From: Malacoraja senta
Lineage: Eukaryota
DNA length: 64,000 bases
Reading direction: 5' to 3'
Assembly: GCA_038087875.1 (NCBI GenBank)
Contig: CM075988.1
Span: forward strand, 24,058,001 to 24,122,000
Shown: positions 1-64,000 of the stretch, in pieces
Numbering within the stretch: the stretch's first letter is position 1
Layout of the letters: every line of letters starts with the position of its first letter
The notes under the pieces: generated by a model
Databases searched by the model: none
Told to the model about the DNA's origin: nothing
What the model saw: only the letters and a program-made list of their open reading frames with translations
Position numbers and translations under genes: made by a program

Positions 1-450
1 ATTATTTTGGACAAACAGCCGAGGTGACATTTATCCCTCAGACAGATCACCAGTGATTCGTAACCGAACACAATTCCTGCAATATTGATGACGTTGTCGA
101 GCACCTTGTAACATGTGAAAAAAGTTGTGGGAAGGGAGACAATATATTTCAAAGGAGGTTTTAAAACTCGAGGAAAATGTTCAACTTCTGCCTGCCAGTA
201 TATGTCTGGATTGGGTATCTGCTCAGTCTGAGACTATCACGCTCACAGATTCAGGCAACAGCTGTTGGGTCCTTGTATTTTTAGTCGACATTTACAAAAC
301 ATAAGAGAGAGGCAGCTGGGGTTGAGGAGAGGCCAGATGATTAATTGCGGCTCAGGACGGTCGTTCCTCGCTAAACTTGTGCAATGAGATTGTCACCCAC
401 ACTTGCCAAGCCAAGTCTGGATGTCATCCAGATCCTGGGTACATGGTGTG

Positions 451-810
451 CAGGAAGGACCTGCAGATGCTGGTTTAAACCGAAGACAGGCACAGAGAGC
501 TGGAGTAACACAGCGGGACAGGCAGCATCTCTGGAGTGAAGGAATGGGTGGCGTTCCGGGTCGAGACCCTCCTTACGACTGAGAATCCGGGGAGAGGGAG
601 ACACAGAGATATGGAAGGGTAAGGTGTGACAATGAGACATCAAAATGGATGAAGTTCAAAGATCGTTGTTGGGTAGGACTCAGTCTGAAGAAGGGCCTCG
701 ACCCGAAACGTCACCCATTCCTTCTCTGCAGAGATGCTGCCTGTCCCGCTGAGTTGCTCCAGCATTCTGTGTCTATCTTCAGTTGAAACCAGCATCTGCA
801 GTTCTGTCCT
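451..810. repeat. Inverted pair of Penelope-like terminal repeats
   Basis: Left arm GGAAGGACCTGCAGATGCTGG...GGGTCGAGACCC mirrored by right arm CTGAAGAAGGG...CCAGCATCTGCAGTTC. Confidence 0.8.
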
Positions 811-1751
811 AAACCATTGTTGACTTGTTGTCCTATCTGCATTTCCAGACTTGCAGATCCGTTAACACTGCACCATGTGAGTTGAGCAATAAATCTCACC
901 CACACGTATTCATTTAAAATGGCCTTAGAACAAGAACAATCAGTTTAAATTGTAAATCGCAGATTAATAGTTTCATTGACGTCCCTTTGTCCCCGTGGGG
1001 GCAAGACCCATGTTACCGCACAAATTAAAAAAAAATGCAAATTGTTGTCTCATTTAATTAATTTAAATGTAATTGAATTAATTTCTTGCTCATTGTGTTG
1101 GCGAACACATTCCCCCCCCCCCCCCCACCCCCCCCATGTGACACAATGGACCTTCAGATATTAAAAGGAAAGATTTTAATCTTAAAACTCTCGACTTTGG
1201 AAGTTTGTTGCTGCCAGGCTGTGGTAAACGTTAGTGGTGTAGTGCAGCAGGTGTAGAGAGGGGGAAGCAGCCAACTCCTCACTGATCCAGCACCCCCACC
1301 CTCCCTATTACCCTTCCCCTGCTGGACGCTCTGCCCCAAATAATGGAGTCTGCTGAGTTTAAGAAAGAACTGCAGATGCTGGAAAAAAAAATCAAAGGTA
1401 GACAAAAGTGCTGGAGGAACTCAGCGGGTGAGGCACATCTATGGAGCGAAGGAATAAGCGACGTTTCGGGTCGAGACCCGGAAGGGTCTCGACCCGAAAC
1501 GTCGCCTATTCCTTCGCTCCATAGATGCTGCCTCAGCTCCATAGATGCTGCCCCACCCGCTGAGAGACTCCCGAGTTGTTGACCGCTTTTGACAGAGGCG
1601 CTCAACTGAGGGGTACGTGTGCCAGTACAAGACTATATAACTCCTCGAGCCTCAAGTTTAGTTTACCTGATGGATACGGCGCGGAAACAGCCCCTTTGGC
1701 CCACCGAGTCCGCACCGGCCAGCTATCTCCGCACAATAAACACTATAGTCA

Positions 1752-2434
1752 TTTCCCTCCCATACCACCCCCTCCCCGGGTACTTTCCCTTGCAACCGCA
1801 AGAGATGCAACACTTGTCCCTTCACCTCCCCCCTCCACTCCATTCAAGGACCCAAGCAGTCGTTCCAGGTGCGACAGAGGTTCACCTGCATCTCCTCCAA
1901 CCTCATCTATTGCATTCGCTGCTCTAGATGCCAGCTGATCAACATCGGTGAGACCAAGCGGAGGCTTGGCGATCGTTTCGCCGAACACCTCCGGTCGGTC
2001 CGCAATAACCAACCTGAACTCCCGGTGGCTCAGCACTTCAACTCCCCCTCCAATTCCGTATCTGACCTCTCTGTCCTGGGTCTCCTCCATGGCCACAGTG
2101 AGCAACACCGTAAATTGGAGGAAATGCACCTCATATTCCGCTTGGGCAGTCTACATCCTGGTGGCCTGAACATTGAATTCTCCCAATTCTGCTAGCCCTG
2201 GCTGTCCCTCCCCTTCATCAGCCATCTGGTTGTCTCCTCCCCTCCCCCAGCCCTCGGGCTCCTCCTCCGCCTTTTCCTTTTTTCCTTTCTTCTCCCCACC
2301 CCCTATCAGTCTGAAGAAGGGTTTCGGCCCGAAACGTTGCCTATTTCCTTCGCTCCATAGATGCTGCTGCACCCGCTGAGTTTCTCCAGCATTTTGTGTA
2401 CCTTCGATTTTCCAGCATCTGCAGTTCCTTCTTT
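1752..2434 (+). mobile_element. Penelope-like element 3' fragment: GIY-YIG endonuclease C-terminus plus terminal repeat
   Basis: Translates GTFPCNRKRCNTCP...RFTCISSNLIYCIRCSRCQLINIGETKRRLGDRFAEHLRSV...VAQHFN...GLN (ORF 1869-2195). 13-bp TSD AACACTATAGTCA at 1739-1751 and 2435-2447, inside a SINE. Confidence 0.9.
2311..2338 (+). ncRNA. Minimal hammerhead-ribozyme-like motif in Penelope-like terminal repeat (representative copy)
   Basis: CUGAAGA-A-GGGU(UUCG)GCCC-GAAACGUU. Also at 685-712, 41052-41079, 42724-42751 and 48701-48728 (+), and 5371-5398 and 30723-30750 (-). Confidence 0.6.
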
Positions 2435-2876
2435 AACACTATAGTCAGGACTGAACCCGGGTCTCTGGCGCGGGAAAGCAGCAACTCTACCGCTGCGCCA
2501 CCGTGCCGTCGAAGCGAGATCCAATTTTTGCTTCATTGGTGAATGATTCTTGGAGGATTCTGGTCTCCACGGTAACCGGTGAGTCAAATTAAAGTCTCCA
2601 TGTCCTTCCTGCACCTTCAATGTAGAAAAAAACACCCCAGAGATGAAATCAAAAGAAATAAAGGCCATTAGTGAGCCTGAACTGTGAAGCATAGGTGCAG
2701 GAAGTAACTGCAGATGCTGGTTTAAACCGAAGATAGAATCAAAATCCTGGAGGAATTCATCCGGGGCAGGCAGGAGAAAAGAATAGGAGACATTTCTTGT
2801 CGAGACCCTTCTTCTGAAGAAGGATCTTGACCCAAAACGTCACCTATTCCTTCTCTCCAGAGATGCTGCCTGACCC

Positions 2877-3375
2877 ATATAACCATATAACCATAACAGC
2901 ACGGGAAACAGGCCATCTCAGCCCTTCAAGTCCGTGCCGAACATTTAAAATTTTTTTTTTTTTTTTTAAATAAATAAATACTTCCCCCATGTCCCATCTA
3001 CCTGCACTCAGACCATAACCCTCCATTCCTTTCCCGTCCATATACCCATCCAATCTATTTTTAAAGGATAAAATCGAACCAGCCTCCACCACTTCCACTG
3101 GAAGCTCATTCCACACAGCTACCACTCTCTGAGTAAAGAAGTTCCCCCTAATGTTACTCCTAAACTTCTGTCCCTTAATTCTCAAGTCATGTCCCCTTGT
3201 TTGAATCTTCCCTACTCTCAATGGAAAAAGCTTATCCACGTCAACTCTGTCTAACCCGCTCATAATTTTAAAGACCTCTATCAAGTCCCCTCTTAACCTT
3301 CTGCGCTCCAAAGAATAAAGACCTAACTTGTTCAACCTTTCTCTGTAACTTAGTTGCTGAAACCCAGGCAACATT
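2877..3375 (-). mobile_element. CR1/HER1-like LINE 3' end
   Basis: LSYRERLNKLGLYSLERRRLRGDLIEVFKI...TRGH...FFTQRVV..WNELP; (TATGGTTA)n tail. Confidence 0.9.
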
Positions 3376-3771
3376 CTTTAAAAATAGATTGGGTGGGTAT
3401 ATGGACGGGAAAGGAATGGAGGGTTATGGTCTGAGTGCAGGTAGGCCCGCTGAGTTACTCCAGCATTTTGTGTCCATCTTCCGTGAAGCAAAGGATTAGC
3501 TCTTTCATCTAGATGAACCAACCTCTGTTTAATTATTTAGCCGCTTAAAGGCCTCACAGGAGAGTTTGTTGTGAGTTCCAAGAACTCTCACCTCCATCAC
3601 GAGTGTCCGTGTCATGTGTTGTCTGAAAGTTTCCAATCACTGAAACCGGACAATTGAGGGGACTCCTTGCACTGGCACCAAGAACGCCAATAGATTTCAC
3701 TGGCACCGGCCACATTTTACAGATGAGTTTGAAACGAGTGGTGTTATCTTTAAGCAACGGTTTGAAATCTG

Positions 3772-4380
3772 CTTCTTCTTGCATATGGCAATAGACAATA
3801 GGTGCAGGAGTAGGCCATTCAGCCCTTCGAGCCAGCACCGCCATTCAATGTGATCATGGCTGATCATCCCCAATCAGTACCCCGTTCCTGCCTTCTCCCC
3901 ATATCCCCTGACTCCACTATTTTTAAGAGCCCTATCTAGCTCTCTCTTGAAAGCATCCAGAGAACCTGCCTCCACCGCCCTCTGAGGCAGAGAATTCCAC
4001 AGACTCACCACTCTGTGAGAAAAAGTGTTTCCTCGTCTCCGTTCTAAATGGCTTACCCCTTATTCTTAAACTGTGGCCCCTGGTTCTGGACTCCCCCAAC
4101 ATCGGGAACATGTTTCCTGCCTCTAGCGTGTCCAAGCCCTTAACAATCTTATATGTTTCAATGAGATCTTCTCTCATCCTCCTAAACTCCAGAGTGTACA
4201 AGCCCAGCTGCTCCATTCTCTCAGCATATGACAGTCCCGCCATCCCGGGAACTAACCTTGTGGCGTGCACAGCCTAAAGTTGGAGGTCAACTTGTTCTAT
4301 TTGATCTTGTTTGTGCACGTTGGGTTGATTGCATTAGTCGAAAGAGGATGGATCACGTGAAGGTTGCAATCTCCCACCCC
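3772..4380 (-). mobile_element. HDV-like-ribozyme-headed short retroposon (copy 3), split by a CR1 insertion
   Basis: Head 4380-4261 with ribozyme motif at 4327-4380. Tail CCATATGCAAGAAGAAG at 3788-3772 (minus strand). Flanking duplication GGTTTGAAAT at 3759-3768 and 4384-4393. Confidence 0.75.
3789..4260 (-). mobile_element. CR1-like LINE 3' end, (ATTGTCT)n tail subfamily
   Basis: LSYAERMEQLGLYTLEFRRMR...RTRGHSLRIRG. Near-identical copies at ~10743-11085(-), 19285-19662(+), 21477-21835(-), 25150-25432(+), 31501-31815(+), 33101-33542(+), 48045-48518(+) and 63915-64000(+). Confidence 0.9.
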
Positions 4381-5303
4381 CATGGTTTGAAATGGCCTCC
4401 TGTGTCTTTGCCCTTCCGTGTTCACCATTCTACAGTTATCAAGCCAAGGAGCCTGTGATTACTAAATATATATATATATGTGTGTGCGTGACCTAGTTAA
4501 GGGCCTGTCCCACTTTCCCGAGTTATTCACAAATTCTCCCGAGTTATTCACGAATTCTCCCGAGTTTTCAAACTCGCAGAATGTTCGTAACGAGCCCGTA
4601 AGAGTCCGTGGATATATAGTAGCAGGCTATTTTTTTACTCGTGGACATTTTTCAACATGCTGAAAAACGTCCCGACTTACCTGATGCCCCGGGTATCCAC
4701 GGCTGGCATAACGAGCCGCTACGATATATCCACGGACTCCTACGGACTTGTTACGAACATTCTGCGAGTTTGAAAACTCGGGGGAATTCGTGAATAAGTC
4801 GGGGATTGAAAGATTGCAAAGATTGCAAGACTGAGATTGAGAGTTTGCCGTGTTTATACAGAGATTTTTTTCCCGCAATCTTGGGACACAGCAAAAGCTT
4901 TGCAGCCTACGATGTTTTTTAGCAGTACAATCGATCGATATTGTGGTGCCAGTCAACCGGAGCATGGCAGGGTTTCACAAATGGGATGCAAAGGAACCAC
5001 GAGATCTGCTGCAGAGAAGCGCAATTATTAGCCAGGGGACCAGGGGAAGCTTTCTTCCACTTCTTCACACTCGCTGTGGGATGTAATGTATCCACCTGAC
5101 AGGTAGCAGAGGCATTGATTTCAAGTTCAAGTTCGCGTTTATCGTCACTTAACCAACTAAGGTACAGTGAAATTCGAGTTACCATACAGCCATACTAAGT
5201 GAAAAGAACAGAATCTGCACATGAAGTAAATGTAACATAAACCTCCACCACAGTGGGATCAACATTCCTCACTGTGATAGAAGGCAATAAAGTTCAATCA
5301 TCT

Positions 5304-5864
5304 TAGGTAGACAAAAGTGCTGGAGAAACTCAGCGGGTGCAGCAGCATCTATGGAGCGAAGGAAATAGGCAACGTTTCGGGCCGAAACCCTTCTTCAGAC
5401 TGATGCAGGGTGGGGAGAAGAAAGGAGAAAGGAAGAGGAGGAGCCCGAGGGCTGAGGGAGAGCTGAGAAGGGGAGGAGAAAGCAAGGGCTACCGGAAATT
5501 GGAGAAGTCAATGTTTATGCCGCTAGGGTGCAGACTGCCCAAGCGGAATATGAGGCGCTGCTCCTCCAATTTCTGGTGGTGCTCACTCTGGCCATGGAGG
5601 AGGCCCAGGACAGAAAGGTCAGATTCGGAATGGGAGGGGGAGTTGAAGTGCTGAGCCACCGGGAGATCAGGTTGGTTAATGCGGACCGAGCGGAGGTGTT
5701 GGGCGAAACGATCGCCAAGCCTACGCTTGGTCTCACCGATGTGGATCAGCTGACATCTAGAGCAGCGGATGCAATAGATGAGGTTGGAGGAGATGCAGGT
5801 GAACCTCTGTCGCACCTGGAACGACTGCTTGGGTCCTTGAATGGAGTCGAGGGGGGAGGTAAAG
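5304..5864 (-). mobile_element. Penelope-like element 3' fragment (GIY-YIG domain plus terminal repeat)
   Basis: ORF 5489-5815 is nearly identical to 1869-2195 (LIYCIRC...HIGET...EHL/QHL...HFN). Confidence 0.9.
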
Positions 5865-6607
5865 CGATAGTTCAGTCATCTACCTCTTTGTTCACCCGTG
5901 GTCGGGGCCTTGAACCCTCCGCACTAACGATTTAATGTCCTGTCTGAAAGATGTTTGTGCAGCTTTCTCTCAGCTTTCTGGATGTCTGTCACCACCGTGG
6001 ACTGACGTCTCGAGCCTCCTCTCTGAATCAGGGGGAAAGGCCTGCTAATGGAGACGCAGCCGACAGCAAATGTGGCAGCTCGCAGTTTCAGTTTAGTTTG
6101 GAGCTACAGCGCGCGAACAGGCCCTTTGGCCCACCCAGTCCGTACCGACCAGCGATCTCCCGGTCGCTACACTCTTTCTGTCCGCCACTCTACGGGCAAT
6201 TCACAGAAGCCAATTAACCTACACGTCTTTCGAACGTGAGAGGAAACCGGAGATCCCGGGGAAAAAAACCCACGCGGTCACGGGGAGAACGTGCAAACTC
6301 CGTAAGGACAGCACCCGTAGTCAGGATCGAACCCTGGTTCCTGGTGCTGTAAGGCAGCAACTCTACCGCTGCCCCACCATGCCGCCCACTACTAAATAAG
6401 GGACGTTTTCAGTGCGTAAGGGATGCTTGCGACAGACATCGATACTTCCCTTTCTAACTTTCTAAAAGAAAATCGCCTTTGAACAAGTTGTCTTTTCTAT
6501 GACCAAAATAATACAGTAATTCTTCCCATTATCAATCCCATTTATCCGGCTATCTGTCTGTGTGTGCTGATTGACTGCTCCTGTTAAGCCGGCAAAGTCC
6601 TACATAC

Positions 6608-7003
6608 CAAAGATCCTATAGTGGAGCAAGATAGACCACTCCTGCTAAATGCAATGGGCTGACGTGTAGTACGCAACGGAGCGGAACCTGGGCCTTTTTT
6701 TCATCCATTTCCGTAACCGGACCCGACCCGACTCGCAGTGTAATCAACGTTGCGGGGGAACAGTTTGTGTCAATAAATTAAAATTCTGAAAATGAGGAGA
6801 AGATTTTTTACCAAATAACTTTTATTTTTACGAGGATGTTTCCGTAACCGGCTTCCGTCTCCGCACGATTATCCTATGGGATCTTTGGTGCGGAGACGGA
6901 AGCCGGTTACGGAAATGGGGTCGAAAATGACCCATGAATCTGCCCATGACCGTACTACGTCTTTTTCGTCGAGTGTCCTATCTTGCTCGCTGTAGGGTCT
7001 TTG
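6608..7003. mobile_element. MITE with 8-bp TSD and CAAAG termini (P-element-like or hAT)
   Basis: TSD CTACATAC at 6600-6607 and 7004-7011. Imperfect ~33-bp TIR CAAAGA(T/C)CCTA(T/C)AG..GAGCAAGATAG..CACTC. Confidence 0.8.
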
Positions 7004-9683
7004 CTACATACTGCATTGACTGGAGATTTGCATTAGTGTGGAGTGCGCGTAATTATTCTTCCTGTTCGCCTTCAGTTGCTGTCAATAAATGGTGGTGTCG
7101 GGGTGAGCGTAGACTTTGGTTCTTTGTGGCATGATTGAATGATTCTGACTGTCAGCCGCCTTTGTGAAGTTGGTCATGACCTGCTTTGAGATGTGTATCA
7201 CCATGAACAAGCGTATGCAGATGATGCATTTTAAGGATGGCCTGCTATTCACCTGCAGAAACTGTATTGACACTGCGAGCATACACGGAATTCTGCTTCG
7301 GCCCCAGAGCAGTTCATGGTCCAGAGATATTCTGTGTCCCTAGTGTGTAGGAGTATCCATAAGTCGGGTGTTCAGAACCTGGCGGGAACCTCGAGTAGAG
7401 TTTAAAAGATAGCTCACAGTTTGTGAACTCTCAGAACTCTTTCCTACTTTCTCTGGATCTTTCTGTCCAGGGCCAGAGTGAGGCCCAACACAAATTGGAG
7501 GAACACCACCTCATATTTCACTTGGGCAGCTTACACCCCCGGGGTATGAATGTGGACTTCGGGAGCCGGGGTCTCCTTGGTTCTTGGTTCTTGGTTTCTT
7601 GGTCCTCCAAAATATTCCAAATGGAATTTAAACTGGAGGTGGTGGAGGGAGGACAGGTAGGAAGCGGCCGGTTCGGAAACTCCAAGCCGTTGAGTGTGTT
7701 CTTCCGTTCCGACGCCGGAGCTCCGATCATCCCGGCCAGAGGCGACTGCGGGGGGCTCAAAGGCCCCGACCACGGGTGAACAAAGAGGAAGATGACTGAA
7801 CTATGGTGCCTTCCCTCACAGTGGGAAACGTTGATGCCGCTGTGTGGGGATGTTCATGTTAAACTCTATCGAGTATTGTGTTGTTTTTATTCGTATGGCT
7901 ATATGGTGACTCAAATCTCGCTGCACCAATTGGTACATGTGACAATAAATGGAACTTGAACTTGACTTCCCTAACTTCAAATAACCCTTGCTTTCCCTCT
8001 CTCTCCATCCCCCTCCCCTCCCCCCTATCCTAGTTCTCCGACCAGCCTGACTGACCTCCTAATTACATCTTACGTTGTCTGCCTCGTTGTCACCTTCCTC
8101 TAGCTAACAATAATCTATCCCGCATTTCCTCAACTTCTTCCACTTTGATCTCTCATCTTCACACCTTACCCTTCCATATCTCTTGTTTCCCTCTCATAGA
8201 AACATGGAAAACAGGTGCAGGGGTAGCCTGCACCGCCATTCAATATGATCATGGCTGATCATCCCACATCAGTACCCCATTCCTGCTTTCTCCCCACATC
8301 CCTTGATTCCGTTGGCCCTAAAAGCTAAATCTAACTCTCTCTTGAATACATCCAGCGAATTGGCCTCCACTGCCTTCTGTGGCGGAGAATTCCACTCTCC
8401 CCTGACTCAGACTGAAGAAGGGTCTCAAGCCGAAACGTCATGATAGCTAGTGATAGCTACGTTAGGTGAAAACTCTTCAGAGCTCAAAGGGTGTTTTTGC
8501 AAACGGAGGAATTGCGGTCCCAGAGAGGCATTAACATAATGCGTTCGCCCTGAGCCTTGTATTCAAACTTAGTGCGAGATTAAAAGCTAAATCCAAAGGA
8601 GACTGAAATCTCAGTAAAGCAGGATTTTCTTGATATAAAACCTCTAAGGGATTGTGGAGGCCGAGTTGGATTATACGGGTGGATTATCGAGGGCGTAAAC
8701 CTGCATCTGCTGTTCCCATCTACACATTTTGTCTGCTCCACTGCAAAATCTCCTCAAGGTACACCTTCTTTGATACATTCTCCTCCTCCAGAGTTGCTGC
8801 TTGACCCGCTGAGTTACTCCAGCACTTTGTGTCTATCTTGCCTTATAGGGGGGGGGCTCGCTAATCCAGTGGCATGTAGTCATGAAGGCTGCATCATATG
8901 GCCCTTCTTTTTCCACCTGCTCCGACACCTCAATCCTGAGGCACGGTGGCGCAGCCTTAAATATATCCACCTGCGGGATGTCGTCTGTATGGTGGTGAGT
9001 AGTCGCCCAAAGTCAAACCTTTTTCTGGTCGCTGCTGGATTTTCAACATGTTGAAAATGTTCGGCCACCATGTTCGGCCACCTGCTGCAACTATGACGGG
9101 TGCCGGCAAGTCGCCAAAAAAAAATCGTACAAGTGGGACAGGCCTTAAGTGAGTCGAGAAGCTGATAATGTTCCCTGACCAGAACAGAACAGCCCGGCTT
9201 AGAATCACTGAGTGGAATCAAATAACAAATCATCAGGATTAAACCCAAGAAATCTGGGTCAGTTGATCCCTTTTTAATTTGTCCTACAGGGATTCATTTA
9301 ATAATTGAATCTTTTATTTTAGTGACGTTTACTCTTCACATTGATGGAGGTTAATGCTGGGAAATGGCATGCACAGATGGGCTGCTAGTTTTAGCTCAGA
9401 GCACTGATCTGCAATCGGAATAATCGCTGAGTAAACAGTCCTTTACCTCCTCCCATCAAACATCCCCATGGCAGATCCAACCTGCCTTCGATGCAGACTA
9501 CAAGCCCGCTCTGTTCTCCAACACACACTCCAGTACCAGCTTCAGCCTTGGTTAAGCATCGTCAGAGACCCACACACCGCCCTGGCCACACACTCATCTC
9601 ACCCACCGCCATCGGGAAGAAGGTACAGGAGCCTGAAAACTGTAAGGTCCAGTTCAGGAACAGCTTCCTCCTTACAGCCATTA

Positions 9684-10005
9684 AACCCCTGTCCCACGGT
9701 ACGAGTTCATTCCAAGAGTTCTCCCGAGTTTGCCCCGATTCGCACTCGGAGATTTACGGTAATGCCTCCGCTCGTCGGTACTCGGGGCTCTCGTGGACAT
9801 TTTTCAACATGTTGAAAAATCTTCACGAGTCTTCCCGTGCTTACCTGCCGTTAGCGAGTCTTCCCGAGTACCTGCCGTTAGCGCTAAGAGACGTCCCCGA
9901 GCTCCGACGTACCCGCTACGTTCATTCTCCATGCTTACCACGAGTTAGATTTTTTTTAAACTCGGGAGAGCTCTTGGAATGAACTCGCACCGTGGGACAG
10001 GGCTA
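9684..10005. mobile_element. PIF/Harbinger-type MITE
   Basis: TIR (A/T)AGCCCTGTCCCACGGT.CGAGTTCATTCCAAGAG; TSD TTA; inserted in a Rex1-like fragment. Confidence 0.85.
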
Positions 10006-10275
10006 TTAGACTGAATTATTAAACACTACCGCCTTCAATAAACTGTGAACTCCAATAGACGGAGCCATTGCTTTTCTCTTTTTGCACTATTATTGTTCGT
10101 TTGTTTTTTTATGTGTACGTATGTGCCCTATATGACCCTATATAGAAAAGGGTCTTGACCTGAAACATCGCCCAGTTCTTTTCTCCAGAGATGCTGCCTG
10201 GCCCACTGAGTTACTTCAGCTGTTTGTGTCTACCTTTGATTTAAACCAGCATCTGCAGTTCTTTCCTACACCTTC

Positions 10276-10435
10276 TATATACACATATATATATATATAT
10301 ATACACACATCCACACCCACACACACACAGTCACACACAACACACACACAGACAGACACACACACACACAGTCACACACACACACAGACACACACACACA
10401 CACCCACACACACACCCACACACACACACACACAG

Positions 10436-10504
<69 letters not shown>

Positions 10505-10610
10505 CACACACACACACAGACAGACACACACACACAGTCACACACACACACACAGACACACACACACACACCCACACACACACACACACACAGTCACACA
10601 CACACACACA

Positions 10611-10687
<77 letters not shown>

Positions 10688-10700
10688 GTATATATACATA
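10276..10700. repeat. (TA)n/(CA)n compound microsatellite
   Basis: Direct inspection. Confidence 0.97.
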
Positions 10701-11994
10701 AATAACACACTGAACTTGTTTTTCCCATTTATTATATTGTTTAGACAATAGACAATAGACAATAGACAATAGGTGCAGGAGTAGGCCATTCACCCTTCGG
10801 GCCAGCACCGCCATTCAATGTGATCATGGCTGATCATCCCCAATCAGTACCCCCGTTCCTGCCTTCTCCCCATATCCCCTGACTCCGCTATTTTAAGAGC
10901 CCTATCGAGCTCTCTCTTGAAAGCATCCAGAGAACCTGCCTCCACCGCCCTCTGAGGCAGAGAATTCCACAGACTCACCACTCTCTGTGAGAAAAAGTGT
11001 TTCTCGTCTCCGTTCTAAATGGCTTACTCCTTATTCTTAAACTGTGGCCCCTGGTTCTGGACTCCCCCCCAAACATCGGGAACATGAAAGTTTACAGTGT
11101 TCTGTGTTTACATATTCTGCTGTGCTGCTGCAAGTAAGAATGTCATTGTTCTATCTGGGACATGGGACAATATGCAACCTTGCTTCGACACAGAGCAGTG
11201 CCTCCTCTATACTGTATGACAAATAATGTCTGGATCCCATTCACCATCTTGCTCAATTACAGACGATGGGCAGAAATATCTCTGCATAACGACACAACCT
11301 TCCTGGTCTTCATGGTCCTCGTGAGTTTAGTCCCTTCAACAGGTCCTGAAAGAGAAATTCCACTCTTCAAGCCAAGCCTTTCAGATAAGTCATGCTGATT
11401 TATAATAAATGATCAAAATATTCCTCTAAATAAGCACAGAATGCGTAATTGAAGATGGGAACATCAGTGAGTCCAGGTCTCATTACCAGCCTCGCTAACT
11501 GCCTTTGCCAATCCACCCATGGAGCAGACAGTTGTGCTGCTACAAGTAAGAATGTCATTGTTCTATCCGGGAACGTGGGACAATAAAACTCTCTTGACTC
11601 TTGACCCTCTGTGAAGACAGATGCAAATGACCGGCCTGAGAACCAGCACTCAAACCTCTCCTACTGATCATTGTTTCTGGTTGCCAATGTGATACGTTCA
11701 TTTCTTGACATTCCCATCCTTTATAAGCATTAAACAACGGGGTCTGCATTGATTTACTTGGCAATATCTTTCCATACACTCTCTGCGAGCCAGCTTCCAT
11801 TTAATTCCACCACTAGTTCTTCCACACACACACTGCGGGTTTCTGCAGGACGGGTGTTTTAGTGTTTGGCGTACGCTTGGTTTATTTTTCATTATTCTGC
11901 CTTGTAAGGTTATCAACAATTACGAGAAAGTGGCGGAGGCCGGACTTTGGGTAATAAATCAGATGGGGGCCTTGTGACAAATTGATGTTTTTTT

Positions 11995-12088
11995 TTTACT
12001 GACCAGGTTATTAACTGAATTTTAATTCCACAGCTGCCGTGATGGGATTTGAACTCAGGTCCCTGGATTATAAATCACTAATCCAGTA
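11995..12088 (-). mobile_element. Ancient tRNA-derived SINE head fragment (SacSINE/DeuSINE-like)
   Basis: Minus strand GAGTTCAAATCCCATCACGGCAGCTGTGGAATTAAAATTCAGTTAATAA contains a B box; family assignment from recall only. Confidence 0.4.
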
Positions 12089-12712
12089 GGAAGGAACTGC
12101 AGCAGATGCTGGATTATACCAGCACCTGAAGTTCTTGATTAGTCCGGGGTGTCAGGGGGTAATGGGGAGAAGGCAGGAGAATGGGGTTGAGAGGGAAAGA
12201 TAGGTCCGCCATGATTGAATGGCGGAGTAGACTTGATGGGCCGAATGGCCTAATTCTGCTCCTAGAACCTTATGACCTTATACCGAAGATATAGACACAA
12301 AGTGCTGGAGTAACTCAGCGGGACAGGCATCATCTCTGGAGAAAAGGGTGGGTGACGTTCAGGTTGAAACCCTTTTTCATCTGAAGAAAGGTTCCAACCT
12401 GAAACATTACACATCCTATTTCTCCAGAGATGCTGCTGACCCGCTGAGTTACTCCAGCACTTTGTGTCTTTCTCCTGGTAACTTAACCCTTGCACTTCTT
12501 CCTTTATCTATTCAAAAGCTGTGAGTACAATCCTCACAAAATAATCGCCTCTGTTTTGCTCCCCAGCGCAATCCATATGGACTCATTGTCCGCTCATAAA
12601 TCACTGCTATGATTGTTACATTCACAAGATTTCCTTCCCCTCCGTCTTATTCAAAGTTGTGCCACTACAGTGCCAAGCTACCCCTCTTGCTCTTCTTGAA
12701 GCTGTATCCTTG

Positions 12713-13023
12713 TTTAGTTTAGAGATACAGCGCGGAAACCAGGCCCTTCGGCCCACCGGGTCCGCGCCGACCAGCGATCCCCGCACATTAACACTATCCT
12801 ACACACACACACACACGCGGGACAAATTTTACCTTTACCCAAGCCAATTAACCTACAATCCTGCACGTCTTTGGAGTGTGGAGGAAACCGGAGCACCCGA
12901 GAAAACCCACGCAGGTCACGGTAGAACGTACAAACTCCGTACAGACAGCACCCGTAGTCAGGGTCGAACCTGGACTCTGGCGCTGTGAGGCAGCGACTCT
13001 ACCGCTGGGCCACCGTGCCACCT
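12713..13023 (-). mobile_element. HE1-like V-SINE
   Basis: Full-length reverse-complement copy. Others at ~6085-6387, 13963-14262, 27571-27863, 27935-28190, 31838-32113, 38797-39098, 50323-50635, 51992-52222 and 59250-59530 (-), and 55360-55677 and 25670-26190 (+). Confidence 0.9.
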
Positions 13024-14295
13024 CAAGAATCGGTGCAAATTAGGAAGGGGCAAAACTCACAAAAGCACCAACGTAAGCTGGACTGTGACGGCAGATGCAG
13101 ACACAAACACAAAGTCATTCTGCAGCACACTGCAGAAAACAACATTGAGAGCCTTGTGCTCTAATCTGACAGGGTTACTAACATGAAATCACATATAAAT
13201 AGCCTCATTGTTATGGTAACTGTTCCGACATTTTGCTTCATTGCTGCTGTGTGCTGTGACTCTTAAGCTTATTGAAGTGATTGCATTGAGATAAGAGGCG
13301 CTGAGCTAACCACCAAATAAAAGACTTTCATCTAAAATGTTGCCTGCTGCCTGTGCTTTTCAGCGTCTTATATACTTGGATAGACACAAAAAGCTGGAGT
13401 AACTCAGCGGGACAGGCAGCATCTCTGGAGAGGAGGAATGGGGTGATGTTTCGGGTCGAGACCCTTCTTCTCATCCAAAACATTATCCATTCTTTCTCTC
13501 CAGAGATGCTGCCTGAATTACTCCAGCATTTTGTGTCTATCTTTGGTTTAAACCAGCATCCGCAGTTCCTTGTGTCTATCTGCAGTTCTTTCCTACACAA
13601 CTCTGTATACTGTCTCAGTGCTTATCTAACATGTATCTAAGTGTTTATGTACAGTGACACTTGTACTGATCTGTATAGAAAAAATGAATGTCACTGTTCC
13701 CTTGGTACATGTGACAATAAAATACCATAACATATCATATCATACAAGGCATGGGTCTACTAATAACGCAGTCTGACGGGTTTTGCTGAATTAGACAGGA
13801 GGGGCTGGAACATTTGCTGTATGTTTCTAGGACGTTACTTTAATCAGTATCTGGATGCTGGATTCCACAAGATGAAGGTTTAGATATGCAGAGATGCAAA
13901 GTTCCTTCAGCTTTCCCGTTAGTGTATCAGTCATTTGATCACGCTGTGGAATGTTCCCCGTGTAGTTTAAGTTTAGTTTAGAGATACAGCGCGGAAACAG
14001 GCCCTTCGGCCCACCGAGTCCGTGCCGACCAGCGATCCCCGCGCATAAACACGATCCTACACACACTAGGGACAATTTACATGTACACCAAGCCAATCGA
14101 TCTACAAACCTGTACGTCTTTGGGGCGTGGGAGGAAATTGAAGATCTCGGAGGAAACCCACGCAGGTCACGGGGAGAACGTGCAAACTCCGTACAGAGAG
14201 CACCCGTAGTCGGATCGGACCCGGGGAAGATGGCAACTCTACTGCTGCACCACTGTGCTGCCCCACATTCATCGTTACATATGGAAGATGAGTTA

Positions 14296-14613
14296 AAGCC
14301 CTGTCCCACGGTACGAGTTCATTCCAAGAGCTCTCCGAGTTTGCCCTGATTCGAACTCGGAGATTTACGGTAATGGCCGCTCGTCGGTACTCAGGGCTCT
14401 CGTGGACATTTTTCAACATGTTGAAAAATCTTCCCGAGTCTTCCCGAGCTTACCTGCCGTTAGCGAGTCTTCCTGAGTACCTGCCGTTTAGCGTTACGAG
14501 CCGCTAAGAGACGTCCCCGAGCTCCGACGTACCCGCTACGTTCATTCTCCGTGCTTACCACGAGTTTGATTTTTTTTTTACTCGGAGAGCTCTTGGACCG
14601 TGGGACAGGGCTA
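14296..14613. mobile_element. PIF/Harbinger-type MITE (same family as 9684-10005)
   Basis: TIR AAGCCCTGTCCCACGGT / ACCGTGGGACAGGGCTA; TSD TTA. Confidence 0.85.
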
Positions 14614-14962
14614 TTAATTGTCCAATACACAAGGGCAGAATGAAATTCCTTGTTCGCACTAAGCTCACGTCGATGTACATGGTAATGATGGATACAACGA
14701 TGATTTCAAAGACAAGGCAACAGATTGGTACAAACTCTAACCACAACCCATCCTCAGCACCACACTGGCTTGCACTGTCATAGTCTGGTTTACTAGAATT
14801 CAGATAATATGTAGACACAAAAAGCTGGAGTGACTCAGCAGGTCAGGCAGCATCTCTGGAGAAAAGGAATGGCTGACGTTTCGGGTCGAGACCCTTCTTC
14901 CGACTGAGAATCAGGGAAAAGGGAAACGAGAGATATACTGTAGATGGTGATATAGAGAGATA

Positions 14963-16198
14963 TAGAAACATAGGAAAATAGGTGCAGCAGGAGGCCATTC
15001 GGCCCTTCCAGCAGCACCGCCATTCAATATGATCATGGCTGATCATCTAAAACCAGTACCCCGTTCCTGCTTTCTCCCCATATCCCTTGATTCCTTTAGC
15101 CCGAAGAGCTAAATCTCTCTTGGAAACATCCAGTGAATTAGCCTCCACTGCCTTCTGTGGCAGAGAATTCCACAGATTCACAACTCTCTGGCTGAAAAAG
15201 CTTTTCCTCATCTCAGTCCTAAATGGCCTAGCCCTTATTCTTAAATTGTGACCCCTGGTTCTGGACTCCCCCAACATCGGAAATATTTTTCCTGCATCTA
15301 GCCTGTCCAAACCTTTAAGAATTTTATATCCCCTCTCATCCTTCTAAATTCCAGTGAATACAAACCCAGTCGACCCATTCTTTCATCACATATCAGTCCC
15401 GCCATCCCGGGAATTAACCTGGTGAACCTACACTGCACTCCCTCAATAACAATAATGTCCTTCCTCAAATTAGGAGACCAAAACTGCACACAATACTCCA
15501 GGTGTGGTCTCGCCAGGGCTCTGTACAACTGCAGTAGGACCTCCTTCCTCCTAAACTCAAATCCTATCGCAATGAAGGTCAACATGCCAATAGCTTTCTT
15601 CTGTACCTGCATGCTTACTTTCAGTGACTGATGTACAAGCCACCCAGGTCTCGTTGCACCTCCCCTTTTCCTAATCTGACACCATTCAGATAATAATCTG
15701 CCTTCCTGTTCTTGCCACCAAAGTGGATAACCTCACATTTATCTCACATTAACCTCACATCTGCCATGCTTCTGTCCACTCACCCAACCTATCCAAGTCA
15801 CCCTGCAGCCTCATAGCATCCTCATCGTAGCTCACAATGCCACCCAGCTTTGTGACATCCGCAAACTCGTCTAAATCTTTAATATATATTGTAAATAGCT
15901 GGGCTCCCAGCAGGGAGCCTTGCGGCACCCCACTAGTCACTGCCTGCCATTCTGAAAAGGACCCATTACTCTTTGCTTCCTGTCTGCCAACCAGTTCTCT
16001 ATCCATGTCAATACGCCATCCCCAATACCATGTGCTCTAATTTTGCACACTAATCTCTTGTGCGAGATCTTGTCAAAGGCTTTTTGAAAGTCCAGATACA
16101 CCACATCCACTGGCTCTCCCTTATCCATTCTACTTGTTACCTCCTCAAAAAATTCCAGAAGATTCGTCAAGCATGATTTTTTCCCCTTCATAAATCCA
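14963..16198 (-). mobile_element. CR1/HER1-like LINE fragment (reverse transcriptase region to 3' tail), continued at 17872-18133
   Basis: [61 protein letters not shown]; frameshifted. Confidence 0.9.
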
Positions 16199-17864
16199 AT
16201 GATCTTCTTACCGCAACTACTGTATCTATTTCAATTAATTCCGATATATATCCCAAAAAACGTTTTCAAAAAAGTCGACTCCATTGTTACAAGCTTTATT
16301 TGGGATTATAAGAATCATAGAATAAGTAAAAAACATTTATGTAAGTCAAAGAGCAACGGAGGTTTGGCGTTGCCAAATTTCTTATTTTATTTTTGGGCAG
16401 TCTATATTAAAAACATGAATTTCTGGCTGGAAGAAATGGATCAATATCCAGATTGGTTAAGGAGGGAAAAGGAAGACTGTTTACCTTTTGAAATTGGTTC
16501 GATTATACTTGCTCCCACAAAACTGCATAAAACAACCTATAAGGAAAACCCTATAATACATAGTGGAATACGAATTTGGAAACAATTTAAAAAAGCTTTA
16601 AAACTGAATAATATACCACTATGTCTTCCCATTGTAAATAATCCTTTATTCAAGCCATCCATATTGGATAGAGGTTTTATACAATGGAAAAATTATGGAA
16701 TTAAAAAGATTGGACATCTTTATAGGGAAGGCATCTTTCTGTCATTTCAAGAGTTACAACAGAATTATGGACTACAGTCAAATAATTTTTTCAGATATCT
16801 ACAAATTAGAGATTATGTTAAATCTAATATACAAGTATATAGGACTAGGGAACCAGAAATTCTTGATGAATGTTTGAATAAGCATCCTAACACTGAAAAA
16901 TTAATAGCTTATATCTATAACATCCTCTTAAACAATGAGGTACCACCGATGGAACTATATAGACAAACATGGGAAAATGAGTTAGGTCACTCTATAACGA
17001 AAGACATTTGGGACGAAAGTTTACAACATATACATCAATGCTCGTTAAATGCCAGACATGCTTTAATACAATTTAAAGTCTTACACAGATTACATTATTC
17101 CAAAATAAAACTAAATAGAATCTTCCCACATATTTCTCCTATCTGTGATAAATGTCTACATCTAGAGGCCAATTTAACACATACTTTTGCAAATTGTATA
17201 AAAATCAAACATTTCTGGATTGATATTTTTGAAATAATTTCTGAAGTTGTTAATACTAAATTGGATCCAGACTCAAAATTAATAATACTTGGGATATCAG
17301 AACAAAGTTTAACACTCACAACAAGCCAAAGAAACTTCCTTGACTACAGTATAATAACTGGGAAAAAATTAATATTAAAATTTTGGAAAGGTCCTATAAC
17401 CCCCACAATTAAAATGTGGATTGTGGAAATGTCGGAGACCTTACATCTAGAAAGAATTAGACTTGTCTTAATGGACAAACAAGAACTTTTTGTTAAAATA
17501 TGGGCTCCATTCATTAACTATTTGAAGGGATAGATGGGCCCAGCACGAAAACCCAACTGAAGCTTGAACTCAGGATTAGATGTAAAATTATATTTCATAA
17601 CCTACGAACTTATCTCCAATGACGTATTATAAATAACTCATCCCACCTCTATTTTTTTTCTTTTTTTTCCTCGATATTTGTAATGCTTTTTTCTATCTAT
17701 ATAAAAAAAACCACTAGAAGCAGAATTAATTGACAATTGACAATTTTAATAATGTATGATTGATGTATATGAAAAGTTTCTATTATAATATGTTACTATA
17801 CTTTATAATATGTTTGCTTCTAATAAAAATATTAATCCAAAAAATAAAAAAATAAAAAAATAAA
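16199..17864 (+). mobile_element. 5'-truncated L1-clade LINE (ORF2 C-terminal region, 3' UTR, poly-A)
   Basis: 444-aa stop-free frame with LYLFQ..P, FIW, GGLALPN, IQFKVLHR and CDKC..H...C zinc-knuckle motifs. A-rich tail. TSD AAATCCA at 16192-16198 and 17865-17871, inside a CR1. Confidence 0.9.
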
Positions 17865-17871
17865 AAATCCA

Positions 17872-18133
17872 TTCTGATTTTGACCGATCCTGTCACTGCT
17901 TTCCAAATGCGCTGCTATAACATCTTTAACAATCGACTCAAGCATCTTCCCACTACCGATGTAAGGCTAACTGGTCTATAATTCCCCGTTTTCTCTCTCC
18001 CTCCTTTCTTAAAAAGTGGGGTTACATTGGCTACCCTCCAGTCCACAGGAAGTGATCCAGAGTGAAGAGAACATTGGAAAATGATCACCAATGCCTGCAC
18101 GATTTCTGGGGCCACCTCCTAGAGCACTCTGGG
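17872..18133 (-). mobile_element. Upstream part of the CR1 LINE interrupted by L1
   Basis: PVDWRVANVTPLFKKGGREKTGNYRPVSLTSVVG. Confidence 0.85.
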
Positions 18134-19869
18134 ATATAGAACAAATGAATAAAAGATTTAAAAAGTAACAATGATGAAGGAAATGGCCCATTGTTGGATG
18201 CGGGGAGAGGGGAAGCAAGGGTCTGAGGGAAGCAAGGGAATGGCGGTGCAGGCTCGAAGGGCCGAATGGCCTACTCCTGCACCTATTTTCTATGTTTCCA
18301 TATTTCTATGTTTCTATGTTACTTGAAGTTAGAGAAGTCAATGTTCATACCACTGGGGTGTAAGCTGCCCAAGCGAAATATGAGGTGCTGTTCCGTCAAT
18401 TTGTGCTGGGCCTCACTCTGGCAGTGGATAGGCCCAGGACAGCAAGGTCAGTGTAGGTATTGGGCGGGGAGTTAAAAGTTGATTTATTTGTCGAGTTGTC
18501 GCGTGCAGCTTGAATGTAAAGCTGCAGCAGGTAAGAATTTCATTGTTCTGGTTCCGGCACATATGACAATTCAACACTCTTGCCTCTCGACCAGAACAGT
18601 CTACAGGGCTAACACATCCTTCTTGCTTCTGTATTCTAAGTTATGAACGCAGCCAAGAATCCTATGAGCTTTGAGGACATTGTCAATCCATCCAGCTATC
18701 TTCAAAGAGGAACTTACATCTGCCTACAGCTCTCCCAGTGCCTCCGCTCTGTAGTGTTTACAAGTGTAAAGAAATCTTTAAGCACACATCAAGATATGAC
18801 CTTGATATGCTGTTGTAACACACATTGCTGTTTAATTGAAACTTAGCACAGTAATTAATTCCTTGATTTATGGATGCTCCATTTATAAATGTTTAATGCC
18901 ATTGACTCTATTGGGCGTGTTTCTTCTCTTTACATAACTATATTTTGCTATAACTGTGTGTGTCTTCCCTGCCCAGACAATGAAAGACCCACAGAACATT
19001 TTGCCCAATTTATAATTTACAAATGTTTTTCTTCTTGAAGTTTCAATGAATTAAACATTATCCAGGATGGTAGAAAGAAGGAACTGCAGATACTGGTTTC
19101 CACAAAAGCATATAAAGTGCTGGTGTAATTCAGCATGTCAGGCAGCATTGCTGGAGAACATGGATAGGCGACGGTTCCCAATATAGTTTCTACACCGGTT
19201 GGATAAAGTTCCTTCAAACAATCCCGAGAGAGTAATACAAAAGGAACTGCAGATGCTGGTTTATAACAAAGATGTACTCAAAACTGTTAAGATTATTAAG
19301 GGCTTGGACACACTAGAGGCAGGAAACATGTTCCCGATGTTGGGCGAGTCCAGAACCAGGGGCCACAGTTTAAGAATAAGGAGTAAACCATTTAGAACGG
19401 AGACGAGGAAACACTTTTTCTCACAGAGAGTTGTGAGTCTGTGGAATTCTCTGCCTCAGAGGGCGTTGGAGGCAGGTTCTCTGGATACTTTCAAGAGAGA
19501 GCTAGATAGGGCTCTTAAAGATAGCGGAGTCAGGGGATATGGGGAGAGGGCAGGAACGGGGTACTGATTGGGGATGATCAGCCATGATCACATTGAATGG
19601 CGGTGCTGGCTCGAAGGGCCAAATGGCCTACTCCTGCACCTATTGTCTATTGTCTATTGTCTAAAACGCTGGAGGAACTCAGCAGTCAGGCACATCCCTG
19701 GAGAAATGGACAGATGACCAATCCCAAAATAGTTTCTTCTCTGGTTGGATAAAGTTCCTTCTACACGATCTCATTAAAAAAATCCCAAGCACAAGTATGC
19801 CTAGTTATTCATCTGTATCTGCAGTGGATTGAGTATTACTACTATATCTCTCACACTCAGACGCACAGT

Positions 19870-20190
19870 CACTTGCCCAGAGTAGGGGAATCGAGAACCA
19901 GAAGACATAGGTTTAAGGTGAGGGGGGAAATATTTAATGGGAACTTGAGCCAGCGGTGCAGGCTCGAAGGGCCGAATGGCCTACTTCTGCACCTATTGTC
20001 TATTGTCTGAGGGGTAACTTTTCTATGCAAAGGGTGGTAGGTGCATGGAATGAGCTGCCGGAGGATGTCGTTGAGGCTGGGACTATCGCAACGTTTAAGA
20101 AACAACTAGACAGGTACATGGATAGGACAGGTTTGGAGGGGTATGGGCCAAATGCAGGCAGGTGGGACTAGTGAAGATGGGACATGTTGG
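19870..20190 (+). mobile_element. HER1-like CR1 LINE 3' end containing a nested piece of another CR1 tail
   Basis: LRGNFSMQRVVGAWNELPEDVVEAG..FKKQLDRYMD. The tail GGGCCGAAGAGCCTGTTTCC that follows is shared with the SINE 3' end. Confidence 0.75.
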
Positions 20191-20684
20191 CCGGTGTGGG
20201 GAAGATGGGCCGAAGAGCCTGTTTCCATGCTGTATCACTCTATGACTCAGATAACACTGCAGAGTACCGAACAACCTGTTGCTGGTTGGAAGCTTGGCTA
20301 ACTACAGCTGTGAAAGTGAAATGTTTTATAAACAAGCCAAGGCCACCTCTGCTATGATTAATGAAGAACTCCGGGAGATCTGAATATTATGATGGGGATT
20401 AGCAGGTTAAAATGAGCTGGTGGGATTTAATCCTCATCTAGCTCGGTCAGCACTCTGCAGCATTGTATTTATAAGAGAACAGACTTCTCTTTAAATCTTT
20501 CATCTGTGAAATGTCTTTTGCATGTAAAAAATAAGCAATTTTTAATATTGCAGTATCTGCAGAAATGCTATTTTCAGTGGTGAGTGTTAAGAACTAGAAT
20601 TAGAGAATTAACCAAATACTTAACAAGGAAGTTGCAGCAGTAGATATCCACTGTCTCAGTACAGTACAGCCCCCCCCCCCTCAT

Positions 20685-21470
20685 CTATGGTGGTCCCACA
20701 GAGTGTGGCTCTGATACTGGGTGGTCCCACAGAGTGTGGACCAGGTACAGGGTGGTCCTACGATGCAAGGTCCAATACTGTGACGTTCCACAGTGTGTGG
20801 CCCTGATATTCTGTGGCCCCACCGGGTTGAGTCTAGTACTGGGTGGTCCGAAGTGTAGGTCATGTACTGGGTGGTCTCTAGGGTGAAGGTTGGATGAATG
20901 AATGAAAGAATGAATGAATGAATGAATGAATAAGTTTATTGGCCAAGTATTCACATACAAGGAATTCGCCTTGGTGCTCTGCTCGCAAGTAACAACACGA
21001 CGTACAGTAACAATTAAGAATGACACATAAAACATTAAACATTAATAATAAAACATTATAGTTTAAACATGCGAATGAAATAGAATACCAGAGCAAAACA
21101 TTTGGTTATTGAGTAGAGCAACTACTCGTGGAAAAAAGCTGTTTTTATGTCTGGCTGTGGCGGCTTTGACAGTCCGGAGTCGCCTTCCAGAGGGAAGTGA
21201 TTCAAAGAGTTTGTGGCAAGGGTGAGAGGGGTCAGAGATGATCTTGCCCGCTCGCTTCCTGGCCCTTGCAGTGAACAGTGTAGTCACAGACTGGGTGGTC
21301 CCACAGTGCGTCAAGGTACTGGGTGGTCCCACACAGTGTGGGGGGGATGGTCTATTACAGGGTGGTCCCACAAAATGGGGTCTGATGGTCAGTGGTCCCA
21401 CAGTGTGGGTGTCACACTGGGTGGGTCTGTCAGCGTGGGCCCGGTACTGGTGATAGGAATTAGGTCCCAC
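20685..21470. repeat. Degenerate ~30-bp minisatellite (TACTGGGTGGTCCCACAG.GTG), split by a Rex1-like insertion
   Basis: Units at 20685-20880 and 21275-21470; related units near 24235-24400. Confidence 0.65.
20893..21272 (-). mobile_element. Rex1/Babar-like LINE 3' end
   Basis: RARKRAGKIISDPSHPCHKLFESLPSGRRLRTVKAATARHKNSFFPRVVALLN; (ATTC)n tail. Related degraded pieces at ~9550-9683(+), 40660-40905(-) and 45370-45690(-). Confidence 0.8.
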
Positions 21471-22308
21471 ACAATAGGCAATAGACAATAGACAACAGGT
21501 GCAGGAGTAGGACATTTTGCCCTTCGGGCCAGCACCGCCATTCAATGTGATCATGGCTGATCATCCCCAATCAGTACCCTGATACTCTGCTATTTTTAAG
21601 AGCCCTATCTAGTTCTCTCTTGAAAGCATCCAGAGAACCTGCCTCCACCGCCCTCTGAGGCAGAGAATTCCACAGACTCACCACTCTCTGTGAGAAAAAG
21701 TGTTTTCTCGTCTCCGTTCTAAATGGCTTACTCCTTATTCTTAAACCGTGGCCCCTGGTTCTGGACTCCCCCAACATCGGGAACATGTTCCCTGCCTCTA
21801 GCGTGTCCAAGCCCTTAACAATCTTATATGTTTCATAGCGTGGAGTATTGTACAAGAGAGTTTTATGGAAAGCAGAGAAAAATAGAAACAGCCAAAGGCC
21901 AAATGTTCTTTGAGTATTCTTCGACCATTCACTGTGAAATAGCCAATCCTTTAATCCTAAGCCCATTTTCATATTTTCTCCTGGTTTTCCTTGGTGTTTT
22001 TTATGTTCAGAAACCGATTGTTTTACTTACGTTCAGCACCTTGGCTTCCATCACCCTGCATGCTGCAGTTCCACACATTCACCGCCCATCTACCTCTCAG
22101 TGTAAAATATCTTATCCTGGATTATAAAACCGTGAGCTCCTTCTAATTCCTATCACCAACTGGAGAGCAGTCTAGTCCTGACCAACCATCTACCTCATTG
22201 GAGACCATTGGGATTATCTTTACTGGATTTTATCTTCAACTAAACATTATTCCTTTTATTCTGTACGTGTACACAGTGGATGGATTGATTGTAATCATGT
22301 GTAGTCTT

Positions 22309-23107
22309 TAGAAACATAGAAAATATGTGCAGGCGTAGGCCATTCGGCCCTTTGAACCAGCACCGCCATTCAATATGATCATGGCTGATCATCCAAAATC
22401 AGTACCCCGTTCCTGCTTTCTCCCCATATCCCTTGATTCCTTTAGACCTTTAGAGCTAAATCTAACTCTCTCTTGAAAACATCCAGTGAATTGGCCTCCA
22501 CTGCCTTCTGTGGCAGAGAATTCCACAGATTCACAACTCTCTGGCTGAAAAAGCTTTTCCTCATCTCAGTCCAAAATGGCCTAGCCCTTAGTCTTAAACT
22601 GTGGCCCCTGGTTCTGGACTCCCCCAACATGGGGAACATTTTTCCTGCATCTAGCCTGTCCAATCCCTTTAGAATTTTATATGTTTCTATAAGATATCCT
22701 CTCATCCTTCTAAATTCCAGTAAATACAAGCCCATTCGACCCATATGTCAGTCCCGCCACGCAGGAATTAACCTGGTGAACCTACGCTGCACTCCCTCAA
22801 TAGCAAGAATGTCCTTCCTCAAATTAGACCAAAACTGCACACAATACTCCAGGTGTGGTCTCACCAGGGCCCTGTACAACTGCAGTAGGACTTCCTTGCT
22901 CCTAAACTCAAATCCTCTCGCAATGAAGGCCAACATGCCATTCGCTTTCTTCACTGCCTGCTGTACATGCATGTTTACTTTCAGTGACTGATGTACAAGC
23001 ACACCCAGGTCTCGCTGCACCTCCCCTTTTCCTAATCTGACACCATTCAGGTAATAATCTGCCTTCCTGTTCTTGCCACCAAAGTGGATAACCTTACATT
23101 TATCCAC
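22309..23107 (-). mobile_element. CR1-like LINE 3' fragment, (TTCTATGT)n tail subfamily
   Basis: DKCKVIHFG..QRDLGVLVHQSLK..LYRALVRPHLEYCVQFWS. Related copies at ~24438-24720(-), 41600-41980(+), 52735-53037(+) and 61557-61945(-). Confidence 0.9.
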
Positions 23108-25760
23108 ATAGAAACATATAAACATAGAAAATAGGTGCAGGAAGAGGCCATCCGGCCCTTCGAGCCAACCGCCATTCATCGCGATCATGGCTGATCGTCC
23201 CCAATCAATAACCCGTGTCTGCCTTCTCCCCATATCCCTTGAGTCCACTAACCCCTAGAGCTCTATTTAACTCTCTTTTAAATCCATCCAGTGGCTTGGC
23301 CTCCACTGCCCTCTGTGGCAGGGAATTCCACAAACATTATACTGCATCTGCCATGCATCGGCCCATTAGGAACTCCTTGCTCCGAAACTCAAATCCTCTC
23401 GCTATGAAGGTCAACATGCCATTTGCTGGATAGCACACAACAAAAAACGTTTCACCCCACCTCTGTAAATATGACGATAAACCAAGTTAAACTAAACTAA
23501 ATGCTGCAACCAACCTGTTGACTACAGTCAGAATGATACATGTTTGAATGAGAACTTTTGCTCTTGTAATGTCTAGTGATCACAGGCCCAGTCACCCAGT
23601 CTCTCCTCCTACGACAATCCTGCAGCCCATGAGTCGGGCTGAATGTACACTCTTTATTCGTTCTTGGGTTAGGAGAGCAAAGCTGCAGTTTTCCTCCCAC
23701 AATCCAAACAGGTTTGAAGGTTAATTGTCCCTAGCGTGTAGGATGGTGTTAGTGAATGGAGTGATAGCTGCTCGGCGCGGACCCGGTGGGCCGAAGGGCC
23801 TGTTTGCCCACTATATCTCTAAAGTGAAGCCTAAAGACACTGCCTTTCTGTTTTCCCCAACAAGGTGGATAACGTCACGTTTACCCACATTGAACCGTGT
23901 GCGTCACGTATTTCCCCATCCACCCAACTTGTCTGAAGCATCTTGCAGCCTCTTTGCATCCTCGCCCGCAGCCTTGCCTAGTGTCATGCTGTCCACACAC
24001 TTAGTAATGCCACATTCCATTCCCTAATCGGAATGATTGACGAGACTGCGGCAGGCTGGGGCCAAGAACCCATCCCCGTGGGACCCCGCGCGTCTCTGAC
24101 TGCCGTCTCTGCTTCCCGTCCGTCAACTAACATTCAATCCATCTCTGTAGATCACTGCCAATCCCATCTGATTGCAGACTTATCTTCTAAGTGGGTCTTT
24201 ATCAAAGGCCTTCTGAAAACTCAGAGTCATCCTGTTGCTGGGTGGTCCGCTCTGTGTAGGTCTGGTATCTGGTGGTGGGGGTGGTCTTTCTGCATGGGTC
24301 TAGGGTGAGGGGCTTGCTCTCCATGTGGATCTGGTAGTGGGGGGGGGGGTCCCACCACGTGTGGTGGGTGGTCCCAGTTAGCGTGGGTCCCGTACCGGGT
24401 GGGCTTGCTCAGCTTGGAGACCGAAATTATACTGTGTGAAACATAGAAACATAGAAAATAGGTGCAGGAAGGAGTAGGCCATTCGGCCCTTCGAACCTGC
24501 ACCGCCATTCAATATGATCATGGCTGATCATCCAACTCAGTATCCTGTACCTGCCTTCTCTCCATACCCCCTGATCCCTTTAGCCACAAGGGCCACATCT
24601 AACTCCCTCTTAAATATAGCCAATGAACTGGCCTCAACTACTTTCTCTGTGTGAAAAAAAATGTCCTATAAGACTTCCCCCTTATCCTTAAACTGTGACC
24701 CCTTGTTCTGGACTTCCCCAAATAACTAGAATCCTCTACGCAAGCACTCAGACACCTACATAAACTAAGTGCCTGCAGAGGCAGAGGCAGAGGCACAGGG
24801 ACCAAACAAGAGATGAGATCGGATAGCATTACAGTCAACAATCTTGTGACGTGCGGTCCCAGGCGGGCGCCAGGGAGGACAATGGAGCAGGTGTGTAACT
24901 GTGTGAAGGGGCAGACAGCTTCACCGTGACTCTGGCAGCAATAACAGGAGGGGTGTGGCACAGTGGAGCAACCGGTAAAGCTGCGGCATCACACCTCCAG
25001 TCAGTGGGGTCCAACCCGAATCCCCGTACAAAGAAGGAACTGCAGAAGCTGGCCAATACACGAAAGGACACAAAGCGCCGGAGTAACTCAGCAGGTCAGG
25101 CAACGTCTCTGGTGAACAGGGATAGGTGACGTATCAGGTCAGGACCCATCAGTTTAAGAATAAGGGGTAAGCCATTTAGAACGGAGACAAGGAAACACTT
25201 CTTCACACAGAGAGTTGTGAGTCTGTGGAATTCTCTGCCTCAGAGGGTGGTGGAGGCAGGTTCTCTGGATACTTTCAAGAGAGAGCTAGATAGGGCTCTT
25301 AAAGATAGCGGAGTCAGGGGATATGGGGAGAAGGCAGGAACGGGGTACTGATTAGGGATGATCAGCCATGATCACATTGAATGGCTCGAAGGGCCGAATG
25401 GCCTACTCCTGCACCTATTGTCTATTGTCTATCTTCAGACCTAATGCGAAGAAGGGTCTCGACCCAAAACGTCACCCATCCATGTTCTCCAGAGATGCTG
25501 CCTGACCCGCTGAGTTACTCCAGCACCGTGTGTCCGTCCTATTCCGGGTATTGTCTGTGTGCAGTTTGTACTTGTTCCTCTGTGGCTGCATGGGTTTTCT
25601 CCCACAACCCAGAGACGTGCAGATTGGGGGATGCAATGGCAATTCAAATTGTCCCGAGGGTGTGGGAACGCGGTAGAATCTGGGAGGTAGCATTGTGGGC
25701 AGACCAGTAGAAGAGCAAAGCGCTGGAGACCTGTGTTTGATCCTGACTATGAGTACTGTC

Positions 25761-25988
25761 CAGTGGCGGAAATCCCGGGGGAGGGGGGGGGGCAGAGAGG
25801 GGGACACGTACCCCCTCTGTTTTGAGAGGTGGGGGATGATCCCCCCCCCCCCAATTTTTTGTAATCCAGATTTTAAAACCCGGTGAAATCTCCGCTTTCC
25901 GCGAGACAGTGGGGGTGGGAAGATAGAGAAATTGTGTCCCCCCTGTCCCCCGGTCCCCTCCATATTTTGATAGCGATTTCCGTCACTG
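25761..25988. mobile_element. hAT-like MITE with 5-bp TSD, inserted in a SINE
   Basis: TIR CAGTGGCGGAAATC / GATTTCCGTCACTG; CTGTC duplicated on both sides; SINE sequence rejoins across it. Confidence 0.75.
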
Positions 25989-26573
25989 CTGTCTGTTCAG
26001 AGTTTGCATGTTCTCACTGTGACTTTCCTCTCACACTCCACAGACGTGCAGGTTTGTAGGTTAATTGACTTCAGTAGAATTGGATATTGTCCCCAGTGTG
26101 TGTAGGATAGGGCTAGTGAACGGGGATCGCTGGTCGGTGCGGGCTCGGTAAGCCGAAGGGCCTGTTTCCACGCTGTATCTCTAAAGTCTAGATTCATAAG
26201 ACTTTGGAGCAGTAGTAGGCCATTCAGCCCACTGAGTCTACCCCGCCATTCTAATGTTTAAAGGTGAAATGGGTGCAGAATGGTTGGTGTGGGCTTGGTA
26301 GCTGAGGGGTGTGTGCTTTCCTGCTGTGTGGCTGTTTTCTCTTGATACAGAAGTCTCTTTCGCTGTCAAAACCCCAAGGATCTACCTGGGTTAAACAATA
26401 GCCAGGTGGCTGGCGAGAGCATGCACTAGGAGCTGAACTCCAGCAGGGGTCAGTGTTTCACTGACACCATCAGCAGGGGTGCGGAGTGGACAATGCACCT
26501 GTCTCATCCCTCACCTCACCCGCTCGCACCTGTGACCTACAACTGAAACACTCACCTGTGCTGCATCAACTAA

Positions 26574-27496
26574 AGGGCCTGTCCCACTTACGTGTCCTTG
26601 GCACGCAAATTACGCGACCTCGTGGTCGCGTTGAGGCGCACGGGCATCGTGTGGCCGCGCGGGGCCGGTCCCACTGAGAAGCGTGGAGGGGTATGTAGTT
26701 GTGAGCGATATCGCGCGGGGCTCCGGGATTTTGTAGCGAACAAAATCTTCGCGCACCAACGGCCTGTTGTGTAACTGACGGCCAAAGTGGGACAGGCCCA
26801 AGACCCTGGCGCGGCGCAACGTCTCACCTCCAACAGCAGCAGAAGCAGGCAAACGATCGGCGAGCTCGGCCTGGGGCTCACGGCCGTTACGGTCCGGATC
26901 CGTCCCCACTTCTACTCCCAGAGCGGGGCCAAGTTCCAGGCAGCGGGCGGTCGATGGCCGCACAGCGGTCGGCTGCCTGCCCCTTTTCCGGGGTTACGTC
27001 CGTGACCGCGTGTCCCTAGAGAGGGAACATGCGGTGTCCATGGGGACTGTGGAGGCCTTCTGTGAACGCTGGTCACCGCAGGAGGTTGAATATATTATAG
27101 ATAAAAATGTTAATATTTTAATTTGATAATTTTGTTTAAGTGTTTTTTAAATTGTGTGAGCTTTCTAACCTCCCTTGTAAATTGTACATTTGTTTAAAAA
27201 TCTAATAAAAAAAACATTTACAGAAAAAAAAAAAAAAAAGAGCGGGGCCAAGAAAATTGAAGGAATGGGTGACGTTTCGGGTGAAGACCCTTCTTTCAGA
27301 CTGAAGAAGAGTCTCGACACGAAACATCACCCATTGCTTCTCTCCAGAGATGCTGCCGGTCCCGCTGAGTTACTCCTGCATTTTGTGTCCATCTTCAAAT
27401 GATGTCACGCGCTCCAGACGGCTGTTCGGGCGCATGATGACGCGAGCGACTCCCGCGTAATTAGCGTGCCAAGGACTCGTAAGTGGGACAGGGGCT
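26574..27496. mobile_element. PIF/Harbinger-type non-autonomous element with nested Tx1 and Penelope-repeat insertions
   Basis: ~43-bp TIR AGGGCCTGTCCCACTTACG.GTCCTTGGCACGC.AATTACGCG; TSD TAA. Confidence 0.85.
26934..27238 (+). mobile_element. Tx1-like LINE 3' end with poly-A
   Basis: Translates SRQRAVDG...CLPLFRGYVRDRVSLEREHAVSMGTVEAFCERWSPQ..ILI*. TSD GAGCGGGGCCAAG at 26921-26933 and 27240-27252. Confidence 0.75.
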
Positions 27497-30022
27497 TAAC
27501 ACTTCACAGGATGCGAGAGCTCCCTTGCACCGAGCTGTAAACTACCTGGTCTCACAGGTATCATTCCTTCAGTTTAGTTTAGTTTAGAGATACAGCGTGG
27601 AAACAGGCCCTTCGGCCCAACAAGCCCGCACCGACCAGCGATCCCCGCACATTAACACTATCTACACCCACTAGGGACATTTACCAAGCCAATTAACCTA
27701 CATACCTGTACTTCTCTGGAGTGTGGGAGGAAACCGAAGATCTCGGAGAAAACCCACGCGGCCACGGGGAGAACGTACAAACTCTGCACAGACAGCACCC
27801 ATCGTCGGGATCGAACCTGGGTCCCTGGCACTGTGAGGCAGCAACTCTACCGCTGCGCCACCGTAACTGCTGGGTTAACTCAGCAGGACAGGCAGCATCT
27901 CTGGAGAGAGGGAATGGGCGATGTTTCGGGTCGAGTCCGCGCCGACCAGCGATCCCCCGTACACCAGTTCTATGGTATCCCAGTTTCGCCTTCCTACACA
28001 ATTTACAGAAGCCAATTAACCTACAAACCTGCACCATTTTGGAATGTGGGAGGAAACCGGAGAACCCGCAGGCCCGTGGTGACAGGGAGAACGTGCAAAC
28101 ACCACACAGACAGCGCCCGTTGTCAGGATCGAACCCGGGTCTCTGGCGCTGTGAGGCAGCAACTCTACCGCTGTGTCACCAAGCTGCCCATACAGTAAAT
28201 CTATTCACTGAGAGCCAGCGTTGCATTTTTTATCACCGCTACCACACGAAGATCACTGCACACTAGGACCATAAAACATATTTGGGATTTTGTACACCTC
28301 TATAAGATCACCCCTCTTCCTCCTGCGCTCCAAGGAACAGAGTCCGAGCCTGCTCAACCTGATCTTTAGTCAGAGGGTGGTGAATCTGTGGAATTCCTTG
28401 CCGCAGAAGGCTGTGGAGGACAAGCCAATGGATAATTTGAAGACTGAGACAACACACCAGAATTCACCCATGATTTACAACGGCAACAAATAATAATTAA
28501 AAAACACTTTGAATGTAGTTCAGTCAAGATCGGCAGGTCAGGCTGTATCAATGGAACCAGCAACGCACCAATCTGAATCTTGATTAGTACGGGTGTCAGG
28601 GGTTATGGGGAGAAGGCAGGACTTTGGGGACTGGACTTTGCTGCCTTCCCCCACAGTGGGAACCAACCATCGTGGGGGGATGTTTTTATGTTTATTGTTA
28701 AATTCTTTAATGTTGTGTCTTATCTTTATTGGTCTGCTACAGTGGCAAGTCCAATTTCACTACACCGATTGGTGGATGAGATCATAAATACATGTCCTTT
28801 GTATCCTTGTAAGGCAGGAGAATGGGGTTTGGAGGAAAAGAGAGATCAGGCATGATTGAATGGCAGAGCAGACTTGATGGACCGAATGGCCTAATTCTGC
28901 TCCGAGCACTTATGACCTTATGACCTCCCCCTCCCTATAGCTCAGGGCCCTCAAGTCCTGGCAACATCCTCGTAAGCCCACTGGCCTACAGTTCCCATCC
29001 ATTTCCCTGCAGCCCTTCCCGAATCGAGGAACGACACTTGTCCTGGAACCTCCAGCCTGCCCAACAATAAGGAAGCAGCTTCATCGCAGAAAGCGAGTGG
29101 CGATTCAAACGACGAGGACTCAGCATTATCTTCCCCGGAATAATGTGAAAGGCCCAACTATTGTGGAGAATAAGTAATTAAAATAAGCCCACTCATTAGC
29201 AGATTCCTACACCAGTAAGCCCCCCCCCCCTGGTGTACAAGACCTGGCCGTCCAATGGAGAAAAAAAAACAACACGTCTCATAATCTGTCAAAGTACAGC
29301 TGGAGGTATTCAAAGCAGAAAAAAAACCCACTTCCATTTCACAAAATCCGCCGTTACTTCTAAATTGCAATAAAAATTCGGCGCAATGTTTCACTGTCAT
29401 CCCCCCGCTAACTTGAAACTAGCAAATGGTCTCTTATCAGCAAAGCCCTGCTGTTGCAAAGGAGTTCCTCACTGAGAACGTCTCAGATATGTCATATTGA
29501 TACCTCTGACAGCGCCCGGTAAACTTTGCAGGAGTTTTGTACAGTTTTTCTTCTTACTTGACAGTCTATTAACGAACCGTGGGCATTGTCGACGCGTAAA
29601 TAGGTTGAGTATGTTCAAGAAGGGACTGCAGATGCTGGAAAATCGAAGGTAGACAAAAATGCTGGAGAAACTCAGCGGGTGCGGCAGCGTTTTACGCTGC
29701 CGCACCCGCTGAGTTTCTCCAGCATTTTTGTCCACAATAGGTTGAGTATGTTGGGTCCCACTCAAATACTGCGAGTAAACTCCTTACATGGATAGGACAG
29801 GTCGGGAGGGATATGGACCAAACGCGGGCAGGTGGGACTAGTGTAGCCGGTGTGGGCAAGTTGGGCCGAAGGGCCTGTTTCCACACTGTGTCACTCTATG
29901 ACTCCATCTGCTTGAGTTAGACTCTTCTACATCAAGGCTAAAATCCCGTCTCACCTAAAAAAAATCGGACCAACAAGCACTTATCACTCTATGGTGCTAT
30001 GATTGGGAATTAGCTTGTTTAT

Positions 30023-30221
30023 GAAGGAACTGCAGATGCTGGAAAAACAAAGGTAGACAAAAGTGCTGGAGAAACTCAGCGGGTGCAGCAGCATCTATGG
30101 AGCGAAGGAAATAGGCAACGTTTCAGACTGAAGAAGGGTTTCGGCCCAAAACGTTGCCTATTTCCTTCGCTCCATAGATGCTGCTGCACCCGCTGAGTTT
30201 CTCCAGCACTTTTGTCTACCT
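30023..30221. repeat. Near-perfect palindrome of two Penelope-like terminal repeats
   Basis: Arms of ~70 bp, AAGGTAGACAAAAGTGCTGG...GGCAACGTTT and AAACGTTGCC...CTTTTGTCTACCTT. Similar pairs near 1361-1530, 12290-12470, 13380-13570, 36079-36242, 38105-38300, 40920-41140, 58860-59015 and 62270-62437. Confidence 0.85.
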
Positions 30222-30647
30222 TGGGAATTATCTTCATTGAAACATTGCTTCCGTGTGCTCTCCCCGTTACCAGGGGGAAGGTGTCACCAAAGTCTTTATT
30301 TCATTCCAACATAGACTCCCCCGCTCTCTTTCCTACATTCTCTGATCACCCATCCTTCCTCCCTCCATTCTCCGGGCACTCCCTTGCCTCTTCCTTCGAC
30401 CGCCCTCCCTCCACCCAGCCCTGTCCTGAACTCCTCCCCCACCACCAGTCCCCGCCATCACCACTCCGCTCCCCCCCACCACTCCCATCCACGATCCCAT
30501 CCAACCTCTACACTCCTCTGCCCGTTCCCAGGACCTGTTCTCCCAGTAGATCCTCAGAAAGAATCAGACGGATGATTAAGCTGCAACAATCAATTGGAAT
30601 TATCGATCAGGAGAGCCCAGAGCCTTGGGGGAGACCTGGTAAAGGCT

Positions 30648-30915
30648 GGAAATCGAAAGTAGACAAAAATGCTGGAGAAACTCAGCGGGTGCAGCAGCAT
30701 CTATGGAGCGAAGGAAATAGGCAACGTTTCGGGCCGAAACCCTTCTTCAGACTGGTGTAGGGTGGGGGGTGGGGAGAAGAAAGGAAAAAGGAAGAGGAGG
30801 AGCCCGAGGGCTGAGGGAGAGCTGAGAAGGGGAGGAGACAGCAAGGGCTACCGGAAATTGGAGAATTCAATGTTTATGCCGCTGGGGTGCAGACTGCCCA
30901 AGCGGAATATGAGGG
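30648..30915 (-). mobile_element. Penelope-like element 3' end fragment
   Basis: Near-identical to 5304-5555. Confidence 0.85.
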
Positions 30916-33900
30916 GCTTCTATCACTCTTCAGACTCTTCAATCTGAAGAAGGGTCCAGACTCGAAATGTCACCTCGCCTTTTACTTCAGAGATGCTGCC
31001 TGACCCACTGAGTTACATCAGCACTTTGTGCCTTTCTTTGGTATGAACCAGCGTCTGCAGTTCCTTGATTCTAAATTTCTAATCTATCTTTGAATTCATC
31101 CTCCGCTTTATTGTGTAATTTATTTCCCTGCCTCCAGGTTCATGCTTCTGAAACCTGCTCCATTTGTTTTTATATTGCTCCCTGCAGGCTTCGGCAACCT
31201 TATTCTAATGACGGTCCCGAAGGTGGCATTCCTCTCTTGTTCAGCGTACGCACCAGGCTCCCTTTGCACCACCTGGCTAGGTCTTGCTGCCTCTTTGATC
31301 AGATGATTTTTATCTTGAGCCACTTGATTACCGCTCGATTTTTTTGCCGACATTTTTGCCGGCACCCGTCATTGTCGCGGCATGTTGAAAATCCAGCGGG
31401 GACCAGAACAATGTACGACTCTTTGGGCGACTGCTCACCACCAAACAGGCGTCACCCCACGCGCGGAAAGCTTGGTCAATGGTAGGCTTTGGACTTCCAG
31501 GAGTCCAGAACCAGGGGCCACAGTTTAAGAATAAGGAGTAAGCCATTTAGAACGGAGACGAGGAAACACTTTTTCTCACAGAGAGTGGTGAGTCTGTGGA
31601 ATTCTCTGCCTCAGAGGGTGGTGGAGGCAGGTTCTCTGGATGCTTTCAAGAGAGAGCTCGATAGGGCTCTTAAAAATAGCGGAGTCAGGGGATATGGGGA
31701 GAAGGCAGGAACGGGGTACTGATTGGGGATGATCAGCCATGATCACATTGAATGGCGGTGCTGGCTCGAAGGGCCAAATGGCCTACTCCTGCACCTATTG
31801 TCTATTGTCTATTGCTTTCAAGAGTAAATCGCTTTTGCAGTTTTAGAGATACAGCTTGGGAACAGGCCCTTCAGCCCACTCTGCCCCTGTCGACCAACGA
31901 TCGCTCGTTCTATCCTACACACTAGGGACAATATACAGATGCCAATTAACCTACAGACCTGCACTTCTTTGGAGTGTGGGAGGAAACCGGAGCACCCGGG
32001 GAAAACCCACACGGTCACAGGGAGAACGTAGACTCCGCACAGACAGCACCAGTAGTCAGGATTGAACCCGGGTGTAAGGCAGCAACTCTACCGCTGCGCC
32101 ACCGCGTCGCCCTTATGAAACAGTATTTGTTATTTGAAGGTGTGATTGGTTGTTCAGACTAGATAAACCACTGAATATAGAATATCTAGATCAGAGTTGG
32201 TTGAGGAGAGAAATCGATGGTGATGGGAGATCCAGTCTGTAGGACCTGGAAAGTGAAATGGGCATTCAGTGATGGAGCCAACACTGTAACTAGCTACAAC
32301 TCACGTTCAAATGGGAATGGATTACAAGTGAGGAGTGCAGATCATACGTTACTCCAGAGACATTACTCCAGCACTTTGTCTTTTTTTTGTTGTAAACCAG
32401 CATCTGCAGTTCCTTGCTTCCACATTACGATCATCTTCCTGGCTGTTATATAGCTGTCCACCTTCCATTGAGATGAAACAAACCTCCACCCTGACTCTCA
32501 GCCAGTTTCTTTACAGCCAAAGACTTTTCTCTTCCAGTCTTCAAATCCTGTTTAATCTCTGAATTGCAGTAAACTGTGTTTTAATGTTAAGCACTTAAGT
32601 TTATCAATATTGTAAGATCTATCAGAGACTTGCTTATTGATTTTTAACCTCTGGTTTGTTAATGCCTTGTCACTCTGTTAAGTTGCTTCTCATGCTTGAC
32701 AATGGTTCAAAGGTACCTGATTGTCACGTGTACCTGGATACACGTGAGATTCTTTGTTTTGTATTCAGTTTAGTAACATCACACCGTGCATAAGCACGAC
32801 TATACTCGAGGATAAGAGTGCAACGATGGTAGTGCAAGAACAAGTCACACTGAGGCAGGACACGAATCGGCTCCACGTTTCCGCGCACCAACACTATCCT
32901 ACACACACCAGGGACAATTTACAATTATACCAAGCCAATTAACCTACAAACCTGCACGTCTTTGGAGTGTGGGAGGAAACCGGAGCACCCGGAGAAAACC
33001 CATGCTATCAATAGACAATAGACAATAGACAATTAGGTGCAGGAGTAGGCCAGTCGGCCCTTCGAGCCAGCACCGCCATTCAATGTGATCACGGCTGATC
33101 ATGAATGGAGCAGCTGGGCTTGTACACTCTGGAGTTTAGAAGGATGAGAGGGGATCTTATTGAAACATATAAGATCGTTAAGGGTTTGGACACGCTAGAG
33201 GTAGGAAACATGTTCCCGATGTTGGGGAGAGTCCAGAACCAGGGGCCACAGTTTAAGAATAAGGGGTAAGCCATTTAGAACGGAGACGAGAAAACACCTT
33301 TTCTCACAGAGAGTGGTGAGTCTGAGGAATTCTCTGCCTCAGAGGGCGGTGGAGGCAGGTTCTCTGGATGCTTTGAAGAGAGAGCTAGATAGGGCTCTTA
33401 TAAAATAGCGGAGTCAGGGGATATGGGGAGAAGGCAGGAACGGGGTACTGATTATGGATGATCAGCCATGATCACATTGAATGGCGGTGCTGGCTCGAAG
33501 GGCCGAATGGCCTACTCCTGCACCTATTGTCTATTGTCTATTGAGACCGGAGGGTGGGGGGGGGGGGGGGGGCGGGGTGTCGTGGAGTAAATATTCCAGT
33601 GAATATAAGCCCAGTCGATTCATTGTTTCAACATATGTTAGTCCCGCCATCCCGGGAATTAACCTGGTGAACCTACACTGCACTCCCTCAATAACAAGAA
33701 TGTCCTTCCCCTCAAAGTAGGAGACCAAAACCGCACACAATACTGCAGGTGGCGGTCTCACCAGGCGCCTGTGCAACTGCAGTAGGATCTCCTTGCTCCT
33801 AGACTCAAATCCTCTCGGTATGAAGGGCAACATGCCATTTGCTTTCTTCTTGAAGCATACAGCGTCACTACCACTGCTGCAAGACCACACGGCACAGGGG

Positions 33901-35134
33901 AAGGCCAGTCCGCGGCTCAGCCTCTATGATAAAGCTATCCAATTAGCAGCACATCCCTACTCTCTCTCCCAGCCTTGCAAATATCACAGGTCACGCACTG
34001 CCAATCTCAGCAACTGGCTGTGCAAAGATAAGATTCTCCTCTCTCCCTCCCCGCCCCGATCTATCGCTTGCTCCGATATCTGTTGGATGAAATTAAATGC
34101 GCCTCGCAAAAGGTTGTACAGAACTCTCGGTAGAATTTTCAATCATGCTATCAGACTTTGACACCACTGACACAGGGCTGGGCCGAGTTTGCTGTCAATC
34201 CCAGATGATTACGAGATGATTACGACCTCTGCAACGTTGGGGAGGGCCCGGGCCAGGCTCTGGAGAGCAGAGACAATTAACAAACACTCTGACTTAATTA
34301 AACACAGATACTGTTGTGGGCCGGTGCTCGTAACTCAATGGTTCATTCTTCCCCGACTGTGAAGACCGCTGCAAAAACGTGACCGTGGCAAACCTACATT
34401 CAGTACTCAAATGAACAGCTTCCACAGGCTGGCCGTTCGTTCGGGTAGGAAGGAACTGCAGGTGCTGGTTTAAACCGAAGGTAGACACAAAATGCCAGAG
34501 TAACTCAGCGGGACGACAAACATTAAAAAAAAAGAACCATCTCTGCTAGGTGGAGGAGTCTTGGTAGATGGGAAACTGGCTGGTTCTGCGGCCTGAGGAA
34601 GAGACGGAGGGCTTTAAGACCTTCCTGGTGGGGGATGGAGGTGAAGAGTGACTGGACGTCCATTGTAAAAGATGAGGGAGTGGGGGTCCTAGAAAACGGG
34701 AGTCACTGAAGAGACGGAGGGGCCGTGTGTGTGGTGTCTTGGACAGGTCGGGAGGGATTGGACCAGAGGGGATAGGAGGAGGTCTGAAGAAGGCCCGAAA
34801 CATCACCCATCCCTTCTCTCCAGAGATGCTGCCTGTCCTGCTGAGTTACTCCAGCACTTTGTGTCTATCTCTGGTTATTTGTTCCCTTGTTTCCCAGATA
34901 GGGGAGACATTCAAACTGCATTGGCTCATCCAGCTGATCAGGACACAACACACCAGAATTCACCCATGATTTACAAACGGCAACAAATAATAATCAAAAA
35001 AAATACTTTGTATGGAGTTCAGTCAATATCAGCAGGTCAATGGAAAGAGCAACGCACCAATCTGAATCTTGATTAGTACGGGTGTCAGAGGTTATGGGGA
35101 GAAGGCAGGAGTATGGGGTTAGGAGGGAGAGATA

Positions 35135-35188
35135 GGGGTGGAAGATTGCAACCTTCACGTGGTCCACCCGGTTTCGACTAATGCAATC
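35135..35188 (+). ncRNA. Minimal HDV/CPEB3-like self-cleaving ribozyme motif (no P4)
   Basis: P1 GGGGUGG/CCACCC(G); P2 GAUUGCA/UGCAAUC; P3 ACC/GGU; L3 UUCACGU; GU after P1; J4/2 C-UAA. Confidence 0.75.
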
Positions 35189-35275
35189 AACTCGACGTGC
35201 ACAAACGGAAGATCAAATAGGACAAGTTGTCCAACAACTTTAGGCTGTGCACGGCACACGAGAGAAGAAGAAGAC
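35135..35275 (+). mobile_element. Short non-autonomous retroposon with 5' HDV-like ribozyme and (GAA)n tail (copy 1)
   Basis: TSD AGGGAGAGATA at 35124-35134 and 35276-35286. Inserted in a CR1 3' tail. Ends in GAAGAAGAAG. Homologous to 42547-42680 and 3772-4380. Confidence 0.85.
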
Positions 35276-37416
35276 AGGGAGAGATAGATCAGCCATGATT
35301 GAATGGCGGAGTAGACTTGATGGGCCGAATGGCCTAATTCTACTATTCCTTATGACCTTAGAACTGAAGGCATTAACGAGAAAGAAAAATAATAAAAAGT
35401 AAATGAAAACGATTTATTAAAAAGGTGGGCAGCACGGCGGTAGAGTTGCTGCCCCACAGCACCGGAGACCCGGGTTCCATCCTGACTATGGGTGCTGTCG
35501 GTACGGGGTTTGTACGTTCTACCCCGTGACTGCGAGGGTTTTCTCCGGCATGCTGTTTTCATTTACTTTTTTACATTTGCCTTTCAGTTCTGATTCAGAC
35601 TGCTCCCGTTTCTCTTTCCATTGATACTGCCTGACCTGCTGATCTCTGACTCAACTAAATGCAAAGTGTATTTTTAATCAAATAAATCAATGTTCATACC
35701 ACTGGGCTGTAAGCTGCCCAAGCAAAATATGAGGTCCTGCTCCTCCAGTTTGCGCTGGGCCTCACTCTGACAGTGGAGGAGGCCCAGGACAGGAAGGTCA
35801 GTGTGGGAATGGGAGGGGGAGGTAAAGTGTGTTTAGCGGCCAGGAGATCGGACTAGGCGGGACTGAGCGGAGGTGTTCAGACGAAACAATCGCCCGAGCC
35901 TGTGTGAACAATGGGTCTGCTTTGATGGAGGTGAAGTGATTGATCGGGAGTAGCTGGGAGTAGGAGTCTACAGCAAAGATTAAAAACAAGAGAATGAGGG
36001 GCAAGGGAAATTGTATTTTTCATCGAGGGTTGGAGAGTTTACTTCAGGAGTTAGAACTCATGTCACCGTTTAATGGAAGATAGACACAAAATGCTGGAGT
36101 AACTCAGCGGGACAGACAGCATCTCCGGAGAGAAGGAATGGGTGACGTTTCAGGTCAGACTGAAGAATGCTGCCTGTCCCACTGAGTTAGTCCAGCATTT
36201 TGTGTCTATCTTTGGCTTAAACCAGCATCTGCAGTTCCTTCATACACATCACAACGTTTAATGTATTGCTTAGATGGTTCAAGCCAAGAGGGCTGAAGAA
36301 AGATGGGAAGAAGGCACCCATGTTGGGATAGACACGAGCGCAGGACACAATGGGCCAAAAGAGCTTTGTTTAACTTCAACCCTAACAGGACACGAACAAA
36401 TCCTGAATTGGCTATGTGGGCCTGCCTCACACAATGAGAATCAGGACATCTCACAATCAGATTCCCTTCTCCCCCCGCTTCTGTTCCTCCGCTCCAAGAC
36501 CCTTTTCCTTGCATTGGAGACTGAGCTTGCAATGTCTCAGCTATAGATTGCGATCATTTGTTTCCACATATAATCACGTCCCATTGCATGAATACACGAG
36601 GTAATCAGTGACTCAGTGACTTTCCATAACAGTGCTTGGATTAAACTGCACCTTATCACAGATCTCAGATATGCTTTGATCTCACACAAAAGTATTTTGC
36701 AGATAATGAGTTACTTTGAAGTTCGATGATTATTCAGCACTGTATCAGGCGGTCAGTCCAATGAGAACTCCATAACAGTAGTCAGTTCAACAACTAGTTA
36801 GATAATCTTCTCTGTGGAACTTTGGTGCCCCCCTATATTCCCACTCGCTCAATCATATCTTCAATCAACTTTCAGGCAATGATCACTCCCGCCCGGCCTC
36901 CCACAAGCTCTGATTTCTCTGTTGCTCCACTTTCTTTTGACATTGTTTCTGCCTAATCTCAAATGTAGCCCAGGCCCTCAAATGTCCATGTCAGGTACAT
37001 CTGAGGATTATTGTTGAGGCCCTGATGGAAAGAACACAGTCTGAAGAAGGGTCTTGACCCGAAACATCACCCATTCCTTCTCTCAGGAGATGCTGCTTGT
37101 TTGTCCCGCTGAGTTACTCCAGCATTTTATGTCTATCTTAGGTCGACACAGCCAGGACTGGGCTCCCTGCACCAAGGAGGCGGGAATGAGACACTGTTGT
37201 AAAGGACTGGGTTTCCCATTGAATCGTATCCTGTGGCAAATTAATATTCTTTGCAGGATACAAACAAGGCAATTAGAAAAAAAGTAGGAGTAACTTAGTC
37301 AGGTCCGCAGGAACAGTCATTCCTTCCCTCCAGAGATGTTGCCTGTCCCGCTGAGTTACTCCAGCATTTTGTGTCTATATCCGGTTTATTAAACCAGCAT
37401 CTGCAGTTTCTTCTTA

Positions 37417-37743
37417 AAGCCCTGTCCCACGGTACGAGTTCATTCCAAGAGCTCTCCCGAGTTAAAAAAAATCAAACTCGTGGTAAGCACGGAGAATGAA
37501 CCGTAGCGGGTACGTCGGAGCTCGGGGACGTCTCTTAGCGCTTAACGGCAGGTACTCGGGAAGACTCGCTAACGGCAGGCAAGCTCGGGAAGACTCGGGA
37601 AGATTTTTCAACATGTTTCAAAATGTCCACGAGAGCCCCGAAGTACCGACGACGAGCGGTCCCATTACCGTAAATCTCCGAGTTCGAATCAGGGCAATCT
37701 CGGGAGAACTCTTGGAATGAACTCGTACCGTGGGACAGGGCTA
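37417..37743. mobile_element. PIF/Harbinger-type MITE (same family, interior reversed)
   Basis: Long TIRs; TSD TTA at 37414-37416 and 37744-37746. Confidence 0.85.
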
Positions 37744-40323
37744 TTACACAAAACCAGGGACAAATGGATTAGAAACGAGAACTCCAAAACGCTGGAAAAT
37801 TTGGACTTGGAAAATGTATCAAAGTATCAGGGGGCTGTGAAATGGTGAGGAGGACTGGAGAAGATCGGCTACCAGAAGGGAGCGGGCTCAGGGAAAGCGT
37901 GAAGGGTGGTAATTGCATTTTGATGATAGACACAAAAATGCGGCAGAAATACAAAAGTCAGCAGGACAGGCAGCATGTCTGGAGGGAAGGAATGGGTGAC
38001 TTTTCAGGCCCAGACCCTTCTTCAGACCAGACCCGAAACTCCACCCATATTCCGCCTCCCAGAGATGCTGCCGTCCAGCTGAGTTACTCCAGCAGTTTGT
38101 GTTTAAGAAGAAACTGCAGATGCTGGAAAAATCGAAGGTAGATACAAATGCTGGAGAAGGAACAGGTGATGTTTCGGGTCAAGACCCTTCTTCAGACTCA
38201 AGAAGGGTCTGAAAATGGGTCAAGACCCAAAACGTCACCTATTCCTTTCGCTCCATAGATGCTGCCTGACCCGCTGAGTTTCTCCAGCATTTTTATCTAC
38301 CAGCATTTTGTGTCTATCTTCGGGGCAAACTGGAATTCCTACATCTTACATAGTGATGTTGTAGTGAAAAGATTGTGAATACTTCTGCGTTGTTCCAGCA
38401 AGGAGCATAATGAGTTATAATGGGCCAACTGGGCACCTCCTGTATACAACAAAACTGTTGGAGGAACTCAGTCATTCCGGTGGTGAGACCCTTTCTCGTC
38501 TGCTCCTCGTTTGAAATTCCTACTGTCCCTCGAGTCTCCTCGTGTGTTGGGTCATTGTCAAGCTGCTGACGTCTTGACCCTCTCAAATTAGCGAGAGGGT
38601 CTCAGAAATGGGCTGAGATTCTTTCCCTGTGTCTCTCACATGGAGGACCATGGGGGACCTTCCAACGGGTTCGCTCAGGATGAAAGCATCGTCCAATGAA
38701 TCCTTCAGAGGAGAAGAATCTTTCAATGCGTTCCTTAGGAAGGATTTTCAATACATTCTTTTGAGAATGTTCACCTCTCACCTAGTTTCTTACTGAGTTT
38801 AATTTAGTTTATATTAGAGATACAGCATGGAAAACAGGCCCTTCGGCCCATCGAGACCACGTTGACCAGCCATCCCCGCACACTTACACTTTACCCTGCA
38901 CACATTAAGAACAATTTACACGTATGCCAAGCCAATTAAGACGTACGAACCTGTACGTCTTTGGAGTGTGGGAGGACACTGGAGATCCCGGTGAAAACCC
39001 ACGCAGGTCACGGGGGAGAACGTGCAAAACTCCGTACAGACAGCACCCGTAGTCAGGATCGAACCCGGGTCTCTGGCGCTGCGCCACCGGTGCCGCCCAC
39101 AGTTATTCTGTGAGACACGGAGCATCTTTCAATGGGCCCCTCAAAGGATGAGATTTGTTCAATATATCTGTTATGATCTGAGGGTCAATTCAATCGATCT
39201 CTCAGCGTTGTGCGGATTTAGATTCCTCACAGAGCCTCCAATGCCTCTTACGTGAATGCCTGAAGCTGGCCAAAGATTCTCATTCCCACCTCACTGGCCT
39301 TGTTTTACAGAACAAAGCATTAAGAAAAAAATAATAATAAATGCAAAGAAATAAAGTGGGCAAACAATGTGCCTGATAACTGAGGATAAAGATTTGAGCC
39401 TTTAGTTTGCAAGAACTGTTCCAGTTCAAAGCTTTAAATCTTCAAATTGGAGATTAGCTTCAATCAGTGGGGCAGAAGCCATAATCAAAAGCAATAAGCC
39501 CTGAAGGCAAAGATGAAAGCTGGACATGGATAAAACGACCAGAAATGGAATTTAATAATCCACAAAAGTAAACAGTCAGCTCTGTGAAAAATAATACAAC
39601 TGCCGCAGCTGGCATTTTTGCGATCCTTAAAGTGGATTAACAGAAATGAATGTCATTCCTAAACCATAACATGATCTCAGTTTCCCATCCACAGGGAGAC
39701 ACCGAAGAGAGACACAAAATGCAGGAGTAACTCAGCGGGACAGGCAGCATCTCTGGAGAGAGGGAACGGGTGACACTTCGGGTTCGAGGCCCTTCCTCAG
39801 CCATTCCTTCTCCGTTTGAAGAAAGGTCTCAACCTGAAACGTCACCCAGCATTTTGTGTCCACCTTCGGTGTGAACCAGCATCTGCAGCTCCTTCCTACA
39901 CAGGGAGACACTGTTCTACAAACATAGCAACACCGCTCGCCGACTCGGGAGTGACCCTCAACCATTCCCCAACCTGTGGCTTAAATCTCCAACCACACAC
40001 AGAAACCAATATTCAGTTTAGTTCATTGTCACCTGTCCCGGGGTGCAGTGAAAAGCTTTTGCTGCGTGCTTATCCAGTCAACGGAAAGACTATAGATGAT
40101 TACAATCAAGCCCCGTTCCTCCAACGTAATAATCCACCGCTCATCCAGTCTCCCCACAACGTAACCCGTTCCCACAACGCAATTTTCCACCACTCACCCA
40201 TAGCCCCCAACCGCGCAGAGGCTGCTCATTTCGCCTTATTCACACTCCCTCATTTTACTCCCTCATAAGATTCTGTACAAATTTCAGTGCTACCGCGCGT
40301 AGCGTTTCGGCAAAGATACAAAA

Positions 40324-40656
40324 ACACATACAGAAAAGACACATACACACACACACACACATACAGACACATACACACACACACACATACAGACACATAC
40401 ACACACACACATAGACACATATACACACACACACACATACACAGACACATACACACACACACATAGACACACACACACACACATACAGACACATACACAC
40501 ACACACATACACACACATACACACACACATACACACACACATACACACACATACAGACACATACACACACACATACAGACACACACAGCACACACACACA
40601 TACAGACACATACACACAACACATACAGACACATACTCACACACACACACACATAC
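40324..40656. repeat. Interrupted (CA)n microsatellite (CATACA/CAGACA variants)
   Basis: Direct inspection. Confidence 0.97.
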
Positions 40657-42145
40657 AAGATGAGAGTTTTATAAGTAATATAGATAGATACATAATAAGC
40701 AAATAACGTTTAGTGCAAGGTAAAGCCAGCAAAGTCCGATCAAAGATAGTCCGAGGATCACCAAGGAGGTAGGTAGTGGTTCAGCACTGTTCACTGGTGA
40801 TAGGATGATTCGGTTGCCCGATAACAGCTGGCAAGTAACTGTCCCTGAATCTGGAGGTGTGCTTTTTCACCCTTCTGTACCTTTTACCCGATAGGAGAGG
40901 GGGAAAGTTCCTACTGTGTGGGAAGGGAACTTTAGATGCTGGTTTACACCGAAGATAGACACAAAGTGCAGGAGTAACTCAGCGGGACAGGCAGCACCCC
41001 TGGAGAGAGGGAATGGGTGATGTTTCGGGTTGACACACTTCAGGATCGAGTCTGAAGAAGGGTCTCGACCCGAAACGTCACCCGTTCCTTCTCTCCAGAG
41101 ATGCTGCCTGACCCGCAGAGTTACTCCAGCTTTTTGTGTTCAACCTCCTACTGGCTTGGCGTGTACCTGCAATTTAAGTCAGGGCTGGGGAAATGGCTCA
41201 AAGAAGAAACAAAATATTTTGTATCTGAATGAACACAGCAGGGATAATAATAATGTTGGGGAATAAATGAGGCGACTACAGATGCATGGGTACATCCTAA
41301 TAACCATTTCAGTGATCTTATCACGCAGTTAGAAATTACACGTTCCAGAATGCTGTTCGAGGTAGTCAATGTGGAAGAGGTAGCAAGATAACACACAATG
41401 GGATAATTGGACAGGTACAGAGATAGGAACGCTTTAGAGGGATATGGGCCAAATGAGAGCAGGTAGGACCATTGTAGATGGGGCACCTTGGTCAGCTCGG
41501 CCAAGCTGGGGCTGAAATGCTGTTTCCGTGCTATAAAACTCCACGACTATGACTCTATAAAGGGGTCATGGGGAGAAGGTAGGAAAATGGAGTTAGGAGG
41601 GGGATGAGGGGGGGATTTTATAGAAACATATAAAATTATAAAAGGACTGGACAAGCTAGATGCAGGAAAAATGTTCCCAATGTTGGGGCGAGTCCAGAAC
41701 CAGGGGCCACAGTCTTAGAATAAAAAGGAGGCCATTTAAGACTGAGGTGAGAAAAAAACGTTTTTCACCCAGAGAGTTGTGAATTTGTGGAATTCCCTGC
41801 CACAGTGGAGGCCAAATCACTGGATGGATTTAAGAGAGAGTTAGATAGAGCTCTAGGGGCTATGGGGAGAAGGCAGGCATGGGTTATTGATTGGGGACAA
41901 TCAGCCATGATCACAATGAATGGCGGTGCTGGCTCGAAGGGCCGAATGGGCCTCCTCCTGCAATTATTTTCTATGTTTCTATGGGAGAGATAGATTAGCC
42001 ATGATACATATATACATAGATACATAGACAATAGGTGCAGGAGGAGGCCATTCGACCCTTCGAGCCAGCACCACCACTCACCGGGATCATGGCTGATCAT
42101 CCACACTCAGTACCCCGTTCCTGCCTTCTCCCACATCCCTTGATT

Positions 42146-42345
42146 NNNNNNNNNNNNNNNNNNNNNNNNNNNNNNNNNNNNNNNNNNNNNNNNNNNNNNN
42201 NNNNNNNNNNNNNNNNNNNNNNNNNNNNNNNNNNNNNNNNNNNNNNNNNNNNNNNNNNNNNNNNNNNNNNNNNNNNNNNNNNNNNNNNNNNNNNNNNNNN
42301 NNNNNNNNNNNNNNNNNNNNNNNNNNNNNNNNNNNNNNNNNNNNN
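42146..42345. other. Assembly gap (200 N)
   Basis: Run of N. Confidence 1.
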
Positions 42346-42546
42346 CATTGATTGTTCCACCTTCAAGTAACCCGTGCATCCCCTCTCTCTCCATCCCTCC
42401 CCCACCTAGTGGTTGTACTAGTTTCACTGTCGACATGGTGAGTTTAGTTGTCAGTACAACTTATTTTCACCTGGGCCACAGCTAACAAAGGACTGTTTTC
42501 TTTATCATCATTACTTTTTTGCATATCTTTCATTCATTTGTTCTAT

Positions 42547-42680
42547 GGGGTGGGAGATGCAGCCTTCACGCGATCCGTCCTGTTTCGACCAATGCAATCA
42601 TCCCGGCGTGCACAATCTAATAATATCAAATAGAACAAGTTGTCCAACAACTTTAGGCTGTGCACGCCATACACAAGAAG
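42547..42680 (+). mobile_element. HDV-like-ribozyme-headed short retroposon (copy 2)
   Basis: TSD ATTTGTTCTAT at 42536-42546 and 42681-42691. Same 5' start GGGGTGG. Tail CCATACACAAGAAG. Inserted in a Penelope-like 3' region. Confidence 0.85.
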
Positions 42681-44291
42681 ATTTGTTCTATATCTTTCAT
42701 TTCCCTTTCCTCTGACTCTCAGACTGAAGAAGGGTGTCGACCCGAAACGTCACCTATTCCTTTTCTCCAGAGGTGCTGCCTGTCCCGCTGAGTTACTCCA
42801 GCTTTTAGTGCCGAGGTAAATGACAGGGTTCCGTCCTTGAGAAGTGTTGGGGACTTAAACAGTTGGTAAGTTGGAAATGAGGGACAGAGAGTGGGAGAGG
42901 GTCACAGCGACGGGGGTGACGGGAGAGCGAGGAGGGGCCGAGTGGCCACAAGCCGGTCTCAGTGACTCGGTGAGTTAGTGGCCGAGTCTGCTCGGCGCCT
43001 CCTGCTGGCCACGGCTCCACCCCCCCCCCCCCCCCACCCAACACATTCCAGGGAAAGAGTGGGGCCAGGGGAACTGCGCATTCCCACCCACCCTGCAGAA
43101 GATGCCTGCAGTTCCACAGCACCGGCACATCCACCATCCTCCACACCCCCCCACTGGTCTCCCAAACGAACGCTCGTATCCACGGGCTGACCCGCTACTT
43201 CTGATAACTATTACAATCTTTACTCAGAGGGTGGTGAATCTGTGGAATTCTCTGCCACAGAAGGCTGTGGAGGCCAAGTCAGTGGATATTTTTACGGCAG
43301 AGATGGACAGATTCTTGATTAGTACGGGTGTCAGGAGTAATGGCAGGAGAATGGGGTTCGGAGGGAAAGATAGATCAGCCATGATTGAATGGCGGAGTAG
43401 CCTCCAGAGGGCGGTGGAGGCAGGTTCTCTGGATGCTTTCAAGAGAGAGCTAGATAGGGCTCTTAAAAATAGCGGAGTCAGGGGATATGGGGAGAAGGCA
43501 GGAACGGGGTACTGATTGGGGATGATCAGCATTGAATGGCGGTGCTGGCTCGAAGGGCCAAATGGCCTTCTCCTGCACCTATTGTCTATTGTCTATTGTC
43601 TATAGACGTGATGGGCCGAATGGCCTGATTCTTCTCCTATCACTAAGGAACATGAATTACGGATGGGGTAATAGAGAGAGTGATAGCTGCAGCTTTATAG
43701 ATGTGTATTCAGGTGAATGGAAGCACGTTTCCATTAGATAAAAGTATGGGGGCACTCCATAAAGCCATGTTTCATCTTTCAAAGTGCAGCCATGTGGGAT
43801 TTGAATGAAAACCTGCATGATTTATCTTACAGGCACACGCAGCTGATAGGAATATTGTCCGCTCACAGTTCTGAGACAAGAGCTAGTTAGCAGCGATCTG
43901 CTGGGATCTGAGAAACTCACAAACAAGGTAATGGATTATGTCACAGCCCCCATCGATCACACAGCCTTATCTCCAGAGCTCTGTGTTCCATGACCTACAT
44001 GAGATACAGGTCAGCTCCAACGTGCTCCTGGTGGAGGCCATTCAGTCTCCTGAGTTTCTCTCCCCCTTCAATTAGATCACAGCTCTCTTGTATTTTTAAA
44101 ACCCAGCCCCACTTTGCTTCCACCAGCCTTAATATTCCTACCTTAAGACCTTTAGAGATACAGCATAGAAACAGGCCTTCGGGCCACCGAGTCCGCGTCC
44201 GACCAGCGATCATCCCATACACTAACACTATCCTACACACTAGGGCCAATTTAACAACTTTACCAAAGCTAATTAACCTACAAACCCGTAA

Positions 44292-46445
44292 AAGGGCTGT
44301 CTCACTGTGCGAGTTGACCCACGAGTGACCCCGAGTGAAAGACTCGTGGTTGCGTACGAGACTACAAGTTTATGATCCAGAGTTTAACCGAGTTCCCACG
44401 GGTATGTCTAAGTTTGCCGTTTACCTTCTCATTTCTGCGATGTTCCAAGTTCGTCTCCCGAGTGTACCAAGTTCCTCTCCCGTTAATCTTGAGGCAACAA
44501 TGTATATCGACATGTTTAAAAATCATCACATTTTAACATACTATAAAAAGCCTGCCTTGTTTAAATTGGCTCATTTGGAGAAAATGTTTGCAAGAAGGCT
44601 ATTGGAGTCCAGGTTGGAGCTTCGACTCTGACTCCGCGGTTTTTTCGACCCAGCGCCGCCCCGCCCAGCGGCGGGACGCCCTCAGACCGCAGACCGCAGA
44701 CCGCAGACCGCAGACCGCGGCTGCTTGATGTTGGTGGTCGGCGGTCACAGCACTCCGGAGCGGCGACCCGGCAAGGCATCCGTGCATCAGAGGGATAACG
44801 GAACTAATCTCCCAGGTCTGTCCCTTCATCAAATGGCGAATCTGCTCCACTAAGACGGCCGTCTCCATATTCAGATTGCAAAGCAGCTAACGCAGCAGGC
44901 TGCAGCTCTGCATAACTGAGTGGTGATGGGTGGTGTAAAAGATTGTGATTATGGTCATGTTAAGAATTAAAAGTCATAAAATCAACGTGTGAAATGTGAT
45001 TCTTATTTTTCAAAGTCTCTCATAGGAAACAATGAGCGTATAGAGCCCAGGGAGAGGGGGAGAAAGGGACGTACACTCACAGAGGCAGAGTCTCTCAGCC
45101 TGTGTGAGAGGGAAGGAGGGAGAGAGACACACACACACAAGGTGGATGTGAAATCTCACCTACCTGTTTCAGTGACAGGCACCCGCAGCCAGTGAATGAA
45201 GACACCCCCATCTGTCTCCCCCTCCTCTCCCTCCACTCTCCACTCCTCCACCTCTCTCCTCCACCCCACCCACCTCACCCCCCTCACCCCCCCTCCCCCA
45301 ATTTGGAAATGTCATCCCATCACCCATTCCTTCTCTCCAGAGATGCTGCCTGCCCTCTGAGTTAAAGAGTTCCCACTTGCAGCAGCATAATAGGCCAGTA
45401 AACACAATACTTATAGATAATATACTAAACAAAGAAAATATATATTAAAAAATACAGTATTATTGCAAAAATCCCAAAGTCCTTAGTGCAACCAAGGCAG
45501 TTTGTAGTTCATAGTTTAGTTAGCATTTGTAGCGTTCAAGAGCCCGATGGTTGTTGGGAAGAAGCTGTTCTTGAACCTGGAGGTCATGGTTTTCAGATTC
45601 TTATACCTTCTGCTCAGCAGGAATGAAATGAGAGCATGGCCAGGGTAGTGTGGGTCCATGACAATGCTGGCTGCCTTTTTTTGAGGCAGCACCTCATATA
45701 GAACCCTTTGATTCAGTAAAGTTCAGTAAAGAGATCGGGAATCTGGCATCATGGCTTGAGAATAAAACCCAGCCTTTAACATCCGCATAATGAAAGAGTT
45801 GGTGTTGTCCTACGGAACAGGGGTGCAGGAGAGGTGAACACAACCCTGTCTTCTTCAACAGCACTGGTAGAGATGGCTTCTGGACGTGACTGGCAAACCT
45901 CAGATTAGGCTGCCATGAAGTGTCATAAAATGTTCTCACGCTGTTCCTCAATACTGGTTTGTCTTAAGGTTGTGAGCTCAGTCCCAAATACACAAAATCT
46001 ATATATAAACTTCAAGCGATTTTTTCTTTTCAACCCACTCTGTCACCTTATCAATAACTTTTACTTTGTTAAGCAGAATTTGTCTTTAAAAAGTCTAAGT
46101 AACTGATATTTCTGTCCCTGATTATTGTTTCTAAAAAGAGTTCCCACGGTAGAATCACGAGTCACAAAGGTAAACGCACGGGCCGCTACGTTCTTACAAC
46201 GAGTTGAAATGTTTCAAATTTTAACCTCAAGAGTACATTTTACTCGTGGAAAAGTTCAAACATGTTTGAACTTTTGCAAGAGTTAACAAGTTTCACGGGT
46301 ACCTGCCGTTAGCGGCACGAGTCGCTAAGTTGCGTCCACGAGTTCCGACGTTCCCGCTACGTTAATTGTACGTGATTACCACGAGTTAAATTTGTTTTAA
46401 ACTCGGGGTACCTCGTGGGTCAACTCGCACAGTGAGACAGCCCTT
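44292..46445. mobile_element. 2.15-kb non-autonomous PIF/Harbinger-type element inserted in a SINE
   Basis: Perfect 34-bp TIR AAGGGCTGTCTCACTGTGCGAGTTGACCCACGAG; TSD TAA; flanks rejoin into a SINE. Confidence 0.85.
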
Positions 46446-46572
46446 TAAGTCTGTGGAGTGTGGGAGGAAACCGGAGCACCCGGAGAAAACCCACGTGGTC
46501 ACGGGGAGAACGTACAAACTCCATACAGACAGCACCCGTAGTCAGGATCGAACCCGGTCTCAGGCACTGTAA

Positions 46573-46811
46573 AGGGCCTGTCCCACTTTCACGACCTAAT
46601 TCACGACCTTTTTTACTCGTGGATATTTTTCATCAGGCTAGAAAAAACGCCCCGACCTACTTGATGCCACGAGTACCTACGACTAGCATCACAACCTACC
46701 TACGACTTACCTACGACCTCCTACGACCTCGTGACGACCATGCTGCGAGTACGAGTCAAGGGCAAACTCGGCAGAGGTCGTGAATTAGGTGGTGAAAGTG
46801 GGACAGGCCCT
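46573..46811. mobile_element. PIF/Harbinger-type MITE inserted in the same SINE
   Basis: TIR AGGGCCTGTCCCACTTTCAC.ACCTAATTCACGACC; TSD TAA. Confidence 0.85.
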
Positions 46812-49709
46812 TAAGGCAGCAACTCTACCGCTGCGCCACCGTGCCGCCCTTACCTCATAACGTACTGCTCGTTTTAGTCTTGGAAACTTCAATTAACCTG
46901 TCATCAAACCTCTTCTGAAGCAGGGTGCTGACCCAAAATGTCACCTATCCATGTTCCCCAGAGATGCTGCCTGACCTGCTGAGTTACTTCAGCGTTTTGT
47001 GTCTATCTTTGGTATAAACCAGCATCTGCAGTTCCTTTCCATTACATTGGACTCCAGGTGTGGCAGTAAGTTAGAGAGGAAGGCTACAGTACAAAGGAGA
47101 CACAAGGGACCGCAGATGCTGGAATCTTCAGCAAAGACTAAGTGCTGGAATAAATTGGTGGGTCAGGCAGCATATGTGGAGGACATGGATAGATGGCGTT
47201 TTGGATCGGGACTCTTCTTCACTCAGAAGAAGGATCCTGACCTGAGACCAGGCCTAGCCATTCCCTCCACAAATGCTGCCTGGCCCACTGAGTCATTCCG
47301 GCAACTTGTATTCTGTTTGAGTAAGACCACACCATTGGCTTCACCTCAGGAGATGCTTGGTTGGAGGAAGAGTAGGATGCGGGAACACAAAGCCATCATC
47401 CCTGCGTTAAGAGGTGTCTGCGTGAGGTGGACACACAACTTGCATCGGACCCTCCCACCACAGCAGAGGATCATCAGGGGAAGAGAGACTCCATTTGCAG
47501 AGAGGGCAGGATAACCATTGAGTGGGTCACGGAGAGGGCAGAGGTCAGGGGGCAAAGCAACTCAACATCAATCAAATATCCCTGTGCCTTAATTGGCGCA
47601 TGTGACAATAACGAACTTCAATTTTGTCCCTTGAGCACAAAGAGACACTTTCTAAAGATTAAAAATCACTGCCAACATATTGATTAAGGGAAACTGGGTC
47701 AAAGTTCAAAAGTTCTCAGAGCAGAATTAGGCCTTTTGGCCCATTAAGTCTACTCTGCCATTCAATCATGGTTGATCCATCTCTCCCTCTCATCCTCATT
47801 CTCCAGCCTTTTCCCCGTAACTCCCGACACCCGTACTAATCTATCTATCTCCGCCTTAAATATATCCATTGACTTGGCCTCCACAGCTGTGTGTGGCAAT
47901 GAATTCCACAGATTCACCACCCGCTGACTAAAGACATTCCCCCTCGTCTCCTTCATCTGAGTGTGGCCATTTCTAACTCTCTGCTTCGGACCATCACACT
48001 CTTGCCCGAGTCTCCACATGTACATTTACACTCCATTTGTACTTGTAGGTTTACAAGGTTAATTCCCGGGATGGCGGGACTGTCATATGCTGAGAGAATG
48101 GAGCAGCTGGGCTTGTACACTGTGGAGTTTAGAAGGATGAGAGGGTATATCATTGAAACATATAAGATTGTTAAGCGTTTGGACACGCTAGAGGCAGGAA
48201 ACATGTTCCTGATGTTGGGGGGAGTCCAGAACCAGGGGCCACAGTTTAAGAATAAGGAGTAAGCCATTTAGAACGGAGACGAGAAAACACTTTTTCTCAC
48301 AGAGAGTGGTGAGTCTGTGGAATTCTCTGCCTCAGAGGATGGTGGAGGCAGGTTCTCTGGATACTTTCAAGAGAGAGCTAGATAGGGCTCTTAAAAATAG
48401 CGGAGTCAGGGGATATGGGGAGAAGGCAGGAACGGGGTACTGATTGGGGATGATCAGCCATGATCACACTGGCTCGAAGGGCCGAATGGCCTACTCCTGC
48501 ACCTATTGTCTATTGTCTACAAGTTTCAAAGTCGCCTTGTCGAGTCTCATTGTCGGTTACTCGTTTGCACCTAGCCCACAGCTAACAATGGCCCGTTTAC
48601 TTATCATGGTAACTTTTTTGCGCATCTTTCATTCATTTGTTCTATATCCCTCCATACCACCGTCTATATCTCTCGTTTCCCTCTCCCCCTGACTCTCAGT
48701 CTGAAGAAGGGTCTCGACCTGAAACGTCACCTATTCCCTTTCTCCAGAGATGCTGCCTGTCCCACTGAGTTACTCCAGCTCTTTATTTCTGTCTTCATTT
48801 CTTTCCATGCCCAATTCTGCCTCAAATGTCTTCACCTCTCTCTTTAGTCTGACCCCCGAATTCCTCCCTCTCTCAGCTTCTATTAACATCTCCATTTCGC
48901 CATTCCGTATTTCAGACTTTCTTTCTCAATGTGAACATCTCGCTTTCTCTTCTTGTTTTCTTTCATCGGTGTTTAAAAGAGTTGGTCGAAGAATAATTGA
49001 ATTTCCATAACAATTGACTGCCTTACAAAAAAAAAAAAAAAAAATCTGCCGTTGACTGATAAAGACATTGTTTTGGATTCAATTTGTCGAGTTTTAATTA
49101 TAATTCTTCTGTACGTCATCTGCTGAAGCTGATAACAATTTGAACTCTCACGAAACCAACACATCCCTTGGACCGATGGAGCAGGGAGAGATCACACTCT
49201 CGATATCAGAGCTCCGGAGATACTTGCTGGAGGGAAGGAAATTCATTGATGGAGAAAGAACCAATGATGTTGAGTGTGGGCCCAAAACGGGCTGTGAATA
49301 GATGATAGCGTTACATGAGTGTGTGGATGTGTGGGCAAGTCTGCAAAATGGGAGATGGAGTTTCTCCACTGCTCTGCGGTTCCTGAGTTAATTAAACCCA
49401 GCCCTTCAAATTCAGCAGCTTCTGATTGAAGTTATTGCCGCAGTTGCCTCCCAAATGTTTGCTCTGCGGAAGCAATTTTCTTCAACCTTTCAGGCAAAGG
49501 TTGAAGACAATGATTGACTCCTGTGCAGAATGCTGGAGTAACTCAGCGGTCCAGGCAGCATCTCTGCGTAGGTTTAAGGTGAAGGGGGGAAGATTTAATA
49601 GGAATCTGAGGGGTAACTTTTTTACACAAAGGGTGATGGATGTATGGAACGAACGGCCAGAGGAGGTAGTTGAGGCAGGGACTATTGTAACATTTAAGAA
49701 ACAATTAGA

Positions 49710-50128
49710 CAGGAACAACACCTCATATTTCGCTTGGGCAGTTTGCACCCCAGTGGTATGAATATTGACTTCTCTAACTTCAAGGAACCTTTACCTTCCC
49801 TCTCTCTCCATCCCTCCCCCCTTCCCAGTTCTCCGACTAGTCTGACTGTCCTCGTTTACATTTTTATCTCTGTTTGCTTTGTTGTTACCTTCTACGAGCT
49901 AACAATGACCTATTCTACATGCTCCTTGATCTCCATTCCCTTTGTCTAGTTTTCACACCTGGCATTTCCTTACCTCTGCATCTCCCTCTCCCCTAATTCA
50001 GTCTGAACGATCTCGACGCGAAACGTCACCTATTCCTTCTCCCCAGAGATGCAGCCTGTCCCGCTGAGTTACTCCAGGATTTTGTGTCTATCTTCAGTTT
50101 AAACCAGCATCTGCAGTTCCTTCCTACG
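49710..50128 (+). mobile_element. Older Penelope-like 3' fragment with terminal repeat
   Basis: EQHLIFRLGSLHPSGMNIDFSNF, then pyrimidine-rich UTR and terminal repeat. Similar degenerate pieces at ~7440-7560/7965-8440 (+), 18320-18470 (-) and 35685-35900 (-). Confidence 0.75.
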
Positions 50129-51170
50129 CAGGTTTGTAGGTTAATTGGCTTGATATAATTGTAAATTGTCCCTAGTGTGTAGGATTGTGTGCAGGGATCG
50201 CTGGTCGGTGCGGACTTGGAGGGCAGAAGGGCCTGTTTCCGCGCAGTATCTCGAAACTAAACATTAGTTTGACCCCTAGATTTTAAGTTCAAATTTCCTC
50301 CTCCCATGTTGTAGATGTTACCTTTAGTTTAGTTTAGAGATACAGAGCGTAAACAGGCCCTTCGGCCCACTGGGTCCGCGCCGACCAGCGATCCCCGCAC
50401 ATTAACGCTACCCACTAGGGGCAATTTTTACATTTACCAAGCCAATTAACCTACAAACCTGCACGTCTTTGGAATGTGGGAGGAAACCGAAGGTCTCGGA
50501 GAAAACCCACGCAGGTCACGGGGAGAACGTACAAACTCAGTACAGACAGCGCCGGTAGTCAGTATCGAACCAGGGTCTCCGGCGCTGCATTCGCTGTAAG
50601 GCAGCAACTCTACCCGCTGTGCCACCGTGACCGCCTACTGTCAATGAAACTCAAATATCCATATACTCTCTGATTCACTGTTTACTCTTTGATGTGTTAT
50701 TATATGAAGGAACCAGACTTCAAACAGAACCAAACATAAGTTATAATTACATAAAACAGACAGAAATATTGAATCATTCTCCAGTTGGAATTAAACAAGT
50801 TAAACAAAGCACAGAAGGCATTTTACCTTCAGATTAATTCCATTCAAATAGGATCATCTCAGGCTATCCATTGGGAAACGTGTAACATGTCTTATCCACT
50901 TGGATACTTTCAACAGAGCTGCCATTGGTGGTTCCACTCGTGGGAGAGTCTAGGACTAGAGGTCACAGCCTCAGAATTAAAGGATGTTCAATTAGGATGG
51001 AGATGAGGAGGAATTTTTTTAGTCAGAGGGTGGTGAATCATTGAAATTCATTGCCACAGACGGCTGTGGAGGCCAAGTCAATGGATATATTTAAGGGAGA
51101 GATAGATAGATTCTTGATTAGTACGGGTGTCAGGGCTTATGGGGAGAAGGCAGGAGAATGGGGTTAGGAG

Positions 51171-51584
51171 GTCACAGGTGGGTGACCTGTTTTTCTGGAG
51201 CTCCCGCAACTACAGCTGCGTCTGCTGGAGTGGAGGGCGGCAGCTTCGACCACCCCGGGCCGCGGAGTTTGAACCGGCCCGTCGCGGATGGAGCACGGAT
51301 TCAGCCGCGGGACTGACTTACCATCACCCGGCGGGGTCACAACGTCAGAAGCCTGGATCGCCTCAGCGCAGAGGGAGAACAAAGAGGGAAGAGACAGAGA
51401 CTTTAAGACTTTTGCCTCCATCACAGTGAGGAGCTGCCTGGTGAACTCACTGTGGTGGATGTTAATTTGTGTTTATTGTGTGTTTTGTTATTTATTATAT
51501 GTATGACTGCAGGCAACGAAGTTTCGTTCAGACCAAAAGGTCTGAATGACAATAAAGGAATCTAATCTAATCTAATCTAATCTA
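51171..51584 (+). mobile_element. SINE-like element with GC-rich head and Rex1/Babar-type tail
   Basis: CACAGTG..CACTGTG hairpin, GACAATAAA and a (AATCT)n tail. Relatives at ~7630-7965(+), 5120-5300(-), 28630-28810(+) and 53310-53470(+). Confidence 0.6.
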
Positions 51585-53712
51585 AGGAAGGAGAGATGGA
51601 TCATTCATGAATGAATGGCAGAGTAGACTTGATGGGCCGAATGGCCTAATTCTGCTCCTATCACTTATGACCTTATGACCTCCAACAATCAATTTCCAAA
51701 CGACAGGACGATAAGCAGAAAAACACGTATTCAAATAAAATCCAAAATTATTATTCTGAATGAGAATCACCAGGGTCATATCTTCTGTATTATTACTTCC
51801 ATTATAAATTAGTGCTTCACAAAAGGGAGAGAAAAAAATCAAACACGCCAACAGAGCAATTTTGGGACAATTATTTCGGCCACATATAGTTTAATCTAGA
51901 ATTTCTCAATAATTCTTTCATTGCTAATTTATCCAATGTTTCTCATTAAATGATTACCTCCTTTTTCTTAGGCAACCCCTTGGGTTCAAGGAGTTTAGTT
52001 TAGTTTGGTTTAGTTTCGAGATACAGCGAGGAAACAGGCCCTTCGGCCCACCTAGTCTGCACCGACCAGCGATCCCCGCACACTAACACAACCCTACACA
52101 CACTAGGGACAATTTACAATTGTACCAAGCCAAACCTGTGCATCTTTGGAGTGTGGGAGGAAAGCGGAGATCCCGGGGAAAACCCACGCAGGTCACGGGA
52201 GAAGGTACAACACCACCCGTAGTCCTTCTCTCCAGATTGTCCAGCTGAGTTACTCCAGCTTTTTGTGACCATCTTCGGTTTAAACCAGCATCTGCAGTTC
52301 CTTCCTACACAATGTGTGACTCATCTACTGTTTTCCCAAGGCCTTCCCACTACTTACCAGGTGTCTCTTGAAATTCTCTCACTTGCTTCGATAAGTGCAA
52401 CATCAAGCAGCTCATCTCCATCCCAGGGAGAGGCAGTCTGCTCCATTGGCACCCTATCCAACTGCAGAATCATTAGCTTCCCCCCACCACCCACACACAA
52501 TGAACACATTTCACAGCATCCACCAGAAGCAATTACCTCAGGTTTCCTCAAATAGCAACTCCCAAACCCATTATCTCTACTGACGATAGACAAACAATGC
52601 TGGAGGATCTCTAAATGCTGGAGAAGGAATGGGTGACGTTTCAGATTGAGACCCTTCCTCAGTCTGAAGATTGGTCTCGACCCGAAACGTCACCCTTTCC
52701 TTCTCTCCAGAGATGCTGCCTGTCCCTCCAGTATTCAGTTTAAGGATAAGGGGGGAAGTCTTTTAAGACCGAGATGAGAATTTTTTTTTTCACACAGAGA
52801 GTGGTGAATCTGTGGAATTCTCTGCCACAGAGGGTAGTTGAGGCCAGTTCATTGGCTATATTTAAGAGGGAGTTAGATGTGGCCCTTGTGGCTAAAGTGA
52901 TCCGGGGGTATGGAGAGAAGGCAGGTACGGGATACTGAGTTGGATGATCAGCCATGATCATATTGAATGGCGGTGCAGGCTCGAAGGGCCGAATGGCCTC
53001 CTCCTGCACCTATTTTCTATATTTCCATGTTTCTATGTTAGTGTGTATCTTCGGTGTAAACCAGCATCTGCAGTTCCTTCCCAACCATTATCTTGACTAC
53101 TTAGGAGGCCAAGCGCACAGTCTCATTGGGTTGTCGTCAGCAACTCCAAAGTCCCTCTAGGCCGCACACCATTCTGACTTGGATATAAAGTACCCATCAT
53201 TTTCGTAACAGCACACAAAGCAAAGTATCTCTGAACACATGACATTAATAAATCAATACCTATAAGGCCTTTCCCAACCTACCAAACTGTCCACAGAATC
53301 ACCACTGACTGAACGTTGTTGCCTTCCACCACGGTGAAGAATGTTGTGGTGGGTGTTTGTGTTCTATTTTATTGTGTATTGTGTGTTCTGTTTAAGTGTA
53401 TCGCTGCTGGCAAATTCATTTCACTGCACCTTCGGGTGGAGGTGACGAATAAAATTGACTTCGACTTTGACACCTAGCTCCTCCATCTTCTAAAATTCAA
53501 CAGACCAGCTCTAGGCTTCTCTATCGTGTAGATTCCCAGCCCTTGGTCTTGCTAACGCGGTTGCCTTTTACTGGAGAGTGGTTGAGTTGGCCCTTCTGTG
53601 CTCTGTTCCAAAGGCCCATCAGCCACTCAGACATAGTGTTGACCAGTGTGACCTGGCCTTGCTTTATACTACTCATGGCTATCTATGCAGGTATATGCAA
53701 ACCTGAGACTTA

Positions 53713-53944
53713 AGGGCCTGTCCCACTTGGCGATTTTTTTTCGGCGACTGCCGGCGTCACATCAGTGTCGCCAAAAGAATTTGAACATTTCAAAATCCAG
53801 CCTGTCCCGACAAATAAAATGTTGCGACGCTTGAAAAAACACCGCGCGTCAATACGTCGTCACGCCGCAAATTTTCCAGCGACCTGATTCGTCAGTCAAT
53901 GATGCTGGCAGTCGCCGAAAAAATCACCAAGTGGGACAGGCCCT
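53713..53944. mobile_element. PIF/Harbinger-type MITE
   Basis: TIR AGGGCCTGTCCCACTTGG.GATTTTTT; TSD TTA. Truncated relatives at ~4500-4803, ~8965-9146 and ~31325-31470. Confidence 0.85.
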
Positions 53945-56689
53945 TTAGAGTATGTGTTATGAGTCAGAGGAACAGGAACCGAGAGATATAGAAGGCACAT
54001 GGGGGACAAATGAATGAAAGCTATGCAAAAAGCAACGATGATCAAGGAATGGTGGAGCCCACAATGATCCATTGTTGGCGGTGAGCTGGGTGATAACGAG
54101 TCATACAGACAGTGAAACTCCACAGGACGACAGTGAAACTAGTACAACGATCAGGGTGGGGTCGAGACCAGTTTTGGGTCTCGACCTGAAAAGGCGCCTA
54201 TTCCTTCTCTCCACAGATGCTGCCTCACCCGCTGAGTTTCTCCAGCATTTTTGGTCCACCTTCAATTTTTCCAGCATCTGCAGTTCTTTCTTAAGCTAAA
54301 TGCATGGACAGATAGACATAAAATGCTGGAGTAACTCAGCAGGACAGACAGCAACTCGTCCTGAAACTTCACCCAATCCCTTCCTCCAGAGATGCTGCCT
54401 GTCCCGATGAGTTACTCCAGCATTTTGTGTCTATCTTCGGTGTAAACCAGCATCTGCAGTTCCTTCCTAAACGAAATGCATATGTGGCAATATGTATCTG
54501 ACTGTGTCTACATCTGTATTTAACTGTATGCTCCTGATGATGAGCTTGTATCTGACAGAGGGCATGCATCTGAGAATACTGTATCTAATTGTGAATACAC
54601 ATCTGAGCATATCTTTCTAAGTGAGTGTGTGTTCGATTGGAAGCTTGCAAGGAACAGTGATAATGCATCTGCAAGTGTATCTGTGACTGAGAGTTGCTTC
54701 AATCTGTGTGGACAGTCAGATAGCATCCAGCCTGACCCACATTCGTTATTTTCCGCGGGGACTGTTGACATTTTTGGACCTTTGGTAATTTTCAAATTGC
54801 AGTCTTCAAATTGATGAAACGGCCGTTGGTATCCTGTGCAGTAATGGCGGCGTGCGCCTCTTTGCGAGATTGATTTTCTCGGATGTAAACATCTAAAATC
54901 AACCCTGCATCTTATCTTGTCGGCTTGGTTTCAGTGAAAGCGTCAGGAAATGGACCTTGAAACTGCAACTCCTGCCGAGTGATGATGCTATCAGCAATAT
55001 ACCAAACGCACGTTCATCTGCCTTACACTAAAGGGCAAATCTCTTCCACTGCGCCACAATCTTACTCCATTTCAGCTCCAGATAAAGAGCTTTTGTACAG
55101 AAATGCGAGGGTAACAGAACACCCCCCCAGGGCACTTTCAGGAGCAGAACTGTGTTCGCACTCAGTCACAACAGTGGCACAGATGCCTTATATAAAAGGC
55201 ACAGATGCCTAAAGAACTGGCCACACCTTAGACTTGGCAAGAGACAAGACGTATCTGATCAGATTAGAAAAGGTCACCCATAAGACTCGTGTGTTCACTG
55301 GGTTAAAACCATTGATAACATAAAATGTCACTGACGTCCACAGGAAATAAGCAGAAGGCACAGAGTTGCGGCCTCACAGCGCCAGAGACCCGGGTTCGAT
55401 CCTGACTACGGGTGCTGTCTGTACGGAGTTTGTACATTCACCCCGTGACCGCGTGGGTTTTCCCCAGGTGCTCCGGTTTCCTCCCACACTCCAAAGACGT
55501 GCCGGTTCGTAGGTTAATTGACGTGTAGGTTTGTAGGCTAATTAGCTTGGGTGAAAATTGTGAATTGTCCCTAGTGTGTGTAGGATAGCGTGAGTGTGCG
55601 GGGATCCTGGCCGGCGCGGACTCGGTGGGCCGAAGGGCCTGTTTCCATGCTGTACCTCTAAAATAAACTAAACTAAATGGAATATTCGCATACATATCCA
55701 GAGAATAAGAGTATCCAAGGTTATTCCGCATCTGTGCAAAACCACTGATAAACCACTCATGGTAGTGTAAGGTAAGTCATTGCAGCAGAATCAGGCCATT
55801 CGGCCCATCAAGTGCCCTCCGCCATTCAATCATGGCTGATCTATTTTTCCCTCTCAACCCCAATTCTCCTGCCTTCTCCCCATTAGCTATTCTGGGAAGC
55901 CACATTTTAGACAGTAGGAAGGAACTGAAGATGCTGGCTTCCACCGAAGATGGCCACAAAATACTGGAGTAACTCAGCGGGTCAGGCAGCATCTCTGGAG
56001 CAAAGGATGACTAGTTGTCCATTCCTTCTGTCCAGAGATGCTGCCGGTCCCGCTGAATTACTCCAGCATTTTGTCTCTATTTTAGACAGTATATATTGGC
56101 CTTAGAGGAAGCACAGCATCGACTTGCAGGAGTGATGCCAGGAATCCAAGCATCACATCCAAGTTCAAAATGAGATTAGAGAAACATTGATTGTGTTCTG
56201 TGAAATATAGGGGGAGAATTCAAGATATTAAGGAAACAATAAGAGAAAACTAAATGATTTCCATTGATCGTGGAGCTCAGGTCATAACCTGAAAGCTGGA
56301 GACAGACCCTTCAGGAGTAAATGTGGAAAACCTATACTTACTTTGTTCTACTTAGCTCTACTAACCACGGTGGGAGATATTGTGCTTGGACAGCTTACAA
56401 CTCAGCAGTATGATTTCTCTAAAATGTCAAGTAACCCTTGCATCCCCTCTCTCCCCGGCCCTCCCCCACCCAAGTCGTTATACTTGTTTCAATGTCATCC
56501 TGGTGAGTCTCATTGTCTGTAACTCGTTTTCACCTACACCACTAACACTGGCCCGTTTCCTTTACCATCGTTAATTTTTTTTTCCATATCTTTCATTCGT
56601 TTGTTCTGTATCTCTCTACCTCACCGTCTATATCTCTCGTTTCCCTTGCCCCCGACTCTCATTCCGAAGAAGTGTCTCGACCTGTCAAG

Positions 56690-56938
56690 TGTCAAGAACT
56701 GTGGAACAGCATCCCCCTTCCCATCAGAACTGCCCCCTCCATCGACTCCTTTAAGTCAAGACGAAAAACTTATCATTACTCCCAAGCCTTTCTTGATGTC
56801 CTCTGAGCGAGGGCCATATGTATATATGTATGTAGTTTGTTTGTTTATACTATTCTTATAACAAATGTAAAGCACTTTGGCCAACGAGAGTTGTTTTTTA
56901 AATGTGCTATATAAATAAATGTGACTTGTGACTTGACT
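56690..56938 (+). mobile_element. L2-like LINE 3' end
   Basis: LWNSIP..IRTAPSIDSFKSR.KT-like peptide; tail TGTAAAGCACTTTG...TGCTATATAAATAAA with (GACTT)n. Confidence 0.7.
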
Positions 56939-57199
56939 CGACCCGAAACGTCACCCATTCCTTCTCTCCGGAGATGCTGCCTGACCCGCTGAGTTACTCC
57001 AGCTTTTTGTGTCTATCGTCAGTAGATATCGGAAGATAATGTCATTATTTTTATTAAGCTATAATGGGATTTAGGAAAAAGTGGGTCGATGGACTAGTTT
57101 AGACCTGATCTCAATGAATGTCAACACTTTGTTTGGGAGTTAATTGGTCTGTTTCTTAGCCAACAGTTTGGTCTAACGTGGTCTTAATCAGCATTGTGG

Positions 57200-57970
57200 A
57201 AGCACTTTCCTAAACTTCCCAACCGTCTCCCCTATTTGTGATAAATGCCACCTCCAAGAAGCGACTTTAACCCATTCTTTTGCTTCCTGCATAAAGACAC
57301 AAAACTTCTGGAGGGGAATTATTCGATATCTTCTCTAAAATACTAAAAAATTAAACTGGAATCCGATACAAAACTGATAACATTAGGTATGTCAGAGGCC
57401 TATTCGAAGTTAACGATATTTCAAAGACGTTTCCTTGACTACGGCCTAATAACTGCGAAAAAACTCATACTCAAACTCTGGAAAAAGACATCGGTTCCCA
57501 CAGTGAAGATGTGGATTACTGTCCGAGTAATGTCCGAGACTCGACATTTAGAAAACATTAGGCTTGTTTTGGCTGAAAAAGCAGATCAATTTTTCAAAAC
57601 ATGGTCTCCTTTCACTGAATTTCTACAACAACAGAATGGTTGAACACAAATTTAATACTGATGCTTGGGATGTGTGAGCGGGGTGGGGGGGGGGGGGGGT
57701 GGGGGGAAGGATAGTAGGGTATATCTCCATCTTCGTTTTTCTTATATCTCTTCTTTCCTCTCGCACTTCTTTGGTAGTTTAGGGGTCTTTTCTTTCCTTC
57801 CTTTTATTTTTCTTCTTTTTCTTCATTCTCTCCTCTCTTCTCTCTTTTTTTTTGATTCATGTATTAATGTTAAAAATGAAGCTGCACGAAAATTGTTTAA
57901 CTTTCATGTCAATTGCCTTATTCTTGTCCAATTGCTTCTAATAAAATAAATAAAAAAAACTAAAAAAAAA
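57200..57970 (+). mobile_element. Degraded L1-clade LINE 3' end
   Basis: FPTVSPICDKCHLQEATLTHSFASC...LDYGLITAKKLILKLWK, homologous to 16199-17533 but frameshifted. AATAAA plus poly-A. Confidence 0.85.
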
Positions 57971-60900
57971 ACCATCACCACCCACTTCCAGAAGGCAACC
58001 AGTAATGGTGATAGATGATAGCCTTGCCAATGAAAGCCACAATCTAAGAACAATTTAAGATGAAGGCGGAGAGAATGTGCAAGTTGCAACAGCTCAGAGA
58101 CGGCCACTTTCGCAAGAAAGACTTCCATTCATTGAAAGCCTGAATTGAGATGAATTGAAGAGTCTTGACCGGAAACGTCACTCCAGAGACACTGCCTGTC
58201 CCACTGAGTTACTCCAGCATTTTGTGTCTATCGTCGATTTAAACCAGCATCCGCAGTTCTTTCCTATCCATTCATTGAAACGTCACAGAGTGTTTGACCA
58301 CTCATGGATTACTCTGCAGCAAAGTGCGCAGATATAAACATCAAGACGTCCTGTCAGACACGCTCGAGTAACATTGAGGGAATAATACAACAACTGGTGA
58401 AATCTCTGGATGTCGTGGTTGAGGAAGGAGAGCCGGCCAGAGCCACCGGAACGGAACAGGACGCTGGGCATTGGCTGCACGGCATCAGTAGATAATGAAG
58501 CTCCGGCAACGGCTGGTGCAAGTGGGAAGTGTGGAAAATACTCAGCAGGCTCTGAATAAACGTGAAGAATAAACAAGCGGAGGTGGGCTGGAGGTCTGGT
58601 CCAATCCACACCTTCTCTCTGCCGTCATCTTAAAGCAAAATCGCTCTTAGATCTGAGATTATGGGCTTCACTGGTCTGAAGAGGGGTCTCGACCCAAAAG
58701 CAGAGACCCAGGTTCGACCCTGACCATGGGTGCTGCCTGTACGGAGTTTGCATGTTCTTCCTGTGACCACGTGGGTTTATTCTCCAGGTGATCCACCCAC
58801 ATTCCAAAGACGTACAGGTTTCCAGGTTAAAATGTGTAGGAAAGCACCGCCGATGCTGGTAAAATCGGCGGTAGAGACAAAATGCTGGAGTAACTCAGCG
58901 GGTGAGGCAGCATCTCTGGAGAGAAGGAATGGGTGACGTTTCGGGTCGAGATGTCACCCATTCCTTCTCTCCAGAGATGCTGCCTGTCCCGCTGAGTTAC
59001 TCCAGCTTCTTATGTCTATTGTCAGCCTCACTGGGGTAATGTCTCTATTCTCCAGGCAAACAGGGGAGGGTTGGGGCTGGTGATGTGTTGCAAAGTTCAA
59101 CATAAAGGCAAATAACGGACAAGATTTCTGCCGAGACAGCAATTGAAAACATCAACAACAGTCGCAGCTGGAATGATCCAGCCAGTCAGGTGGGCACTCT
59201 GGAGTGGGGAATGACAGGGGGGAAAGGAGAGAAACAGCTTGTTTTCTGTTTAGCTTTAGACTTTAGAGAGATACAGCGCGGAAACAGGCTCCACCCGCTC
59301 CACTCCGACCAGCAACCGCTCCCCGTACACTAGCACTATCCAACACACACGAGGGACAATTTACAATTTACACAAGCCAATTCACCTACAAACCTGCTTG
59401 TCTTTGGAGTGTGGGAGGAAACCGGAGCACCCGGAGAAAACCCACGCGGTCACAGGGAGAACGTATAAACTCCGTACTGACAGCACCCGTAGACAGGATC
59501 TAGACAGCAGCTCTACCGCTGTGCCACCCCGAATATCTAACAAAAGATTCGAAGTTGAAGCACCTGGTTTATTTTTTGCACAAAGCCTGGCCGGCCGGCT
59601 GAGTGTTCTCTGCAATGTCCACCTGCACCAGCAGTTGTGGGAGACTCGTTATCTACTGATGTGCTGATGATGTCCAACTAATCCCCATTTGCCTGTTCCA
59701 GTGGTGGCTCTGAACAAGTCCATCTACTCACGTCTATCTACACAGCACCTAGATAACGGCACCAACTCCAGCACACGGCTGGCACGTGGCAGCCACGGCC
59801 TCACTGCACACGGGAGAAGCTACTTATTCACTCCTGGGATGTACTATCTCTGACAAGGTCTGCCTGGATCGTTCAGCCCTGGTTGTCCCAAGAAGGTAGT
59901 GACTTCCCTCAAGTCAACCTCGTTAGTTGGGATGAGGGCAGACGCAGGGCAAGCCTTCGTGGTGAGGAAATATTATATAATAGAACCGCTCGGATAGTGA
60001 CTTTTATATAAGCTAGATAATTTGCAAAAGAAAAGCTTAAGGTTCTCAGAAACACATGTGTCCTAGATAATTAAAGTGCAATGAAACATACACAGGGAAC
60101 AGATGAATCAAAACATAGAAACCTGAATCTGAACCTGCTTAGCTTTGTTTATTGCTTTGAGGCAATTATTACACTGGAGGAAATTGTATTTGATATGATT
60201 TTGTGTTGAAGAATGGATAGCTGAATAGTGCCTCTTCATAGGCCAGAGGTCATCAAAGTTCTAATGTAATACCTACATAAATGCCATGAGTTCTATCAAA
60301 GTTACTCCTCTCTGGACCCACCCCAGAGCATCAGATCTGTGTTGGAAGGTTCAGAGACTAGTCTCAGCTGAATAAAGAATCGATTTCAACAGCTACAAGC
60401 GTTTGAGTCAAGTTGACTTTAGATTGAGAAAAGAACTCACTTTAACAGTGGCAGGGCAAGCTAATATTAGTTTGTGTTATGGGTTTCTTGTAACTTTGTG
60501 CACGCCCTTTACGTGGCCCCTCTTTGCATACCTTGTATGTGCAAAACAAAGATTATCATTGTGACTTGTCACATATGACAATAAAGAATCATTTATTCAT
60601 TCATTCATTCAAGCCTCGGTCAGCCAACAGGTTTGTTCCCTCCAAAGCACAGAAACATATCTATAGATAGACTCAAAAACCTGGAGTAACTCAGCGGGTC
60701 GGGCAGCATCTCTGGAGAAAAGGAATAGGTGACGTTTCAGGTCGAGATTCAGCGGAAACACATCCATTGTCTTGTTTTAACCACAATCCAACATCCCTGC
60801 GGCCATGTTCACTGAGCTTAAAAATGATGGAATATGAACTTACTTTCCTCAAATTCACCATGACAACGGCCCCAACAAATCACACCCGTCCAAACAAGAA

Positions 60901-60984
60901 GGTGGAAGCGTTTTGAACGGTGGACACTGATAAACTGACACTGATAACAAAGCCCAGTCTGAAAAGTTTTCACTCTAAAATGGT

Positions 60985-61390
60985 ACCACGTGCAATTAGT
61001 CACGCACGATACTGTACAAGAATTAACTAGGTAGGTTAGTGTGAAACAAATAATTGTGGATATTAGTTTAAGGGAATAAACTGTGAATATTACAGTGTAA
61101 GAATTAATTGTGTACATTATAGTACGAGAGAAATGAATAGTGTGCATCAGTGTGAAAGGAATTCATTGTATCCATTAGTTTAAAATAATTGATCTCGGGT
61201 GCTAGTTTGAAAGGAATTAATCATATTTATTGCAATATGAAATGAATTAATTGTGTACAATAACAGTAATGTATTATGCATATTTGTTTGAGGAAAAATA
61301 GTATATCTTAATTTAAGATTAATTTATTGAATGCTCTAGTTTCAGAGGAATTAGTAATATATCTTAACGTGAAGAATTAATGGTGAATAA
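60985..61390. repeat. Degenerate AT-rich ~30-bp tandem repeat (GAATTAATTGTGTACATTA.GTGAA)
   Basis: Recurrent GAATTAAT/TGTGTACA motifs at roughly 30-bp spacing. Confidence 0.5.
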
Positions 61391-63074
61391 AGTCATAATG
61401 GTGGACATGTTGAAAGGTGCAGGGGTGGGTGCTAGGTACAGGATGTTGCAAGAGCTAAGCATATCCACTCTTGTAGTTTAGGGAAATGGAGGACTTGGGT
61501 TAGTGAGAGAGGAGCAAATCAGAAACTTGGGTCCTTATGCGACGTGAGATAGCTGATAGAAACATAGAAACATAGAAAATAGGCTCAGGAGTAGGCCATT
61601 AGGCCCTTCGAGCCAGCACCGCCTTTCAATATGATCAAGGCTGATCATCCCCAATCAGTACCCTGTTCTTGCTTTCTCCCCATATCCCTTGATTCCGTTT
61701 GCCCTAAGAGCTAAATCTAACTCTCTCTTGAAAACATCCAGTGAATTGGCCTCCACTGCCTTCTGTGGCAGAGAATTCCACAGAATCACAACTCTCTGGG
61801 TGAAAACGTTTTTCCTCATCTCAGTCCTAAATGGCCTACCCCTTATACTTAAACTGAGACCCTTGGTTCTGGACTCCCCCAACGTGGGGAATATTTTTCC
61901 CGCATCTAGCCTGTCCAATCCCTTAAGAATTTTATATGTTTCTATGAGATATGGACTGAAGGAGGGACCCGACCCAATATGTCACTTATCCATGATGTAT
62001 AGAAAGGAACTGCAGATGGACACAAAATGGGAGACCCTTCTTCAGACTGAAATCTCCTCAAGGAACTGCCGATGCTGGTTCACACCAAAGATAGACACAA
62101 AATGCTGGAGTAACTCAGCGGGACAGGCAGCGTCTCTGGAGAGAAGGAATGGGAGACCCTTCTTCAGACATCTCCAGAGATGCTGCTTGCCCCGCTGAGT
62201 TACTCCAGCACGTTGTGTCATTTGTGAAACCTGCATCTGCAGTTCCTTGTATCACCATGATATAGCGTTTAAGAAAGAACTGCAGATGCTGGAAAAATCA
62301 AAGGTAGGCAAAAATGCTGGAGAAACTCAGCGGGTGAGGCAGCATCTATGGAGCGAAGGGTCTCGACCCGAAACGTCACCTATTCCTTCGCTCCATAGAT
62401 GCTGCTTCACCCGCTTAGTTTCTCCAGCATTTTTGTCTGCCATGAAATAGCAGTCGCCAGTGAAAGTGGTTCGACCCCTGCACAGCAAAGCTGTATTTCT
62501 AGTGAGTGCGATGAGAGAGTTTTGGTCAATTAACCTGATTGAGTTTGGTTAGTAAGGTTACCGTTTATCGTGCAATGACTTTAGTGGATACTTTCTAATG
62601 GAACTACAAAACTTTAGCTGCTCACAGGCTGTGCTGGATGGTTACAGCGTCCATAGCACTTGAGTATAATCAAATGGATTGGTGCCTCTGTAAAGCCTCC
62701 ATTAACAGTGCCCAGTGTGTCTCCTTTAAACTATGTCTAATGTGATTTAAAAAAATAATTGAAAAAGCACAACTCCATTAAGCATGGCTCAGTAGTGTGG
62801 GATCCAGCAGAGCTAACTGATGCATCAACACGAGCTGGAGTTGTAATGTCCCATTGCCTTCAGCAACATGTTAACACCACAGTGTGACACGCTGTGTAAC
62901 GCAGCCACTTCTCTGCTAGACTTTTGCACTAGCTGGGCGGCAGAGTGGCGCAGCGGTAGAGTTGCTGCCTCACAGCGCCAGAGACCCGGGTTCGATCCTG
63001 ACCACGGGTGCTGTCTGTGCAGAGTTTGTGCGCTCTCCCCGTGACCTGCAGAAATAGTCTACTGAGCTTACAGT

Positions 63075-63386
63075 GCGGCACGGTGGCGCAGCGGTAGAGT
63101 TGCTGCCTCACAGCGCCAGAGACCCGGGTTCGACCCTGACTACCGGTGCTGTCTGTGCGGAGTTTGCACGTTCTCCCCGTGACCGGCGTGGGTTTTCTCC
63201 GAGATCTTCGGTTTCTTCCCACACTCCAAAGACGTACAGGTTTGTAGGGTTAATCTGCTTGACATAAGTGTAAATTGTGCCGTGTGTGTGTGTGTGTGTA
63301 GGATAGTGTAAATGTGTCGGGATCGCTGGTCAGTGAGGACCCGGTGGGCCGAAGGGCCCGTTTGCACGCTGTATCTCTAAACTAAA
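63075..63386 (+). mobile_element. tRNA-derived V-SINE (HE1-like), full length; partial tandem head at 62935-63050
   Basis: A box TGGCGCAGCGG, B box GGTTCGA(C/T)CC, V-domain GGTTTC(C/T)TCCCACACTCCAAAGAC, CR1-like tail GGGCCGAAGGGCC, (AAACT)n end. Confidence 0.9.
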
Positions 63387-64000
63387 CGTTCAACATTATT
63401 AACATTCACTCTGTTGACGTTGACTGATGGTGATCTGGGAGCAGGGTAGGTCCAGAAGGTCTCCTGGTGTGAAACGGTTGCTGGTTTAGAATTGTGATAG
63501 ATGCCTTTTCTCATTCCCATTCTAAAGGTTTCCAGTGCACCTGCAAATCTAGCCAACTTTTTAAACGCAAAGTCTCTTTCTCTGACTCACCTCAAGGCTC
63601 ATCCCTGCCGTCTGCAGGCGCTGGGAGTGAGGGGCTTTGTCCAATCTCATCAGCAGCAAGCCAACGCCCAGGGTTCAGACGTTCTCGGAGCAGAATTAGG
63701 CCATTCGGCCCATCAGGTTTACTCCGCCATTCAATCATGGCTGATCTTGCTCTCCCTCTCAACTCCATTCCCCTGCCTTCTCCCCACAACCCCTGACACT
63801 AATCAATAATCTATCTATCTCTGCCTTAAAAATATCTACTGACTTGGCCTCCACAGCCTTCTGAGGCAATAAATTCCACAGATTCACCACCCTGACTAAA
63901 GACATTCCTCCTTGAAACATATAAGATTGTTAAGGGCTTGGACACGCTAGAGGCAGGAAACATGTTCCCGATGTTGGGGGAGTCCAGAACCAGGGGCCAC

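What the first reader, a model, noticed from the sequence alone, without database searches (positions are those of the whole stretch)
35135..35275. SINE-sized retroposon whose 5' end is a minimal HDV/CPEB3-like ribozyme
Seen: three copies (35135+, 42547+, 4380-) start at the same G run, carry 10-12 bp TSDs and end in GAA tails. They have no tRNA A/B box. The consensus first 54 nt is GGGGUGG-GA-GAUUGCA-ACC-UUCACGU-GGU-CCACCCU-GU-UUCG-A-C-UAA-UGCAAUC. This gives the full nested double pseudoknot: 7-bp P1 opening with a G-U wobble, 7-bp P2, 3-bp P3, 7-nt L3, a single P1.1 pair, no P4, and a C followed by UAA at the catalytic J4/2 position. Established: HDV-like ribozymes cleave immediately 5' of G1 and process the 5' ends of R2, RTE and Ingi/L1Tc retrotransposons. 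As I recall it, L3 UUCACGU with GU after P1 is also the mammalian CPEB3 ribozyme core. Inference: this is a promoter-less non-autonomous family that cuts itself out of read-through transcripts, which would explain the fixed 5' end at G1. I know of no description of it in chondrichthyans.
Basis: partly seen in the sequence, partly recalled or inferred. Interest (0 to 1): 0.92.

Follow-up and report, generated by a model that had tools for sequence, protein, structure and literature searches.

The report
Ribozyme-headed short retroposon family
A 135-base mobile element present in about 5,000 copies begins with a 54-base RNA fold of the hepatitis-delta-virus ribozyme type, which most likely cuts the element's RNA free at its first base; this is a new example of a known trick of "jumping genes", not a new kind of system.

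Summary
Three copies lie in the window, and the genome holds 4,942 exact matches to the first 24 bases. Copies carry target-site duplications, (GAA)n tails and a fixed 5' end at G1.

The first 54 nt fit a P4-less HDV-like double pseudoknot. A strict descriptor found this fold only in copies of this family in 710 kb of real DNA, and 3 times in 28 Mb of random sequence.

- **RNA ends.** In three RNA-seq runs from two studies, template-switch oligos are joined directly to G1. RNA molecules therefore begin exactly at the predicted cleavage site in vivo.
- **A related LINE.** An RTE-clade LINE family in the same genome has the same (GAA)n tail. It begins with a homologous ribozyme that has a 96-nt P4. 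Its core matches at 15 of 16 bases, while P1, P1.1 and P2 differ by compensatory changes.
- **Covariation.** With two more RTE lineages from metagenomes, 9 of 11 pairs in P1/P3/P1.1 change on both sides, and 95.8% of cells stay paired.
- **CPEB3 likeness.** L3 is identical to that of the mammalian CPEB3 ribozyme, in the same register.

Catalysis itself was not tested. The LINE that moves the youngest subfamily today is unresolved. Verdict: a new member of a known kind (ribozyme-headed non-autonomous non-LTR elements).

The parts
35135..35188 (+). Copy A, 54-nt HDV-like ribozyme. P1 is 1-7 with 30-36, P2 is 10-16 with 48-54, P3 is 17-19 with 27-29, L3 is 20-26, P1.1 is C22-G37, and the putative catalytic C is C44. 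This copy has G instead of U at position 36.
35189..35261 (+). Copy A body. It folds into a long hairpin with an 8-bp basal stem (CGTGCACA / TGTGCACG) and a 7-bp distal stem.
   Evidence: natural copy L021: -16.2 kcal/mol, z = -2.3; one search shows the same hairpin as a chance miRNA-model match
35262..35275 (+). Copy A tail of imperfect GAA repeats.
35124..35134 (+). Copy A target-site duplication, upstream copy (AGGGAGAGATA).
35276..35286 (+). Copy A target-site duplication, downstream copy.
42547..42681 (+). Copy B, an older subfamily. It is decayed: 1-nt deletion in the P2 5' strand and a broken P3. The 10-bp duplication TTTGTTCTAT lies at 42537-42546 and 42682-42691.
4259..4380 (-). Copy C, 5' part (G1 = 4380). 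Three extra bases lie between the duplication (4393-4384) and G1.
3769..3789 (-). Copy C, 3' remainder with the GAA tail. It resumes after a ~470-bp nested insertion (3790-4258). The downstream duplication ATTTCAAACC lies at 3768-3759.

Best explanation
This is a non-autonomous non-LTR retroposon of about 128 nt plus a (GAA)n tail. It is a 'SIDE'-type element rather than a polymerase-III SINE.

Its first 54 nt are a minimal, P4-less HDV-like self-cleaving ribozyme.

Proposed mechanism:
1. A copy lying in sense orientation inside any host transcript is transcribed as part of it.
2. The nested double pseudoknot folds, made of P1, P1.1, P2 and P3.
3. C44 in J4/2 catalyses scission immediately 5' of G1.
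4. This releases an RNA whose 5' end is the element's first base.
5. The 3' hairpin and the (GAA)n tail are then used by a LINE reverse transcriptase for target-primed reverse transcription. This yields full-length copies with 8-14-bp target-site duplications.

The ribozyme descends from the 5' ribozyme of an RTE-clade LINE lineage that carries the same (GAA)n tail. Relative to that ancestor, the 96-nt P4 has been replaced by 6 nt and the P1 strands have been exchanged.

Shown here:
- the fold;
- its conservation through compensatory change across four lineages;
- element termini that coincide with the predicted cleavage site in both the short element and the RTE;
- RNA 5' ends at G1 in vivo.

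Inferred:
- catalysis;
- dependence on read-through transcription;
- which LINE supplies the enzyme.
For: 1. Fold versus chance. A strict descriptor required a 7-bp P1 opening with G.U, a 3-bp P3, a 7-8-nt L3, a P1.1 C-G, a C followed by 2-4 nt, and a P2 of at least 6 bp. It hit 68 sites in 709,808 nt of real sequence, and all 68 were copies of this family. It hit 3 times in 28 Mb of Markov random sequence.

2. Rfam. The only ribozyme model matched is an HDV family (RF02682). The match spans the full model, 1-74, with P4 deleted. P3/L3 and the C-UAA of J4/2 are aligned.

3. Variation between subfamilies. Shared variants in the ribozyme fall at position 8 (J1/2) and position 45 (the base after the putative catalytic C). 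The others are pair-preserving changes in P1: U5-A/U5.G and G4-C/G4.U.

4. RTE homologue in the same genome.
- Ten 5' ends lose homology just upstream of the first P1 base.
- The core TGCAACCTT-ACGTGG matches at 15 of 16 bases.
- Between the short element and the RTE, 6 of 7 P1 pairs change on both sides, and P1.1 changes from C22-G37 to G22-C37.
- G22 with C37 is seen in 32 of the 33 copies found genome-wide.
- P2 pair 12 changes from U-A to C-G.

5. Four lineages together. These are the short element, the genome's own RTE and two metagenomic RTEs.
- 95.8% of cells are paired, against 45-59% when the partner strand is slid.
- 9 of 11 pairs change on both sides.
- 0 of 500 shuffles reach the observed covariation score.
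- P2 is a 7-bp helix with four different sequences.

6. RNA. A 30-nt loose end identical to a template-switch oligo, including its GGG, directly precedes G1. The oligo's identity was confirmed.
- X21: 1,026 reads, agreement 0.78.
- X23: 329 reads, agreement 0.40.
- X24: 410 reads, agreement 0.44.
- X21 comes from a different study than X23 and X24, and the studies used different oligos.
- In X21, 214 reads run on into unrelated flank at the neighbouring position.

7. Tail. 6 of 6 RTE 3' ends examined read stop codon TAA followed directly by (GAA)n.

8. Precedent.
- HDV-like ribozymes process RTE and baggins elements (passages read).
- R2 SIDEs are a ribozyme plus a 3' end (passages read).
- P4-less R2 ribozymes are active (passages read).
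Against: - No cleavage assay exists.
- Rfam support is weak: 14.9 bits against a gathering score of 44. The CPEB3 model gives no match at E<=10. The RTE 5' ends match no Rfam family (7 of 10 loci given).
- Within the family there is no covariation: 0 pairs change on both sides.
- The comparative signal rests on only four lineages, and the P1 strand exchange could be few events.
- The read tool's own table of 'places where many molecules begin' is empty (table 6). The signal appears only as loose ends. It comes from all copies pooled, because the flanks of the reference locus have zero depth.
- A 5' end at G1 would look the same if G1 were a transcription start.
- The RTE ribozymes open with C1-G36 rather than the canonical G.U. 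The genome's own RTE also has an A.A in P3.
- Most metagenomic relatives showed no motif. Only 2 of 25 relatives with the ORF start in reach passed my relaxed descriptor. Only 3 of 80 loci passed a core regex.
- Partner problem: sampled RTE copies are old and broken. Open frames reach at most 550 aa, identity to an intact relative is at most 88%, and 5' ends are 88.5% alike pairwise. The youngest subfamily of the short element is 99.3% alike, with 21 of 27 copies identical.
- The body (55-128) resembles none of the RTE parts I hold.
Confidence: 0.8

Rival explanations
1. The element has its own internal promoter (polymerase III or II). G1 is then a transcription start, and the HDV-like fold is inherited baggage or serves only as structure.
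For: - Template-switch reads at G1 fit a start site as well as a cleavage site.
- Sense reads exceed antisense about 3-fold or more in the stranded run X21.
- GTTTCGA at 37-43 resembles the TTCGA core of a B box. This consensus is recalled, not tested.
- The element contains no run of four T.
Against: - No tRNA was found.
- No tRNA, 5S, 7SL or snRNA model matched at E<=10.
- No A-box-like sequence was seen at the expected place on reading the sequence.
- This rival does not explain why the RTE LINE, with an entirely different P1 sequence, also begins exactly at the first P1 base.
- It does not explain why pairing is kept by compensatory change in four lineages.
- The sense excess can come from oligo-dT mispriming on the GAA tail. 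Poly(A) loose ends start exactly at the tail.
Confidence: 0.1
2. The fold is a genuine relic of the RTE ribozyme, but the P4-less version in the short element no longer cleaves, or cleaves too slowly to matter. The uniform 5' end would then reflect copying of one master RNA made in some other way.
For: - P4 is missing.
- P1.1 is a single pair.
- No assay exists.
- Rfam scores are low.
Against: - The core has stayed intact across three subfamilies that differ by 8-11% in the body region.
- G1.U36, the canonical cleavage-site wobble, is present in the short element although the RTE relatives have C-G.
- P4-less natural HDV-like ribozymes are reported active (passages read).
- Most sense RNAs that reach the 5' edge end at G1.
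Confidence: 0.08
3. The pairing pattern is a chance feature of a GC-rich 5' end.
For: None beyond the lack of covariation within the young family.
Against: - The descriptor hits about once per 9 Mb of random sequence, yet here the fold starts at base 1 of a repeat family.
- A homologous core with compensatory stems occurs in RTE LINEs.
Confidence: 0.01

Closest known systems
R2 SIDEs and R2/R1 hybrid SIDEs of Drosophila (Eickbush and Eickbush 2012, PMC3414825; abstract and passages read)
   Same: - They are short non-autonomous non-LTR elements.
- They consist of an HDV-like ribozyme at the 5' end plus a 3' end used by a LINE enzyme.
- They are not polymerase-III SINEs.
- The ribozyme differs from the parent LINE's mainly by compensatory changes.
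   Different: - SIDEs sit in rDNA target sites at low copy number and are 200-530 bp long, with P4 and a large J1/2.
- This family is dispersed, with about 5,000 copies.
- It is about 135 nt long, has no P4, and has a body unrelated to the LINE parts I could compare.
L1Tc / NARTc and related trypanosomatid elements (PMC3185411, PMC3383444, PMC4035085; search listings and abstracts only)
   Same: A LINE and its short non-autonomous derivative share an HDV-like ribozyme in their first 77 nt.
   Different: - In those elements the same 77 nt also act as an internal promoter (Pr77).
- They belong to the ingi/L1Tc clade, not RTE, and occur in protists.
HDV-like ribozymes of RTE and baggins retrotransposons (review PMC6765202, passages read; the primary paper was not seen)
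   Same: - The ribozyme sits at the 5' terminus of promoter-less RTE elements.
- The RTE family found here fits this, with its ribozyme about 20 nt upstream of the ORF.
   Different: - Those were described mainly in insects, as far as I recall.
- The RTE lineages here open P1 with C-G, not G.U.
- A P4-less derivative heading a short high-copy element was not mentioned in what I read.
Mammalian CPEB3 ribozyme (PMC4836649, passages; PMC10919898, primer table)
   Same: - L3 has the identical sequence (TTCACGT as DNA) at the same distance from the cleavage site.
- G1 starts a G-rich P1.
- P1.1 is one G-C plus a U-U.
- J4/2 is 4 nt long and reads C-G-A-A in subfamily B.
   Different: - CPEB3 is a single-copy intronic sequence of mammals with a P4 hairpin.
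- The Rfam CPEB3 model does not match the element.
[quoted passage not shown]
Minimal (P4-less) HDV-like ribozymes: silkmoth R2 (PMC3774820, passages), and microbiome and 'theta' ribozymes (abstracts only)
   Same: They show that natural HDV-like ribozymes without a P4 stem exist.
   Different: - The silkmoth ribozymes have J1/2 loops of 216-498 nt.
- The theta ribozymes belong to phages and are linked to tRNAs.
- This one is 54 nt in all and heads an animal retroposon.

Membership tests
HDV-like self-cleaving ribozymes | Nested double pseudoknot: P1 and P2 crossing, P3 hairpin inside P1, and P1.1 between L3 and the base after P1. | tested here: met
   - All 18 pairs are present in the commonest natural copy, with 97% of cells paired in 84 copies.
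- The fold is conserved through compensatory change in four lineages.
HDV-like self-cleaving ribozymes | Cleavage site immediately 5' of the first P1 base, usually a G.U wobble. | tested here: met
   - G1.U36 is present in 36 of 41 distinct copies.
- The DNA 5' terminus and the RNA 5' ends lie at G1.
- That the end is made by cleavage is inferred.
HDV-like self-cleaving ribozymes | Catalytic cytosine at the start of J4/2, directly before the P2 3' strand. | tested here: met
   - C44 is followed by NAA and then the P2 3' strand. C44 is at least 90% conserved in 84 copies.
- The string G-A-C precedes J4/2 in all four lineages.
- Its catalytic role was not tested.
HDV-like self-cleaving ribozymes | Match to a curated Rfam HDV-type model at its gathering score. 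| tested here: not met
   - RF02682 scores 14.9 bits against a gathering score of 44.
- No other HDV-type family matches at E<=10.
- These models are narrow. The RTE ribozymes found here do not match them either.
HDV-like self-cleaving ribozymes | Mg2+-dependent self-scission abolished by mutating the catalytic C. | not testable with these tools
   This needs in vitro transcription and cleavage.
CPEB3 ribozyme family (Rfam RF00622) | Orthologous location in a CPEB3 intron, a P4 hairpin, and a match to the family model. | tested here: not met
   - The element is dispersed in about 5,000 copies and has no P4.
- The model does not match.
- Only the core (L3, P1.1, J4/2) is alike.
SINE in the strict sense (polymerase-III transcribed) | A 5' part derived from tRNA, 7SL, 5S or snRNA, with internal promoter boxes. 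| tested here: not met
   No tRNA was found. No such Rfam match appeared at E<=10.
Non-autonomous non-LTR element mobilised by a LINE (SIDE-like) | Target-site duplications, a 3' tail of the partner's type, full-length copies, and no coding capacity. | tested here: met
   - 66 of 86 rows have a duplication of 8 bp or more, and copies carry (GAA)n tails.
- The 5' and 3' 24-mer counts are 4,942 and 4,375.
- The RTE family has the same tail in 6 of 6 ends.
Non-autonomous non-LTR element mobilised by a LINE (SIDE-like) | Sequence homology of both ends to an identified, active autonomous partner. | tested here: inconclusive
   - 5' end: the core is homologous to the RTE ribozyme.
- 3' end: only the tail is shared.
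- No intact RTE copy was found in this genome among those scored.
- Six exact-pattern searches for a LINE sharing the element's ends found none.
RTE clade (for the LINE found) | A single ORF with an N-terminal AP endonuclease and a reverse transcriptase, a very short 3' UTR, and a short-repeat tail. | tested here: met
   - The intact relative P0001 (1,036 aa) carries precomputed Pfam domains PF03372 and PF00078.
- The stop codon abuts the tail.
- Assignment to the RTE clade rests on my recognition of C-terminal motifs, not on a tree.

The most novel reading that the evidence does not exclude
The mammalian CPEB3 ribozyme would be an exapted copy of a retroposon ribozyme of this RTE-derived type. 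The element here keeps the same L3 in the same register, the same weak P1.1 (one G-C plus U-U) and, in one subfamily, the same C-G-A-A J4/2. A vertebrate retroposon lineage with this core would then be the long-sought source of CPEB3, and indirectly a candidate relative of the deltavirus ribozymes. Separately, at 54 nt this would be the smallest natural HDV-like ribozyme known to act in an animal.
Probability: 0.12. Interest if true: 0.85.

Novelty: new member of a known kind. Interest (0 to 1): 0.62.

Why it matters
- The finding shows that the ribozyme-plus-3'-end way of parasitising a LINE can produce a dispersed family of thousands of copies in a vertebrate genome. Until now this was documented for low-copy rDNA elements of flies and for trypanosomatid elements.
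- It offers a natural, very small HDV-like ribozyme (54 nt, no P4). A larger parent form lies in the same genome, which suits the study of what P4 contributes.
- If each sense-oriented copy inside a gene cuts the host transcript, about 5,000 copies could matter for host RNA processing.
- The core is identical to that of CPEB3. This makes the retroposon-origin idea for that ribozyme testable by comparative genomics.

Tried and rejected
**1. Search for a LINE sharing the element's exact ends.** I used exhaustive genome patterns that demanded non-element bases beside an element segment.
- After the ribozyme: 3 hits, all variants of the element.
- Before the 3' hairpin base: 3 hits.
- Before position 88: 9 scattered hits.
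- Before CTTTAGG: 26 hits. Twelve were a MITE-like insertion at one site; the rest were deletions and duplicates.
- Before the last 24 nt: 5 hits.
- The P3/L3 13-mer with foreign flanks: 7 hits against 14 in the reversed control.

None gave a LINE. The RTE turned up only by scanning for other (GAA)n tracts.

**2. Second RTE lineage.** It has open frames of about 600 aa but ends in (GTAA)n. I rejected it as the partner.

**3. Covariation inside the family.** None was found, as expected for a young family.

**4. Rfam.**
- No match at gathering scores in the window.
- The CPEB3 model was silent.
- The RTE 5' ends were silent.

**5. Earlier findings of this scan.** Nothing was on record.

**7. Runs that were not laid.** These are 19 of the 20 holder runs (X12 was laid) and raw-read run X22; organism labels A-H. 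They hold the sampled words. I take this only as a lead that the family occurs in more than one labelled organism.

**8. Read-table artefacts.** Reads ending at 1575 mark an indel between subfamilies, not an RNA end.

Full report
**What is in the window**

- Copy A begins with GGGGTGG at 35135 and ends in an imperfect GAA tail at 35275. It is flanked by the 11-bp duplication AGGGAGAGATA.
- Copy B spans 42547-42681 and is flanked by TTTGTTCTAT.
- Copy C starts at 4380 on the minus strand and looked truncated. It is in fact split after 4259 by a ~470-bp nested repeat. It resumes at 3789-3769 with its GAA tail and the second copy of a 10-bp duplication.

Each of the three copies carries disabling mutations in the proposed fold. 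The argument therefore rests on the family, not on these copies.

**The family**

The window lies in a 1.94-Gb assembly. I did not verify the taxon.

- Exhaustive pattern counts give 4,942 exact matches to the first 24 nt and 4,375 to an internal 3' 24-mer. There are thus roughly 5,000 or more copies, with little 5' truncation.
- Three searches seeded with the three window copies returned three subfamilies, which I call A, C and B.
- I examined 86 rows, which are best hits and so biased towards full length, and which include one 3' fragment. Of these, 77 start GGGGTGG. Sixty-six have a duplication of 8 bp or more, and it abuts G1 in 51 of those 66.
- Subfamily A is very young: 21 of 27 sampled copies are identical and the mean pairwise identity is 99.3%. 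Subfamilies B and C are 95.4% alike.

**The fold**

In the commonest natural copy (L021:1501-1554) the pairs are as follows:

- P1: 1-7 with 30-36, opening with G1.U36.
- P2: 10-16 with 48-54.
- P3: 17-19 with 27-29.
- L3: 20-26.
- P1.1: C22-G37, next to a U21/U38 opposition.
- Six nucleotides stand in place of P4.
- C44 is followed by three bases and then the P2 3' strand.

Folding without pseudoknots gives P1 plus P3 as the minimum-energy structure of the 54-mer (-12.6 kcal/mol).

Tests against chance:

- A strict descriptor of this architecture hit 68 sites in 709,808 nt of real sequence, all of them copies of this family.
- The same descriptor hit 3 times in 28 Mb of random sequence with the window's dinucleotide make-up.
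- That such a motif should begin at base 1 of a repeat family by chance is therefore negligible.

Rfam gives only a weak echo. An HDV family (RF02682) aligns over its whole length with P4 deleted, at 14.9 bits against a gathering score of 44. The CPEB3 model does not match.

No tRNA, 5S or 7SL likeness was found.

**Variation within the family**

Among 84 of the 86 copies (I left out two with indels), no pair changes on both sides. This is what a young family should show, and it speaks neither for nor against the fold.

The variants shared by several independent copies lie at four positions:

- position 8, in J1/2;
- position 45, the base after C44, where all four bases are seen;
- positions 32 and 33, where the change keeps the pair (U-A/U.G and G-C/G.U).

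By my rough estimate such a pattern would arise by chance about one time in five, so this is weak support.

**RNA ends**

I laid reads from three raw RNA runs and contigs from one metatranscriptome on a consensus-type locus in which G1 is position 1501.

- The flanks of that locus have zero depth, so every read comes from other copies.
- In the single-cell run X21, 1,026 reads align from 1501 onward. They carry before it a loose part with a median length of 31 nt. Its consensus is a 30-nt oligo ending in GGG (agreement 0.78).
- That string is a template-switch oligo (passages read, listing).
- The two bulk oligo-dT runs come from another study and show the same with a different oligo: 329 and 410 reads, agreement 0.40 and 0.44, mixed with genomic flanks.
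- The oligo's own GGG is present in front of the element's four G. The junction is therefore not the known strand-invasion artefact on a G run, and the RNA begins at G1.
- In X21, 214 reads continue into unrelated flank at the neighbouring position. Most sense molecules that reach the 5' edge therefore end at G1.

Limits of this evidence:

- The tool's table of molecule starts is empty, because these reads count as loose ends.
- The signal is pooled over copies.
- A 5' end at G1 cannot tell cleavage from initiation.

Poly(A) loose ends begin exactly where the GAA tail begins. This is either oligo-dT mispriming on the tail or real A-tails.

**A related LINE**

Six exact-pattern searches for a LINE sharing the element's ends failed. 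Scanning the fetched DNA for other (GAA)n tracts then found one, 40 bp upstream of a copy. It follows an open frame with the C-terminal motifs of RTE-clade LINEs.

- All 6 of 6 RTE 3' ends examined read stop codon TAA followed directly by (GAA)n.
- A public protein of 1,036 aa with endonuclease and reverse-transcriptase domains is 85% identical to one copy and has the same C-terminus.
- Ten RTE 5' ends lose homology just upstream of the string CCTCTCC. From there they fold as an HDV-like ribozyme of about 143 nt with a 96-nt P4. It ends about 20 nt before the ORF.
- Its core matches the short element at 15 of 16 bases.
- Its P1 is the pyrimidine strand first, so 6 of 7 pairs change on both sides.
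- Its P1.1 is G22-C37 instead of C22-G37.
- Its P2 differs by a compensatory pair.
- The genome holds only 33 such cores at 2 mismatches or fewer. Of these, 32 have G22 together with C37.

**Wider comparison**

A scan of metagenome contigs with an alignment of 12 RTE proteins returned 80 loci.

- A relaxed descriptor found the ribozyme upstream of the ORF in 2 of 25 loci whose ORF start was in reach.
- A core regex found it in 3 of 80 loci.
- In the other loci I found nothing. This may reflect truncated 5' ends, different spacing, or true absence.
- The two extra lineages again start at the first P1 base, with unrelated flanks in the two copies of one of them.
- They have yet other P1 and P2 sequences. 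One has A22-U37 as P1.1.

The comparison alignment held 13 natural sequences: 6 of the short element, 4 of the 10 own-RTE copies (picked without a fixed rule) and 3 metagenomic. On it:

- 95.8% of cells pair, against 45-59% when the 3' partners are slid;
- 9 of 11 pairs change on both sides;
- no shuffle of 500 reaches the covariation score.

The alignment with all 10 RTE copies gives 89.2% paired and 7 of 11 pairs changed on both sides.

P2 is a 7-bp helix of four different sequences, and G-A-C precedes J4/2 in all four.

The number of independent lineages is small. Even so, the signal covers every helix, including the one-pair P1.1 that defines the inner pseudoknot.

**CPEB3 likeness**

- A paper on the mouse ribozyme lists a primer that starts 18 nt from the cleavage site and reads G, then TTCACGT. 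L3 is therefore identical and in the same register as in the element.
- An NMR study names U20, C22, A23 and G25. It describes a P1.1 of one G-C and one U-U, and a 4-nt J4/2 with C57, G58, A59 and A60. All of this is matched by the element, and subfamily B reads C-G-A-A.
- This is a likeness of the core only. The element is not a member of the CPEB3 family: there is no P4, no model match, and the element is dispersed.
- The R2 literature warns that active-site sequences converge.

**What remains open**

- Catalysis is untested.
- The body (55-128) resembles none of the RTE parts I hold.
- All RTE copies scored in this genome are old and broken, whereas subfamily A is young. The enzyme source for present-day copies is therefore unknown. 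It may be a few unassembled or unscored copies, or another LINE.
- The RTE ribozymes open with C-G rather than G.U.

**Comparison with what is known**

- R2 SIDEs and NARTc (abstracts) are the closest known elements.
- P4-less natural forms exist.
- Four full-text searches found no description of such an element in cartilaginous fishes, or of a vertebrate short element of this kind.
- Dfam and Repbase could not be searched.

I therefore rate it a new member of a known kind. It has unusually good in-silico support and an interesting link to CPEB3.

Noticed in passing
L095:200-507 and L094:~480-500; junction string found 12 times in G000: A MITE-like element with terminal inverted repeats (GGGCCTGTCCCAC... 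/ ...GTGGGACAGGCCC) has inserted at the same TTA inside the retroposon's 3' hairpin in about a dozen dispersed copies. This looks like a recurrent target site, in the style of Harbinger/PIF elements.
   Followed up: partly
G000, hits (e.g. C1:148428601-148428978, C5559:8592-8960, C3646:25799-26161): Many RTE matches cover only about the first 125 residues of the ORF and carry the 5' ribozyme (L105-L109, L111, L112). LINE copies are normally cut at the 5' end, so this suggests a second, internally deleted RTE derivative. The downstream sequence could not be fetched.
   Followed up: no
window 3790-4258 (minus strand) and 35276-35340: The abundant repeat ending ...GGGCCGAATGGCCT...CTATTGT both splits copy C and hosts copy A. 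Several other copies of the retroposon also sit inside it (L006, L008, L025).
   Followed up: no
L102 (G000:C1:16058600-16058950): A second RTE lineage is 46-47% identical in protein and has open frames of about 600 aa. It ends in (GTAA)n, as do most metagenomic relatives. The (GAA)n tail is special to the sublineage closest to this genome's RTE.
   Followed up: partly
one search hit list: Proteins 60-65% identical to this RTE carry source names from molluscs, corals, schistosomes, lungfish, bichir and cyprinid fishes. Some are filed under bacterial metagenome bins. This is a very wide, patchy distribution.
   Followed up: no
L021:1626-1629 (run X21): Poly(A) loose ends (188 and 245 reads) start exactly where the GAA tail starts. 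This is either oligo-dT mispriming on the tail or real A-tailing of the released RNA.
   Followed up: no
run X12, contig record 1: A metatranscriptome contig holds the first 68 nt of the element directly followed by a full copy.
   Followed up: no
window 10303-10684 and 40339-40657: Two long AC/ACACAC microsatellites of 382 and 319 bp.
   Followed up: no
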